59,188 nucleotides of DNA from Promethearchaeia archaeon (GCA_046483985.1 JAWOCD010000103.1:1-59188); one strand, 5' to 3'; counted from the stretch's first letter, positions 1-59,188 are shown. Numbers and translations are program-made. Notes: generated by a model from the sequence alone, not told the origin.

Positions 1-1226
1 AAGGATTCCTCCTTCAAAGAGGGTTGATGCGATAGGTCAGCAGATGTGAGAAACTTTACCATAATATTAACAGCGGAATTTAAGTCTCTATCCATCTTAT
101 GACCACATTCACAACTAATATCACGCTCGGACAAATCGCGTTTCGCTTTTCTTCCACATTTTGCACAAGTCCGTGTGGTATAAGACTCGTCAATTCTTAT
201 TACTCTTTTACCTATTTTTTCTGCCTTATAGGTTAAGAATTGGACAAATCTCCCCAATGAACCCGTGTTTTGTAGTGAGTGGTTAAGTGTTTTGTTGGCT
301 TTGTTTTGTCTGGGTGATTTTGTAGTTTTTTTCTTCCGTGCCATCTGCTTTACATTCAAGTCTCCTACGATGATCGTGTTTGCTTTTGTATTCTCCACGA
401 TTTGCTTGGAAATCTTGTGTTGAAAGTCTCTGAGTTGATTAGCACACTTTTCTTTCATTTTACATAATTTTTGATGGTATCTATTCCATCTATTCGATCC
501 TTTTTTGCAGCGATCCCGTTTAGATTGCACTTCTTGAAGTTTTTTCTTCCAATAGAGATCTGCCCGTCTATTCTTGATTTGGATAAATTTTCCGTCTAAG
601 TTTACCGCACTCACGAGATTCAAAATTCCCAGATCGATGGCTTGATACTTTCCGTTATCCATATATTCCGGTTCTTGAAATTCGTACGTAATGGAAACGA
701 ACCATTTGCATTTTTTGGTAAATATTTCAATTTGTTTTACCCTTTCAACTTCCTTATTAAGCGAATAATGGGAAATGTCAAATTTGAGTAGTGTTTTGGA
801 AGGATGGCCGTGAGAAAATACAATAGTATTATTTTTAGTCTTGAAACCGCTTTGATTATAGCATAAAGTAGTAAAATAGTTTTTTCCCTTGTATTTAGGT
901 GGTCTTGCGTGGTTGTCTCCGCTTTTCCATAGCGAAAAAAATGATCGATAATTTGCATCCAGTTTCCGTAATGTCATTTGTAGAACCTTAGAATACACCC
1001 ATTTGTATTCCGGATAGTTATCCTTAATTTTTGGTAATCTGTTTTGTTGCTGTGTGTATGTTATGTATTTTCTTTCCTGCTTTGGTTTTTTCTTTTGTTT
1101 TTTCCAAGTGTTGATACGATCCGAAAGTGCAAAATTATAAATCAAACGGCATTTTTCCGATAAATCCCAAAGTACTTGTAATTGTTCTTCCGTAGGATAT
1201 ATCCGAATTTTTTGACTTAATTGCAC
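1..1226 (-). CDS. tnpB: RNA-guided endonuclease TnpB (3' end beyond window)
   Basis: Manual translation from GTG at 1226: MQLSQKIRIYPTEEQ...YNFAL (HTH), RuvC-I QAIDLG, IIVGDLNVKQM, IDESYTTRTCAKCG...CECGHKMDRDLNSAVNI (Zn finger and RuvC-III). No internal stop; absent from the ORF track because no stop codon lies in the window. Confidence 0.93.
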   Translation of the reverse strand, partial: MQLSQKIRIYPTEEQLQVLWDLSEKCRLIYNFALSDRINTWKKQKKKPKQERKYITYTQQQNRLPKIKDNYPEYKWVYSKVLQMTLRKLDANYRSFFSLWKSGDNHARPPKYKGKNYFTTLCYNQSGFKTKNNTIVFSHGHPSKTLLKFDISHYSLNKEVERVKQIEIFTKKCKWFVSITYEFQEPEYMDNGKYQAIDLGILNLVSAVNLDGKFIQIKNRRADLYWKKKLQEVQSKRDRCKKGSNRWNRYHQKLCKMKEKCANQLRDFQHKISKQIVENTKANTIIVGDLNVKQMARKKKTTKSPRQNKANKTLNHSLQNTGSLGRFVQFLTYKAEKIGKRVIRIDESYTTRTCAKCGRKAKRDLSERDISCECGHKMDRDLNSAVNIMVKFLTSADLSHQPSLKEES

Positions 1227-1229
1227 TTT

Positions 1230-1640
1230 CTATTCACCTTATGATTCAACATATTTTTTCAATTGATCTAATGTAACTTGACCGGTCGTAACCAAGAGAT
1301 AACTCGGAGACCATAAATGCCCATCCATTAATTTTTTCTTTTATCTCTGGAAATTCTTGAAAAAGGTATCGTGATGATACTCCTTTCAACGAATTGATGA
1401 ATTTTGTAAGGTGGGTCGTTGGTTTCGTTTTGAATATAATATAATGTGTATGTGTTCAAGATCGGTTTCTTGATTAAGAATTTTAATATCATTTTTTTCC
1501 GCTAACGATATATTAATTTCTTTTAATCTATTGATTATTTCATCGGTATCGAATATCTTTCTTCGATTTTTTACACAACAGATGTAATGGTAGTTTAATG
1601 AATACACCGAATGAGCACCTTTATCAAGTTCGTATCCCAT
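1230..1640 (-). pseudogene. tnpA: IS200-type Y1 transposase TnpA, frameshifted
   Basis: MGYELDKGAHSVYSLNYHYICCVK...EHIHI (HUH motif). An apparent 5-bp ATTAT duplication near 1436-1445 shifts the frame; the other frame continues FKTKPTTHLTKFINSLKGVSSR...HLWSPSY...KKYVES. Confidence 0.9.
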
Positions 1641-1938
1641 TCTATTCACTTGGTTACTAAGATAATACCAAAAAACAAATATAAAAATGTTTGTATAATA
1701 TACGAAATTCATCCCCACCCTAAAGGGATGGGGACTTCTTTCGCTGATCGTTAAATTGAATAATTTTCTTCCTTTAATTGCAGACCTGTCTTTTGCTAAT
1801 GTTGAAAATGAGAAAACTAAGAAATTGGAGGGGTATCTATAAATATAAGCAATAAAAACAAAATATTTCAAAACAATGTTATTTATTTAGTTTTAATTTT
1901 TCTGCGGAATCCCATAAATAACTAAAATAATATCGTGA

Positions 1939-2142
1939 GAAAGGCTCATTAAGAGTGAGAAAGTGGATATGTGTGGATTTGGGAGAATGGCATTTGCGAA
2001 TCCTTCTTTCCCAGAGCAATTATTTACAATTGGAAAAATTGATAAAAAGAAGACTTGTATTACCTGCTCAAAATGCTCTCAATTCATGATAGAGGGGAAA
2101 AAGACGGGATGTGCGATCAGAGACCCCCAATATAAAACCTAA
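1939..2142 (+). pseudogene. C-terminal fragment of an NADH:flavin oxidoreductase (OYE family)
   Basis: Manual translation LIKSEKVDMCGFGRMAFANPSFP...CITCSKCSQFM...TGCAIRD*, matching the D-x-x-x-x-GR...P and CxxCxxC tail of OYE-like enzymes. No 5' portion present. Confidence 0.65.
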
Positions 2143-2255
2143 TAATAAGGATAATTTATGTTCTTTTTGAAAAAGTGATCTCAAAAAATATGCGAAGAAA
2201 GTAAATACTGAACATTAAGATTATAGAAAATAACAACTGGGAAAAGAATTGAAGG

Positions 2256-3047
2256 CTAAAATTCTATCTCTTTAGCGGTATCATATAGATAACTGAAATA
2301 ATACAGCGAGGAAGGACCAAATGCTATATGGTCAGTCTTTACTCCGAAGTAAGAAATTTTCTTAAAGATTTTTTGGGTCAGAATGATAAAGGCATCTTTT
2401 CCTTCATCAATAATAATGGAATTTCCAAATACTTGATCTCTGAATCGGATATTACTGATTTCATCATACTTTTTTAAAAGCTTGATATATTTTTTATCGT
2501 CCAGAGCTTCTTGTTCCACGAGTACCCTGATATCAATAACTCCCCGAGCGCGTGCTTTCTTAATATCCTCATAAAATACATTTAAAAAATCATAATCTGC
2601 CGATACAAAATAAATCGCTTGTTTCGCCATTTTAATTAGGGAGAGCGATCGTTTAATACATACATCCCTCCCTCGATGTACATAGAGTGCAATTTTAATT
2701 GGGGTATCGTGAGATTGATAAATGGGAGATAAGGTATTAATAATTTTTTCAGAATGATCATCAAAATTATCGTTATAAATCTTCTTGGCTATAACAAGTG
2801 CCTCATCGGGGCTCTTAGCAAAATATCGGCTTGGTCTCGACTCTTCTTCCTTAATTATCCACTTTTTCTCTTTTTCTAACTGAGTTAGAATGTTATAAAT
2901 ACGAGAATAAGGGACTCCTGATTCTTCGGAGAGTTCCCGAGCATCCATCGGCCCTTTACTGATGAGAGTTAAGTATATGGAGATCTCATAGTCCGTTAAT
3001 CCAATTTCTCTTAAGCTTTCTTTTACGTTCTCTGGCACGTCAGACAT
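2256..3047 (-). CDS. TrmB-family transcriptional regulator
   Basis: GLTDYEISIYLTL...ARELSEESGVPYSRIYNILTQL HTH signature plus C-terminal effector-domain region. Confidence 0.9.
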   Translation of the reverse strand: MSDVPENVKESLREIGLTDYEISIYLTLISKGPMDARELSEESGVPYSRIYNILTQLEKEKKWIIKEEESRPSRYFAKSPDEALVIAKKIYNDNFDDHSEKIINTLSPIYQSHDTPIKIALYVHRGRDVCIKRSLSLIKMAKQAIYFVSADYDFLNVFYEDIKKARARGVIDIRVLVEQEALDDKKYIKLLKKYDEISNIRFRDQVFGNSIIIDEGKDAFIILTQKIFKKISYFGVKTDHIAFGPSSLYYFSYLYDTAKEIEF

Positions 3048-3129
3048 TTTTAGGCTCCTTTTGCTTTCCTTAATATTTAATAGTATAGATTGCTAAAAAA
3101 TTTTAAGTTTTGTAGTCCTTAGTAAGTAA

Positions 3130-4758
3130 TTATTCAAAATATTTTCTGACAAATTTCTTGTGGGTTTTTTTGGGCTCCTTTTTTCCGCTGATCACGTGTT
3201 GTTCATAAAGCTCGTAGAGCTTGAGCATATCGTCATAGAGAGATTTATATTCTTTCCGAGGGTGTATGACTTCGGACTCTTGTATATCTAAAAAGTGATG
3301 ACTCAAATCCTCCCAATTTAGGTTTTTGCCTATGAGATCATAATAAGATTTCACGGCTCTTAAGGCCGCTCCCAACGCTGCAGAATCGGAAACTTGAAAT
3401 CTCAGAATCGGCGTCTGAAAAATGTCTGCAGCAATTTGTAAAATTTCGCGATTTGCTGAAGCGCCGCCCGTTGCAAAGATTTGGTCAGGTTTTTCCAGAA
3501 TCCATTGAGAATGAAGCCTCATAGATAAGAATTGGGCTTCAATAATTGCCCTCACATTCCCTTCAATATCATTAGCATTTAATCCAAATCGATAGACCTT
3601 CGGCTCTAAAACTAAGGGAACAATTTCGGGTAGAAAATACGGTAGCATAATTTTTCCTTTATTGCCGGGTGGGGTATTTTGTAAGATCTCGGAAAACTTT
3701 TCCCAAGTCAGATCATATTGCTTTTTTATTCTTTCTCTTGCTATGGAGCCATTTTTATAGCAGATAAGGCTCATATAATCTCCAGTCGGTGCTCCAAAGA
3801 CATGGCTTTCTCCTTTAAAGTCAAATGAGAGTTTTTTCAGATAAGAAAAATAGGTATCACTGGTTCCTAAACTAATAGCGGCCTTTGCCTTCTCTATAAT
3901 CCCCAATCCGACCAAGCTATTAGGATTATCCCCCGACCATGCCACTAGTTGAGTGTCTGGACTAAAGCCATACTTGTCGGAAAAATAAGAGGTAATCCTT
4001 CCGATAATCTCAAAGGAATTACACAGTTCAGGGAGTTTCTCTTGTAAGCGTGGAGCAGTTGCATCCAGTGCTCGCCTATCCCAGTTCTTGGTTTTAATAT
4101 TCATCAGATTCATTCCTGCGCCATCTCCATAATCTATAGGCGCATTTTTTCCAAGCAAGATTGAAGCTAAGAAGGAACTTACCAGATGGATTGTTGAGGT
4201 CTGCTCGTAACGATCCGGTTGATTTTGATAAAATTTTCTTATTTGGGGACCAGAAAATCTTTCAAAGGTATCGGAGCCCGTAATTTCTATTGTCTTTTTC
4301 GATCCTCCTAATTTTTCCCGTATTTCCTTACATTGAGCCTTAGTACTCGAATCCATCCATATGGGACTTGTCCTTCGGGTTAAGGAACTATCAATTTGCT
4401 CCGATATCGGTTGGTTAATTTTCAGATTCTGTAATGATTTTTCAAATCGATCATTGAGATATACGGTTCCGTGTTGCTGTCCAGAACCCGCAATAGATTT
4501 AATTGAACTCAAGTCAATTCCTGCTTTCTTAATGAACTTAACCATCAGCTCTAACGCATCAACCCACATTAAGGGAAAAGAATGAACTTCTTTCTCATTT
4601 TTCAAAGTGATCACCCCATTTTCGGTGCCGTATTGGGATAAGGCCTCATCAAAAATTAGGGTGTTTCGATAGACCACTTTTTTTTGATCAAAATCGATAA
4701 CAAGGGCTGTAAGACTCTGTGTTGAGGAGTCTAAACCTAAATAAAAATCCCCTTCCAT
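3130..4758 (-). CDS. FGGY carbohydrate kinase, xylulokinase (XKS1/XYLB-like)
   Basis: YLGLDSSTQS, GSGQQHGTVY, PIWMDSST, ERFSGPQIRK, ISLGTSDT, TGGASAN motifs. Confidence 0.85.
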   Translation of the reverse strand: MEGDFYLGLDSSTQSLTALVIDFDQKKVVYRNTLIFDEALSQYGTENGVITLKNEKEVHSFPLMWVDALELMVKFIKKAGIDLSSIKSIAGSGQQHGTVYLNDRFEKSLQNLKINQPISEQIDSSLTRRTSPIWMDSSTKAQCKEIREKLGGSKKTIEITGSDTFERFSGPQIRKFYQNQPDRYEQTSTIHLVSSFLASILLGKNAPIDYGDGAGMNLMNIKTKNWDRRALDATAPRLQEKLPELCNSFEIIGRITSYFSDKYGFSPDTQLVAWSGDNPNSLVGLGIIEKAKAAISLGTSDTYFSYLKKLSFDFKGESHVFGAPTGDYMSLICYKNGSIARERIKKQYDLTWEKFSEILQNTPPGNKGKIMLPYFLPEIVPLVLEPKVYRFGLNANDIEGNVRAIIEAQFLSMRLHSQWILEKPDQIFATGGASANREILQIAADIFQTPILRFQVSDSAALGAALRAVKSYYDLIGKNLNWEDLSHHFLDIQESEVIHPRKEYKSLYDDMLKLYELYEQHVISGKKEPKKTHKKFVRKYFE

Positions 4759-5202
4759 ACTCTATTGTAAAATTAAGAATCAATTAAATAATTATACTAC
4801 TGATATGATGTTCTTTGTCTGATACCAAAACCTTCTATTTCGCCGTATCCGACTTTCTAATAGGAGAGTTTGGATTTTTTGGTGTCGAACTCAAAACGAG
4901 GACAGAGATAAGGATCAAGAGATACTTCGAAAAGCAAAAAAACCTAGAGAAATTTCGAATAACTATTCGCTATTTTATATTTTAAATATTTTTCTAAGTG
5001 AAACTAGCGGTTCTTCTTAATGATATTTTTGGAATTTCACAACAATTATTAGAAAAATAAGCTAAATTATTTAAAATAAAAACTTTTAATAACGAAATTT
5101 CACTTTTTCTTAATTAGTAAAGATTGTTTCTTTTGGTTTAGGGATATAATAATTGAAAAAATATATAAAGATATACAAAATTAAAATCAAATTTGAAATA
5201 AA

Positions 5203-5625
5203 ATGGTTGACGTTGTTGATTTAAAAATTTTAGAGGAACTTAAGGAAGATGGAAGGCGGTCCTACAGTGATATCTCCGAAGTGGTAGGAAAAACAGAGGC
5301 AACTGTTCGGCGCAGGGTTAAGAAAATGGTGAAAAAGGGGATTATTGAGAAGTTTACAATCAAATACCGGTTGAATGAGAAGCCGAAAATAAAAGCAACG
5401 ATTAATATTGAACCCGATTTTAAAAATATTAAAAAAATCCTTAAAGAACTAAAATCAATAGATGAAGTCACGGATATTTGGAGACTAAGTGGAGAATGTG
5501 GGATATTTGTAAAAGTTGAGATAGACTCAATTGAAGAGTTTAACCCATTAATTGAGGAAAAGATAAGCCAAATAGATAATTCTAAAATTGTGGAAACTTG
5601 TTTCATTACCGATATAATTAAGTAA
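5203..5625 (+). CDS. Lrp/AsnC-family transcriptional regulator
   Basis: DLKILEELKEDGRRSYSDISEVVGKTEATVRRRVKKM HTH. Confidence 0.92.
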   Translation: MVDVVDLKILEELKEDGRRSYSDISEVVGKTEATVRRRVKKMVKKGIIEKFTIKYRLNEKPKIKATINIEPDFKNIKKILKELKSIDEVTDIWRLSGECGIFVKVEIDSIEEFNPLIEEKISQIDNSKIVETCFITDIIK

Positions 5626-5805
5626 AATCGCAGAAATATGAAAAGTGAACCATTTAGGGAGTGGTGATAATGGTAAGCTTTTTTGTCGATTATAATTTTC
5701 AGGAAAAATTTTCAAAATAATCGGTTTATAAGCTATAAAAAATTCATTAAAAAAGTAATAATTCTTTTTAATGAATGATAAACAAAAACGATAAATGGCA
5801 ATAAA

Positions 5806-6345
5806 ATGACAATTAACAAACACGATATAGTGAAAGTTGAATATACTGGATATTATGATGACGGAACAGTATTTGAGACCACAGAAGAATTGGGAAGCCC
5901 TATGATTTTTGAAGTGGGAAGCCAAACTCTACTGCAGGGTTTTGAAGATGCTCTCATAGGTCATGAGGTAGGGGAAATTGTTACTGTCAGAATTCCAGCT
6001 TCAGAGGCATTCGGTAGGAGACATTCAGAATTGGTGCAAACTATTGCAAGAGAAGATTTTCCCCATGGAGAAGAGGAGCCAAAACCAGGGATGCGCTTAA
6101 AATTAATGAATGCCAATGGGTTGAATAACTCCGATGTCTGGGTTAAAGAAGTCACGGAAAATACAGTTACCTTAGATTTAAACCACCCCTCGGCGGGTAA
6201 AGCCTTAAATTTTAAGATTAAAATCGTCGAGAAGGGAGAGGACTTAACGCCCCATTTTACACGCAATCAAAGTATTTTTGGCCTCAACTGTGACGGAAGT
6301 TGCAGTACACCTCAACACGATCATAATAACGACCATAATCAGTAA
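5806..6345 (+). CDS. FKBP-type peptidyl-prolyl isomerase, SlyD-like
   Basis: VEYTGYYDDGTVFETT, GFEDALIG, LDLNHPSAGKALNF; Cys/His-rich tail. Confidence 0.9.
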   Translation: MTINKHDIVKVEYTGYYDDGTVFETTEELGSPMIFEVGSQTLLQGFEDALIGHEVGEIVTVRIPASEAFGRRHSELVQTIAREDFPHGEEEPKPGMRLKLMNANGLNNSDVWVKEVTENTVTLDLNHPSAGKALNFKIKIVEKGEDLTPHFTRNQSIFGLNCDGSCSTPQHDHNNDHNQ

Positions 6346-6370
6346 TAGTGAGAAAACAAAAGTGACAAGT

Positions 6371-8332
6371 TTATATTTTAATTTTTTCCTTTATCCTTTT
6401 TGGAAGGCTATCAAGAGAACAATTAGATAAATATAACTTATTCAAAGATTGAGCAAAAAAAGTAAAGCTTTCGGGAATATATTCAATAGGGTTATTAGAA
6501 AGTTCCAGAATTTTTAAATTTTTTAGATTCTTCAAATTTTTAATCTCTTCAATCTGATTTCCGCCCAAATAGAGAATCTCCAAATTTTTTAATTTATCCA
6601 AATTATTTATGGATTGGATGTCGTTATTTCGTAAATTTAAGAACTTTAAATTTGTCAAAGATCCCAAGCCTTCAATTTTTTCAATTTTGTTATTATGTAG
6701 CTCAAGTCTTTCGAGGCTTTTAAGGGCAGATAATCCCTCGATCTTGGTTATTTCATTAAAATTAAGTGAAAGCCTCTCCAAGTTGGTTAAACCGCCAAGA
6801 TGTTCAATCTTTTCAATATGATTAAAGCTTAAATCTAAATCATAGAGATTTTTTAAATTCGAGAGTTTATCAATCTTGGCTATTTGATTGAGCTGGAGAT
6901 TAAGGATCTTCAGATTATCTAATTGTTCTAATCCCTTTAATTCCTTTATCTCACGTATATTTCTTCCATACAAGTAAAGCTGATAATCTGCAGCGATATG
7001 AATGATATTTTTATGGATAATATAACCGAAATTAAGGTTATGAAATTCTTTATTGAGCGCATTCAATATTTGGGTATAATTTTTATGGGGATTATTCTTA
7101 TAATGATGAATTAAAAAGTAAAAGAGCCTTCTGATAAATGATTTATTTAAATCTTGGGATAAGTCTTTAAGCGCTTGAATTAAGAACTGCGTGTAATTGG
7201 GATTGTTTATTTGGGAAAAGAGGTTATGCCAGATTTCAAAATCATTATTATTTAAAGCAAGAGCCTTCTTTATTGCACACATTGCATCTTCATACTCTTC
7301 CAGAGCGCTCAAGCTTAGAGCATAAGAACTCCACGTAAAAGCGGACTCTTCGTTAGCTTCAAGAGCTCTTTTATAGGCGTGAGCGGCTTTTCCGTATTCC
7401 TCAATCTTTCTGTAAATTAAACCGAGGTCATCCCAGCATCGCGATTTAGAGGGATCTAGATCAACAGCCTTTTTATAATAATGGAGTGCATCGGAATATA
7501 AACCTAATCTTTTATATAGATCTCCAACCTTATGAAGAATCTCAAGATTTTCCTCATTTAACGTTAGTGCTTTCTTAAATGCACCAATTGCTTCTTTATA
7601 TCTTTCTAGTTTATCATAAGCCTCAGCCAATAAGTTCCAGCCCAGTTCTGAATCTGGATATTTATTTAATAATATTCTGATAGACTTTATGGCTTCTTTG
7701 ATCGTTTTCTTGTCGGAAAAAAATTCTCTAAAATAATTCCATGTATGTTTTGAATCTATTTTATCCGATAAGATTTCCTCAAGCACCGTTAATGCTTTTG
7801 AGTTCTGACCTCTTTTGATAAAGAACCGAAAAGCCAGGTAAGAATTAGATTGAAATAATGTCTGCACTTCTTGATTATTTAAGTAATCCAAATATCCTTG
7901 ATCTAAAAGATAATTAATAACCGGTCGATATCCATCTTCGATTCTGAGAGCAATCTCTTCTTTGAAAACCTTTTTCGCTAAGCCATCTCCTGCTTCGGCT
8001 AACTTTTTTAATAAAGGAAAAGCTAAATTAGAGTGCAATAATCTACTGTCGTAGCCATTTTCGTACCAAGCTTGTAAATTAGAACAATGACCCCAAAATT
8101 CAACTTCTGGATTAATGTTATATTTGGTACTAGAATTGTGCTCCAAGGAAGAGTTTAGTTTTTCTTTAGCCTCATCAATAGAGTTTATCTCATCGTATTC
8201 TCTAATCCTTCTTGTGGGAATATCTAAAAGTAAATATTTACATTGCTGGAATAGTTTACCATCTACATAAATATTGGTCTTACAATCTTCGAACTTCACA
8301 CAAAGATATTTATTTATTCTAAATCGTTTCAT
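6371..8332 (-). CDS. TPR and leucine-rich repeat protein
   Basis: Central TPRs (WNLLAEAYDKLERYKEAIGAFKKAL), C-terminal SDS22-like LRRs (LxxLxLxxNxIxKIEGL), N-terminal EFWGHCSNLQAW domain recalled from Lokiarchaeia LRR proteins. Confidence 0.88.
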   Translation of the reverse strand: MKRFRINKYLCVKFEDCKTNIYVDGKLFQQCKYLLLDIPTRRIREYDEINSIDEAKEKLNSSLEHNSSTKYNINPEVEFWGHCSNLQAWYENGYDSRLLHSNLAFPLLKKLAEAGDGLAKKVFKEEIALRIEDGYRPVINYLLDQGYLDYLNNQEVQTLFQSNSYLAFRFFIKRGQNSKALTVLEEILSDKIDSKHTWNYFREFFSDKKTIKEAIKSIRILLNKYPDSELGWNLLAEAYDKLERYKEAIGAFKKALTLNEENLEILHKVGDLYKRLGLYSDALHYYKKAVDLDPSKSRCWDDLGLIYRKIEEYGKAAHAYKRALEANEESAFTWSSYALSLSALEEYEDAMCAIKKALALNNNDFEIWHNLFSQINNPNYTQFLIQALKDLSQDLNKSFIRRLFYFLIHHYKNNPHKNYTQILNALNKEFHNLNFGYIIHKNIIHIAADYQLYLYGRNIREIKELKGLEQLDNLKILNLQLNQIAKIDKLSNLKNLYDLDLSFNHIEKIEHLGGLTNLERLSLNFNEITKIEGLSALKSLERLELHNNKIEKIEGLGSLTNLKFLNLRNNDIQSINNLDKLKNLEILYLGGNQIEEIKNLKNLKNLKILELSNNPIEYIPESFTFFAQSLNKLYLSNCSLDSLPKRIKEKIKI

Positions 8333-8664
8333 AAGTCTCTTTTTTAAATATTCCTACCATTTTTCACTTTAGTATGTAATAAAAATATAAAGATTTAAAT
8401 GCTTGTTTACTTTGTATTTTTAAAATAGAAAGAGATCAGAAATTTCTTTGAAGTCCTAGAGGAGGAGAAAAGTCTAAGAATGATAAAAAAAAGAGGTTTG
8501 TCCCCAATGTGAAGATTTTTACCTTATTACAATTCATAGGAGGGACTGAAGGCTATCAATTTATCTATATTATTAAAAAAAATGAAATCTTTTTTTAAAC
8601 TTGAAATATTGTTTTGATTTAGGATTGATAAGTATCAATTTATAATTTTTTATACCAACCAATC

Positions 8665-9990
8665 ATGAGCTATAAATTTAGTAAAGAAGAACTTAAAAAA
8701 CTCCTCATTGATTATAATGAAATAGCTTTAAAAGATAAGGATCTCCCTGAAAAAGCTTGTATTTGGGACGAAACCTTACGAGACGGTGAACAAAGTCCCA
8801 CTGTATATCTTACTTTAGATGAAAAGATAAATCTTGCAAAAATGATGGATGAAATAGGCGTAGAGATGATCGCAGTCGGATATCCAGCTGTCTCTGAATC
8901 GGAAAAAAATATTGTGAAAACAATTGTTAATGAAGAGTGGAAAAATTCTTCAATTTTAGGAATTGCACGTCCAAAAAAATCCGATATAGACGCATGTATT
9001 GATGCAAATTTGGAAGAAATTGTATTATTTATGCCCATCTCCCCCATTTTTATGAAAACTATGAAAATAAATGAAGAAGAAGAACTCGAGCAAATTGAAT
9101 CGGCGATCCACTATGCAATAGATAACGGATTTAAAGTAAATTGGGTATCGGAAGATGGAACACGAGCTGAGTTCAAGCATTTAAAAAGCGTATTTCAAAC
9201 TGCAATAGAGGCTGGCGCTGAGCGAGTGGTTTTAGGCGACACTGTCGGTGTTTTAACGCCGCATTCATCCAAATATTTAGTAAAAAGAATAAAAGAAGAA
9301 ATTATTAATAAGTCTAATAATGAGGCAAAATTGGGAATTCACACCCATAATGATTTCGGATTAGCAGTGGCAAATACCATAACGGGAGTAATTGAAGGAG
9401 TAGAATATCCTCATACATGCATTAACGGATACGGGGAACGGGCAGGAAATGCTGCCTTAGAGGAAGTCGCAGTTATCCTCGAACGCTTGGGGATTGATAC
9501 AGGTATTAACTTAAAGAAGTTACCAGAATTAAGCAAAGCATGTGAAAAGGCATTCTGTAAGCCTCTTTCCCAGTATAAACCAATTGTGGGAGATTATGCC
9601 TTTTCCCATGAGAGTGGACTTCATATTGCTGCAATATTGGCTCACCCCCTTACCTATGAACCCATCAATCCAAAAATGGTCGGAAGGCAACGTCAGTTCT
9701 ATTTAGGGAAGTTTTCTGGGTCTAAATCCATCCTCCACGCAATCAAAGAAAAACTAAAAGGAATTGATTTAGATCTGCCCGATGATGTTCTGAAGGAAAT
9801 CGTGACAGAAGTGAAGAAAGCTCATGAACAGAAATCAAAAGACGAGTTAAGAAAGGCATTCCATGAAGTAAAAGATTCATTAAATAGAGTTACACAAGGC
9901 GTAGATGATAACGAATTTTTCAATATTTTATATAAACATGCCAAACCGTACCTTCCTAAAGATTTTAAAAAGAAAAAACAAGCTGACTAA
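8665..9990 (+). CDS. LeuA/homocitrate/citramalate synthase family (DRE-TIM)
   Basis: WDETLRDGEQ, HTHNDFGLAVAN, GYGERAGNAALEE, HESGLH; substrate not resolvable. Confidence 0.9.
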   Translation: MSYKFSKEELKKLLIDYNEIALKDKDLPEKACIWDETLRDGEQSPTVYLTLDEKINLAKMMDEIGVEMIAVGYPAVSESEKNIVKTIVNEEWKNSSILGIARPKKSDIDACIDANLEEIVLFMPISPIFMKTMKINEEEELEQIESAIHYAIDNGFKVNWVSEDGTRAEFKHLKSVFQTAIEAGAERVVLGDTVGVLTPHSSKYLVKRIKEEIINKSNNEAKLGIHTHNDFGLAVANTITGVIEGVEYPHTCINGYGERAGNAALEEVAVILERLGIDTGINLKKLPELSKACEKAFCKPLSQYKPIVGDYAFSHESGLHIAAILAHPLTYEPINPKMVGRQRQFYLGKFSGSKSILHAIKEKLKGIDLDLPDDVLKEIVTEVKKAHEQKSKDELRKAFHEVKDSLNRVTQGVDDNEFFNILYKHAKPYLPKDFKKKKQAD

Positions 9991-10021
9991 GTATATTCAT
10001 TTCTTATTCTTAATAATTGGC

Positions 10022-10732
10022 TTACAGCTTTTCGCTTTCAGAGCGTAATGTTCCTAACCAATAGAGCGTACTTTGTAAAAAGAACGAATTGTCCATTCTC
10101 TTGATATTTTTCATAATATCTAATCCAGCTATCCCTAAATGCCGTCCCAATGAATAAAATCCGTAGACTGCTAAATGCCGAGATTCTGGCCACGGTTCAT
10201 GACTGAAAATCAATGATTTTGCTCCTGAAGGATCATTTATTTTAATTGTGGCTGTATTTCCCGTATAGACTGCCCGTATGCCCATTGTTAAGGAATCAAG
10301 GGAAATTCCCTTGCAGACAGTTTTATAATAGTCATCTCCTTCGTAATCCTTTTCATGGGCAAGATAATCCGGATTAAATTCATAACCCAAATGCTTTGCA
10401 ATATCATTTAAATTGGTATTATTATATTGATCCCCTCCAGATTGATGGACTAAACACAGCGCTCCTCCTTCTCGTAAATATCTCATTAATTCCTTTATCT
10501 CATCTTCTGTAAAAGTTGAGTCTGTTGGTGCTCCGATGAGAAACATGGTATAATCTTCAATTAAATCTGCGGTGATCGGCGATTGCGAAAGTTTATAGAC
10601 CTCATAATTATTTTCCTTTAAGAAGTCTCGGAGTGGTTTATATTCGTCTGAAGTGATATCTAAAACTTCATTGTGGCTGGAATCAAACAAAATAGTCTTT
10701 GTTTCTTCGGGAACTTTCCCATCTTCTGACAT
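10022..10732 (-). CDS. GIFT/DUF4350 (IFT52/GldG-like) domain protein
   Basis: ILFDSSHNE...IGAP...FTEDEIKELMRYLREGG...GGDQYNNTNLN pattern; no signal peptide. Confidence 0.7.
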   Translation of the reverse strand: MSEDGKVPEETKTILFDSSHNEVLDITSDEYKPLRDFLKENNYEVYKLSQSPITADLIEDYTMFLIGAPTDSTFTEDEIKELMRYLREGGALCLVHQSGGDQYNNTNLNDIAKHLGYEFNPDYLAHEKDYEGDDYYKTVCKGISLDSLTMGIRAVYTGNTATIKINDPSGAKSLIFSHEPWPESRHLAVYGFYSLGRHLGIAGLDIMKNIKRMDNSFFLQSTLYWLGTLRSESEKL

Positions 10733-12280
10733 TTATTGATCCTCCAATATTGATTCAATCTCTTTTATACGTTTCTTAATCTTTTTTACATCCTTTTTTA
10801 ATCTGGAAGTTTGTTTTTTATATTTTTTCTCTTCCACGTCTCCAGACTCTCTTTGCTTACCTAAAAATTCAAGAAGATTATTATTAGAGTTTAATTTACT
10901 CTCTAAACTCTCTTTTTCCGCCTTTAACTCATCAATATCGACTTCTTCCTCTTCCTCCTCTTCTTCAATTTCTTCTTCCTCTTCAATTTCTTCTTCCTCC
11001 CCCATTAATTGATTTAATTCTTCACTCATATCTTCCCTTTCTCCCAGCGAAACCTCTTCTGAGGTTTCGTTAGTCTCCGATGAAGGTTTCATTTGAGGGT
11101 TCAGTGTTCGTTTTTTCCCTTTCAAAGCTTCAGGACGGGGTGGAGGAGCTGTTAGTGGCGGCTCCTCTAAGTTATGAATACTATTCGGCTCTCCAGCAGA
11201 GGCTTGAGGTTGTTCACTTGCAACTGCTTCGGCTTGTTCCTTCCGATTATATGATTCTTGGTCATAATTATCATAGGAATAAGTTTCTTCGTTGATTTCT
11301 TGAGGAGTTACTTGAGGATTCTCCTGGGTTTGCTTTATACTAACGAATTCTTCATCTGAAACTGCAGCTTTTTCAATTATTTGCTCTACTATCCCTCTCA
11401 TTGTATTTAATTCAGCTAAAAAGCTTTTTAAGATTTTTAATAAATCACTTTTCTCTGAAATTCGAAATGACAGATCAATATCAGGGACCTGTTCATTATA
11501 GTCAAAATTCTGGGTTTCGCGAGAACTGGCACGACCTTGGACACGACCTTCTTGATCAGGAGTAGGTTGAGGAGCAGTTTCTCCTTCCCTTAACTCTCGA
11601 CGATAATCCGAAACTAACCACTTAAACAAATTTAATGTCAATTTAGAATGATCTTCGTAATCAAATCCTCCGCTTGTATCATCCCTAAACATTTCATAAC
11701 TTCCTATTGCACAAACCCTCCCATGATCTGGCTCCGCAACACAAATGAGTGGACAAGAAAAAGGTTCAGATGTATCATTAGAGACCGCAATTGTATGGGA
11801 GTCCCCCATGATTGAAAGCGAACATCCTGCTCTGTAACATAGGGAGTCAATCCCGTCGGTTATAGGGTGAGGAGGGTTAAAATTTGTAACAAGGGGTCTA
11901 TTTTCTAATCCCAAATTTTTTTCATCGTCCAAAACTTGATCACTTTCGAAAGCAATTCCAAATCTCTCTGCGAGTACACTAAGATTCGAATTTCTGCCTT
12001 TATCTCCTCCAGCATGGCTTAGTAACAATAAACCGCCTCCATCTTCTCGGACCCAATTTTCAATCTCAAGCATTTCCTGATGAGAGATTTTTGCAAAATC
12101 TGGGCAAACAAAGACCAATATGTCGTATCGATTTAAAGAATCTTGGGTGATCGGAGTTTCTAAAAACTCATAACATAATAGACCATTATTATTCAAATGA
12201 TCTCTCAGTTGGGTAAGGTTATCGTTTATTTTCCCCCTGGGCTTATGAGCTATATCAAAGGCTACATAGTATTCATCCAT
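10733..12280 (-). CDS. GIFT/DUF4350 domain protein with acidic linker and C-terminal coiled coil
   Basis: AFDIAHKP...DILVFVCP...WVREDGGGLLLLSHAGGD...SNLSVLAERFGIAF; poly-Glu tract; abuts the paralog below. Confidence 0.7.
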   Translation of the reverse strand: MDEYYVAFDIAHKPRGKINDNLTQLRDHLNNNGLLCYEFLETPITQDSLNRYDILVFVCPDFAKISHQEMLEIENWVREDGGGLLLLSHAGGDKGRNSNLSVLAERFGIAFESDQVLDDEKNLGLENRPLVTNFNPPHPITDGIDSLCYRAGCSLSIMGDSHTIAVSNDTSEPFSCPLICVAEPDHGRVCAIGSYEMFRDDTSGGFDYEDHSKLTLNLFKWLVSDYRRELREGETAPQPTPDQEGRVQGRASSRETQNFDYNEQVPDIDLSFRISEKSDLLKILKSFLAELNTMRGIVEQIIEKAAVSDEEFVSIKQTQENPQVTPQEINEETYSYDNYDQESYNRKEQAEAVASEQPQASAGEPNSIHNLEEPPLTAPPPRPEALKGKKRTLNPQMKPSSETNETSEEVSLGEREDMSEELNQLMGEEEEIEEEEEIEEEEEEEEVDIDELKAEKESLESKLNSNNNLLEFLGKQRESGDVEEKKYKKQTSRLKKDVKKIKKRIKEIESILEDQ

Positions 12281-12445
12281 TTTCTTTTACCTTCTTATTT
12301 TGAATATAATCAATAATTATCTAAAGTGATATCAATAATTAAATAATTAATTTATTAGTAGTATATTTAGTAGTATGTATAATAGTTTAAATTTCATATA
12401 ATAAAAAATTTAAACTTCGTATGGCATGGCGTAAAGAAAAAAACC

Positions 12446-13543
12446 TTAATAAATGCTTTTATCCCCAATAATCAGATTCTCTTTACTTATTTTTTCCACT
12501 TTGACATTGCTGCCAATAATTGATTTTTCTGTAATTATATCTTTTAAGTAAGTATTTCTCTCGATTACGCAATTCTCTAAAATACAATTCTCGATAGTTG
12601 TATTTTTATCAATAGAAACGTAGGGACCAACGACTGAATTTATAATTTTAACATTTTTTCCCAGATGAACTGGGTTTTTTAATTTTGAACGTTCTAAAGT
12701 GATATTCATCTCATCATAGTCTTGACTTTGAGTAGTCAAGTTTTCTAAAAGATATTTATTCCCATGCAGTAAGTTCTCTGGTCTTCCAAAATCTAGAATT
12801 CCTTTCTTAAGCTTAACGGCTGCAATCCTAAAACCTTGATCAACGAGATCTTGCAAACTATCGGTCATATAAATTTCTTCGGAATCTTTTGTTCTTTGGT
12901 CTAAATACGTTTTAAGGTTTCCAAATAAGGCATCCATTGCAGAGTTTGAGAATGCATAAATTCCCGCTATTGCTAAATTCGAGATATATTCCTCGGGTTT
13001 CTCAACCAGTCTTTGGATAATATTATTTTCATCGACTTCCACGATCCCGTAAGAGCCAGCGTCTTCTTTTGGAACTTCCATGACTGTTATTATCCCATCC
13101 ACATCCGATTCATAATATCGATACATTAAATACGAGTATTCATCCAATAGAATCATATCCCCCAAAAAGATTAACCCCCCATTTCTCTTATTTTTCTCGT
13201 TGTTATCGGTGTCGAGTTTTTCAAACCGTTCATGAGCCAAATAGATTGCTTCTCCTAAACCCCAATAATACGGTACATTATCTTTGAAGCCTCTCGGAGT
13301 TTGCTCGAGGAAGGTTAATTTGAATTTATCTTTATAATGCCGTTTCACATAATTTATGATTTGGCGTTTTTTATAACCCACAATAAGAATTAATTCGGTA
13401 TCGGTATCAAAGGTATTAAGAAACTTTTCCAGGATATGATCTAATACGGTTTTTCCAGCCACATGGATAAATGCTTTCGGTTTACTCAATGTAAATGGTC
13501 TCAGTCGTGAACCTATGCCGGCAATAGGACCGATTATTTTCAT
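12446..13543 (-). CDS. Sugar-phosphate nucleotidyltransferase
   Basis: PIAGIGSRLRPFTLSKPK, LVEKP, C-terminal left-handed beta-helix repeats. Confidence 0.9.
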   Translation of the reverse strand: MKIIGPIAGIGSRLRPFTLSKPKAFIHVAGKTVLDHILEKFLNTFDTDTELILIVGYKKRQIINYVKRHYKDKFKLTFLEQTPRGFKDNVPYYWGLGEAIYLAHERFEKLDTDNNEKNKRNGGLIFLGDMILLDEYSYLMYRYYESDVDGIITVMEVPKEDAGSYGIVEVDENNIIQRLVEKPEEYISNLAIAGIYAFSNSAMDALFGNLKTYLDQRTKDSEEIYMTDSLQDLVDQGFRIAAVKLKKGILDFGRPENLLHGNKYLLENLTTQSQDYDEMNITLERSKLKNPVHLGKNVKIINSVVGPYVSIDKNTTIENCILENCVIERNTYLKDIITEKSIIGSNVKVEKISKENLIIGDKSIY

Positions 13544-13697
13544 GGAATCTCCCTTACAATAATTGCAATTTTCATTTTGTTATTTTGGAAGATATTAATT
13601 TTATTTTTAGATAGATATTAACATAAGAAAATATTTTAATTTGAAATTTATGAATCTTCTGTACTGCAACTTATTCCTAAAATAGTTAACAAATCCC

Positions 13698-14474
13698 TCA
13701 ATAAAATCGAGATTTATCAGAATTGTACACTCGCTGTAAATACGCAAATAAATAATCTAAGCCGTCATCTTCTTTAATAGTGGTAGGGATTAATTCTGTC
13801 GTGGAGCCTAATTGGACAAACACATCGGAAAGCAGCATAGATAATTCCCGGATCAATCCTTTCTCCCTCTCACTTGTGGAGTCTTCTAAGGCTTGAAAAT
13901 CTTGGCTCCAATTTAACACCATATCGATTTGGTACTCGTCAAGTATATCGGATTTGGATAATACATTAATTTGCGGGATGTTCTGAAAGCGAAATTGAAC
14001 GGATGCGGCTAATAGAAGGGAGGAAATAAACCCATTTGGCCGAGTAACCATATTTGAATCAAATAAAAAGGACACAGACTTTTGGGTAGCCTCAAACCCT
14101 AAAGAGCTGGCAATTAATGGGCCCGTTTCTCGAAATGCAAATAACTCTAATTGCCCCGCCGTATCTACTAACACCCAATCAGGGTTATATTGGTCTATTT
14201 CAAATTTTAGATCATCCAGATAATTCACCATAAGATCTGAGGATAAAATCATTGCCCCATTTGGACCCAAGCCGTACTCTGCCATAACTTCTTCAAGAAC
14301 TAAATACTCCCTGATATCAATATCGGGTTTATACGGCATCACTTTCGCACCAGGATCCAGATTTAGAGTGATAACCGAGATTTCCGGATCTCGATTTAAG
14401 AGATACTCTTTTAACGCTCCGCACATCGTCGACTTTCCCGAACCCGCTGTCCCAATAAAATAATTTAAAAACAT
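13698..14474 (-). CDS. GPN-loop GTPase
   Basis: GTAGSGKST, NLDPG, GLGPNG, DTAGQLE. Confidence 0.95.
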   Translation of the reverse strand: MFLNYFIGTAGSGKSTMCGALKEYLLNRDPEISVITLNLDPGAKVMPYKPDIDIREYLVLEEVMAEYGLGPNGAMILSSDLMVNYLDDLKFEIDQYNPDWVLVDTAGQLELFAFRETGPLIASSLGFEATQKSVSFLFDSNMVTRPNGFISSLLLAASVQFRFQNIPQINVLSKSDILDEYQIDMVLNWSQDFQALEDSTSEREKGLIRELSMLLSDVFVQLGSTTELIPTTIKEDDGLDYLFAYLQRVYNSDKSRFY

Positions 14475-14557
14475 TTCTCAAAACCTTCCTTAGTATGGAA
14501 TTGAATTATCCTATATTTCATAATCCTCGATCGTTTGTAAATATTTTCGGAATATTC

Positions 14558-14944
14558 TTATTCATCAGCTGCTAATTGTGAAAGATAATAGATTGGCTCC
14601 CCGCGTAGTTCTTGGAACTGTTCAATTTCTTCACGGGTATGGGACCCGATATAGTTATTAACATTAAGCACTAATAGTGCATCGAGATCTTTTAATTTTT
14701 TGAGACATATCTCTTGGAGCGCCTCCCATTCCTCTTTAGAAAACAAATTTTTATGCAATAACCCGTCCAGAGAACAGATGCATACTAATTTGGAATATCT
14801 AATTTGCAAGAGGGATTCAATCTCAAAAAAGGTGTCTTTAAATCGGGAAGAGCCTACTAATCCCACCTTTTTTCCTTTAATGCGTGAAAAATCGTATTTC
14901 TGATATTTAGTGAGAAAGTCTCGGCTTAATCTCTGTTTCTTCAT
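14558..14944 (-). CDS. Hypothetical protein (possible nucleoside deoxyribosyltransferase-like fold)
   Basis: GSSRFKD...DALLVLNVNNYIGSHTREEIE pattern. Confidence 0.55.
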   Translation of the reverse strand: MKKQRLSRDFLTKYQKYDFSRIKGKKVGLVGSSRFKDTFFEIESLLQIRYSKLVCICSLDGLLHKNLFSKEEWEALQEICLKKLKDLDALLVLNVNNYIGSHTREEIEQFQELRGEPIYYLSQLAADE

Positions 14945-15033
14945 ATTATAAGTTAATTATTTAATTTTTTTAAACTAGTAAGAATTACTTTCATTCAATA
15001 AAATAATAATACAATTTTGAGAAGGGAAAATCT

Positions 15034-15384
15034 ATGGTAAAAAAATTTGCTCTCTTTGCTTATAATGGGGATCCGATGTGTTTTCTCCATGTAATTCTCA
15101 ATGCACTCGATTTTGATGAGAAAGGATACAAGGCCAAGGTTATCGTGGAAGGAAGCGCCTGCAAACTTGCCAAGGAATTTGGAAATGAAGACAACCCATT
15201 TTATGGAATGTATCAAAAACTGAAGAATTCGGGGTTAATTGATTGTTTTTGCAAGGCATGCAGCGGGAAAATGGGGACATTGAAGAAAGTAGAAGAATTA
15301 GGGTTTCCTACGTGCGACGAGATGAACGGACATCCCAGTATGGCAAAGTATATCTCTGATGGTTATACAATTATTACCTTTTAG
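15034..15384 (+). CDS. DsrE-like protein
   Basis: MCFLHVILNALD, CKAC, C-terminal GYTIITF. Confidence 0.75.
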   Translation: MVKKFALFAYNGDPMCFLHVILNALDFDEKGYKAKVIVEGSACKLAKEFGNEDNPFYGMYQKLKNSGLIDCFCKACSGKMGTLKKVEELGFPTCDEMNGHPSMAKYISDGYTIITF

Positions 15385-15604
15385 ATCATCGGGGAAAATG
15401 AGCACAGACAAATTGTTATTTATCGGATTCATCATTGGAATAATTGCTTATGTAATTGAATATATCGGAAAGGGGATTCATAAGTTATATCATTTTCTTA
15501 TCATGTCTAATGCAAATCTAATGAGGAAAGATAAAATTCAAATAATATTCATTACTATTATCATTATCTTATTTTAAAGAATAGCCATACATTGGTTAGT
15601 TTAC

Positions 15605-15706
15605 GGGAGTGTGGCGCAGCCCGGTAGCGCGACAGGCTCCAGACTCTTATGCCTAGGCGTAAACGGAGTTACTTGTTGGCCGGGGGTTCGAATCCCTCCG
15701 CTCCCA
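15605..15706 (+). tRNA. tRNA-Trp(CCA) with 28-nt intron at 37/38 (15643-15670)
   Basis: Acceptor GGGAGTG/CGCTCCC, D arm GCGC/GCGC, anticodon stem ACAGG/CTTGT with CT-CCA-G, T arm GGGGG-TTCGAAT-CCCTC; intron GGAG pairs with exon CTCC. Confidence 0.95.
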
Positions 15707-15755
15707 TCTTTTTATGCTTTAATACAATTTTTCTCCTCTATATTTTGTCCATCAG

Positions 15756-16919
15756 ATGAAAAGTGATAAATTTCTAATATTGCAAAAAATTGATAAAGAT
15801 ATGCACGTCGATACAATTCATACAGAACTCTTAGAATTAATCGACGGTCTCAAGTATCCCATCATTCAAGGAGGGATGGGACCGTATGGGACAAACAATC
15901 TGGCTGCCGCAGTTGCAAAGGGTGGTGGAGTTGGATTAATTTCAACTGTCGGAATGGCTTCTGAAGAGAATTTTAACATGACAAAAGACCTTGATGTGGA
16001 CCCCATTTTTGGGCCCCCTCCTACAGAAGAGCGGCTTATCCGTTCAATTGATTTTGTAGCAGAAGAATTAGAGGACACAGATGATTGTGTCTTCGGGTTG
16101 AATATTCCGATCACCAGGGAATTCGAAAATACGGCGGATTTAATCTTACGCACCGCTTATGAATACGTTGAATCCAATCCAGCCATAAAGGACAAACTGA
16201 AAGTGATTATCACCTCTGCCGGGAATCCCGATCAAGACTATGTCAGAAAGTGGGCAAAGAAAATCGGACTGAAATGGGGTCATGTCGTGCCCAGCGTCCG
16301 ACATGCAGAGAAGGCGGAGCATGCCGGTGTGGATTTTATCGTGGCCTCTGGGCGAGAAGGAGGAGCTCATATAAGTTGGCGGGATGCCCATTCAATGGTA
16401 TTGATACCGGCGGTGGTAGATGCGGTTGAAAAACCGGTAGTTGCTGCGGGAGGATTTTGCGATGGTCGGTCCTTTACTGCAGCGCTAGCTTTAGGGGCTG
16501 TAGGAGTTCAGATGGGTACCCGGTTTATTGCAACCAAAGAATCCGACTTTCAAGAGGTCTGGAAACGTTCCATCCCTCCCAAAAAAGAGACCGACACGTT
16601 GGTGGGCCGAGGGTTTTTTGGACCGATGCGCTTTATCCGTAATGAAACCTCGGAAAAAATGGTCGAGCTGGCATTGGAAAACATTCCGAAGATGTTTTTG
16701 GGAAAGCCCTTATTTCCTACCCAGGAGATGATCGATGTAGAGATGGATTCCTTCAATGCACTCCATACCGCTAAAGAAACGGATAACGAAAGTGTATTGA
16801 TGTTGGGAGGGGAAGCGATCGGACGGATAGAGAATGTTCCCACGGTTGAGCAGTTATTAAACGATATTATGAAGAACGCCCATATGAACCTACGAAGGTT
16901 GAAAAAATACGCAAAATAA
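15756..16919 (+). CDS. Nitronate monooxygenase / FabK-like flavoenzyme
   Basis: KYPIIQGGM, EGGAH, VVAAGGFCDGR, GVQMGTRF; start may be ATG at 15801. Confidence 0.9.
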   Translation: MKSDKFLILQKIDKDMHVDTIHTELLELIDGLKYPIIQGGMGPYGTNNLAAAVAKGGGVGLISTVGMASEENFNMTKDLDVDPIFGPPPTEERLIRSIDFVAEELEDTDDCVFGLNIPITREFENTADLILRTAYEYVESNPAIKDKLKVIITSAGNPDQDYVRKWAKKIGLKWGHVVPSVRHAEKAEHAGVDFIVASGREGGAHISWRDAHSMVLIPAVVDAVEKPVVAAGGFCDGRSFTAALALGAVGVQMGTRFIATKESDFQEVWKRSIPPKKETDTLVGRGFFGPMRFIRNETSEKMVELALENIPKMFLGKPLFPTQEMIDVEMDSFNALHTAKETDNESVLMLGGEAIGRIENVPTVEQLLNDIMKNAHMNLRRLKKYAK

Positions 16920-16939
16920 ACAGAAAGAAAACACATGGT

Positions 16940-17437
16940 CTAATCGATTTTCTTGCCACAGAGAGGGCAATATTTCGGATTTTTTTCATCACGTAAACTG
17001 GAACCACAATTCGGACAATAATTTACTTTTTGTCTCCGTTTTGGCTCTCGAACGATGGGGTCTGTAATTTTTTCCAGGCGGGATTTCAGTCGGCCCCCAC
17101 ATCTTAAACAATACTGAATTGGATGCCCATCCACATAGGTTCTAACGTAAGTACCACAATCGGTACATTTTACAAATAAACGTAAATTACATTGCGGACA
17201 GACCTCTGTGTAAATACTTTCTAACTCCAGGCCACATCGTGGACACATATAGTTCGGTTCAAAGAAATATTTTGAGCAGATTAAAAGAACTACCAATCCA
17301 ATGGCAATAAATATAATAATTCCGTAATAAAGACCGCCCATGCCTTCAAATAAATTCCCCAAAATGAGAAATGTAAATATTAAAAATGATAAAAGACACA
17401 GCAGTCCGCAAAGATTATTTTTTTTAATTTCTTTCAT
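16940..17437 (-). CDS. Membrane protein with multiple zinc ribbons
   Basis: Two N-terminal TM segments, six CxxC pairs. Confidence 0.8.
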   Translation of the reverse strand: MKEIKKNNLCGLLCLLSFLIFTFLILGNLFEGMGGLYYGIIIFIAIGLVVLLICSKYFFEPNYMCPRCGLELESIYTEVCPQCNLRLFVKCTDCGTYVRTYVDGHPIQYCLRCGGRLKSRLEKITDPIVREPKRRQKVNYCPNCGSSLRDEKNPKYCPLCGKKID

Positions 17438-17614
17438 AGCAAAGATGTAGATGAGGTTGATTAAATTTTTTGGGGTTTTGAGCTTTATCTAAAAAATCAA
17501 GTATAGGTCTTATAGAAACAAAATAAAGGATAAAATGAAAAAATTTAATAATTTTAAATCTCTTTATATAAATAGAAAAATAAAACAATAACAAACGAGA
17601 TGATATAAAAAAAA

Positions 17615-17818
17615 ATGCCTGGTTCTCACGGAAGTTTAACTAAAGCTGGCAAGGTTCGTCAGCAAACGCCTAAAGTGGAAAGAACGGGAGTAAACGCTAC
17701 CCCAAAAAAAATCCCTCGGATGCGCTATAGGGAATTATATAAAAAGCGTTTTGAAGAAGGTAAGTTCGGCGGACAGTCTGACAGCATAAACGCCAGACGT
17801 GCGAAATACAACAAATAA
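17615..17818 (+). CDS. rps30e: Ribosomal protein eS30
   Basis: HGSLTKAGKVRQQTPKV signature. Confidence 0.96.
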   Translation: MPGSHGSLTKAGKVRQQTPKVERTGVNATPKKIPRMRYRELYKKRFEEGKFGGQSDSINARRAKYNK

Positions 17819-17878
17819 TAACTAAAAATCTTTTATTTCATTAATTGCTTTTCACTATTTATTCTATATATATTCTTA

Positions 17879-19780
17879 TCAGATATTTACCCCAATTTTT
17901 TTCAGAGTTTGTTTTATTTCTCTGCTTTTATCGAGATAAAGCTGTGCCTTACGACTTTTATTTTCCAGAAATTTAAAATAATCGCTCATGAGCAAATTCC
18001 AACGAATAGCTCGCTTCATTCCTGGGATAGTCTGGCGTGAAATATCGTGTTGACTTTTTTCCAGGAATGTCACGGCCCGCTTTCGATTCTCTGTTTCATG
18101 AATTGACAACTCGGCCAATTCTAAAAGAATTTTTATGCGAAGCTTTCTAAATTGGTTATCTTCAAATTTTGACTCTTTAAAACTCGTTTTTAGCAGCCGA
18201 AGAGCGCGGTTTGGATAGCCTCGTTTTTTAAACTTCTGCGCTCTCTTCAATATGTAGTTAAATTTAACGCTCAGAGTGTTATTTCCAATTTCGAATGCCT
18301 TCTTTAAATTCGGTTTTGCTTTCGAGTCTTCATTCCTTTCTAAATGGATTAGTCCCAAATACAGATAAGAGTTCCCCAAGAATATCGTACTCTCTTTAAA
18401 TTCCACTTCCTCGTTACTTAAAAAGTTGATAATAATATCAAAATGATCGAGCGCATTTTCCAAGTCTCTGGATTGGAAAAATAATTTTCCCAGTTTATAA
18501 TGAATTTCTATAATATATTTAATAGGGACATTTCCTGATTTAGTAATTGCTAAGGCATTCTGATAATAATTTATCTCCATTTTTTTATTGTTTAGAAGCT
18601 TGGCAATTTTAGCTAGGGCAAAAAGTACAAGAATAGTAAAGCGTTTCTGATGATATCGATTAAAGACCTTCAAGGAATCGTTTAGAATTTCGGTAGCTTC
18701 ATTAAATTTATAATCTTTAATCATCTTTAGCGCCTTTTTATAGTTTTCATACCATTCCAGAAGCTCAAAACTCTGCGGAGCGATAGTGAATAGCTGACGG
18801 TTTATCGGTTTGAGATCTTTCATAGTTAAGCTTTCATAATATAACGTCGAAAAAGGAAAATTGTTCTCTTCTTGTTCAAACTCGTCACTCTGCAAGAGTT
18901 TTTTATAATTAAAGTCGATTAACTCATGCTGCAGTTGAGGGATCCCAGCCTCGTTAATAACATTTATCAGGGAGTTTAATAAAAGACGGGAAAACCTAAT
19001 CCAGCGGGTTAATAGTTTCTCGATTTGATAATCATCATAGTCCTTAAATAAATTATATAACAAATAAGGATTATATGTTTCAAAAAAAGAACGAAGATAG
19101 CACTTTTCAAATTGGAGATCCTTAAAGTAAGTCAAAAATTCCTTCTCAAACAAGAAAAATTCATCAAATTGCTCCCCGTTTGAAAATAAGAGTGTTTCGG
19201 ATTGTCGTAATTTTGGGATTCCTTTTTCCAATTCCCAGGGGGAATCTTTAGTTGCAGATAGACCCACATTATTTATAGTCTCCACAATGGGTTGTTCTTT
19301 CTTCTTGAGGTAAGTCTGTAAGATATTATTAATCTTCGATTCTTCCCTCTTATTCAATTGCGCTATCCGAATTTTATTCTTCCATGTGCTTTCTGGTTCA
19401 TTTTGATTAATCTCGGGAAAGAGGATATTTAACAATTCCAAAAATTCTGATTTCTTCTCTTTAAACGGAAGTTTATGATTAAGTCTAATATTGTTTGTTT
19501 GCTCGCGTAATAAAGAAAGCAAATTTTGGAGTATAGCATAAATATTCTTATTCAAATGAAAAAATTGGAATGCTATTGAGATTTTGAAGTTTATGATTTC
19601 ATACGGAATATTAAGTCTAAAGGGCAATAAAACGGGAAATTTCACGGTAAAGATGAGAAGCTTTAATTTATGGATACTATATCTGTAATTGTTTTTTACC
19701 ATCCCTTTGATTTTCCAGTTGTTTTTTTCCAAAAATTCCTTCAGTGATTCTATTTGATTTGAGGAAAATGGCTTAATCAT
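17879..19780 (-). CDS. Hypothetical protein with C-terminal TPR repeats
   Basis: 633-aa ORF; IHYKLGKLFFQSRDLENALDHF-type repeats. Confidence 0.75.
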   Translation of the reverse strand: MIKPFSSNQIESLKEFLEKNNWKIKGMVKNNYRYSIHKLKLLIFTVKFPVLLPFRLNIPYEIINFKISIAFQFFHLNKNIYAILQNLLSLLREQTNNIRLNHKLPFKEKKSEFLELLNILFPEINQNEPESTWKNKIRIAQLNKREESKINNILQTYLKKKEQPIVETINNVGLSATKDSPWELEKGIPKLRQSETLLFSNGEQFDEFFLFEKEFLTYFKDLQFEKCYLRSFFETYNPYLLYNLFKDYDDYQIEKLLTRWIRFSRLLLNSLINVINEAGIPQLQHELIDFNYKKLLQSDEFEQEENNFPFSTLYYESLTMKDLKPINRQLFTIAPQSFELLEWYENYKKALKMIKDYKFNEATEILNDSLKVFNRYHQKRFTILVLFALAKIAKLLNNKKMEINYYQNALAITKSGNVPIKYIIEIHYKLGKLFFQSRDLENALDHFDIIINFLSNEEVEFKESTIFLGNSYLYLGLIHLERNEDSKAKPNLKKAFEIGNNTLSVKFNYILKRAQKFKKRGYPNRALRLLKTSFKESKFEDNQFRKLRIKILLELAELSIHETENRKRAVTFLEKSQHDISRQTIPGMKRAIRWNLLMSDYFKFLENKSRKAQLYLDKSREIKQTLKKIGVNI

Positions 19781-19884
19781 TAAATTACCTAAATATTAAT
19801 TATTTTTAAGTTTATTTTCCTATTATTTAATTGGATGAAATAATTCTTAAAACTTGATTTAGAGTTTAATAGTTAAAATTAGTC

Positions 19885-20670
19885 TTGTGTCCTATGAATG
19901 TCTCAGAATTTAACAATCTGCTGAAAAAAAAAATTAGAGATGCGAAAAATTATGAGAAACTAAACGATAGGAAAAGGGCGATTCGGACATGGATCAAAGT
20001 CTCAGAACTAACCCTTAAACAATCAAAAAATCCAAATATAGATATCGATTTTCGAAATTATCTCATTCAAAAAACCCGGCAAATTATTGATTATGTAAAA
20101 AAATTAAAATCTGGAAACACAGCTAACAAACAAAAGAATATTCCAGAAAATACACCAAATCCCAAGAGAAAAACCGTAAAAAAAACCCAAAATAAAGATT
20201 TATCAACTGAAGGGGACATTGATGGGAGTGGTGAAAGCGGGCGGGGTGCACATATCTCCGTAGACGATTCAGAGACGGAAAAACGGAAGGGATCAAAAAA
20301 TGAAATAACGCAAGAGAATGGGGTTAAGAATAAGACTGAAGCCATCAGTGATTTAGAATCAGAATTTGAAAATATGCCTCCCGGATTTCAACAAATAACT
20401 CCTCCCAATGAGTTTAAAGTCTCTGATATTAAAACCCCGCTTAATGAGAAAAAGATAAGGGAAAAACAAAATCAAGAAGTAGACATGAGTATTTTTCAGA
20501 ATAATAAGCAAAAGCAAAAAGAACAAAAAGAAAGAAAAGAGATTTTAAAATCGAAATCTCAAGCTCACCAGAAGGGAACGGCAGATGGGGCAATTTGTTT
20601 TGCTTGCGGCACGAAATTGGAAAATGATCAGAAGATTTGTCCCAGCTGCGGAACAAAACAAAAAAACTAA
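19885..20670 (+). CDS. MIT-like N-terminal helical domain, disordered linker and C-terminal zinc ribbon
   Basis: AKNYEKLNDRKRAIRTW...YLIQKTRQIIDYVKKLK three-helix pattern; CFACG...CPSCG. Confidence 0.6.
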   Translation: MCPMNVSEFNNLLKKKIRDAKNYEKLNDRKRAIRTWIKVSELTLKQSKNPNIDIDFRNYLIQKTRQIIDYVKKLKSGNTANKQKNIPENTPNPKRKTVKKTQNKDLSTEGDIDGSGESGRGAHISVDDSETEKRKGSKNEITQENGVKNKTEAISDLESEFENMPPGFQQITPPNEFKVSDIKTPLNEKKIREKQNQEVDMSIFQNNKQKQKEQKERKEILKSKSQAHQKGTADGAICFACGTKLENDQKICPSCGTKQKN

Positions 20671-20734
20671 ATAATTTTATAGAAAAAAACCCAATTATAA
20701 AATTAAAAGAATCTGAATTTTAAAGGAATTTATT

Positions 20735-21688
20735 ATGGGATTATTTGATAAAAAAGAGGAAAAACCGAAAACTAAGGAAGAGTTAAAAGAAGAAAAGATC
20801 CATAAAATTATGAATCGGCTTGAGAGGGAGGAAAAAGAGCAAGAACGAATTCAAGTTGAGGCAAAACTTGTATCTTCCCCGCCAGAGCAGCCGGGCGTAA
20901 ATGTTAAAATTAAGGTAAAAATCCTTGACGATTCTTTCTATGCCAAAGGAGCTAAGGTATTCTATAACCCAGGAACGGAAGATTTCGAAGAAATATCTAT
21001 GGAACAGATCGATCTGGATAATTTTGCAGTAATTTTAAGCAATATTCCAAAAGAATTGAAGATTATTTATTATATAAAAATTCTCGACAAATCAGGAGAA
21101 TATCAGCAATTTCCAAGACCTGAATTAATTGATCCCGATGGAACAAGCGAAGAGGAACCATATTATAGTTTTTCAGTAGAACCCGATGGTACTATTTCAT
21201 TTAAAAAGGACTGGGACGATTCAGACTTAGTAAAATGTAAAGTATGCGGTTACATGTGTCAACCCAGTTGGGAGGTATGTCCGGAATGTAACACAAATCT
21301 TTATGATTCCTCCCAAGAAGTTTTTCTTGAGGAAGAAAAACGAAAGGAAAAAGAGCGTGAGAAAAGAAAAAGAGATAAAGGAGCATGGGAAGATGCTGCT
21401 GATGAATCATGGCGAACCCTCCCAGAGTGCCCGAATTGCGGATATACGGTCCAATTAGAATGGACCAAATGTCCCGTTTGTAGCTTTGACTTAGAGAGTG
21501 TAGATTTAAAAAAGACTCCATCCTACGAAGAGTATATGAGCGAAGAGGATAAAAAGGCTTGGGAAGAGCGTGAAGGTCAAATGAGTGAAATTAAGAAACA
21601 AAAGGAAAAAGCAAAAGAAGAAAAGGAAGACGGCGAAAAGGAAGAAATATGGGAAGATGATGAAGGCGAAGGAATTGATATATTATAG
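20735..21688 (+). CDS. Acidic double zinc-ribbon protein
   Basis: CKVCGY...CPEC and CPNCGY...CPVC. Confidence 0.75.
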   Translation: MGLFDKKEEKPKTKEELKEEKIHKIMNRLEREEKEQERIQVEAKLVSSPPEQPGVNVKIKVKILDDSFYAKGAKVFYNPGTEDFEEISMEQIDLDNFAVILSNIPKELKIIYYIKILDKSGEYQQFPRPELIDPDGTSEEEPYYSFSVEPDGTISFKKDWDDSDLVKCKVCGYMCQPSWEVCPECNTNLYDSSQEVFLEEEKRKEKEREKRKRDKGAWEDAADESWRTLPECPNCGYTVQLEWTKCPVCSFDLESVDLKKTPSYEEYMSEEDKKAWEEREGQMSEIKKQKEKAKEEKEDGEKEEIWEDDEGEGIDIL

Positions 21689-21724
21689 AAAAGGGGGCTC
21701 TCTTTACTAAAAGTTTGGTCTAAT

Positions 21725-22408
21725 TCAAAAATTTTCATAGTGGTTCATATCATCGAATGAGAAGATACCAAAACGCTCGGATCTTTTTCTTTTTAACGTC
21801 TCCCATCCGATTCTTGTGTCTTTTAGGGCTAACTGCGTTTTATACCCCCTCATTAATTCATACAACTGGTTTCTATATTTTTTTATCTTAACCTTCGTTT
21901 GTTTCTCTCGAGGAACTTTTAAGACATTATAGAGTGCATAAACATAATATTCGATGTCTCTCAGATCCAACTCTTTTGCTGCTTTTTTGGCTATAGTATG
22001 CGTTGCTTGATGGTCCTTATGATTATTGGTATCACTGGGCATGACTAAACGATCCGCATCTTTTATGATTGGTTTGGCTAAGGAAACTCCCAAATCTATT
22101 TGGTTCTCTGCATCTTGGTCATGGATTTTGAAAAGGTGAATTTTTTCGTCTGAAAGGCCGAACTCATGAGCAACGCTTTGGGCTTCGTTTAATGCAATTT
22201 CTGCGATCTCATCTTGAGATAAATCGATATATTCCTCTGCTTGCTCTTCAAGTAATTGGTCTTCCTTTTTTCCCCATGAAATTAACGCACGGTTATCTGT
22301 TACGTAAATTATGTGAATATCGTGCCCTTCATCGAGCCATTTTAAAATACTGCCTCCACAGCCGTAAATTTCATCATCGGGATGGGGAGCAAACACAACA
22401 ATCTTCAT
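21725..22408 (-). CDS. PIG-L/LmbE-family deacetylase
   Basis: APHPDDE...GCGG, HKDH. Confidence 0.9.
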   Translation of the reverse strand: MKIVVFAPHPDDEIYGCGGSILKWLDEGHDIHIIYVTDNRALISWGKKEDQLLEEQAEEYIDLSQDEIAEIALNEAQSVAHEFGLSDEKIHLFKIHDQDAENQIDLGVSLAKPIIKDADRLVMPSDTNNHKDHQATHTIAKKAAKELDLRDIEYYVYALYNVLKVPREKQTKVKIKKYRNQLYELMRGYKTQLALKDTRIGWETLKRKRSERFGIFSFDDMNHYENF

Positions 22409-22474
22409 TTTCTTAATTTTCGCTGTTAATTTTGTGTGGACGATTTATTGAAATGAATTAAAATTAATAAAATA

Positions 22475-23056
22475 TTAAGATTCTTCAAAGTGGTGAGGTA
22501 ATTTACGTTGAAGATACGTAAGATAATTTTTCCTTCCTTCTTTGGGCATTTGGATAACATAATCGATGTGTTCTAATTCTGAGGCTTCCCCTTTGCTCGG
22601 ATCTTGTAATTTTAAAATAACGAACCCAGGGTTTTCTTCACTAATAAGCTGGGGATCAAACACTAACCCGATGGCGTGAGGGTTTTGCTCTCCTTGCCAT
22701 CCTAAATGATTTAGAATATCTACCCCGCTGAATGTATGCCCAATAAAATGAGAATGCCACCATCCAATCATAAATTCAGGAGGATCTTTTATATAGAGAT
22801 GGCTTTCCCAGTCGGCAGCCTCAACATAATGTTTCGGTTGTAATTTTACCTCAGAATGGGCTCCCACGTGGGAAATTTTTACTTCATTAACTTTGCAATT
22901 ACCCACTACCACTCTCCCCCCTAAAAATCCGTAAACTTCCCGAAAATCCTCTTTTTCCATTTTCCAAGGGTTTGCGTTTTCTAAGACGGTATCTGCGATT
23001 TGTAGGTAAATATTTTCCTTTATCGTAATAAATCCATACCCTTTCATCTTTTCCAC
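22475..23056 (-). CDS. JAB1/MPN (JAMM) metalloisopeptidase
   Basis: EVYGFLGG and IGWWHSH...FSGVD complete JAMM motif; LVFDP. Confidence 0.88.
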   Translation of the reverse strand: MEKMKGYGFITIKENIYLQIADTVLENANPWKMEKEDFREVYGFLGGRVVVGNCKVNEVKISHVGAHSEVKLQPKHYVEAADWESHLYIKDPPEFMIGWWHSHFIGHTFSGVDILNHLGWQGEQNPHAIGLVFDPQLISEENPGFVILKLQDPSKGEASELEHIDYVIQMPKEGRKNYLTYLQRKLPHHFEES

Positions 23057-23105
23057 TTTGCTTCGTATTTATTATTTAAATTAAGGAAAATTATTATATA
23101 TAATT

Positions 23106-23912
23106 ATGATCATTGAAAATTTGATTATAGGCAACGAAATACTTCAAGGACATACAAATGACATAAATTCGTATTGGATTGCAAAGAGAATTATAAAATA
23201 TGGACATACACTAAGGAGAATACTTACAATTGGGGACGATGTTGAGCAAATTGAAATATCACTCAAATATCTGTTAGAAAGAAAACCAGACATCATTATC
23301 ACGTGCGGAGGATTAGGACCCACATTTGATGATATGACCTTAAAGGGAGTTGCAAAAGCGTTAAACAAAGAATTAGTCAAAAATGAAAAAGCCTATAAAA
23401 TGATTAAAAAATCATATAAACAAGCCTATGAACGTGGATTAGTTAAACTTAAAGGGATGACAAAAGAGCGTGAGAAAATGGCATATTTACCAAAAGGGGG
23501 AAAACCATTGGTAAATAAGCGGGGTACAGCCCCCAGTGTTAAATTAAAAGAAGGAAAAACAATAATTTACTGTCTCCAGGGAGTCCCAGCAGAAATGAAG
23601 GGCACTTTTAACAGTTCAATTAAGCCCATTTTAAAGAAAGAAAGCGGAGAGTTTATCGAAAAAGGGTTTACATTTGAGAATATCGGTGAAAGTCAAATTG
23701 CCCCTTATATTACGGAATTAGAAGAAAAGTATCCTGAATTATGGATTAAAACTCATCCAAAAATAGGATTAGCTGTGGAAGTTGAAGTTACAGTAACAGC
23801 CTTAAATGTAGATGATGGAGAAAAATTAGTAGATAAGGTAATTGAAAAAATTAAAAGCATCGTTTTGAATTTAGATGGACACCTTAAAGACACAAATGAA
23901 AAAGAAGAATAA
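23106..23912 (+). CDS. CinA N-terminal / molybdopterin-binding domain protein
   Basis: IGNEILQG, GGLGPTFDDMT, GTAP, GVPAEM. Confidence 0.9.
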   Translation: MIIENLIIGNEILQGHTNDINSYWIAKRIIKYGHTLRRILTIGDDVEQIEISLKYLLERKPDIIITCGGLGPTFDDMTLKGVAKALNKELVKNEKAYKMIKKSYKQAYERGLVKLKGMTKEREKMAYLPKGGKPLVNKRGTAPSVKLKEGKTIIYCLQGVPAEMKGTFNSSIKPILKKESGEFIEKGFTFENIGESQIAPYITELEEKYPELWIKTHPKIGLAVEVEVTVTALNVDDGEKLVDKVIEKIKSIVLNLDGHLKDTNEKEE

Positions 23913-23933
23913 GGATGATACCGCCTTGCATGC

Positions 23934-23986
23934 GGACCTCTCGGTAAACCCCCACCGCCGGTGTTTAAGTTTACTTCAAAGATACC
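23934..23986 (-). promoter_or_regulatory. Eukaryote-like SECIS element of selD
   Basis: Minus strand: GGUAUCUU-UGAA-GUAAACUU-AAA-CACC-GGC-GGUG-G-GGGUUUAC-CGAG-AGGUCC. Tandem GA/GA core, 8-bp helix, unpaired AAA and an apical mini-stem, directly after the selD stop. Confidence 0.82.
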
Positions 23987-23987
23987 A

Positions 23988-25019
23988 TCACATTTTTTTC
24001 ACTTCAAGAACTTCCACTTCTGGAGAGACTCTAACCTCTCCCGCAGTTTGTTTATCGATTTTCCCAACAACCCAATTTGCTATTCCTTTCGCAGTCAAGG
24101 AATTACGAAAATCTTCAACCATGTTCTCATCAACCGCCATTAGCATTCCTCCCGCAGTTTCATTCAATTGACAATCATCAAAATCATAACCTAACTCATA
24201 GGAAAGCTGTTCAGAAAGATTAATTGCGGGAATTCTTTCTATAAGAGCCGAAAGATTTGAATTCTGAAGCATCTCCTTGGTATGACCCGCCAAGCCAAAA
24301 CCCGTAACATCTGACAAAGAATGAACAAACGAAAAGTCTTGATAGGAATGGATCGTTTCTACAACATCTTGATTCGGGGTTGTCATTAATTCAATCCCCA
24401 GATCAATTGAATTTTTGAGCTCAGTCTGTGAAAATTGTTCCAATATTTCTGGCATATCTTTTTGAAGCCTATACGCCGCCATGATTGGTTGTAGACCAAC
24501 CGGTTTTGTTAGGAGCAATTTATCACCTTTTTTCACGTAATTTTTACGTATGACCGAACCTTTATGCACAAATCCCGATGCCTCCCCTCCGATTAACGGC
24601 CAATCACAGAAAATGGTATGCCCTCCTAGAACCTTTGAGTCAACTTTTTCTTCCATGAAATATTTGATTCCTCTTAATATCCCTTCCGAAATACTGTTTG
24701 GTGCTTTAGGGTCGATTCCAAGAAAGACTAACAGGCCTGAAACAGTGGGAACATTCATCGCGAAAACATCATTAACAACATTACATGCGGCAATTTCTCC
24801 TTGAATTTCGGGTTCATCGACAATTGGTGTAAAAACATCAAGATTTTTAACCAGCACTAACTCTGATTGAGGGACAGGGAATACAGCAGCATCCTCAATA
24901 TCACCCGCTAGACCCACACTCTGGAGCAGATCTTCTAGACTTTCGGAATTGAGCTTACATGATCAACCGTGAATTTTTACTTCTTGGGTTAATCGATAAT
25001 TTTCAGCTTCTTTTCTCAT
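23988..25019 (-). CDS. selD: Selenophosphate synthetase, selenocysteine-containing (UGA at 24963-24965, codon 19; 343 aa)
   Basis: ATG at 25019 gives MRKEAENYRLTQEVKIHG-U-SCKL, in frame with the track ORF; DAAV, DVFTPIVD, GGHT, DVTGFGLAGH motifs. Confidence 0.93.
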
Positions 25020-25172
25020 CAAAACCTCTAATTTTTATTTATTCAAATTTTCAATAAATTAATACAATTAAATTAATAATTGGTCAATTTATAAATTAAT
25101 GATATTCTAAAAAATATATATATGAATTGAGTGATCCATTAAATAGAGAAAAAATATTTAAAGGTTTAAAAT

Positions 25173-25340
25173 ATGAATGATAGTTTTCTGAAAGCTCTTG
25201 ATTTATCAATAAAACTCATAGAAGGACAAGAGATCCCAGAAGAGGATATACCGAAACTCAACAGCCGGGTTCAAATTATGGAAATGTACCAGACATATAC
25301 AAAAGTTTCATTTTTTATGGAATCTTTACTTACCGAATGA
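25173..25340 (+). CDS. Small hypothetical protein (55 aa), not in ORF track
   Basis: MNDSFLKALDLSIKLIEGQEIPEEDIPKLNSRVQIMEMYQTYTKVSFFMESLLTE*; fills the gap and is divergent from selD. Confidence 0.5.
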   Translation: MNDSFLKALDLSIKLIEGQEIPEEDIPKLNSRVQIMEMYQTYTKVSFFMESLLTE

Positions 25341-25344
25341 AGTA

Positions 25345-28311
25345 TTAAGGTATTAAAAGGCTAATGCGTTTACTTATTTTTCTGATTATATTAAACTGAT
25401 CTTTGTAAAATAAATTTACCGTAATTTCATCCACATTCGGATTAGAAATGTTTTTGGAAAGATTTTTATCCTTGTTAATTTTCAAGGCATAGTTAAATTC
25501 AAAAACCGCCCCTTGTTTCATTTGCGCTTTATTAATAATCTTAGGGAAACTTTCTTTTCTTAAAAAGTTCAAATAGGAGGGGTGTTTTAGATATATTTGT
25601 AGATCTTTATATTTATAATTGGAAGGGTTTGTCAGTTTAAAATTTAGAGAAATCTTATTGCCAATGGTTTTAATATTTTTAAAGAAAAGCAGGTGTTTGG
25701 AATCGGTAACTTCAGACTCTACATCCTTAGAATAAACCTTATTATCAATTATTTTTGCATTCAATTTTTCCTTATGGATGAAACGCAAGAGAAGAGCTTT
25801 TAATTCTGAATTCTCTAACTCTGTATAAGAGGATAACAGATCAATACTAATAGGATTTGCAATGTTTAAATAATTCTTGATTTGATTAAGATAAATATTC
25901 CTTTCATTTTTTTCTACAAATCTTTTTAATTTACTGATGATCAATTCTTTGGCTGCTGACCATTTATCTAAATAGGGTCTAATATAAAGATTAAAGGCGT
26001 CATCTTTTTCGGCAAAAATTTCTTTACCAATCAGTTTATCAATTTGATCCTCCATTTCAGAAATAAAATTTTGAATTTGATTCGAATTGATCTCCATTAA
26101 TTTTTTTGCTTGGCTAAACTTCTTTTTCCTTGTTAATAGTTCGATCTTCGAATTTAAGTTGTCAAAATTATCATTGAATGCTTTAAAAAACTCAAATCCA
26201 TGTGAAAAAACGGATTGGATATGCCCTTGTAGTAACTGAAATGCTAATTGATTTTTGAGATCATCAAATTCTGCATTTTGGAATTGAAGTCCCCCTTCTT
26301 GTTGTGTTTGCGAAAAATCTTTAGTAATTTTTTCTTTCATTTCTTTGATTTGAATATCTAATTCGCTCAAATATTCTTGTATCTCAATTTTCGTGGTCAC
26401 CCATTTTTTTAAGAGATCTTGAAAAATTTTGTTGAATTCTAAGTTTTGAATAAGAAGTTCTCTAATATCTACATCTAATTTAAACAAGTTCTTGCGAACC
26501 ATAGTAATGTTTTCAAACTTTTCTTCGATATCTTCATTATTTACTATTGATTCCGAAATTGCTTTGTCTAAATCAACGTTAAATTGGTTATCTTTAATAT
26601 ATTCAAAATTTGCTTTTAAAATATCTATTCTATTCTCTAAAACATCTATCTTTTTAATTAATTCCGATTTAAACTCTGATTTCTTTTCTTCATAGATTTT
26701 AGATATAAATTCTTTAATGATGCTCAGTTCATCGAGAATTTGAACCCGGGTATCTTCCCATTCTTCAATTAAATCAAAAGCCAATCGTTTATATCTAAAA
26801 CTGTTTAAACGTTCATGAAATTTATCAATATCGTCAAGAATTTGATTGTACATTTTGTTTAATTCAATCTCCGTTTCATTAAACTGAAAATTTTCGATAT
26901 AGGAATTTAACTTTTTCCGAAAATTTACAGGCATCTTTTGGAATTCTTTAATTCTTTCTCGAAGAGATTGAATAGTATTTTGTATTTTCCTTATTTTTTT
27001 ATCAAGATTTTTAAAATTCTTTTTGAGGTTCTCAATTGAAGTAATTAATTCCTTCCTTACATCAGAGTCCCGTTCTTCTGCTAATGCCTTTTCAAATTCA
27101 ACGACAATCCAAACCGTAATTTCTTCTCGGTCTAAAATAAGACAGATTTTTTCCAATAATTCAATAATATTTTTACGTTTTCTCCAATATTTTGATTCTA
27201 ATGTATATAAGATCTTAGTAATCTCATTTTCAATCTCTACTTGATATTCTTCAAAAAGGCGTTTGAAGACGGTTGCCATGGCTTCCCGGATATTTTTAGA
27301 CGGACTTTCCAGCTCCTCGAAAATATAACTGAAAATGTCATTTATATTTTTTTGACCCAAATGATATAATGCATTAATTAGATTGGACCTGAAAATTCGA
27401 TTGCTCGTATCGAGTGACTCTATTAAGTTAGACCAGATTTGATCAAAATTATTCTCGGATATATTTACTAATGCATCGATTACCTTTAATTGTATTCGAT
27501 AATTATCGGTTTTAAGTAAATCAATAATTTGAGGTATAATCGGTATAATTTCTGATGATCTCTCTTTTCCGATCTCCCCAAATAACCAGATGATTAATTC
27601 CTTTACCCGGGGTTCTTCATTGTATAATAAATTCAGAAGTACATAGAAAATTTTATCCTTAGAAAGGAAATATATCCCTAATATTTTAAGCAATTCTGCA
27701 GTTTCTCGTGCGACATCCTCATCTTCGTCTCTTAAATTTATGATGACAATGGATAATAGAGGTTCCAAATCTTGAATTTTAGTATAATCTTGATTAAGAA
27801 TTTTTTTAATGGTACTAATAACATGTAATTTGGTCTTCCAGTCCTTGTCCAATAGTTTTTCTATAAACTCATCCATAATGATATTTAACTTTTCCTCTTC
27901 CAAATGAAGAGAAAGGAGGAGTTTTCCCATTAATTTAACGGTTAACCTTCGAACTGCCACATCTTTATCAAATAGTCGAGATCGTAAATCATCAATAAGA
28001 TCCAGAAGCAAATTCGGGCGAAACATCGATATTTGATAGAGAATTTCTAAGGAGACCAATCGTAACCAAGAATTTGAATCATTTATAAATTTTTGAATGC
28101 GTTTAACGGTTTTTACAGTAATATTTGGGGTTTTATCGCAAATTAAGTTCAAAAGGCGTAAAAACTTATATACTAATTCTTTATCTGCCTGATCTGAAAA
28201 GTTGTCCAAATAGAGAAAAATCTCTTCAGCAGCTTTTTCATATAGACCATTTGAGATCAGCTCTTTTATTTTATCGACTTTTACCGTTAAGGATTTCAAA
28301 GTGTCCGACAC
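25345..28311 (-). CDS. HEAT-repeat protein with helical middle, PCI/winged-helix-like segment and C-terminal beta-sandwich
   Basis: HEAT motifs (LFDKDVAVRRLTVKLMG, LRDEDEDVARETAELL); ISIDLLSSY...LLRFIHKEKLNAKIIDNKVY; LNFKLTNPSNYKYKDLQIYL. Confidence 0.75.
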   Translation of the reverse strand: MSDTLKSLTVKVDKIKELISNGLYEKAAEEIFLYLDNFSDQADKELVYKFLRLLNLICDKTPNITVKTVKRIQKFINDSNSWLRLVSLEILYQISMFRPNLLLDLIDDLRSRLFDKDVAVRRLTVKLMGKLLLSLHLEEEKLNIIMDEFIEKLLDKDWKTKLHVISTIKKILNQDYTKIQDLEPLLSIVIINLRDEDEDVARETAELLKILGIYFLSKDKIFYVLLNLLYNEEPRVKELIIWLFGEIGKERSSEIIPIIPQIIDLLKTDNYRIQLKVIDALVNISENNFDQIWSNLIESLDTSNRIFRSNLINALYHLGQKNINDIFSYIFEELESPSKNIREAMATVFKRLFEEYQVEIENEITKILYTLESKYWRKRKNIIELLEKICLILDREEITVWIVVEFEKALAEERDSDVRKELITSIENLKKNFKNLDKKIRKIQNTIQSLRERIKEFQKMPVNFRKKLNSYIENFQFNETEIELNKMYNQILDDIDKFHERLNSFRYKRLAFDLIEEWEDTRVQILDELSIIKEFISKIYEEKKSEFKSELIKKIDVLENRIDILKANFEYIKDNQFNVDLDKAISESIVNNEDIEEKFENITMVRKNLFKLDVDIRELLIQNLEFNKIFQDLLKKWVTTKIEIQEYLSELDIQIKEMKEKITKDFSQTQQEGGLQFQNAEFDDLKNQLAFQLLQGHIQSVFSHGFEFFKAFNDNFDNLNSKIELLTRKKKFSQAKKLMEINSNQIQNFISEMEDQIDKLIGKEIFAEKDDAFNLYIRPYLDKWSAAKELIISKLKRFVEKNERNIYLNQIKNYLNIANPISIDLLSSYTELENSELKALLLRFIHKEKLNAKIIDNKVYSKDVESEVTDSKHLLFFKNIKTIGNKISLNFKLTNPSNYKYKDLQIYLKHPSYLNFLRKESFPKIINKAQMKQGAVFEFNYALKINKDKNLSKNISNPNVDEITVNLFYKDQFNIIRKISKRISLLIP

Positions 28312-28521
28312 ACAATTTTATCTAATTTCTATTTTTTTAAGAGTCTAATTAAATATCCTAATTACTAATATAAATAAGTTTTTATCTATTATACCCTTTA
28401 GGATTTAAAAATTCTGTACAATGATATTTAGGACAATGAGAACGTGCCTTAAGGGAATTATGGTCCAATTTTGTCTTGTAAAAATATAATGGCTATAAAA
28501 AAAATAAAGTAAGAATCTTTC

Positions 28522-29064
28522 TTATTTATTAATCTGAATTGAGGCACTCCCCAAGATACACGGGCGTACTCGATATATAAGAGTACCTTCATCAAGCTTT
28601 TTCTGCTTAAGATATCCTTTTTCTCGATCTTTGTCTGAAATCCAACCACGTTCTCCAGCTTCGAACATCTTAACTACTTCTCCATCTTTCTCAATTTCTA
28701 CCTTAGTAACTGTTTTTTGCAATACATCAAACTGTACCGTTTTATCTTCAATAGAAGTTACTTCAAGTTCCGTTATTAATGTATCGCCCGGTCTTACTTT
28801 TCCACGCATTTGACCGTATACCCCAGTCACCTTTCCATTTCCTTTAACTTGCTTATCCAATAATTTTACAATGAACCCGAAACTTAGTAACCCATGAGCT
28901 ATAACTCCCTTTAAACCAGCTTTTTTCGCCACCTCTTCCCGAATATGAATAGGATTTTTATCTCCCGATGCTTCTGCATAATCCTTAATGAGATCCCTCG
29001 TCATTTTATCAAATTCGGAACGAAATTTTTGTCCTACTTTAAAATCAGATATTTTCTTTGTCAT
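28522..29064 (-). CDS. MaoC-family dehydratase
   Basis: YAEASGDKNPIH...IAHGLL; probable start MTKK at 29064. Confidence 0.9.
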   Translation of the reverse strand: MTKKISDFKVGQKFRSEFDKMTRDLIKDYAEASGDKNPIHIREEVAKKAGLKGVIAHGLLSFGFIVKLLDKQVKGNGKVTGVYGQMRGKVRPGDTLITELEVTSIEDKTVQFDVLQKTVTKVEIEKDGEVVKMFEAGERGWISDKDREKGYLKQKKLDEGTLIYRVRPCILGSASIQINK

Positions 29065-29066
29065 TT

Positions 29067-29552
29067 TTAATACCCTCCTGGTGCTATTGTTGCGACTGTA
29101 GTACCTTTTGTAACCAATTCTCCGTCTTGATTGACGGATTCTAAATCTAATTCTATAAAGAGTCTTAGGTTCTTTTCCCATACATCCCCAACAGTTGCTG
29201 TAGAGGTTAATTTATCTCCAGGTCTTACATCTTTAATAAATTCATATTCTTGACTGGCATGCAGAAGTTTTCCCGGATCTAAAAGAACCATCCGCTTTTT
29301 TCCATTTTGTTCCAATTTAAGTCCCGGAACTAACTTATAAAATGCTTTCACGAAATATGCATTAGCAAAGGCTGGAAAGGCAACTACTTCGTCTTCGGAT
29401 CCTACATATTTGGGATCTTCAATGCCAAAGCATTTGGCAAAATCGACTAACTTTTCATACTTAACTCGAAAACGAGCCTTTCCTTTTGCATCCATACCTG
29501 GTAGATTCTCAATGAGAAATTCTGCATTCTTCTTAATTTGTTCTTTGTCCAT
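29067..29552 (-). CDS. MaoC-like (hotdog) dehydratase N-terminal partner
   Basis: LLHASQEYEFIKDVRPGDKL...VNQDGELV. Confidence 0.85.
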   Translation of the reverse strand: MDKEQIKKNAEFLIENLPGMDAKGKARFRVKYEKLVDFAKCFGIEDPKYVGSEDEVVAFPAFANAYFVKAFYKLVPGLKLEQNGKKRMVLLDPGKLLHASQEYEFIKDVRPGDKLTSTATVGDVWEKNLRLFIELDLESVNQDGELVTKGTTVATIAPGGY

Positions 29553-29651
29553 AAAAATTCACATTATTTTTGATTTTAAATTAAATTGAATAAATTGTTG
29601 AATAATTCTTAAATAAATTTTTATTTATAATTTTAGGTGAAAAATCGGAGG

Positions 29652-30746
29652 TTAGATTTCATCAGATTGTTTTAAAAGAGCTCCCGCTACTGCAAAGGCG
29701 GAAGAACCTACTTGATCTGGAATATCTACAACTTTTTCATATTCATGAATCTTCTCAAAACCTAGCTCTTCTAAGCATGGCTGTACAAGAAAGTTCGCCG
29801 ACAAACCAGTTATGATTATTGGAGTATTTTTTGAAAACTGAGAATGACGGGATATCAAATCCTCAAAAAAGAGATTGTATTCGCGTTTAATTATATCTTT
29901 CTGTTTTTCATAAACATATTTTGCAATATGATCTAATTCATCCCTGGAGATCATATTTAAATCCATACATATTATCTTTGCCAATCGAGCATAGCATTCG
30001 TCCACGGATTTCCCGCGATTATCAGCCGTATCATTGGTATATTCCTTTTCCGAAATATTGTTCAAGATTCTATGGACATCAGACACCAAGGCAAACTTTT
30101 CAAACGAAATTCTTACTTTTTTTCCTCGATATGGAATAAAATGGGTAATCGACGGAATTGTAGCTCTTAACCCGCCGGTATAGATTAGTTCGTGATTTAC
30201 CATCCTCGTTACATCGTTATATCCTTTGGCTACTGGTTTACCACGTAGAATCGGAATGATATCAATCGTGGTTGATCCCGCATCAATAAGAATACAATCT
30301 GATATAAAATGTCCTACAAAAAGTGCTGTGGAAACCCAATTTGCCGCGGCAATTTTTTCATAATTTTTTCTCGCCCTTTTTAGACTAAGAAATTGGGACG
30401 TAATAGAAATGAAATAGAGTTTTTCTGAAGGAAATACTTGCTCAAGCGCATTGAGAATCGTCAAAATTCCTTCTTTTTTCGTTTGGAAAGCATCTGATAA
30501 TTCTGCCGTGATGGTAACCGCAACAGAAGAGAGAGAATTTTTTAAATCCTTTATTTTGCTTATATCTGAAAGTTTCTTAGTAACCCGCTCTAACATTTGG
30601 GGAATATCGTTTAAAGTTTTTACCCAAAATGGAAAATATTCAATATAACTGGAACCCTCTATGATTAGACCATTTTTATATTGAAGGAAGGCTGCTTTTG
30701 TATTCGCACCCCCAATATCCAGCCCTAAGATTAAATTTTTATTCAT
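29652..30746 (-). CDS. Hydantoinase A-like H4MPT/methanofuran-linked protein (MfnF-like)
   Basis: GLDIGGANTK, TAELSDAF, AAANW, DAGSTTIDIIP, ELIYTG. Confidence 0.8.
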   Translation of the reverse strand: MNKNLILGLDIGGANTKAAFLQYKNGLIIEGSSYIEYFPFWVKTLNDIPQMLERVTKKLSDISKIKDLKNSLSSVAVTITAELSDAFQTKKEGILTILNALEQVFPSEKLYFISITSQFLSLKRARKNYEKIAAANWVSTALFVGHFISDCILIDAGSTTIDIIPILRGKPVAKGYNDVTRMVNHELIYTGGLRATIPSITHFIPYRGKKVRISFEKFALVSDVHRILNNISEKEYTNDTADNRGKSVDECYARLAKIICMDLNMISRDELDHIAKYVYEKQKDIIKREYNLFFEDLISRHSQFSKNTPIIITGLSANFLVQPCLEELGFEKIHEYEKVVDIPDQVGSSAFAVAGALLKQSDEI

Positions 30747-30751
30747 AGAAT

Positions 30752-31804
30752 TTAAAAATTCAAGGATTCCTCACTTGCAAATTTATTATCTAATAAAGAT
30801 TCCAATCTATTTATGTTTTCGCCGTTCAGCGCATTGGTCAATATAACATCTTCAGAATCAATTTCCAAACTGGCGGCAAGATTATCAATCTCTTGTTCGC
30901 TTGCAAAATCCATTTTATTAAAGACAATAAACATTTCAATATCCTTATTTGCAATAAATTTGTCTTTAACTTCTTTATATAATTTTATCTGGGATTCAAC
31001 CGCATATCCAGATGACGGGGTGGGGTCAAAGACAAAAATGATCATATCAGCAACCAATCGCAGGGCTAATATTGCTTGCAACTCGATACGATTTCTGTCC
31101 GACATGGGCCTGTCTAATATCCCGGGAGTATCCATAATTTGTACTTGATCTGTCTCAAACCTTTTCTTTACCTTATAATGTCCTAATGCTAATTTCTTGG
31201 TGGTGAATGGATATTCTTGAACCTCGATATTTTTATTTGTAGATATTTGTTTCACAAGGCTACTCTTTCCTACATTCGGTGCTCCCGCAAACACGACAAC
31301 AGGTCTCTCATAATCAATAGAAGGAAGTGCACGGAGATCACCTCTTATTTTATTTAAATATCTTAAGGTATCGTCTTGCTTATTCACTACAGACGAGATC
31401 CTTCCAAAACATTCCCTTCGTATTTGGTCGGCCTCTTTAGGATGATCAATTTTTCCCAATCTTCGGTAATAATCCCTCTCAAATTTACTTAACACAGGTA
31501 AGATCCCATTTAGTTTGCCTAAACTCAATCGCAATTTATCTATATCTATAACAATTGATGCAAGTTCTCTGTAAAATTCCGGTAATTCTGTAATTCTGGG
31601 AACTCGTTTAATTATTTGTAAAATTCTGTCTATGATCTCATGAATTGCAACCTTAATCCTTCTGGCTTCTTTTTTCTTTGCTTTTATTAAAATTGGAGCG
31701 TTTTTTGATACGTTTGCGGAGCTTTTCATTGCTCTCCGAAACGCAATATCAAGTAATTCTTGGCTAGTCAGTACATGGTAAAAGCCGTCAAAAGGATTTT
31801 TCAT
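30752..31804 (-). CDS. NOG1-family GTPase
   Basis: GAPNVGKSS, YPFTTK, DTPGILDRPMSDRNRIE, NKMD. Confidence 0.93.
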   Translation of the reverse strand: MKNPFDGFYHVLTSQELLDIAFRRAMKSSANVSKNAPILIKAKKKEARRIKVAIHEIIDRILQIIKRVPRITELPEFYRELASIVIDIDKLRLSLGKLNGILPVLSKFERDYYRRLGKIDHPKEADQIRRECFGRISSVVNKQDDTLRYLNKIRGDLRALPSIDYERPVVVFAGAPNVGKSSLVKQISTNKNIEVQEYPFTTKKLALGHYKVKKRFETDQVQIMDTPGILDRPMSDRNRIELQAILALRLVADMIIFVFDPTPSSGYAVESQIKLYKEVKDKFIANKDIEMFIVFNKMDFASEQEIDNLAASLEIDSEDVILTNALNGENINRLESLLDNKFASEESLNF

Positions 31805-31861
31805 GATCTTATTGAGGAAAAATTAGTAGTTTATCGTAATAAAAGTAGTAATCTATAGTAA

Positions 31862-33115
31862 TTATTTTTTTTGTTCTAAATCCTCAATTTTTTCTTTTAT
31901 CTGGGTAAGATCATAGGTAAGATCAATCTTTTCTTCGGGAAATGATTCATATAATTCGACACAATACCGATAACGTTTCAATGCTCGTTGGATTTTATTC
32001 CCTCTGATTTCTTTTTCAGCTTTTTCAATCAGCATTGAAATTTTATCCATTCGTCTTTTTAATTCGGGAGATAACTCTTTTAATTGTTTGGCTCGTTTTC
32101 TTTGTCTTTCGGTTTTCTCTTTTTTTAATCTATTAATTCGTGCTTCAAATTCCTTCTTTTGGTTTTGTCTTCTTTCTTCTCTTTTTTTCAATTTTCTTTG
32201 ATGTTTAAATTTATATTTATTTAAATTCTTAATTTCCTTATAAAGCACGTCTACCTGATTAAACCATTCAAGCTGTTTAAAAATTTTAATTGCATCTCTA
32301 TAGTTTTGTTTTGCCTTTGAAAATTGTTTGTTATCTACTGCCATTTTAGCAGATTCCAGAAATGCATTAGCCTCATTTACCAATTTTTCTTCTTCTTGTT
32401 TTTTTTCTTCTTGTTTTTTCAATTTCTCTTGAATTTTCTTTCTCTCTCGTTCTTGTTCTTTTTCCCTTTCTCTGAGCCGTTTTAAGTACTCTTGGTCCTC
32501 TTTCTCTTTTTGTTGAGCTCGGCTGACTTTCTTACGGATCTGTTCCCGTTTTACTTTAGCTTTCGAATAGGCTTCTTGAAGTTGTTTTTCTTCTTTTTCT
32601 TTCTGTTTCTGAATTCTTTGTTTCCTTCTTTCCGCAATGGATAAACTTGAATGATCTTGATCGGGGGTAGAATTTGATGGCTTATGGCTTTCAGCTAGCT
32701 CTTTATTTTTTATTTTATTAATCTTCCATCTAATTTTTTTACATTGGTAATCATAGTTCAATTTATCATAGAGTTGTAATGCTTCCTTATAATTCATTAT
32801 GACTTTCCCAATCTTTTGGTTGGCCCGAGCATTTTCTGCCTTTTCCAATAACTTGTCAGCTTGTTTTTCCAGTTCTCGCTTGCTATCACCTGACTTCTGG
32901 TTTTTTTCCTTTTCAAGGGATTGAAGTTTTTCAAATCTCTCTATCTTTTTCTCTAAAATTCCAACTTGTCCACTATATCCTATTTGTAGATATATATCTT
33001 TTGCGTCCTTTAATAAGAGAATTGCTAAATCATAGTTTTTGTCCTTAACTTCTTCTTGCGCTTGCTTTTCAATCTGATCAGCTTCTTGTTCTAATTGTTT
33101 TTTTGATTTTGACAT
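31862..33115 (-). CDS. Coiled-coil protein with repeated TPR/MIT-like helical modules
   Basis: Four A..A......AI..Y..A..IY..L modules separated by E/K/Q-rich coils. Confidence 0.65.
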   Translation of the reverse strand: MSKSKKQLEQEADQIEKQAQEEVKDKNYDLAILLLKDAKDIYLQIGYSGQVGILEKKIERFEKLQSLEKEKNQKSGDSKRELEKQADKLLEKAENARANQKIGKVIMNYKEALQLYDKLNYDYQCKKIRWKINKIKNKELAESHKPSNSTPDQDHSSLSIAERRKQRIQKQKEKEEKQLQEAYSKAKVKREQIRKKVSRAQQKEKEDQEYLKRLREREKEQERERKKIQEKLKKQEEKKQEEEKLVNEANAFLESAKMAVDNKQFSKAKQNYRDAIKIFKQLEWFNQVDVLYKEIKNLNKYKFKHQRKLKKREERRQNQKKEFEARINRLKKEKTERQRKRAKQLKELSPELKRRMDKISMLIEKAEKEIRGNKIQRALKRYRYCVELYESFPEEKIDLTYDLTQIKEKIEDLEQKK

Positions 33116-33267
33116 AAAGCATCCCGAAATAGTTTTTATATGATATATTAGCTAATAGATCACAATTCTAATTTATAGTTTTCCAATAAAGATAGCGTCA
33201 CGTCTTAGTGAAAAAAATATTAAGTCTTCAAACATTAAAAATAATAAATTATTAACTAATAAAAACT

Positions 33268-34368
33268 GTGAAAAATAAGATGGAAAAAATGAAAGTTGGC
33301 GTACTGGGGGGTACTGGAATGGTTGGTCAACACTATATAGAGCGTTTAGAGAACCATCCGTGGTTTAAAGTGGTGAGTATATCTGCATCTCCAAGATCTG
33401 CTGGAAAAACTTATGAAAATGCTGTTAAACATAAATGGCAAATGCCTATTCCGATTCCAGAATCTTTACGGGATGTTATTGTACGAGATGTCCAGGATTA
33501 TGATTCTATCCCTTCAGATCTGGATTTTGTATTCTCTGCAGTCAATATGCCCACGAAAGACCAAATTAGAGAAGTAGAATTTAAATACGCAAACTTAGGA
33601 GTTCCAGTGGTAAGTAATAATTCTGCTCATAGATGGACAAAGGATGTGCCCATGATTATCGGAGAAATCAATCATCATCATTCCGAAGTGATACCAATCC
33701 AGCAGAAAAATAGAGGTTTTGAAAAGGGTTTCGTGACGGTCAAACCAAATTGCTCTCTCCAAAGCTATTTGACCGCAATTTATGCTTTAGAGGAAGCTGG
33801 ATATAAAGTTGAAAAATTAATTATCACTACTCTTCAAGCGGTTTCTGGAGCAGGGTATCCAGGAGTCCCCTCACTCGATATGGTTGATAACATTGTGCCT
33901 TATATCGGTGGTGAAGAGAAAAAAACAGAGAAAGAGCCATTAAAGATACTTGGAAAAGTCGGAGAAGATGGCATTGTTAACAACGATTCCATAAAGATCA
34001 GTTCAACATGTACTCGTGTTGCAGTTGTTCACGGGCATACCGCTTCGGTCAATATGAAATTCAAAGATGAGATCCCCGCAAGAGAGGAGATTATTGAAAT
34101 TTGGAGAAACTTTAAAGCCTTACCTCAAGAATTAGAATTACCGTTCGCTCCAAAACATCCAATAATATATCTGGAGAATGAAGACCGCCCACAGCCCAGA
34201 AAAGATAGGGATAATGGTAAAGGTATGGCAGTCACAGTAGGAAGGCTCCGAAAGGATAACGTATTTGATTATAAGTTCGTCTCTCTGAGTCATAACATAA
34301 TAAGAGGTGCTGCTGGTGGAGCAATTCTTAACGCGGAATTATTAAAACATAAAGGAATTTTAGAATAG
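33268..34368 (+). CDS. asd: Aspartate-semialdehyde dehydrogenase
   Basis: GGTGMVGQ, PNCS, QAVSGAGYPG, HNIIRGAAGGAILNAE. Confidence 0.96.
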   Translation: MKNKMEKMKVGVLGGTGMVGQHYIERLENHPWFKVVSISASPRSAGKTYENAVKHKWQMPIPIPESLRDVIVRDVQDYDSIPSDLDFVFSAVNMPTKDQIREVEFKYANLGVPVVSNNSAHRWTKDVPMIIGEINHHHSEVIPIQQKNRGFEKGFVTVKPNCSLQSYLTAIYALEEAGYKVEKLIITTLQAVSGAGYPGVPSLDMVDNIVPYIGGEEKKTEKEPLKILGKVGEDGIVNNDSIKISSTCTRVAVVHGHTASVNMKFKDEIPAREEIIEIWRNFKALPQELELPFAPKHPIIYLENEDRPQPRKDRDNGKGMAVTVGRLRKDNVFDYKFVSLSHNIIRGAAGGAILNAELLKHKGILE

Positions 34369-34382
34369 ATTGATCTTCGAAC

Positions 34383-35963
34383 TTAAAATTCATGCTTATC
34401 TATTAAGAGAGCCAATATCGACTTCAATAAAGAGAAAGTGCCAGATTCTTTGATAAATTTATACATGGGGTTTTCTGGATAAATCTGGAAATATCGTTGT
34501 TTTTTAACCTTTTTTATTATACTTAATTTCGAGAGCGGGTTAAATCTCGAAAAATGAAAGCCAAACTGAGAAATACAATCTTGAATGAATTGAAGATCAA
34601 TTTTTATTATATTATTTATAAAACCATAATCTAATGACATCTGATTACGGAGATTTTCCAAAGTGTATTCCGATAAATTGTCTAAGATTGGTTCTTTGTC
34701 AAGCAATTGAAAATTGACCAGATTTCGCTTTTCAAATTCCAAAAGTAGGACGGAATCTACATCTACTTTGTAAAAATCTTGTTCGTTCGTATCATTCCTT
34801 GATTTAATCGTCTCTGTGATTAAGATGATAACTTTGGAATTCAATCCAATGAAGGAATCAATAGCGTTTGATACCAATCGGGGAATAGACCAGTGCGAGA
34901 GTTTTTTGAGATTTAAGTTAATCCCTATCAAACGTAGTAGAAACCTTATAATCGAGTAATAGATTAAGGGGCGAGGAACCATATACCAATTCTTTTCAAA
35001 ACTCCTGTACCCATAAAGCATTTTTTGCATAACTAAATTAAATTTATTCTTTTCTGGGGGGAATTGTAACTCAAGTATATCTGATAATAAAACGATGATA
35101 TGCTCGAGATGGAAATAGTAAGCGGAGTCTGTTTTCAACTTTGAATTTACATGGTTCAACAATTCATTCTTAGTTAAATCCTCAAGGACAAGTTCTAATT
35201 CCGAAGGAGAATAAATTTCAATCCCAAGGTCTTTCTCATTTTCTGCAGTGTCTCTATTCTGAACTCTGAGAATAAAGGTAATTTTACTGGATCCAATAAT
35301 AAGGGCAATATTGAAATTGGGAAGGATTTGAAGTACCTTTTCCAGCATTTCTGAGAGATCAATATCCTTGAAAAAGGTGATAAATTCTTTAATAAAACGA
35401 TATGCATTAGGCTCGGGATAGATATGAAAAAGATTTTTTGTCATTAGAGTTTGATTTAAGGAAATAAAACTTTTTAGGGATTCAAAAAATGCTGCCGTCT
35501 TTAATGTTTTGCAGTGCTTGTTAATTGCCGCGATTGCCCCAGCTTTAAATAATCTTAGGGATGAGATTCTTATTTTTTCTTTTTCAAAAATATTAAATTG
35601 TAATTTGTTAAAAAAATCACCTATATTGGCTAAATCTTTAGTTCTGAATTTAACGATATCATTCGGTAATTTCTTATAAGAGTCGTGAATCCCTGCTTTC
35701 GGTGTGACATATAAATAGATAGCCTCAATTTCTGAATTGTCTTCAGAGATGATGACATCTGCGATATTTTGCTGATCATTAATAAACTTGGGATACATCT
35801 CATCAAACAAATGATGTAAATAAAACGGATCGATGTGAAGTGTGGTGAGTGGAATACGGATTTTTTCACGGGATTCAGAGGTCTTATCTATAATTTTGAT
35901 ACTTTCATTAAATTTGAGAATCTTCAGCCAATTTCTCTTAAAGTATGGATTGATTTTAACCAT
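34383..35963 (-). CDS. Hypothetical protein
   Basis: 526-aa ORF closely coupled to the upstream DUF362 gene. Confidence 0.7.
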   Translation of the reverse strand: MVKINPYFKRNWLKILKFNESIKIIDKTSESREKIRIPLTTLHIDPFYLHHLFDEMYPKFINDQQNIADVIISEDNSEIEAIYLYVTPKAGIHDSYKKLPNDIVKFRTKDLANIGDFFNKLQFNIFEKEKIRISSLRLFKAGAIAAINKHCKTLKTAAFFESLKSFISLNQTLMTKNLFHIYPEPNAYRFIKEFITFFKDIDLSEMLEKVLQILPNFNIALIIGSSKITFILRVQNRDTAENEKDLGIEIYSPSELELVLEDLTKNELLNHVNSKLKTDSAYYFHLEHIIVLLSDILELQFPPEKNKFNLVMQKMLYGYRSFEKNWYMVPRPLIYYSIIRFLLRLIGINLNLKKLSHWSIPRLVSNAIDSFIGLNSKVIILITETIKSRNDTNEQDFYKVDVDSVLLLEFEKRNLVNFQLLDKEPILDNLSEYTLENLRNQMSLDYGFINNIIKIDLQFIQDCISQFGFHFSRFNPLSKLSIIKKVKKQRYFQIYPENPMYKFIKESGTFSLLKSILALLIDKHEF

Positions 35964-35966
35964 TCT

Positions 35967-37448
35967 TTATAATTTCTCCCATTCTTTTAGTTGCTCTTTA
36001 TCTTCACACACAGACAAATTAATCATATTGTTAAATAGACTTAATTGTGGTAGTTCTTTTTCTCCGAAATAATCAATAAGCCCTTGTACAGTGTCCGCGA
36101 GTCTTGGAGGACAGCCAGAGATCTCAAGGATATTTTCATTTTCTTTAACTTTTTCTTTTAGGGTCGTCTTTGGTTCATAATCTGTTTTAAACTTGGATTT
36201 TAGAAATTCAAGAAAAGAAATTTTTTCTTTTTGGGTTCTAATTTCTCGGAATTCGGCCTCGGGAGTACTTTTTATGGCACAATCTCCAAAAACAATAATG
36301 TTATCCGAGTAGTGCTTATCGTGATTGGGAGGGTCTTGTCCGGCAAGCAGAGAATTCTTTCCTATATATTTTAGATCCTTAACCATATTAGAATCGATCA
36401 GATTTAATAAATGATATAAGGATCTTTTACAACCAGAACACATTAATCCCTCCTTTATCGATAGATTTTTAAGGTGTATTAAATCCGTCCGGGTTACGGG
36501 TAAATCAATATCAATTTTATAATCGTTTAGCTTTGAGATTCCCCCTATCAGATCAATTTCTGACAAATCAACTGGTCCCAACTTACGCTCTTTGCATTCA
36601 GCCAAAAGATGATCTTCAGAAATATCCAATTCGCATAAGTGCTGAAGAATAAGATCTGCTGCCAAGGCACTGGAACTTACCACCATAAGATCAGTTTTCT
36701 TTAATTGAGACTTTTGATAAATATACGGACCAGCTCCTTCCATCAAATAGAAGCAGTCATTAATTACTAAGTCTGGAGGGTTAATAGAATAGACCTCGAT
36801 CATCTTAGAAATCAATTCTTTCTTATACTCATCCTCTTCTAAATATTCTTTATCTACAGTTTGGGGATTAATAATTTTTTGTTGATCATTTGAGATAAGA
36901 CTAAAGGTGCTTGCGATTGCATACCGGATCTTAAAAAGAGGGGTTACATTTACTTGGTTCAAGAGAATAAATTTATCGCAATCTAATACCGCTTTTGGAT
37001 ATAAATACGTATTTTCTCCTTGGTTAATTTCTTCAAATGTTTGGTGTTTCTTGAGTGTTAATTGGTCTTGGTCCAATTCGTCGCTTCTAAAATATTGACT
37101 GTTATCTAAAAAGGCTAACTTGGCCCCAATTTCTTTCAAAAAACTGTTGATCCCAAGCAAATCATCCATTTTTTTCAGGGAAATGCCTTCATATGGGACA
37201 TCCCCAACGTAAATCTCTGTAGCTCCCGCAGCTTTACATGAGGATACTACTTGCTTAATCATTTCAAAACTGGTATTTGTGGGAAATCCATTCGGTAAAC
37301 GTAAATTACATTTAATAAATATTTTATCTTTATTTTTGATGATAGTTGATAATCCGTCTAAATCTTTTATACTGTTTTGATATGCTTCCTTACGGGACTT
37401 CCCTTTCCCAATCACAGCTTTAAAATCCTCGGGCTTAGCAAGGGTCAT
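35967..37448 (-). CDS. DUF362 domain Fe-S protein
   Basis: IFIKCNL, MEGAGP, CSGC, GDCA, GCPP. Confidence 0.78.
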   Translation of the reverse strand: MTLAKPEDFKAVIGKGKSRKEAYQNSIKDLDGLSTIIKNKDKIFIKCNLRLPNGFPTNTSFEMIKQVVSSCKAAGATEIYVGDVPYEGISLKKMDDLLGINSFLKEIGAKLAFLDNSQYFRSDELDQDQLTLKKHQTFEEINQGENTYLYPKAVLDCDKFILLNQVNVTPLFKIRYAIASTFSLISNDQQKIINPQTVDKEYLEEDEYKKELISKMIEVYSINPPDLVINDCFYLMEGAGPYIYQKSQLKKTDLMVVSSSALAADLILQHLCELDISEDHLLAECKERKLGPVDLSEIDLIGGISKLNDYKIDIDLPVTRTDLIHLKNLSIKEGLMCSGCKRSLYHLLNLIDSNMVKDLKYIGKNSLLAGQDPPNHDKHYSDNIIVFGDCAIKSTPEAEFREIRTQKEKISFLEFLKSKFKTDYEPKTTLKEKVKENENILEISGCPPRLADTVQGLIDYFGEKELPQLSLFNNMINLSVCEDKEQLKEWEKL

Positions 37449-37742
37449 TCTCTTATTTGATTAACCTTCCTTCTATTTTACTTGAAGATAATTTGTAAAT
37501 GTATTTAATTAAAAAGAAACATCTAATTTAATTTTAAATTAGGTTTGTCCTAGACAAGCAAGGAAAAAAGAAACATTTATATCGTGATCAATAAATACCA
37601 AAATTATAAAGTAAAAAGAAGATGTGTGCTCTTTTGGAGATCTTTAATCATAGATGCCATGGATAGGATCTCATGAAGACACTATAAAAGAGCATATATA
37701 AGCTATAGAGCTTTTTATTTATTTAATTATGGTTGATATTCT

Positions 37743-38399
37743 TTAAGTTGATTCTGCGTGTTTCTTTAGCAAATCTTCATTGGTTTTTCCCAATTTGATT
37801 GCCAATTCCGCCACGATCGCATCCAGATAAGTGAAGGCAACTTGTTCAAAGGCCGTCCCTTCCGGCGTCAGAATTGCCGTGTCATCCGGTTCACATACAT
37901 CATCTCTCTTGCTCCTGCCGATCAATTTAATTGTAATATCGGCCACACGTCCGATAAGTGTCTCCGGATGCGAGGTGATACAGATGATTTTGTATGGTTT
38001 TACCGTATTTACGTAATTTTTCAATAAACTGACAACGATAGAGGTAGTTCCTGAACCGGAAAGTACAATCAGGATATCCTTTTTCCGTAATCTCGGAAGG
38101 CTTGCCAAATTCGTTACCATGAAAATTTTTGCTCCCAAATGGACAAGACGTGTTGCAAAACATTGGAGGATAAATGCACTTCTACCAGAGGCAAGGAGAA
38201 AGAACCTTCTTTGATTAACCAGTCCATCATGAATTGCATCGATAAATTTTTGGGTATATTTAAAATTAGCATCTAAATGCGCCATATTTTCCTTCAGATT
38301 TTCCATAATCACATCCATCGAACGAAAAAGAATCCGTTTTGCCTTCCCGTTAATTTTTATGCCATTCTCAATTTTATTTTCTTCCTTTAATCTACTCAT
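37743..38399 (-). CDS. SIS-domain 6-phospho-3-hexuloisomerase-like protein
   Basis: SGRS...FATRLVHLG, LSGSGTT, PEGTAFEQ. Confidence 0.82.
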   Translation of the reverse strand: MSRLKEENKIENGIKINGKAKRILFRSMDVIMENLKENMAHLDANFKYTQKFIDAIHDGLVNQRRFFLLASGRSAFILQCFATRLVHLGAKIFMVTNLASLPRLRKKDILIVLSGSGTTSIVVSLLKNYVNTVKPYKIICITSHPETLIGRVADITIKLIGRSKRDDVCEPDDTAILTPEGTAFEQVAFTYLDAIVAELAIKLGKTNEDLLKKHAEST

Positions 38400-38631
38400 A
38401 TGAAATTCAATTCGAAAGATTCAAAGATATATACTTTAATATTTGGAAGTTTATTTAAAAAAACTCCTATTAATAATTTAATTAAATGTGGGATTTAATT
38501 TTCACAGTGTAAAATGAGGGAAGGAAAATACGGATTTTTCTCTGATACCAGTAATATGTGTTGAGGAGTTTTCTCTTCTCAAGGCTATGTTTCAATTTCA
38601 TAGTTTATAAATAAGGAAAAGCGGGACGGAT

Positions 38632-38760
38632 TTGAACTATCCCACCATAAATGGCGGTGGAATCGTGCTTTCCGCTAAGGAGAATAACTCTCGCTGGTTT
38701 TCCAGCGTCGCTCTCATAGTTTCTATTCATTAAGGACTGTTTTCTCGGAAACATCTATTC
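38632..38760 (-). mobile_element. Orphan IS605 right-end / omegaRNA-like relic
   Basis: Minus strand ends ...GATTCCACCGCCATTTATGGTGGGATAGTTCAA; internal hairpin CGCTGG-AAAAA-CCAGCG; upstream limit uncertain. Confidence 0.6.
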
Positions 38761-39646
38761 TAAGAGAGAGAATATAATATAATAGGAAATTTTAGGGTTT
38801 TTATTTGCCGTGAGTACAAGGTTCTCTTGGGAAGAAATGGGTGATATTAGAATCCAGTTACGGACAAATAATTGGGAATTGATAAATCTTTAGTTTTATC
38901 GTTCTTATAATATTAATCATAATAATTCCCTTATTTTTAGGCTTACTGGTGATATTTTTTACTCCCAGAGTAATAGTAATGAGTCTTATGCCTATGATTA
39001 TATTTTTATCTCAAATTATCTAATCTTTAAAAGTGATGACGGAATTTCTCTGCGATCATAAATTATCCGAAGCAAATATTAAGGATAACAAGGTTTTTTT
39101 CCCATTTCGGAAACTTTTTTCCTTTTATTCCTCAATTCATACCTTACGAATTGTAATCGTGTATCTTCCTTCTATGGTATTCTCTATGTTCCCATTACTC
39201 AAAATTTTGTTTCATTCTAAATTTTTTTATGGTTATTTTAGAATGATCACTTGAGTCTTATCCACTATTCCCCAATTAGTCAACTTTTTTAATCTAATTT
39301 TTGATGTGTTCTCATAAAATCCTATCTATTTTACCAGTAGATATTACATTTTCAAGATCCAATTACCTATCATTCCTCTTTCAAAATTTTTCGAATGAAT
39401 TTTTTTATACCATACAAGTTTCTTATGTTCTTAAAATTTGGGAGTTGTCTACTATGATAAATTTTGTCGTAATTTTTTTGGTGATTAAGTTCGTGATGCT
39501 TCCCTCATTTTACATAACATTTAAATATCTCTTCAGATATATTATTAACTAAGAACATTAAAAAATATAACAAAAAAAAATTAAAATTTCGGATTTTAAT
39601 TTTTTTGAACATATTCAATTACAAATAAAGTGGAGGAATAATTAAA

Positions 39647-39868
39647 ATGGCTAAAAAAAAACACACGTTCGCCTGGTCTCCTATTCGACGGCTCATGAAA
39701 CAACAAGGAGCAAGTATTGTTGCAAGAGATGCTGTAGATTTATTGATTGAACATTTAGAACAGACTGCAAAAGATTTAACTGAACAAGCACGACAATTTA
39801 CGCAACATGCGAATAGGAAAAAAATCACCAAGGACGACCTGCTTCTCGCCATTAAGTACGAAGAATAA
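39647..39868 (+). CDS. Archaeal histone
   Basis: SPIRRLMKQQGASIVARDA...A..FTQHANRKKITKDDLLLA histone fold. Confidence 0.95.
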   Translation: MAKKKHTFAWSPIRRLMKQQGASIVARDAVDLLIEHLEQTAKDLTEQARQFTQHANRKKITKDDLLLAIKYEE

Positions 39869-40240
39869 GGCGATTAGATCAATCTATTTAACAAAAATTT
39901 TTAAATCTCTTTTCTTTTTTTCATTATAATCAAACTATACTTACTTGAGGAAACTCACTCTTGATGTTTTAATGGCTCCAAATTCTTTTTAAACTGTTTA
40001 AAATTCTTTTCAAGTCGTTCCAAAATAGAGTCCAAATCACAGATCAACTCGCGGGCATACTGCTTAAAGGCGGGGATGGTTTTGGACAATGATTAGAAAC
40101 AAGACTTCGTGAATTCGAAGTCACTTCGAATTTATCTCTGACTTTATCCATTCCTTTCCGACAATTAGATTTATAAATCCAAAAAAACACTAATGTATAA
40201 AAGATGGAAATGTAAAGTCTAAAACAGAGAAGAAAGAAAT

Positions 40241-40462
40241 ATGAGTGACCCAGATCGAAAAGAAAGAAATGAGAACGAGGACCCCCACAGAGAAAAAGCC
40301 ACAAAAAAGGACAGCTCAGAAATCCGTTTGGAAGATTTACAACCCCCGCCGAAACCGAAGATAGAAATGCACCAAGAACTCGGAATGAAGGTATGCTTTA
40401 ACTGCGGCAATATGATAGAAAAGGACTCTCCGTTTTGCGAACATTGCGGAAGCCCCCAATAA
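40241..40462 (+). CDS. Small zinc-ribbon protein
   Basis: CFNCG...FCEHCG. Confidence 0.7.
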   Translation: MSDPDRKERNENEDPHREKATKKDSSEIRLEDLQPPPKPKIEMHQELGMKVCFNCGNMIEKDSPFCEHCGSPQ

Positions 40463-40591
40463 ATTATAAGATTTTTAAAATGAAAGCGAGAAAATGAAAA
40501 GGACGGACACATTAACAAACCCTACTATCAACTCTCTTATGTGAGGATCGGTAAATTTCTGGAAAGATTCGTTAAATTTTAGGAAAAATCC

Positions 40592-41080
40592 TTAAAAATC
40601 AGCCCATTTATCAACCATAGTCCGGGCAAACCGCTTTTGTTCTTCTGTTTCCAAGCAACACGGTCTGAGATTTCGTATCCATTTCACCGGGTCCGCCCCT
40701 TTGGGGATATGCCCACTTTTTGCCGCCCACACCAGCAATAATTGTCCAGTCCGCCCACAGCCCGCTACACAATGAACCACCACAGGATGGTCCTTTTGAT
40801 GATGATCCTCGGTTATTTGCAAAAAACGCTCAACTTGCTCATTGGTGGGTACCCCGTAATCGGGAATATGGATATGATAATAATGAAATTGGTTCGGCAC
40901 ATCATCGCGGTTATCAAATTCACTTGCATTTATGATAACCTTAATGCCTTCTTTCTTATAGCGTTCGATCACAGGAGGATCAGGCCACCATGATGCGGCA
41001 ATTTTTCCCTCCACGATCCACGTGAAGGGCTCAGTTCGATGCGGTTGTCCCCCTTCTGGCCAATACCACGGACGTACCAT
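40592..41080 (-). CDS. Dual-specificity protein phosphatase
   Basis: IPDYGVP acid loop and VHCVAGCGRTG (CX5R). Confidence 0.93.
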   Translation of the reverse strand: MVRPWYWPEGGQPHRTEPFTWIVEGKIAASWWPDPPVIERYKKEGIKVIINASEFDNRDDVPNQFHYYHIHIPDYGVPTNEQVERFLQITEDHHQKDHPVVVHCVAGCGRTGQLLLVWAAKSGHIPKGADPVKWIRNLRPCCLETEEQKRFARTMVDKWADF

Positions 41081-41448
41081 CTAATACTCCTCGTGAAAAG
41101 TTACTTATTTTTCTTGAATATTTTGATATTTATGATTATGTGAAAAATAATTATGCCATTTATCAATACATTTTATTGGCGTATAATTTTCTTTTAGCGA
41201 TAAGCTCATAAATAAAAGTATTGTTCTTTAAGTATATAAATCTTAGGTTTATCTACTCGTTAGATGCGAGCAGACTTGAGAAAAACAACAAAAACAGCCC
41301 AACAAAAATAATCAATAATTATTTAAAAACGTTTCTATTTCATGCTAACTCTATTAATCTTATTGTAGATTCATTTTCACTTTTCTTGAGATCGAAAAAA
41401 CATTTAATTTTGCAAATTCACCGAAAAATTATTATTATTATTTACTAA

Positions 41449-41988
41449 ATGAAAAAGTTAATTTTTGATGCTTGTTCGCTCATCTATTTGACCAAGGTGA
41501 ACTTAAAGGAAAAACTTCCATCATTAGGGGAGATAATAATTAGTGAAACTGTAAAGGATGAATTATTAGAAGACCTTGAAAAGTTTGAGGATGCCAAAAT
41601 ATTGAAGGAAAATATTGAGAATCAAACAATTAATTTAAGTAAAATTAAACCTAAAAATATATTTAAGAATGAAAATCTCGGAAAAGGGGAAAAAGAAACA
41701 GTTGAAATATGTATAGAAAATGAAGGAATTCCAATTACCGATGATCATCAAGCACTAAATTTCTCATTAAGTTTTGGATTAAAACCTAAAACATCAGAAG
41801 TTATACTGCTTGACTTATTCAATGAATCAGTTATTGATTTTAATCATTTTATGAAATCTTTAAGAGAACTCTGGAGGATTAAATCCTTAAGTCCAGAAAT
41901 CGTATCTCTATTTAAGGAAAAAGCATATAAAATCAAAAAGCAAAGGAGGAAAAATTATGACAAAACAAATGAATCTACGGTTAGATGA
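41449..41988 (+). CDS. PIN-domain toxin (VapC/DUF3368-like)
   Basis: LIFDACSLIYL, LGKGEKET, ITDD. Confidence 0.85.
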   Translation: MKKLIFDACSLIYLTKVNLKEKLPSLGEIIISETVKDELLEDLEKFEDAKILKENIENQTINLSKIKPKNIFKNENLGKGEKETVEICIENEGIPITDDHQALNFSLSFGLKPKTSEVILLDLFNESVIDFNHFMKSLRELWRIKSLSPEIVSLFKEKAYKIKKQRRKNYDKTNESTVR

Positions 41989-42220
41989 AGACCTTATTAA
42001 GGAATTTGAAGAACTCGCCGAGGAAGAAAATCTGGATCGGTCATCCTTAGTAAGAAAAATCTTAATTGAGGGGCTTCAGCAAGAAAGACTCAATGTTGCA
42101 ATTCAAAAATATACCATGAAAGAAATTGCAAACCTCTCAATGCATGAATTCATCCATAAACTCACGGAGCTTAGTATCTCATCCAATTTAACCGCTGAGG
42201 ATTATAAGAAAATCTTATAA
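41957..42220 (+). CDS. Ribbon-helix-helix / UPF0175-like antitoxin
   Basis: MNLRLDEDLIKEFEELAEEENLDRSSLVRKIL; overlaps the PIN gene. Confidence 0.8.
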   Translation: MTKQMNLRLDEDLIKEFEELAEEENLDRSSLVRKILIEGLQQERLNVAIQKYTMKEIANLSMHEFIHKLTELSISSNLTAEDYKKIL

Positions 42221-42506
42221 AAAGGAGTTTATCATAGACGGCAAAAGAAAACAAACGACTGATGAACTTTTTTAAAAAGAATAAAGGGGAACTCCGTTAA
42301 TCGATCTTTTAATATGGATTATCAATTTGGGAACCTTACTGTCCGCTCACTAAGCCCAGATCGAAGAATCTAGTCAACGATTTGACCGGCATGAGGATTG
42401 ATGCGGGGCGATTTTCCCCTCGCTTGCGGATGGTTAAAAACTAAAAGGTCACGTTCATCTTTCCCATAATTGTTCAATCCTTCGAAGAAAAGCGTCTAAT
42501 ATAACC

Positions 42507-42725
42507 TCATTCCTCACTCCTATAACCCTCATCGTGACGTTCTCTTAATTTTTTGATTACAACCATAAGATCTCGCAAGATAATAGCCCCCAGGTACAAA
42601 TTTTCTTGAATCTCCGACTCATCAAAATCTATTTCAGATGTAAGGTCTTGTTCAAGATCGTTCATAAAGTCTTGAGATTCCTTATATAATCGTAATAATA
42701 ATTCCTTTTTTCCCAATTTTTCCAT
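42507..42725 (-). CDS. Small hypothetical protein
   Basis: 72-aa helical acidic ORF. Confidence 0.5.
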   Translation of the reverse strand: MEKLGKKELLLRLYKESQDFMNDLEQDLTSEIDFDESEIQENLYLGAIILRDLMVVIKKLRERHDEGYRSEE

Positions 42726-42905
42726 AATTAAAGATAAGACTTGATCTTTATTTATCCATTCTATAGTTTCGAAAGAATCAAGGATTTTCTTTATTTAATT
42801 AATTACAAATTTGATTTGAGAAAATCTGAATGGCAACAATTAATTATATGGAGAAATCACAATTATATAATATAAAAAAAAAAGAGGTGTTGACAAGTAG
42901 GAAAA

Positions 42906-43826
42906 ATGAAGAAGCAAAAAATTGCATTGGCAATGATACTCTGAACCCTTCTTTGGACCCCTTTCTTTCCTTGCGTTTTCGGTAACACGGAACAAATACA
43001 GATTGAACAGAATAAGGTAATATCGCTCACCTATAAAATCAACCAAACGATAAATCGATATGAAGACCCTGATATTTACACGAATCATACAATGAAGTAC
43101 AATGTTACCTTAGATAATGAAGGTAATTTTAGCATTGAGGTAAAATATGATCTTTCCTTATTGGATCCATCTACCGATCCTCCTGATCAAGATACATCTG
43201 AATTCTCTTTAAATTACGGATTTAATAATGAGACCAAATATATTTCTAATTGTGAAATTGAGGGTATTAACGAGACCTTCTCTTTTATTTACGCTTCACG
43301 GAACATTTCCCTATCTGATTCAGAAAAGTTCCGGGTTGATGGATTAGCATTTCTAAAAATTCCGCCGGGATACAATACCTCACTTATATACAGTGAATTA
43401 AGTTCAATAAACATGTTCGGAACTGAATATACGGCTATGACTTTTATTGGAAATGTATCAAACATATATGGATATGATACATGATGTGCCCTTGACACCG
43501 TTAATGGTTCTATGGAATTGACATTCGATAAAGACACCGGATTGTTATTGCATGCTAAAGAACAATATTTAAATTCAAATAGCAGCGATTATAGCATGTG
43601 GTTCAACCATACCATTGAACGAACGTTAATATTAAAATCTACAGATATCAATACTGAAGAAAATCCCAATGACTTTTCTTGGATTTTCATTATGGCGATA
43701 ATAGTTTTTGCGTCGATTTCTCTTATTGCCTTATATCTTGTATGTGTTCGGAAGGACTTTCATAGGGAGCGAAAAAAGCGCTCAGAGTTAGAACATAGTC
43801 CAAAAAGAAGACTTGAGAAAACTTAA
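42906..43826 (+). CDS. Predicted surface glycoprotein (signal peptide and C-terminal TM) interrupted by two in-frame UGA codons: candidate selenoprotein or pseudogene
   Basis: One frame of 306 codons joins track ORFs 43092-43484 and 43512-43826; UGA at 42942-42944 (codon 13) and 43482-43484 (codon 193); true stop TAA. Confidence 0.7.
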
Positions 43827-43827
43827 G

Positions 43828-43873
43828 ATCTGATGAGATTAGATTATAAATTTTAGAATCTAATTGAAGAGAT
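43828..43873 (+). promoter_or_regulatory. SECIS-like hairpin
   Basis: AUCU-G-AUGAG-AUUAGAUU-AUAAAUUUUAG-AAUCUAAU-UGAA-G-AGAU: AUGA/GA core, perfect 8-bp helix, apical AAA, short basal helix. Confidence 0.45.
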
Positions 43874-43982
43874 GGAAGCCCCATCCATAACTTTTTCAAT
43901 ATTGTTAAAATACTTATGTAGACGATTTTCGGCGTAATATAGATACAGATATGAAAAGAAAATAAAATTGTCAAGTAAAAAT

Positions 43983-44105
43983 TTATCCTAAAAGCCCAAA
44001 TATTTCATTAAAACCAATAATAAATGTGAAAATACCAGCAATAATCAACAATATCCCGAGGATAGCCATTCCAACTTTTTTTCTTGTGCTTAATTCATCT
44101 GACAT
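43983..44105 (-). CDS. 40-aa single-TM small protein, not in ORF track
   Basis: MSDELSTRKKVGMAILGILLIIAGIFTFIIGFNEIFGLLG*; AAAGGA upstream of the ATG and a TATA-like stretch further upstream. Confidence 0.65.
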   Translation of the reverse strand: MSDELSTRKKVGMAILGILLIIAGIFTFIIGFNEIFGLLG

Positions 44106-44181
44106 TAATTCCTTTTCTCGTGAGTTTAATTAAATATAATACGCTCTTTATATTTATATAGTTCGCTAAGGATATGAAAGA

Positions 44182-44405
44182 TTGAACTACCACGCCTTAA
44201 AGAGCGATGGATTCGTAATTCCTTGCAAACTGCTTGCCTAAGTGCATACGTCTTACAGATGCTTCAAACGGTAACCCCCGCAGTCCCTGCGATTACACGA
44301 TGAACTGGGTTATCGTCTGTCAATATTTTTATAGTATTAAGCGTTTATAAATGTATGTGCGATTCATCCCCGCCCTGAAGGTCGGGGTTTTCTCGCACTC
44401 GAGTG
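44182..44405 (-). mobile_element. Complete non-autonomous IS605-derived mini-element (left end, TATA box, omegaRNA-like scaffold, right end)
   Basis: TTTAC flank, LE hairpin CCCCGACCTTCAGGGCGGGG, TTTATAAA, GC-rich scaffold, RE ...CCATCGCTCTTTAAGGCGTGGTAGTTCAA; homologous to 58755-58953. Confidence 0.8.
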
Positions 44406-44516
44406 GTAAAAAAGGATTATTCATCCGTTCAAAAATTTTAGTTTCAGTAGGAGGGATGTTCTATAGATTTAGAGGAGTTAAAAAAATTTCGGGAAAATCC
44501 GACTATTCAGACCGTT

Positions 44517-44873
44517 ATGAACTTAGGGAAAACTATTACCGAAGCGGAAGGAACGGTAGAGGAAAAACGTAAGTTATTTAAGCGGGCATTTGAGATTAGC
44601 AACTTTCAGGAGCCCCTTGAAGCAATAATCAATATGTGGGCTGTAGGAACAATGCTCGAAGATGATTTATCGGTTAATCGGAAGGTCAGGGCAGTACGAG
44701 AAATACTTGAGAATTCAAAAATAACCAACGAAATGCTCGAAACTTGGACTAAAACAATATATACCGTAAAGCGAGCACCCAAAGATGTACTTGATCTTAT
44801 TGCAATCAATATTCGGAATCGTGAAGGTATTTCAAAAGAGATTAAAAAAATGCTGGGACATCCAAATCCCTAA
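44517..44873 (+). CDS. Hypothetical protein
   Basis: 118-aa helical ORF. Confidence 0.65.
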   Translation: MNLGKTITEAEGTVEEKRKLFKRAFEISNFQEPLEAIINMWAVGTMLEDDLSVNRKVRAVREILENSKITNEMLETWTKTIYTVKRAPKDVLDLIAINIRNREGISKEIKKMLGHPNP

Positions 44874-45018
44874 CCAAACTAGGGTGCTTTCGAGCTCAAG
44901 GTAAAAAATCACTTTTTCGAGTATAATAAGGTATAAAAGAAAATTTTATTTACGTCTAATTCTTTTTAAATACTAAATAGTTCAATAATTTGAGAATTAT
45001 TAAAAAAGGTTAGAATAA

Positions 45019-45639
45019 ATGAGTCAACAGCAAATTATGGTCCCAGGCGCTGCGGGGGTCGCTATAAAGTGTAAAGATGGAGTCGTATTGGGAAACGATA
45101 AGCGGGCAACATGGGGATATACAGTTACCAATAAATCTACAAAAAAAGTATTCAAACTTACGGATAACATAGGAATGGCTGCCTATGGATTAATCGGAGA
45201 TTTTCAAATGCTTACAAAGATTATGAGAGCGCAAGCTAATTTATACGAATTAGATGCCGGAGAAAAGATATCTACACGCAGTATGGGGAAGTTAGTGTCA
45301 AATTACTTATATAGCCGAAAAATGTTTCCATTATATACCAATGTCATTATTGCCGGTATGGATAAAGATGGACCAGCGTTATATTCTTTAGATGCCATCG
45401 GTTCCTTGATGCCAGATAACTACGGGACGACTGGAACAAGTATGTTAATGGCTGTAGGAATTTTAGAGGCGGAATATGACAAAGAGATTAAAGTGCAAGA
45501 GGGTGAGCAGTTGGTAGAAAAAGTCATTCGCAACTCGCTAAAACGAGATGCCATGGCGGGAAATGGGATTGATTTATTAATCATCAACGAGGGCGGCGCT
45601 GAGGAAAAATCAATCGAATTTGATGAGCTCGGAGAATAA
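45019..45639 (+). CDS. psmB: Proteasome beta-type subunit, lacking catalytic Thr1
   Basis: GVAIKCKDGVVLGNDKRAT, KKVFKL, GLIGDFQ, RDAMAGNGID; PG-AAG in place of TG-TTT. Confidence 0.92.
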   Translation: MSQQQIMVPGAAGVAIKCKDGVVLGNDKRATWGYTVTNKSTKKVFKLTDNIGMAAYGLIGDFQMLTKIMRAQANLYELDAGEKISTRSMGKLVSNYLYSRKMFPLYTNVIIAGMDKDGPALYSLDAIGSLMPDNYGTTGTSMLMAVGILEAEYDKEIKVQEGEQLVEKVIRNSLKRDAMAGNGIDLLIINEGGAEEKSIEFDELGE

Positions 45640-45762
45640 TCAAAATATTTAAACATTTTTTCTATAATGTAAAAACTATTTATTACAATCATCCATTATT
45701 CTTTTTAATATTTCATATTATCACAAATTTTCTACTACTATACTTATAATTGCAAAAATTTA

Positions 45763-47880
45763 GTGTCGAATTTGAAACTACTTAATAATGCCCTCAACAG
45801 ATCAAAAAAAATTACCGGATTTACAAAAGAAAATATCATCGCTGCAAAAAGAACTATAGAGCGGTTACAAGAGTCCGAAGAAAAATCCTCTGAGTTGGAA
45901 GAATATTTAGAGGATTTACTTCCACAAGATTTCCTTGACCAAGGTAGAACTTATCTTTCTCGATTACGAGAGTTTATAGACAATTACATTCGGATTAATC
46001 AAGAAGGAAAAGAAGACATCTATTTTTTTATTCGTCTGAAAAATGCCTTAATGAACGAACTCTCACGGTTATCCTCAAATCTCCTGAATTTTAAGCTAAA
46101 TAGTCAAAATATAAAACGGTTTCTCAAACAGAAAGATAGAATAGAAGAAAAGAAAAGTTTAAGCAAGAAATTACAGAACGAGGCTGAATCGTTGAGAGAA
46201 AGATTGGCGGATTTAACTTCAGCGGAAAGCACAAAAAAATATGATGATCGGGGATATATATGGAAAGAGGTAAACCAAATTAAAAAAAGCAAATACAGAC
46301 TGATTAAAGAACCTCAAAATGCTTTACAGTGGGATGAGGTTATAAAAGTCTTCTCAGTTATAAAAGATATTGAACAGAGAATTAATGAGAAAGAGCAAAA
46401 TGAGGAGAAATCAAAAAAGAGGTTTAGCTTTTTTCGCAAGAAAAAAGAAAAACCCCAAGAAGAGGGTATTTTATTTCCACTTGGACCCACTATAGATAAA
46501 TTAGCAAGCGATTCGGATACAGAACACCAGCAAGAGATTTATGAGGATATATTATATCTTTTATATGTCAACGGAATAATTAAAGAAAGCCAATATTCTC
46601 AAGTTGACAAGTCCAAACAAAAGCAGATAAAACAAGAACTTAAAATCTTTTTTGATGATTTGATAAAAACTCTCATAAAAGATTACCTTGAGGCGGAAAT
46701 TGAAAAAGTAAAGAAATTTGATCAAGAATTTGATATTCTCTCTGAAGAGAAAAAATTTAATGTAGCCGATGTAGACAAATTAAGCATAAATGAATATTTA
46801 CCACGTATTTTCAAACATTATTTTGAAGGAATTGAAATGCACTATCAACACAAAATAGATAATTTACGGGAAGAAGAAAATTTCGATGAGACTATCCAAT
46901 CTTATCAAAATGATATGGCAGAATTGAACAATTCTTACAAGAGACTTAATGAAAAAATTGAACATCTCTCCCTCTTCTCGTATCCATATCAAGAAATTAT
47001 TGAACCTATCAGAAAGATATTAGAAAATATAGAAGATTCTATCGAACGGCGTCAAGAAACATATATCGATTATTTAAAGACCTTAAGAACAGAAAAGATC
47101 CGAGAAAACGCAAGGAAATTTATTGATGAGAAAAAAAAGATATTAAATTCATTAATTGATGACGTAAAAGAGAAGACCTCCACAATTCTTCATGGAGAAT
47201 TTCCCCAATTAAAAAAAATGCAACTTATCCTCGAAGATTACAGAAATAAAATCGCCGAAATTAAAAAGGAAGTCTATTCAAAATTAGATACATTTAAAGA
47301 AAATAACGTGGATATGTATCAACAAATAAAAACTTGGGAAAAGAACCTCAATATCAAGCAAAGTCAATTAAATTTCATCATCTCGATGATTTTCAAAAGG
47401 TTATATAAAAATTTTAAAGGTCTTATCGATTCTGAAGGTATGCTCTTTGATAGCTCCTCCGATCTTATTGAGGAGGGTGAAGAGGAAGCACTTCCCATCA
47501 ATTTTGCCCTTTCCAACTTCTTAATTGATAAACTGACGGAGCAAGAACTCAAAGACCGGATTTCCCAAGTAAAGACAAATATTAAAAAGTCAGAACGAGC
47601 ATTAAGACTTTATAAGTCGGAATTAGAAAAATTAGAAGCACAGAGGACAGAAAAAGTGAAAAAACGAGAGGGAATCGATTCGGATGAATTAAAATGCACA
47701 GTATGCCGGCAGAAAATTAAAGTCGGGAAAGATAAGATTATTGTCTGCCCGTTCTGTAAAAATGCATACCATTATCTTTGCGTGGCTGATTGGATTAATA
47801 AATATAATTCTTGTCCGACTTGTCAGAACCAATTTCTTGATCCTAATTCAGGATTATATCAAGTCAAAGGCGAAAATTAA
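45763..47880 (+). CDS. Long coiled-coil protein with C-terminal RING-type (C4HC3) finger
   Basis: CTVC-x13-CPFC-x4-HYLC..DW....SCPTC. Confidence 0.82.
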   Translation: MSNLKLLNNALNRSKKITGFTKENIIAAKRTIERLQESEEKSSELEEYLEDLLPQDFLDQGRTYLSRLREFIDNYIRINQEGKEDIYFFIRLKNALMNELSRLSSNLLNFKLNSQNIKRFLKQKDRIEEKKSLSKKLQNEAESLRERLADLTSAESTKKYDDRGYIWKEVNQIKKSKYRLIKEPQNALQWDEVIKVFSVIKDIEQRINEKEQNEEKSKKRFSFFRKKKEKPQEEGILFPLGPTIDKLASDSDTEHQQEIYEDILYLLYVNGIIKESQYSQVDKSKQKQIKQELKIFFDDLIKTLIKDYLEAEIEKVKKFDQEFDILSEEKKFNVADVDKLSINEYLPRIFKHYFEGIEMHYQHKIDNLREEENFDETIQSYQNDMAELNNSYKRLNEKIEHLSLFSYPYQEIIEPIRKILENIEDSIERRQETYIDYLKTLRTEKIRENARKFIDEKKKILNSLIDDVKEKTSTILHGEFPQLKKMQLILEDYRNKIAEIKKEVYSKLDTFKENNVDMYQQIKTWEKNLNIKQSQLNFIISMIFKRLYKNFKGLIDSEGMLFDSSSDLIEEGEEEALPINFALSNFLIDKLTEQELKDRISQVKTNIKKSERALRLYKSELEKLEAQRTEKVKKREGIDSDELKCTVCRQKIKVGKDKIIVCPFCKNAYHYLCVADWINKYNSCPTCQNQFLDPNSGLYQVKGEN

Positions 47881-47911
47881 GAAAAAGATTAAAGCAAAAA
47901 AATAATTTAAC

Positions 47912-48184
47912 CTATTTTTGAATCTTAACAAATTTTGATATTTCTTGACCCCTTACTGCAAAATTTGCATCAAGGTAAAGCGTTAGAGCGTGCATTTTGC
48001 CGTTTTTATGACAGTGACAATGTGTATAAGAGACGGGCCATCTATCTATTTTAGATTTTTGTTCTGTCAAGCCATCAAGATCAATATCCCGTCCGTGGAT
48101 TTTTTTTCCACATAATGGACATACGCTTATTAATTTCTGCATTAAAAGGGAACGAGTAGTAGACTTTTCTAAACTGTCTTTCAT
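47912..48184 (-). CDS. Small putative zinc-binding hypothetical protein
   Basis: CPLCG...HCH...HALTLYLDANFAVRGQE. Confidence 0.7.
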   Translation of the reverse strand: MKDSLEKSTTRSLLMQKLISVCPLCGKKIHGRDIDLDGLTEQKSKIDRWPVSYTHCHCHKNGKMHALTLYLDANFAVRGQEISKFVKIQK

Positions 48185-48298
48185 AACATCACATACCTAA
48201 TTTTGAATAAAACAAGCTAAAGATAAGTTATAAAAAAATGTAATATGTAGATAATTTTTTCTTTTGCCTTTAATGATAAAACCCAATAAAAAAAGAGA

Positions 48299-48389
48299 TT
48301 GAAGTCTCCCCGCCCTAAAGGTCGGGGATTCCTACGAGTCCACTAAGCGTTAGCTGCGCTTTTCCATAGCGAAAAAAATGATCGATAAT
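48299..48389 (-). mobile_element. IS605 relic: 33-nt tnpB fragment fused to a right end
   Basis: 48357-48389 is identical to 920-952; followed by GGAATCCCCGACCTTTAGGGCGGGGAGACTTCAA. Confidence 0.8.
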
Positions 48390-49054
48390 CATACCTGAGG
48401 TGGAAAAAGCACAATATTGACGGCCAAATAAATTCCGAAGCCAATCATAAAGAGACCGCATCCTATTAGAATAATTTTATAGATTTTGGGATTTAATGAT
48501 TTACCTCCGAGATAGACAAATATCGAAAGGGGGAAATACCATAGCAGATCACCGAGTTCGTGTCCAACGTAAAACGCCACTAAACCCAGTGGATTAGAAA
48601 AATCCACTAAGCCAAAATTAATCATAAATGAGATTCCAATGACCCCCCACCAAATAATCCAATAAGGATTCGATAATGAGGTGACAATGCCGCCTAAAAA
48701 ACTATTCCCTCGAAATCCTTTAATTTCTTCCTCATCTACCGATTGAAAATCTAAATTAATTGGGTTTTTTATGGTATCACGGATGACCATAACACCGAAT
48801 AAGACTAAAAAAATACCGCCAGCTAACCCGATGATGGTAAGAACCAATAAATTACGGAAAAATATCGCAGCTCCGAAAAGCAGTGCTAAAATCAACCCAA
48901 ATTCCAAAGAGGCATGTCCCAAGGAAATAAAAAGCCCTGCCAAGTAACCCTTTTTACTCGTTAGAGATTTATAAATTGTAAAGGTAAGAACTGGTCCCGG
49001 ACTTAATGCTCCAGTGAGGGCAACTAAAAATGAAAAAATAAATATTTGAAGCAT
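48389..49054 (-). CDS. LysE-family translocator
   Basis: ALSPGP, LGHASLE, SLSNPYWIIWW; multiple TM segments. Confidence 0.9.
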   Translation of the reverse strand: MLQIFIFSFLVALTGALSPGPVLTFTIYKSLTSKKGYLAGLFISLGHASLEFGLILALLFGAAIFFRNLLVLTIIGLAGGIFLVLFGVMVIRDTIKNPINLDFQSVDEEEIKGFRGNSFLGGIVTSLSNPYWIIWWGVIGISFMINFGLVDFSNPLGLVAFYVGHELGDLLWYFPLSIFVYLGGKSLNPKIYKIILIGCGLFMIGFGIYLAVNIVLFPPQV

Positions 49055-49092
49055 TCTCGATAACTTTTATGTCTATTGTTTTGAGTGCGAAT

Positions 49093-50352
49093 CTATTCTC
49101 TAATTTGACCAGAACCATAGATGACATACTTTGTTGTGGTCAGCTGTTTCACACCCATAGGTCCCCGAGCGTGCAGCTTTTGCGTGGAGATACCAATTTC
49201 TGCCCCCAATCCAAATACTCCGCCGTCTGTGAGACGCGTTGCGGCGTTCACATAGACTGCGGCGGCATCTATCTCTTCTAAAAACCTTCGTGCTTGATCA
49301 TATCGATTTGTAATGATTGATTCCGTATGTTTAGAGTCATATTTTGTTATGATATCAATCGCTTCATCCAGATCTTCCACCACACGGAGGCAGATCTTCA
49401 GCGACAAATATTCGGCACCCCAATCCTCCTCTGTGGCAGAAATCACATCTGAAACAATTTTCTTAGTCTCTTCACAGCCACGCACTTCAACTCCATGGTC
49501 TCTTAACGTATCTACGATAAAAGGAATAAAATCCTCCTTAATTTCTTCATGAATGAGAACTTTATCTAAAGCATTACAAACCGCCGGATAGGAGCATTTA
49601 GAATTGATAATTAATTTCTCCGCCAACTCAAAATCCGCGTCATCGTTCACAAACATACTGACGATCCCAATTCCTGTTTCAATGGTGGGAACAGTAGCAT
49701 TTTGGACTACTTTTTGAATGAGGGTTTCTCCCCCCCGGGGGATAATGACGTCAATATAACCTTTTAATTTAAGCATTGCATCTACATAGGCTCTATTAGT
49801 ATCAGTAACGATCTGGACGCAATTTTCGGGTAAACCTTCTTGGACAGCCGCGTCCTCCAAAATCTCTGCGATTGCCACATTAGAATGAATTGCCTCACTG
49901 CCTCCTCGGAGAACAATCGCATTTCCAGACTTAATACATAAGCCCGTGGCATCGGCGGTCACATCAGGACGCGATTCATAAATGATTCCGATCACGCCTA
50001 ACGGAACACGCATCAATCCTATATCCATTCCGTTGGGACGCCGCCGCATCGAAATGATTTCATTGATGGGGTCGGGGAGTGCAGCAATTTCTCTCAATCC
50101 CTCGGCAATTTTTTGTATTTTTTCCTCATTTAACACGAGTCTATCGACTTTCGCTTGGGTTAAATTGTTTTCTTTAGCATTATCTAAATCTTTCTGATTT
50201 GCTTCCTTAATGTCGTCTGCGTTTTGCTCCAATTCATCCGCCATACGTAAAAGCGCATTATTTCTTGCATCGGTAGAGGAGTTTTTTAAAGCAAAAGCGG
50301 CATTCTTGGCTTTTTCTCCAATTTGTAACATTTGTTCTTTTATAGTTGACAT
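49093..50352 (-). CDS. proA: Gamma-glutamyl phosphate reductase
   Basis: VPLGVIGIIYESRP, VCNA, GLGAEIGISTQKLHARGPMG. Confidence 0.97.
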   Translation of the reverse strand: MSTIKEQMLQIGEKAKNAAFALKNSSTDARNNALLRMADELEQNADDIKEANQKDLDNAKENNLTQAKVDRLVLNEEKIQKIAEGLREIAALPDPINEIISMRRRPNGMDIGLMRVPLGVIGIIYESRPDVTADATGLCIKSGNAIVLRGGSEAIHSNVAIAEILEDAAVQEGLPENCVQIVTDTNRAYVDAMLKLKGYIDVIIPRGGETLIQKVVQNATVPTIETGIGIVSMFVNDDADFELAEKLIINSKCSYPAVCNALDKVLIHEEIKEDFIPFIVDTLRDHGVEVRGCEETKKIVSDVISATEEDWGAEYLSLKICLRVVEDLDEAIDIITKYDSKHTESIITNRYDQARRFLEEIDAAAVYVNAATRLTDGGVFGLGAEIGISTQKLHARGPMGVKQLTTTKYVIYGSGQIRE

Positions 50353-50383
50353 ATCTTATTCACTCCATTACTCAATATTATTA

Positions 50384-50580
50384 TTGAACTACTCACGCCT
50401 AAAGACGTGAAATTCATATTCTCTAATGCGTGTTTATTACATTAGACAATATAGGTTGGTTCTCAAACCTTAAATTAAGGTTCTACTTCTTTTTAGAATT
50501 ACGAAGTATAGTAATGCTAAGGTAGGTATTAGTCCAAAGCATTGTTTAATTATAATTTAGATATCGACCTATTTAAAAAT
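50384..50580 (-). mobile_element. Structured IS605 right-end / omegaRNA-like element between proB and proA
   Basis: Ends ...TCACGTCTTTAGGCGTGAGTAGTTCAA; several hairpins; 50384-50469 homologous to 52008-52093. Confidence 0.7.
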
Positions 50581-50588
50581 ATTCATAA

Positions 50589-51380
50589 TTATGTTTGGGG
50601 CAAAAAGTAGGTGCCAATTTCCTCTCCTTCTAAAAGGCGTTTTAAAATATTATCATTATCAAAAGAGGTTATTATTGCTGGGATGCCAATGTTGGTCAAT
50701 TTTTTAATTGCCCGGATTTTCGAGGTCATCCCGCCAAAAGTAATGCCACCTTCAATATCTTCAATTTTTTTTTCTAACTTGGCATCGATTTTATCCACTT
50801 GTTTGATAACCTTTGCATCCGAATGAAGCTTCGGGTTTTTATCGCATAATCCTTCTACATCGGTCAGGATAATGAGAAGATCGATATATAATAAAACAGA
50901 TACAAGGGCCGAGAGTTTATCATTATCGCCGTAACTTAGCTCTTCAATCGCCACCGAGTCATTTTCATTGATGATCGGGACGATATCTTTCTCGAGAAGC
51001 ACTTCAAGCGTATTCCTTACATTAGAACGACGGGTGGAATCCTTCATATCGTCCGCTGAGAGTAAAACTTGTCCCACTTGGTATCCGTATTTATTGAATT
51101 CATTTTCATATATGCTCATTAAATGAATTTGACCTACTGCCGCTAATGCTTGAAGCTCTTTAAACTCTTCAGGACGGTTTTCGAGTCCAAGCTTCGCCAA
51201 CCCGCAGCCTATGGCCCCACTGCTTACCAAAATAATCTCATAGCCTTCCTTGATTAAATCAGAGATATCTCTAACTAAATCACGAATTTTATCGTAATAA
51301 ATTTCAGCCTCTCCGTCAGTAATCATCTGGGTGCTGACTTTCAAAACGATCCGTTTATTATTGGTCGGAAATTTTCTCAT
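50589..51380 (-). CDS. proB: Glutamate 5-kinase (no PUA domain)
   Basis: VSSGAIGCG, QALAAVGQ, PIINENDSV, GDNDKLSA, GGMTSKI. Confidence 0.96.
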   Translation of the reverse strand: MRKFPTNNKRIVLKVSTQMITDGEAEIYYDKIRDLVRDISDLIKEGYEIILVSSGAIGCGLAKLGLENRPEEFKELQALAAVGQIHLMSIYENEFNKYGYQVGQVLLSADDMKDSTRRSNVRNTLEVLLEKDIVPIINENDSVAIEELSYGDNDKLSALVSVLLYIDLLIILTDVEGLCDKNPKLHSDAKVIKQVDKIDAKLEKKIEDIEGGITFGGMTSKIRAIKKLTNIGIPAIITSFDNDNILKRLLEGEEIGTYFLPQT

Positions 51381-51438
51381 CGGAAATTAACATCCACATC
51401 TAAAGAAAATATATGAAATAAGAAAAAATTTTTAAATA

Positions 51439-51933
51439 TTAAAGTCCCGGAATACTTGGTAAAACCAGATTTAGAACGTAGGCAATAACGATTAAAACAA
51501 TAAGAATAGGGATCATGACAATAAGAAAGTAATATGCATTTCTTATCGTTGCTCGGTTCCATTCTTTCATGCCTTCCTTCCAGTCATCCCTTACTTGGTC
51601 TTGCCATTTTTCCATATCTTTTTGCATTTTCTGTTTTTTTTCTTCCCACATCTCTTTGTTTTTAATCTGGGCTTTTTTGATCTCATTTCCCCATTCTTGA
51701 ACTTGCTTGTTCCAATCCTCCTCTATTTTCTTAAAAAATTGAGAAGTCTTTTCTGTATTCTTTTCCCAGTCATCCTTACTCTTTTCTGCGACCTCCTTTA
51801 AGTTTTCTTGGAATTGTTCGAAACCTTTATTGAGATTTCCCACGAAGTTGTCCCATCCTTTCTGAATCGGATTGGAATTTTTCTTTTTCTCTTCGTTAGT
51901 GTTTACCATTACATTATCCTTTTTTTCATTCAT
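51439..51933 (-). CDS. Amphipathic-helix protein with C-terminal TM anchor
   Basis: Periodic Trp/Phe helical repeats; single C-terminal hydrophobic segment. Confidence 0.7.
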   Translation of the reverse strand: MNEKKDNVMVNTNEEKKKNSNPIQKGWDNFVGNLNKGFEQFQENLKEVAEKSKDDWEKNTEKTSQFFKKIEEDWNKQVQEWGNEIKKAQIKNKEMWEEKKQKMQKDMEKWQDQVRDDWKEGMKEWNRATIRNAYYFLIVMIPILIVLIVIAYVLNLVLPSIPGL

Positions 51934-52007
51934 ATCTAAATTAATAATAACAATCTAAATTATTATTTTTTATCATTTTCACTATTATAATTTTCTTGAT
52001 CGTGCAC

Positions 52008-52100
52008 TTGAACTACTCTCACCTAAAGGCGTGAGATTCATATTCTCTAATGCGTGATCAGGTACATTAGACAATATAGGTTGTTCTCCAACCGTAAATA
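52008..52100 (-). mobile_element. Second copy of the right-end / omegaRNA-like element
   Basis: Homologous to 50384-50469; ends AGTAGTTCAA. Confidence 0.7.
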
Positions 52101-52105
52101 GTGGC

Positions 52106-52948
52106 CTATTTAAAAGGAGCATCACAAATTTTACACTTTCCATCAAAGATCGCTGTGATTTTTGCGCAATTTTCATGGTAGGCAGTTTTACACTTCTTAC
52201 ATTGCCAAATTAAGTCATCCTCTTTCTCAAATATTCCATCCCCTAAAGCGCATTTCTTAATGGGCGACTCGATGTGTGCATATGTGACCTTTTCCAAATT
52301 TTTGATAATCCGAAAGCGAATCAACTTCTCCATCCTCCAATTTAACATATTACTCTCTGGTTCTTGCTGGGTTTTTGTGGTCTGAGAAGAAGCCTCTGAG
52401 GCGGACGATTGCTCTGATTCTCCATCCTTTTGTAGCGCTTCTTCGGATTTTTTTTCATGGTCTTGTTCCCGCTTTTTAGAGGGAACATCCTCCGAAGATC
52501 TAAGAACCACATTATCTTCACTTAAATTTGCAGAATTAGCATTTTCAAGTTCACTGGAATCATTTTCCTCGGGATCGTTTTCGGAAGAGGAAATTTCGGT
52601 AAGATTCATTGAATTCCCAATGTTTTCTTGTAGACTCCCAGATACAGGGTATTTTGAGTAATCTGGGACGAGATACTCCTCTTTTGAAAGCATCTCCTTT
52701 TCAGTTTTCGTATCAATGAGGGCACTCATATAAGTAGAAATAAGGTTTGGATTAAGATTTCGGACTCGTTTCAGAAAGTTCGCCGCATCGTATTGATTCT
52801 CATTCGTATCATCGGCCATTATATCAAACGCTTTATCTAAATAAAATGAAATCATTCGCATTGAGTGCTTTTTCACATACTTGTTGAACTTTTGCGCGAT
52901 TTCTATAATCCGATCGTCCCAATCATTATCAATAACAATAACATCCAT
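52106..52948 (-). CDS. Hypothetical protein with C-terminal PHD/RING-like finger
   Basis: C...WQCKKCKTAYHENC...CKIC. Confidence 0.72.
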   Translation of the reverse strand: MDVIVIDNDWDDRIIEIAQKFNKYVKKHSMRMISFYLDKAFDIMADDTNENQYDAANFLKRVRNLNPNLISTYMSALIDTKTEKEMLSKEEYLVPDYSKYPVSGSLQENIGNSMNLTEISSSENDPEENDSSELENANSANLSEDNVVLRSSEDVPSKKREQDHEKKSEEALQKDGESEQSSASEASSQTTKTQQEPESNMLNWRMEKLIRFRIIKNLEKVTYAHIESPIKKCALGDGIFEKEDDLIWQCKKCKTAYHENCAKITAIFDGKCKICDAPFK

Positions 52949-53208
52949 AAAAAATCTATCGTTAAAATATGGTTAAAATTCCCATTTAAAGATTTTTATT
53001 TTCTCTCTTAAAATAAAAACGATGTTCAATTAATCCTCCCGGTGATCAAGAAGATTGAATTTTATTAAATATTTAGGAAAAAATATGAAACTTTTTCACT
53101 ATTTTATTTAAATCTCTATTTTTATTTTAGATAATTTATTAAATTGTGATAAATTTTTAATCTCAAAAGTTAAATAAAAAATATTTTCAAAAATTTAATG
53201 GGATTATT

Positions 53209-54591
53209 ATGGATTTTACATTATTGAAAACGACGCCTTTATACGATGCTTTCTCAGAACTGGGAAAACGAATCTATCTACCAGACGGAATCTTTCATTG
53301 GTCCGGTCGTGCAAAAAAGGAAGCAGAACTGATCGGAACTATTGGTACAGCCTATGGATTTGAAAAAGATTTTGTAGAAGGAGGAAGTGAGGAGTGGATG
53401 GCATGTTACTTGGAAGATATAAACGAATATTCTTCCTTAACTTCAGAGAATATCGTCCCTTATGCCTCGATTGGAGGTCTTTCAGAAATGCGTGAATTTT
53501 GGAAAGACTGGATCACCAACAAATCAGGTTACGACAAAGAAAGAGAACAAGAAAAAATTGAGTTCCTTAAAACTTATATCACCACTCCTTTAATCACCTC
53601 GGGGATAACCAACGCAATTTTTGTCACTTGCTCCTTATTTTTGGATCAAGGCGAGTACATTTTGAGTCCCAATAAGCGCTGGGGGAATTATAATAATATC
53701 ATTTCAAAAAATATTGGTGCCAAAATTAAGTCCTTTGATTTTTTCAAAGATAAAAGACTCAATATTCAAGGGATTAAAAATGCAATCAAGGATCTCGCAA
53801 AAGAACAAGAGAAAATTGTACTTATCTTGAATTTTCCCAACAACCCCACCGGATATGTGCCTAGTCCAGCAGAAGCGGAAGAACTCGTCATTAGTTTACG
53901 GGAAATACAACAAGATATCAAAAAACCCATCATCGTGCTTGTTGATGACGCCTACGAACCCTATATATATACCGATGAAGTGATAAACACCTCAATCTTT
54001 TACGACTTATTGGAACTAAAAGGAGATATTATTCCGATCAAACTGGATGGTATTTCCAAGGAATTATTTATGTATGGGGGTCGGATTGGAAGTATTACAA
54101 TAGGTTTAAAAAAGGCATGGGTTGCAAATGAAGAGGAGTTGGAAACCTTAAAAACAGAGATAAATAATAAACTTGAAGGATTAAACCGAAGTAGTATTTC
54201 AAATTCTAACCGGTTTTATCAAGCTTTAACGGTGAAAATGTTCAAAGAGAAGGGGATAGACAAGATAGTTCAACATCGTGAGAAGATCCGAAGATTATTG
54301 AAAGCTCGATATGAGAAGATCAATGAAGAATTGAATCAGATTCATGATGAGAAAATAAGCGTGGACCCGAATGCAGGAGGATTTTTCGTATTTGCGAATT
54401 TAGACCCCGAAAAAGTGAAAGCTACCGAGTTTGCAGATCTTTTACTGAAAAAATATAAGGTTGGAGTTATACCCATCGAAAAACCCGAGATAAATATCAA
54501 TGGGATTAGAATTGCCTATTGTTCTATTGACCTCCAAAAGATTCCGGAATTTGTGGATCGTATTAAAGAGGCTTTAAAGGATTTTGACTAA
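53209..54591 (+). CDS. PLP-dependent aminotransferase class I/II
   Basis: NFPNNPTGY, DDAY, DGISKELFMYGGRIG. Confidence 0.92.
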   Translation: MDFTLLKTTPLYDAFSELGKRIYLPDGIFHWSGRAKKEAELIGTIGTAYGFEKDFVEGGSEEWMACYLEDINEYSSLTSENIVPYASIGGLSEMREFWKDWITNKSGYDKEREQEKIEFLKTYITTPLITSGITNAIFVTCSLFLDQGEYILSPNKRWGNYNNIISKNIGAKIKSFDFFKDKRLNIQGIKNAIKDLAKEQEKIVLILNFPNNPTGYVPSPAEAEELVISLREIQQDIKKPIIVLVDDAYEPYIYTDEVINTSIFYDLLELKGDIIPIKLDGISKELFMYGGRIGSITIGLKKAWVANEEELETLKTEINNKLEGLNRSSISNSNRFYQALTVKMFKEKGIDKIVQHREKIRRLLKARYEKINEELNQIHDEKISVDPNAGGFFVFANLDPEKVKATEFADLLLKKYKVGVIPIEKPEININGIRIAYCSIDLQKIPEFVDRIKEALKDFD

Positions 54592-54885
54592 TTTTTTTTA
54601 ATCTTCTTTTTTCTGAATAATTTCTGAAGAAGAGCAGTGAATTAGATTTAATTTATCATTAAGTTCTGGATTAATTCTTCAAGATTCAAAAGCCGACTTA
54701 TAATTAAGGAACCAGCAAACATAGGGAAAGAGGGGAAATCTACGGTACATTTTCATTTTGGAGTACCCAAGAGCGTTTCTGCTTTTTTTTAAAATTTATC
54801 GTTTCAGTTGCCAAATTTTTCTTAATGGAAAGATTTTATATGAGAAAAACTTATTAGTTTAATATAAGTTAATTAAATACTGAGG

Positions 54886-56010
54886 TTGAAAATTATGAAA
54901 CTTTTTTTGATTCACAAAGGAGAACTCGAGGAAATTAACAGGCCAATCTTTTCTACGGGGGATGTATATATCTTAGATGAAGATCGCACGATTTATGTAT
55001 GGATCGGGGAGAAGTGTTCCGTGGATGAGAAAGCATCGGGAGCGGCCCTAGCAAGGGAATTGGATAAAGAGAGAGGGGGCGCGGCAAAGATAATTACGGT
55101 GGACCAAGGAGAAGAACCCAAAAGTTTTATAGAAACAGTTGACGAACTGGGAACAATGAAAATTGTCAAAAAAAATATTGCAAAGACCATGTTAAAGGAT
55201 GTAACAACCGGCGATTGGTCAGGGTTCGATGACTGGAAGAATGTTTTGTATCGGGTTAGCTCAGAAGAATTTAAAGATATCAATACCATGAAGCTCATTC
55301 AAGTTCCGTTCTCAAAGGATTCTCTTGATTCAGAAGATTGTTATATTGCCGACCTTGGCAATAAAGTCTATATTTGGCAAGGGAAAAGCTGTAATGTCCA
55401 AGAAAAGGTGAAAGCCGGACAATGGGCACGGAAAATAGATGCAGATAGACCGGGGTTACAAAATGAGGAAATCTTCGAAGAAGGAGATGATGAGAAATTC
55501 ATTGCAGCTCTTAAAAGGGGTGTGGATTATAAAGAATCTGATGCCCCTCAATTAAGAGCTGAATCAGAATTAGAAGCAATGACCGAGGAAGAAATAGCAG
55601 ATACAACGATACCCGAAGAGGGTAAATCTGAAATAGAAAAACCAGCAGGAGGTGAGGTTATGGAAAAAGAAGAAAAGGAAGAAGTACAAAAGCCAGAAGC
55701 GGAGGAGGTAAAAGCAGAAGAGGAAGAAGAAGGAGAGGTTTGGGGCAAGGATGAAGAGGAAATTACAACTCCAAGTCCCGATGCATCTACCTCGTCCAGT
55801 GCCGCACCAGGTAGACCCGGTCAAGAAAGCGATGATATCTTGACCATTGAAAAATCAGAAGGAAGACGTGTCTGCCCGCGATGTGACGAATCAAGCAAAG
55901 ATATGATACACGAATCAGTGGATAAGGGAAATATTATTCTGGACTATCCAAGAATGTACGGTAAGAAATATCGCTGCGGGTCATGTGGGTGTGTTTGGCG
56001 TGAAAAATAG
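54886..56010 (+). CDS. Two-domain gelsolin-family protein with acidic linker and C-terminal zinc finger
   Basis: FSTGDVYILD..IYVWIG...VDQGEEP and SLDSEDCYIAD..VYIWQG...EEGDD gelsolin repeats; CPRC...CGSCG. Confidence 0.88.
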   Translation: MKIMKLFLIHKGELEEINRPIFSTGDVYILDEDRTIYVWIGEKCSVDEKASGAALARELDKERGGAAKIITVDQGEEPKSFIETVDELGTMKIVKKNIAKTMLKDVTTGDWSGFDDWKNVLYRVSSEEFKDINTMKLIQVPFSKDSLDSEDCYIADLGNKVYIWQGKSCNVQEKVKAGQWARKIDADRPGLQNEEIFEEGDDEKFIAALKRGVDYKESDAPQLRAESELEAMTEEEIADTTIPEEGKSEIEKPAGGEVMEKEEKEEVQKPEAEEVKAEEEEEGEVWGKDEEEITTPSPDASTSSSAAPGRPGQESDDILTIEKSEGRRVCPRCDESSKDMIHESVDKGNIILDYPRMYGKKYRCGSCGCVWREK

Positions 56011-56258
56011 TTTGAAATATTGAAGAAAAAACTAAGTTCTTTTATTATCTTTATTTATTTTTTATTCTGATGTGAAATACTTTTTTTATATGCCTTAATG
56101 CTATCTGTTTCTGAGTCGCTTTCTAGCTTTCTTGTATCTTGACTAGATTATTTAGGGAGATGATGAAGATATGAGCGAAAATATATCAGCCCAGGCTTGG
56201 ATTTAGACGGATCAGGTAATGACGCCGGGGCACTGAATTCTTATGAAAGGAAGGATAA

Positions 56259-57875
56259 TTATCTCTGTGTTTGTTTCTTTATATCTCTGCGCATTATTTT
56301 TATGCGTTTTTTCAAATCAACAATTTTATTCTTTTTCTCAGTAAGCCTTTCGCTTAACTTTTCATTTTCAGTTTCCAACTTAAGCTTTTCATCTTTTACA
56401 TCTTGAAAATCGGATAACAATTTATCCTCAATCTTTTCCGCCTCCGAGAGTTTTCGCTGCAGCGTGGATACTTTTTGCTCCAATTCTCCACTCTTCTTTC
56501 TTTCTTGAGCCATTTTCTGCTCCATATTGGAGCATCTAAATTCCAACTTGGCGGATTCCTTTTGAGCCTTCTCTAATTTATTTTCCAATCGCTCGATAAG
56601 CTCTTGGGTCGTATCATTTTTTTGTTTCAATTTTTCAATCTCTAAGGTAAGTTGTTGATTCTGCTGTTCTTTTTTTTCTAAATCTTTTTTCATAAGAGGG
56701 AACATTTCTAATTTTTGTTTTAATTCGTTGATTTTCTTGTTTGAAGATTGGATGGTGTTTTGGAGTTCAAAAATAGTTTTCTCCTTCTCGGTGATGATTT
56801 CATCCTTCTTCTCGACCAAGACCTTTACATTTTTATATTTTGATTTAGGAACGGTATCTTTTTCCAGATAATCAACTTGTTCTTTGAGGTCTTGGATTTT
56901 CTCTTCCTTCTTTTCCATTTTCTGAATCATCTGATCGGATTCTTTCCCTTCTTGTTCCAATTCTTTAATGGTTTCCTGGAATTGTTTAATTTTCTGATCT
57001 TTTTGTTGGATTTGAGAGGAAAGATCTTGGATATTCGATTTTAATTCTTGAATCTGCTGAGTCTTAGTTTGATTTTCCTCTTTAACGAGTTCTAAGTTTT
57101 TGACGGTTTCTTGTAATTCTGAAATGGTTGTTTCCTTATGTTCTAATTGTTCGTGGAGATCTGAGAGCTCCTCTTCTTTTTGTTGGAACTCATTTATCTG
57201 GGATTGCATTGAGGAGATTTGTTTATCCTTTTTATCGATGATTTTTTCCAACACATCAATCCGTTCCAAACGTTCCTTAAGATTCTGGATTTCTTGTTTC
57301 TTTTCTTTGAGGCGTTCCGATAATCCGCCTTCTTTTTCTTGTATATGCGCTTCCAGTTCGGCTATTTCGTTATTTAATTCTTTAATTCTCTGGTTTTTAT
57401 TCTCATTGGCATTTTTTAAAGTGTCTAATTCTTTAATTTCTCCTTGAAGGTTGCCGATTTTTTGGCTCTTCTCTTCAATAATTCCTTGTTTTTCCTTCAC
57501 TTGGGTCTGAAGCGCTTCAATTTCATTCTTTTTTTCTTCTAAGAGTACTTCATTTTGCTCGGTCCTCCCCTCGGGTCTCTCTATACCTTCTAATTGGTCT
57601 TTGTAATCCTCGATTTGTTCCATTAATTTCCTTTTATCGGTTGCATATTGCTCTTTTTCTCTTTTTATACTCTCAAGGTCTTGAGAAAGGGTCTGAACCT
57701 GGGAACTTAATTGCTGGTTAGTCTTTTTAAGATCTTGCACAAGGGTATGAAGTTCTTCTTTACTCATTTGTTCCGTTTTCTTCTTATCTCTTTTCTTTTT
57801 CTCTTCCACCCATCCGAGGGCTGAAAGTGCTTCGACTAAGGAATCATCTTCATCCCGTTTATTTTCATCAGACAT
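56259..57875 (-). CDS. Long coiled-coil protein
   Basis: 538 aa of E/K/Q heptad repeats. Confidence 0.8.
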   Translation of the reverse strand: MSDENKRDEDDSLVEALSALGWVEEKKKRDKKKTEQMSKEELHTLVQDLKKTNQQLSSQVQTLSQDLESIKREKEQYATDKRKLMEQIEDYKDQLEGIERPEGRTEQNEVLLEEKKNEIEALQTQVKEKQGIIEEKSQKIGNLQGEIKELDTLKNANENKNQRIKELNNEIAELEAHIQEKEGGLSERLKEKKQEIQNLKERLERIDVLEKIIDKKDKQISSMQSQINEFQQKEEELSDLHEQLEHKETTISELQETVKNLELVKEENQTKTQQIQELKSNIQDLSSQIQQKDQKIKQFQETIKELEQEGKESDQMIQKMEKKEEKIQDLKEQVDYLEKDTVPKSKYKNVKVLVEKKDEIITEKEKTIFELQNTIQSSNKKINELKQKLEMFPLMKKDLEKKEQQNQQLTLEIEKLKQKNDTTQELIERLENKLEKAQKESAKLEFRCSNMEQKMAQERKKSGELEQKVSTLQRKLSEAEKIEDKLLSDFQDVKDEKLKLETENEKLSERLTEKKNKIVDLKKRIKIMRRDIKKQTQR

Positions 57876-58053
57876 AATCGATTACCAGATTTGCTATGAC
57901 TTTTACTTTTTATACTTAAGATTAAATTCATATTTTTATCTATTAAATTTTCGCATTTTCAAATTTTACCAAAGTTTCAATTTAATCCTTTTTGGTTAAA
58001 AATATTTATTATTGTTGAGATTAATATATTTATAACAAACAAAGTAGAAAGAT

Positions 58054-58749
58054 TTGAGATTTAATATGCCATTTAAGAGAATTGAAACGGGAATCCCCGG
58101 ATTGGATGATTTAATTGAAGGGGGTATTCCTGAGAATTTTATTGTCCTTGTTTCTGGAACCTCAGGCACCGGAAAAACCACGCTTAGTCTTCAGTTTTTA
58201 GTAGAAGGAGTAAAGAAATATAATCAAAAGGGAATGTATATTGGTTTGGGAGAAGATGTTGAAATAATCCAAAAAAGTATGGAAAATTTCGGAATGGATT
58301 TAAAAAAATTGGGTGAAAATAATGATCTGGTGTTTGCCGATATCCCAGCTCTTGAGCTGGAAGAGGTGGAAATTTTACTTGATGGAGTATCCGAAGATGT
58401 AGAACGGTTAGTAATTGATCCTATGTCTGCACTCTTGTTTAAATATGAGGATATGGAATTAAGACAGAAAATCCGAGAGCTAATTGAATTAATTCGCTCA
58501 AAGAATATTACAGCTTTGATTACTACTGAATTGCCCGAGAATAGCACGGGGATTAGTCGATTCGGAATAGAAGACTTCTTATCAGATGGGATTATTGTCT
58601 TATATTATTTAAAAGACAAGTCTAAGAGATATCGTGGACTGGAAGTTCGTAAACTCCGGGGAACGAATCATAGTTCCGACATACATCTTTATAAGATTAC
58701 CACCAATAAAGGAATAGAGGTATTTAAAAACAGAATAAATTTTGACTAA
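58054..58749 (+). CDS. KaiC/RAD55-family RecA-fold ATPase
   Basis: ETGIPGLDDLIEGG, GTSGTGKT, LEVRKLRGTNHS. Confidence 0.92.
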   Translation: MRFNMPFKRIETGIPGLDDLIEGGIPENFIVLVSGTSGTGKTTLSLQFLVEGVKKYNQKGMYIGLGEDVEIIQKSMENFGMDLKKLGENNDLVFADIPALELEEVEILLDGVSEDVERLVIDPMSALLFKYEDMELRQKIRELIELIRSKNITALITTELPENSTGISRFGIEDFLSDGIIVLYYLKDKSKRYRGLEVRKLRGTNHSSDIHLYKITTNKGIEVFKNRINFD

Positions 58750-58754
58750 TTTAC

Positions 58755-58953
58755 CCATAGAGTGCGAGAAGACACTGTCCCTCAGGGCGGTGATAAATCG
58801 CACATATATTTATAAAGCAGCGATACTATAATTTAATTGAAGGAGGATAACCACGTTCATCATATAATCGCAGGAAGTGCGAGGATGGCGTTTGGAGAGG
58901 ATGTAAGACCGATGTTATCTGTGTCGGCAATTCTCAATGAATTAAAAATCCAT
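58755..58953 (+). mobile_element. Second copy of the IS605-derived mini-element, right-end hairpin lost
   Basis: TTTAC flank, then CCATAGAGTGCGAGAA..., TTTATAAA and a scaffold collinear with the reverse complement of 44182-44405. Confidence 0.78.
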
Positions 58954-59188
58954 TTTAATATCATTTTTTTCCGCTAACGATATATTAATTTCTTTTAATC
59001 TATTGATTATTTCATTGGTATCGAATATCTTTCTTCGATATTTTACACAACAGATGTAATGGTAGTTTAATGAATACACCGAATGAGCACCTTTATCAAG
59101 TTCGTATCCCATTCTATTCACTTGGTTACTAAGATAATACCAAAAACCAAATATAAAAATGTTTGTATAATATACGAAATTCATCCCC
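58952..59188 (-). pseudogene. tnpA: Truncated tnpA 5' part and left end of a second IS200/IS605 copy
   Basis: Nearly identical to 1480-1716; ATG at 59112; breaks off before the HUH motif. Confidence 0.9.

Follow-up and report, generated by a model that had tools for sequence, protein, structure and literature searches.

A candidate membrane-anchored surface selenoprotein of Lokiarchaeia with two in-frame UGA codons and a eukaryote-like SECIS element

Results

A single frame of 306 codons contains two UGAs

The analysed stretch of DNA, called here the window, comprises 59,188 nucleotides from a Promethearchaeia archaeon (GCA_046483985.1, JAWOCD010000103.1:1-59188), and all window positions are counted from its first letter. 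The gene under study, together with the element that follows it, is composed of the following features.

42906-43826, plus strand: complete coding sequence of 306 codons, including two UGAs assigned to Sec, with the TAA stop at 43824-43826
42906-42983, plus strand: predicted signal peptide (codons 1-26) with a basic n-region, a core that contains U13 and a c-region ending in V-F-G
42942-42944, plus strand: UGA codon 13 (site 1), within the hydrophobic stretch of the signal peptide
42999-43643, plus strand: extracytoplasmic all-beta barrel predicted by the AlphaFold2 model (residues ~32-246), with 12 sequons
43482-43484, plus strand: UGA codon 193 (site 2), forming with Cys194 a U-C pair (43482-43487) in a hairpin loop of the barrel
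43677-43748, plus strand: C-terminal transmembrane (TM) anchor predicted from hydropathy (residues ~258-281), with a basic, cytoplasmic tail between it and the stop
43833-43868, plus strand: SECIS element (lokiSECIS, type I eSECIS-like) with an AUGA core, an 8-bp helix, an 11-nt A-rich loop and UGAA
43870-43896, plus strand: small side hairpin of 5 bp with a loop of 5 nt, adjoining the SECIS core, and a T5 run behind it

Translation of 42906-43826 (+) with TGA read as U yielded 306 residues, and no frameshift, TAA or TAG precedes the stop. The earlier note had joined two track ORFs (43092-43484 and 43512-43826) and 62 upstream codons into one frame of this length, whose only lesions are the two UGAs. 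This reading was confirmed by the translation, and the hydrophobic N-terminus, the dozen or so sequons and the C-terminal TM segment with its basic tail, which the same note had described, were all found again in the hydropathy profile and the sequon count. A run of 306 codons free of TAA and TAG has a chance probability of about 3e-8 given the base composition of the gene itself. Moreover, the family profile aligns with the window gene over residues 4-320 of its 329 positions (E 2e-94).

Translation would begin at the ATG at 42906. A start located downstream of UGA13 was considered and rejected, since no in-frame ATG, GTG or TTG occurs in the window between this codon and codon 63, and the exported domain would be left without a signal peptide. 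The same 7-mer is present at 42932-42938 and 43474-43480, 1-3 nt 5' of each UGA; it is absent from the homologs and was judged a probable coincidence.

Both UGA codons are conserved and site 2 is always Sec or Cys

Six-frame searches of the genome to which the window belongs (G000) and of its relatives revealed a paralog with two in-frame TGAs (G000:C37), a homolog in G009 that also has two, and a TGA-free homolog in G037. When the paralog and the G009 homolog are read through, the first U falls in the hydrophobic core of the signal peptide and the second precedes a conserved Y-Y-x-[DE]-x-x-T-G motif by about 15 residues, while the G037 protein has Cys at site 2 and a signal peptide without U. 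Together with the G045 homolog, these two-UGA genes (two in-frame TGAs each) match the window gene at both sites at 17-23% identity. Four further two-UGA members were recovered from ENA, NCBI and JGI contigs, so that both UGAs are present in eight distinct members of the subfamily, which come from the same genome, other MAGs and metagenome contigs. Protein conservation runs on across both UGAs.

The profile search found the family in 23 of the 161 genomes of the class, with 30 distinct members. At the HMM-aligned site 2 these 30 genomic members have U in 27 cases and C in three. The earlier note had pointed to orthologs as a means of telling Sec codons from mutated Trp, Gly or Arg codons; among the homologs, UGA is retained at both codons or Cys stands at site 2, where Trp, Gly or Arg never occurs. 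The invariant columns of the family are site 2 and one Gly, and site 2 is the only invariant Sec/Cys column. In the window copy, U193 aligns one residue before this column, which is occupied by its own Cys194, so the exact register of this copy is ambiguous by one position. A few relatives have Cys in the hydrophobic core near site 1, where the alignment is unreliable, and a clear Cys counterpart of site 1 was established in none of the relatives.

A profile search of 1.84e9 representative proteins returned 114 relatives. About 15 of these metagenomic proteins are full-length, and all of them have Cys at site 2 within a conserved C-G-[LIM]-G motif. Of the fragments, about 47 have their last residue immediately before site 2 and about 45 their first residue shortly behind it, a pattern typical of selenoprotein genes that gene callers have cut in two. 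Many of the fragments terminated at site 2 end in C-x-x or C-x, implying C-x-x-U or C-x-U motifs in many relatives. In all four fragment clusters whose called ORF lacks a signal peptide and for which DNA was available, the frame extends at its 5' side through a hydrophobic-core UGA into a basic n-region, and at its 3' side it runs on through the UGA of site 2. The source records name the members "hypothetical protein" of Lokiarchaeota or Promethearchaeia MAGs. A word-indexed protein search gave no match near full length to the window protein (P0001), but since the members are divided by gene callers at their UGAs, this result carries no information.

A SECIS element of the hdrA/vhuD type follows the stop codon

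The SECIS element starts 6 nt past the TAA stop and is composed of AUGAG (43833-43837), two helix arms (43838-43845 and 43857-43864), the loop between them (43846-43856) and UGAA (43865-43868). The hairpin that the earlier note had placed after the TAA is thus real, and only its coordinates had to be shifted by one base. The same side hairpin follows the SECIS of the homologs and of one hdrA/vhuD subtype, and the T5 run behind it is probably the end of the transcript, with a putative terminator role.

The genome contains four hdrA-vhuD pairs with in-frame TGAs. An element composed of AUGA-N, an 8-bp helix, a loop of 11-12 A-rich nucleotides, the second arm of the 8-bp helix and N-GA/AA-N is located 3' of each vhuD, and the same element was found behind 19 of 20 vhuD genes from relatives. 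The covariance model R1 was trained only on these 23 hdrA/vhuD SECIS elements (four from the own genome and 19 from relatives). Scoring with a model of Asgard SECIS elements was among the checks named in the earlier note, and R1, which is independent of the window element, gave a match at 43825-43876 with 46.1 bits (E 1.6e-9), the only significant one in 59 kb. A second match in the window (41961-41997, 18.7 bits) was dismissed as chance, as it lacks the loop and lies inside an RHH gene.

Behind the homolog loci L003, L002, L032 and L132, R1 scored 41.8, 35.4, 29.2 and 37.8 bits, respectively. Most other U-bearing members have a match of 17-32 bits at or overlapping the stop, and no match was found behind the Cys forms. 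In the whole G000 genome (4.06 Mb), 11 matches reached at least 34.6 bits, the next one had 20.2 bits, and the window gene ranked third. These 11 comprise the four training elements, the window gene, its paralog, two NiFeSe-hydrogenase genes, PrxL and two further UGA-bearing ORFs. The nine matches inspected each lie behind a known selenoprotein gene or a UGA-containing ORF; for the two hydrogenase matches, no UGA-containing frame was seen. One of the two further ORFs (L092) is a frame of 98 codons with one in-frame UGA, encoding a small TM protein with an acidic tail, about 80 nt upstream of a 44.8-bit match (G000:C8:27190-27241, +). It may be another uncatalogued selenoprotein, or its UGA may simply be a stop. 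The other (L099) is a beta-grasp-like ORF with two adjacent UGAs, followed by a 34.6-bit match (G000:C18:75187-75238, -).

Within the family, the helix of the element is paired in 95.9% of cases and double changes occur in 8 of 8 pairs. The covariation score, obtained from an alignment fitted to the model, is 0.912, compared with 0.244 for shuffles (0 of 500 reached the observed value) and at most 0.16 for slid partners. Compensatory changes are visible by eye in three elements. Conservation and covariation of the hairpin, which the earlier note had also raised as a check, are therefore both present, with compensatory changes and all eight pairs covarying.

Other methods were less informative. 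With the Rfam SECIS models, no match at E up to 10 was obtained for the window hairpin or for the selD 3' UTR, which makes Rfam uninformative for Asgard elements. The selD 3' UTR gave no match to R1. Minimum-free-energy folding of 43820-43900 resulted in z = -1.6 and a pairing different from that of the SECIS, so thermodynamics alone does not expose the element.

The hdrA/vhuD SECIS elements (L021-L024, L069-L088) fall into two subtypes; with a side hairpin after the 3' core and a longer enclosing lower stem, they resemble three-way junctions. The subtypes differ in the 3' core (UGAA or UGAC) and in the sequence of the lower stem, and the window SECIS belongs to the UGAA subtype. It is nearly identical to a vhuD SECIS of a related genome (L078), which fits the published idea that new selenoprotein genes borrow an existing SECIS.

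The position of the stop relative to the element was also compared. The stop codon of the paralog falls in the apical loop of its SECIS, in L134 the stop abuts the SECIS core, and in L003 the UGA of the core is the second of two UGA stops (2482-2487). These element-adjacent stops indicate that nearby UGAs terminate translation and distant ones are recoded, as in eukaryotes. In several members (L003, L032 and the second gene of L033), the true stop is a UGA inside or touching the SECIS core, with the distant UGAs assigned to Sec. UGA stops that touch the core are consistent with a minimum-distance rule.

The genome encodes a Sec machinery and uses TGA as a stop

The following components of Sec synthesis and decoding were located in the genome.

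C17:67637-67725: tRNA-Sec (61 bits)
C17:67961-69118: SepSecS, adjoining tRNA-Sec
C17:62760-63590: EFSec-like gene, in the same cluster as tRNA-Sec (235.7 bits, just under the bacterial selB cut-off)

The selD gene itself has one in-frame TGA. TGA terminates 244 of the 1581 long frames in G000, and a genome-wide reassignment of this codon was rejected on this ground, as the genome shows no change of the code.

The product is predicted to be an anchored beta-barrel

The AlphaFold2 model, built from an alignment of 40 rows, has a mean pLDDT of 87.6 and consists of an N-terminal helix, about 12 long strands and a long C-terminal helix. Relatives share the layout of the signal peptide, in which position -1 is a small residue and a conserved L-P follows. 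The signal peptide is predicted to be cleaved. The 12 N-x-S/T sequons (4.2 expected) are all located within residues 46-234. The C-terminal TM segment, part of helix 256-305 of the model, is conserved in the family alignment.

No relevant Pfam or NCBIfam match was obtained for the family (0 of 40 members), and a profile search of PDB sequences returned no match. Structural alignment of the predicted model (VIA-align) gave LmcA (7n3v_A) as the best match (Z 13.2, rmsd 3.9 over 188 residues), the next having a Z of 10.4. Foldseek likewise placed LmcA first (E 1e-5), followed by LolA-superfamily, LppX-like, CD36/LIMP-2 and lipovitellin-type barrels. Open barrels of the LolA/LppX/CD36 type enclose cavities for lipids or lipoglycans; fold matches of the predicted model at TM ~0.4-0.5 do not prove lipid binding.

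The modelled domain is an all-beta barrel and has neither a thioredoxin nor a hydrogenase or AIRS fold. Sec193 is located in the loop between strands 173-188 and 198-208 of the model, and counting the strands back from the TM anchor suggests that this loop lies at the membrane-distal end of the barrel. The mature product is thus predicted to be a glycosylated barrel at the cell surface, anchored by its TM helix and bearing a single loop residue of the Sec/Cys type. Next to site 2 there is often a second chalcogen, as U-C in the window copy and as C-x-x-U or C-x-U in many relatives.

The early UGA occupies different positions in two sister clades

In all eight two-UGA members, the U of the signal peptide lies 11-14 residues before a typical predicted signal-peptidase site, and the segment preceding it consists of basic residues followed by 7-10 hydrophobic ones. 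The retention of this pattern indicates that the segment before the UGA is translated. In the maximum-likelihood tree, the members that share a pattern of U and Cys form a single clade in each case, and the branches are long.

U in the hydrophobic core and U at site 2: 7 rows, support 94/82
U in the n-region and U at site 2: 10 rows, support 100/99
U at site 2 only: 7 rows, support 96/91
Cys at site 2: 18 rows, support 100/98

The Cys clade is sister to the clade of the window gene (support 97/93), and the window copy itself sits on a long branch (1.68). With midpoint rooting, the Cys forms fall inside the Sec forms, which suggests that Sec is ancestral and that the switch from Sec to Cys occurred later. 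In two f2 genomes (G041 and G039; L101/L033 and L102/L034), a Cys-form and a Sec-form gene of the family stand in tandem.

A sister subfamily (L107-L118, L126 and L127, from genera g2/g11 and one f2 genome) has its second in-frame UGA at the end of the n-region, shortly before the hydrophobic residues begin and often within [KR]-U-x-x-C. In L111 and L112, from two genomes, this UGA is the fourth codon past an in-frame TAA. Canonical start codons are often missing in the subfamily, and a GGAG/GGTGA-like motif is found just upstream. The early UGA is missing from all Cys forms and likewise from the Sec members of f2 whose only U is at site 2.

Genomic neighbourhood

The C37 paralog and its orthologs are located next to rpoB, between a divergent upstream gene for 259 residues and a downstream multi-TM gene. 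The latter encodes a protein of 146-160 residues without a Pfam match (L002:408-848, -; L003:2560-3042, +; L032; L033), which may be a membrane partner of the selenoprotein. The window copy, L132 and L134 form a second lineage within the clade, and around the window copy the neighbours conserved at the paralog are missing. By the genes that neighbour it instead, a protein of 705 residues with a C-terminal RING finger (45763-47880, +) and a dual-specificity protein phosphatase (40592-41080, -) are encoded. Both are eukaryote-like signalling domains typical of Asgard genomes.

Discussion

The presented results are best explained by a real selenoprotein that belongs to an uncatalogued Lokiarchaeial family of membrane-anchored surface proteins, and we assign to this reading a probability of roughly 0.87. 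Sec insertion itself is inferred from the conserved UGAs, the Sec/Cys pair at site 2, the SECIS element and the Sec machinery of the genome. The proposal of the earlier note, an exported and membrane-anchored selenoprotein with two Sec UGAs, is supported by the homologs, the SECIS model and the covariation. Both UGAs, located about 890 and 350 nt upstream of the element, would be recoded to Sec by Sec-tRNA and an EFSec-like factor, with one eukaryote-like SECIS directing the recoding at both of them. The product would then be exported through its N-terminal signal peptide and held at the surface by the C-terminal TM helix, exposing a glycosylated LmcA/LolA-like beta-barrel. The invariance of site 2 and the C-x-x-U or C-x-U motifs of relatives hint at a selenol/thiol redox or chalcogen-capture site that would act on a hydrophobic ligand in the barrel, a function drawn from motif logic that we consider doubtful.

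The role of the first UGA is a separate matter. Sec13 falls in the part predicted to be cleaved off, and we know of no precedent for Sec in a cleaved signal peptide. The early UGA occurs at different positions in sister clades and always together with the catalytic UGA, which fits a translational role better than a structural one. We hypothesize that the most likely role of Sec13 is translational, as an early selenium checkpoint. If Sec-tRNA is scarce, synthesis would be aborted at UGA13 after 12 residues, and decoding of this codon may prime the second UGA for efficient decoding. The stronger form of this idea is that UGA13 is a dedicated checkpoint: the Sec would be discarded with the signal peptide, translation would stop after about 12 residues when Sec-tRNA is limiting, and the ribosome-SECIS complex would be committed to decoding the catalytic UGA efficiently. 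A selenium gate, already suggested in the earlier note, is supported to some extent by the retention of the UGA throughout a deep clade and by the early UGA that the sister clade has elsewhere. We put the dedicated checkpoint forward tentatively, the balance being somewhat against it. It would follow, with the same reserve, that no truncated barrel is exported and that two sister clades evolved the early UGA at different positions, one in the hydrophobic core and the other in the n-region.

A second reading retains the selenoprotein at site 2 and takes the N-terminus as an uncleaved signal anchor, in which Sec13 would function within the membrane, e.g., in a selenol/thiol relay. The depth of the UGA in the hydrophobic core is fixed in the eight members, the n-region [KR]-U-x-x-C of the sister clade resembles a redox motif, some relatives have Cys in the hydrophobic core, and the model shows a helix at residues 2-20 with a pLDDT of ~80. 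However, all members have a typical signal-peptidase site with small residues at -1 and -3 followed by the conserved L-P, and the early UGA is placed differently in two clades and dispensed with in the f2 Sec members and the Cys forms. Moreover, the family alignment shows no conserved Cys in the C-terminal TM helix that could act as a partner. We therefore regard an uncleaved anchor as improbable.

Decoding of UGA as Cys, Trp or Gly, by leaky reading or local reassignment, is less probable still. The frame would be open under any sense reading of UGA, but TGA serves as a regular terminator in this genome, the UGA-free relatives always have Cys at the aligned site, a SECIS match stands behind most UGA forms and behind none of the Cys forms, and tRNA-Sec, SepSecS, an EFSec-like gene and a Sec-containing SelD are all encoded. 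A recent pseudogene, in which two nonsense mutations would be accompanied by an AU-rich hairpin of chance origin, had been held at least as plausible in the earlier note and is excluded for practical purposes: the copy has two stops, lies on a long branch and is outside the conserved synteny, but the same two UGAs recur in eight members at 17-23% identity, there is no other lesion, conservation spans both UGAs, and the element reaches 46.1 bits with a SECIS model trained independently of it, the genome background being ~20 bits at most.

The selenoprotein reading can be compared with known systems. The Lokiarchaeial HdrA-VhuD, VhuU/FrhA and PrxL genes have the same AUGA...GA core, 8-bp helix and 11-nt A-rich loop near the stop (PMC4989117; PMC11227280), and one element serves several UGAs both in HdrA-VhuD-type genes and in the window gene. 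The window protein is, however, unrelated to the catalogued Lokiarchaeial families; it is predicted to be exported and membrane-anchored, unlike a cytoplasmic redox enzyme, and has a UGA in its signal peptide. Its resemblance to LmcA and LolA rests on the predicted model, as no sequence relation is detectable, and the archaeal host, the TM anchor and the invariant Sec/Cys loop residue set it apart. To our knowledge, no barrel of the LmcA/LolA type has a Sec/Cys loop residue. LmcA of Mycobacterium smegmatis (7n3v) is likewise an elongated beta-barrel of the cell envelope, with cavities and a proposed role in lipid binding (PMC8972800). Thioredoxin-fold oxidoreductases with C-x-x-U share this motif with many relatives, but not the fold, the window copy having U-C in an all-beta barrel.

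The closest parallel in decoding is SELENOP, which is also secreted and glycosylated and has several UGAs decoded from a SECIS in the 3' UTR. The first of these UGAs acts as a bottleneck and so determines how much full-length protein is made, and the downstream UGAs are then decoded efficiently (PMC5727441). SELENOP is not homologous to the window protein and differs from it in having two SECIS elements, many C-terminal Sec residues and its first Sec in a mature thioredoxin-like domain, not in the signal peptide.

None of the archaeal selenoprotein families catalogued so far corresponds to the present one. Seven families are given for Asgard archaea in the 2024 survey (PMC11227280) and eleven for archaea in the 2026 review, whose text does not contain the words signal peptide, membrane protein or secreted (PMC13188914). 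These surveys were mainly homology-driven, and their families are essentially cytoplasmic redox enzymes (PMC11227280; PMC13188914). The SECIS search of the 2016 Loki study gave no further candidates (PMC4989117). Among 40 members, no homology to the SelD, FrhA/VhuA/VhuU, FrhD/VhuD, HdrA, FdhA, PrxL, AhpF-N-like or DsbA-like families was found with Pfam and NCBIfam. The family is thus new to this literature; the recoding mechanism is already known, and the UGA in the signal peptide is the new aspect.

Summarizing, the family is widespread, with more than 100 clusters at 50% identity, and is annotated everywhere as truncated "hypothetical proteins", and scans with SECIS models would recover many hidden genes in Lokiarchaeial genomes. 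One 3' SECIS acting on two UGAs over about 890 nt would represent long-range decoding, as in eukaryotes. Moreover, the conserved Sec codon in the signal peptide points to the use of UGA and Sec in translational control, at which work on SELENOP had only hinted. If true, the checkpoint codon would be the first Sec codon selected for translational control and not for the chemistry of the residue.
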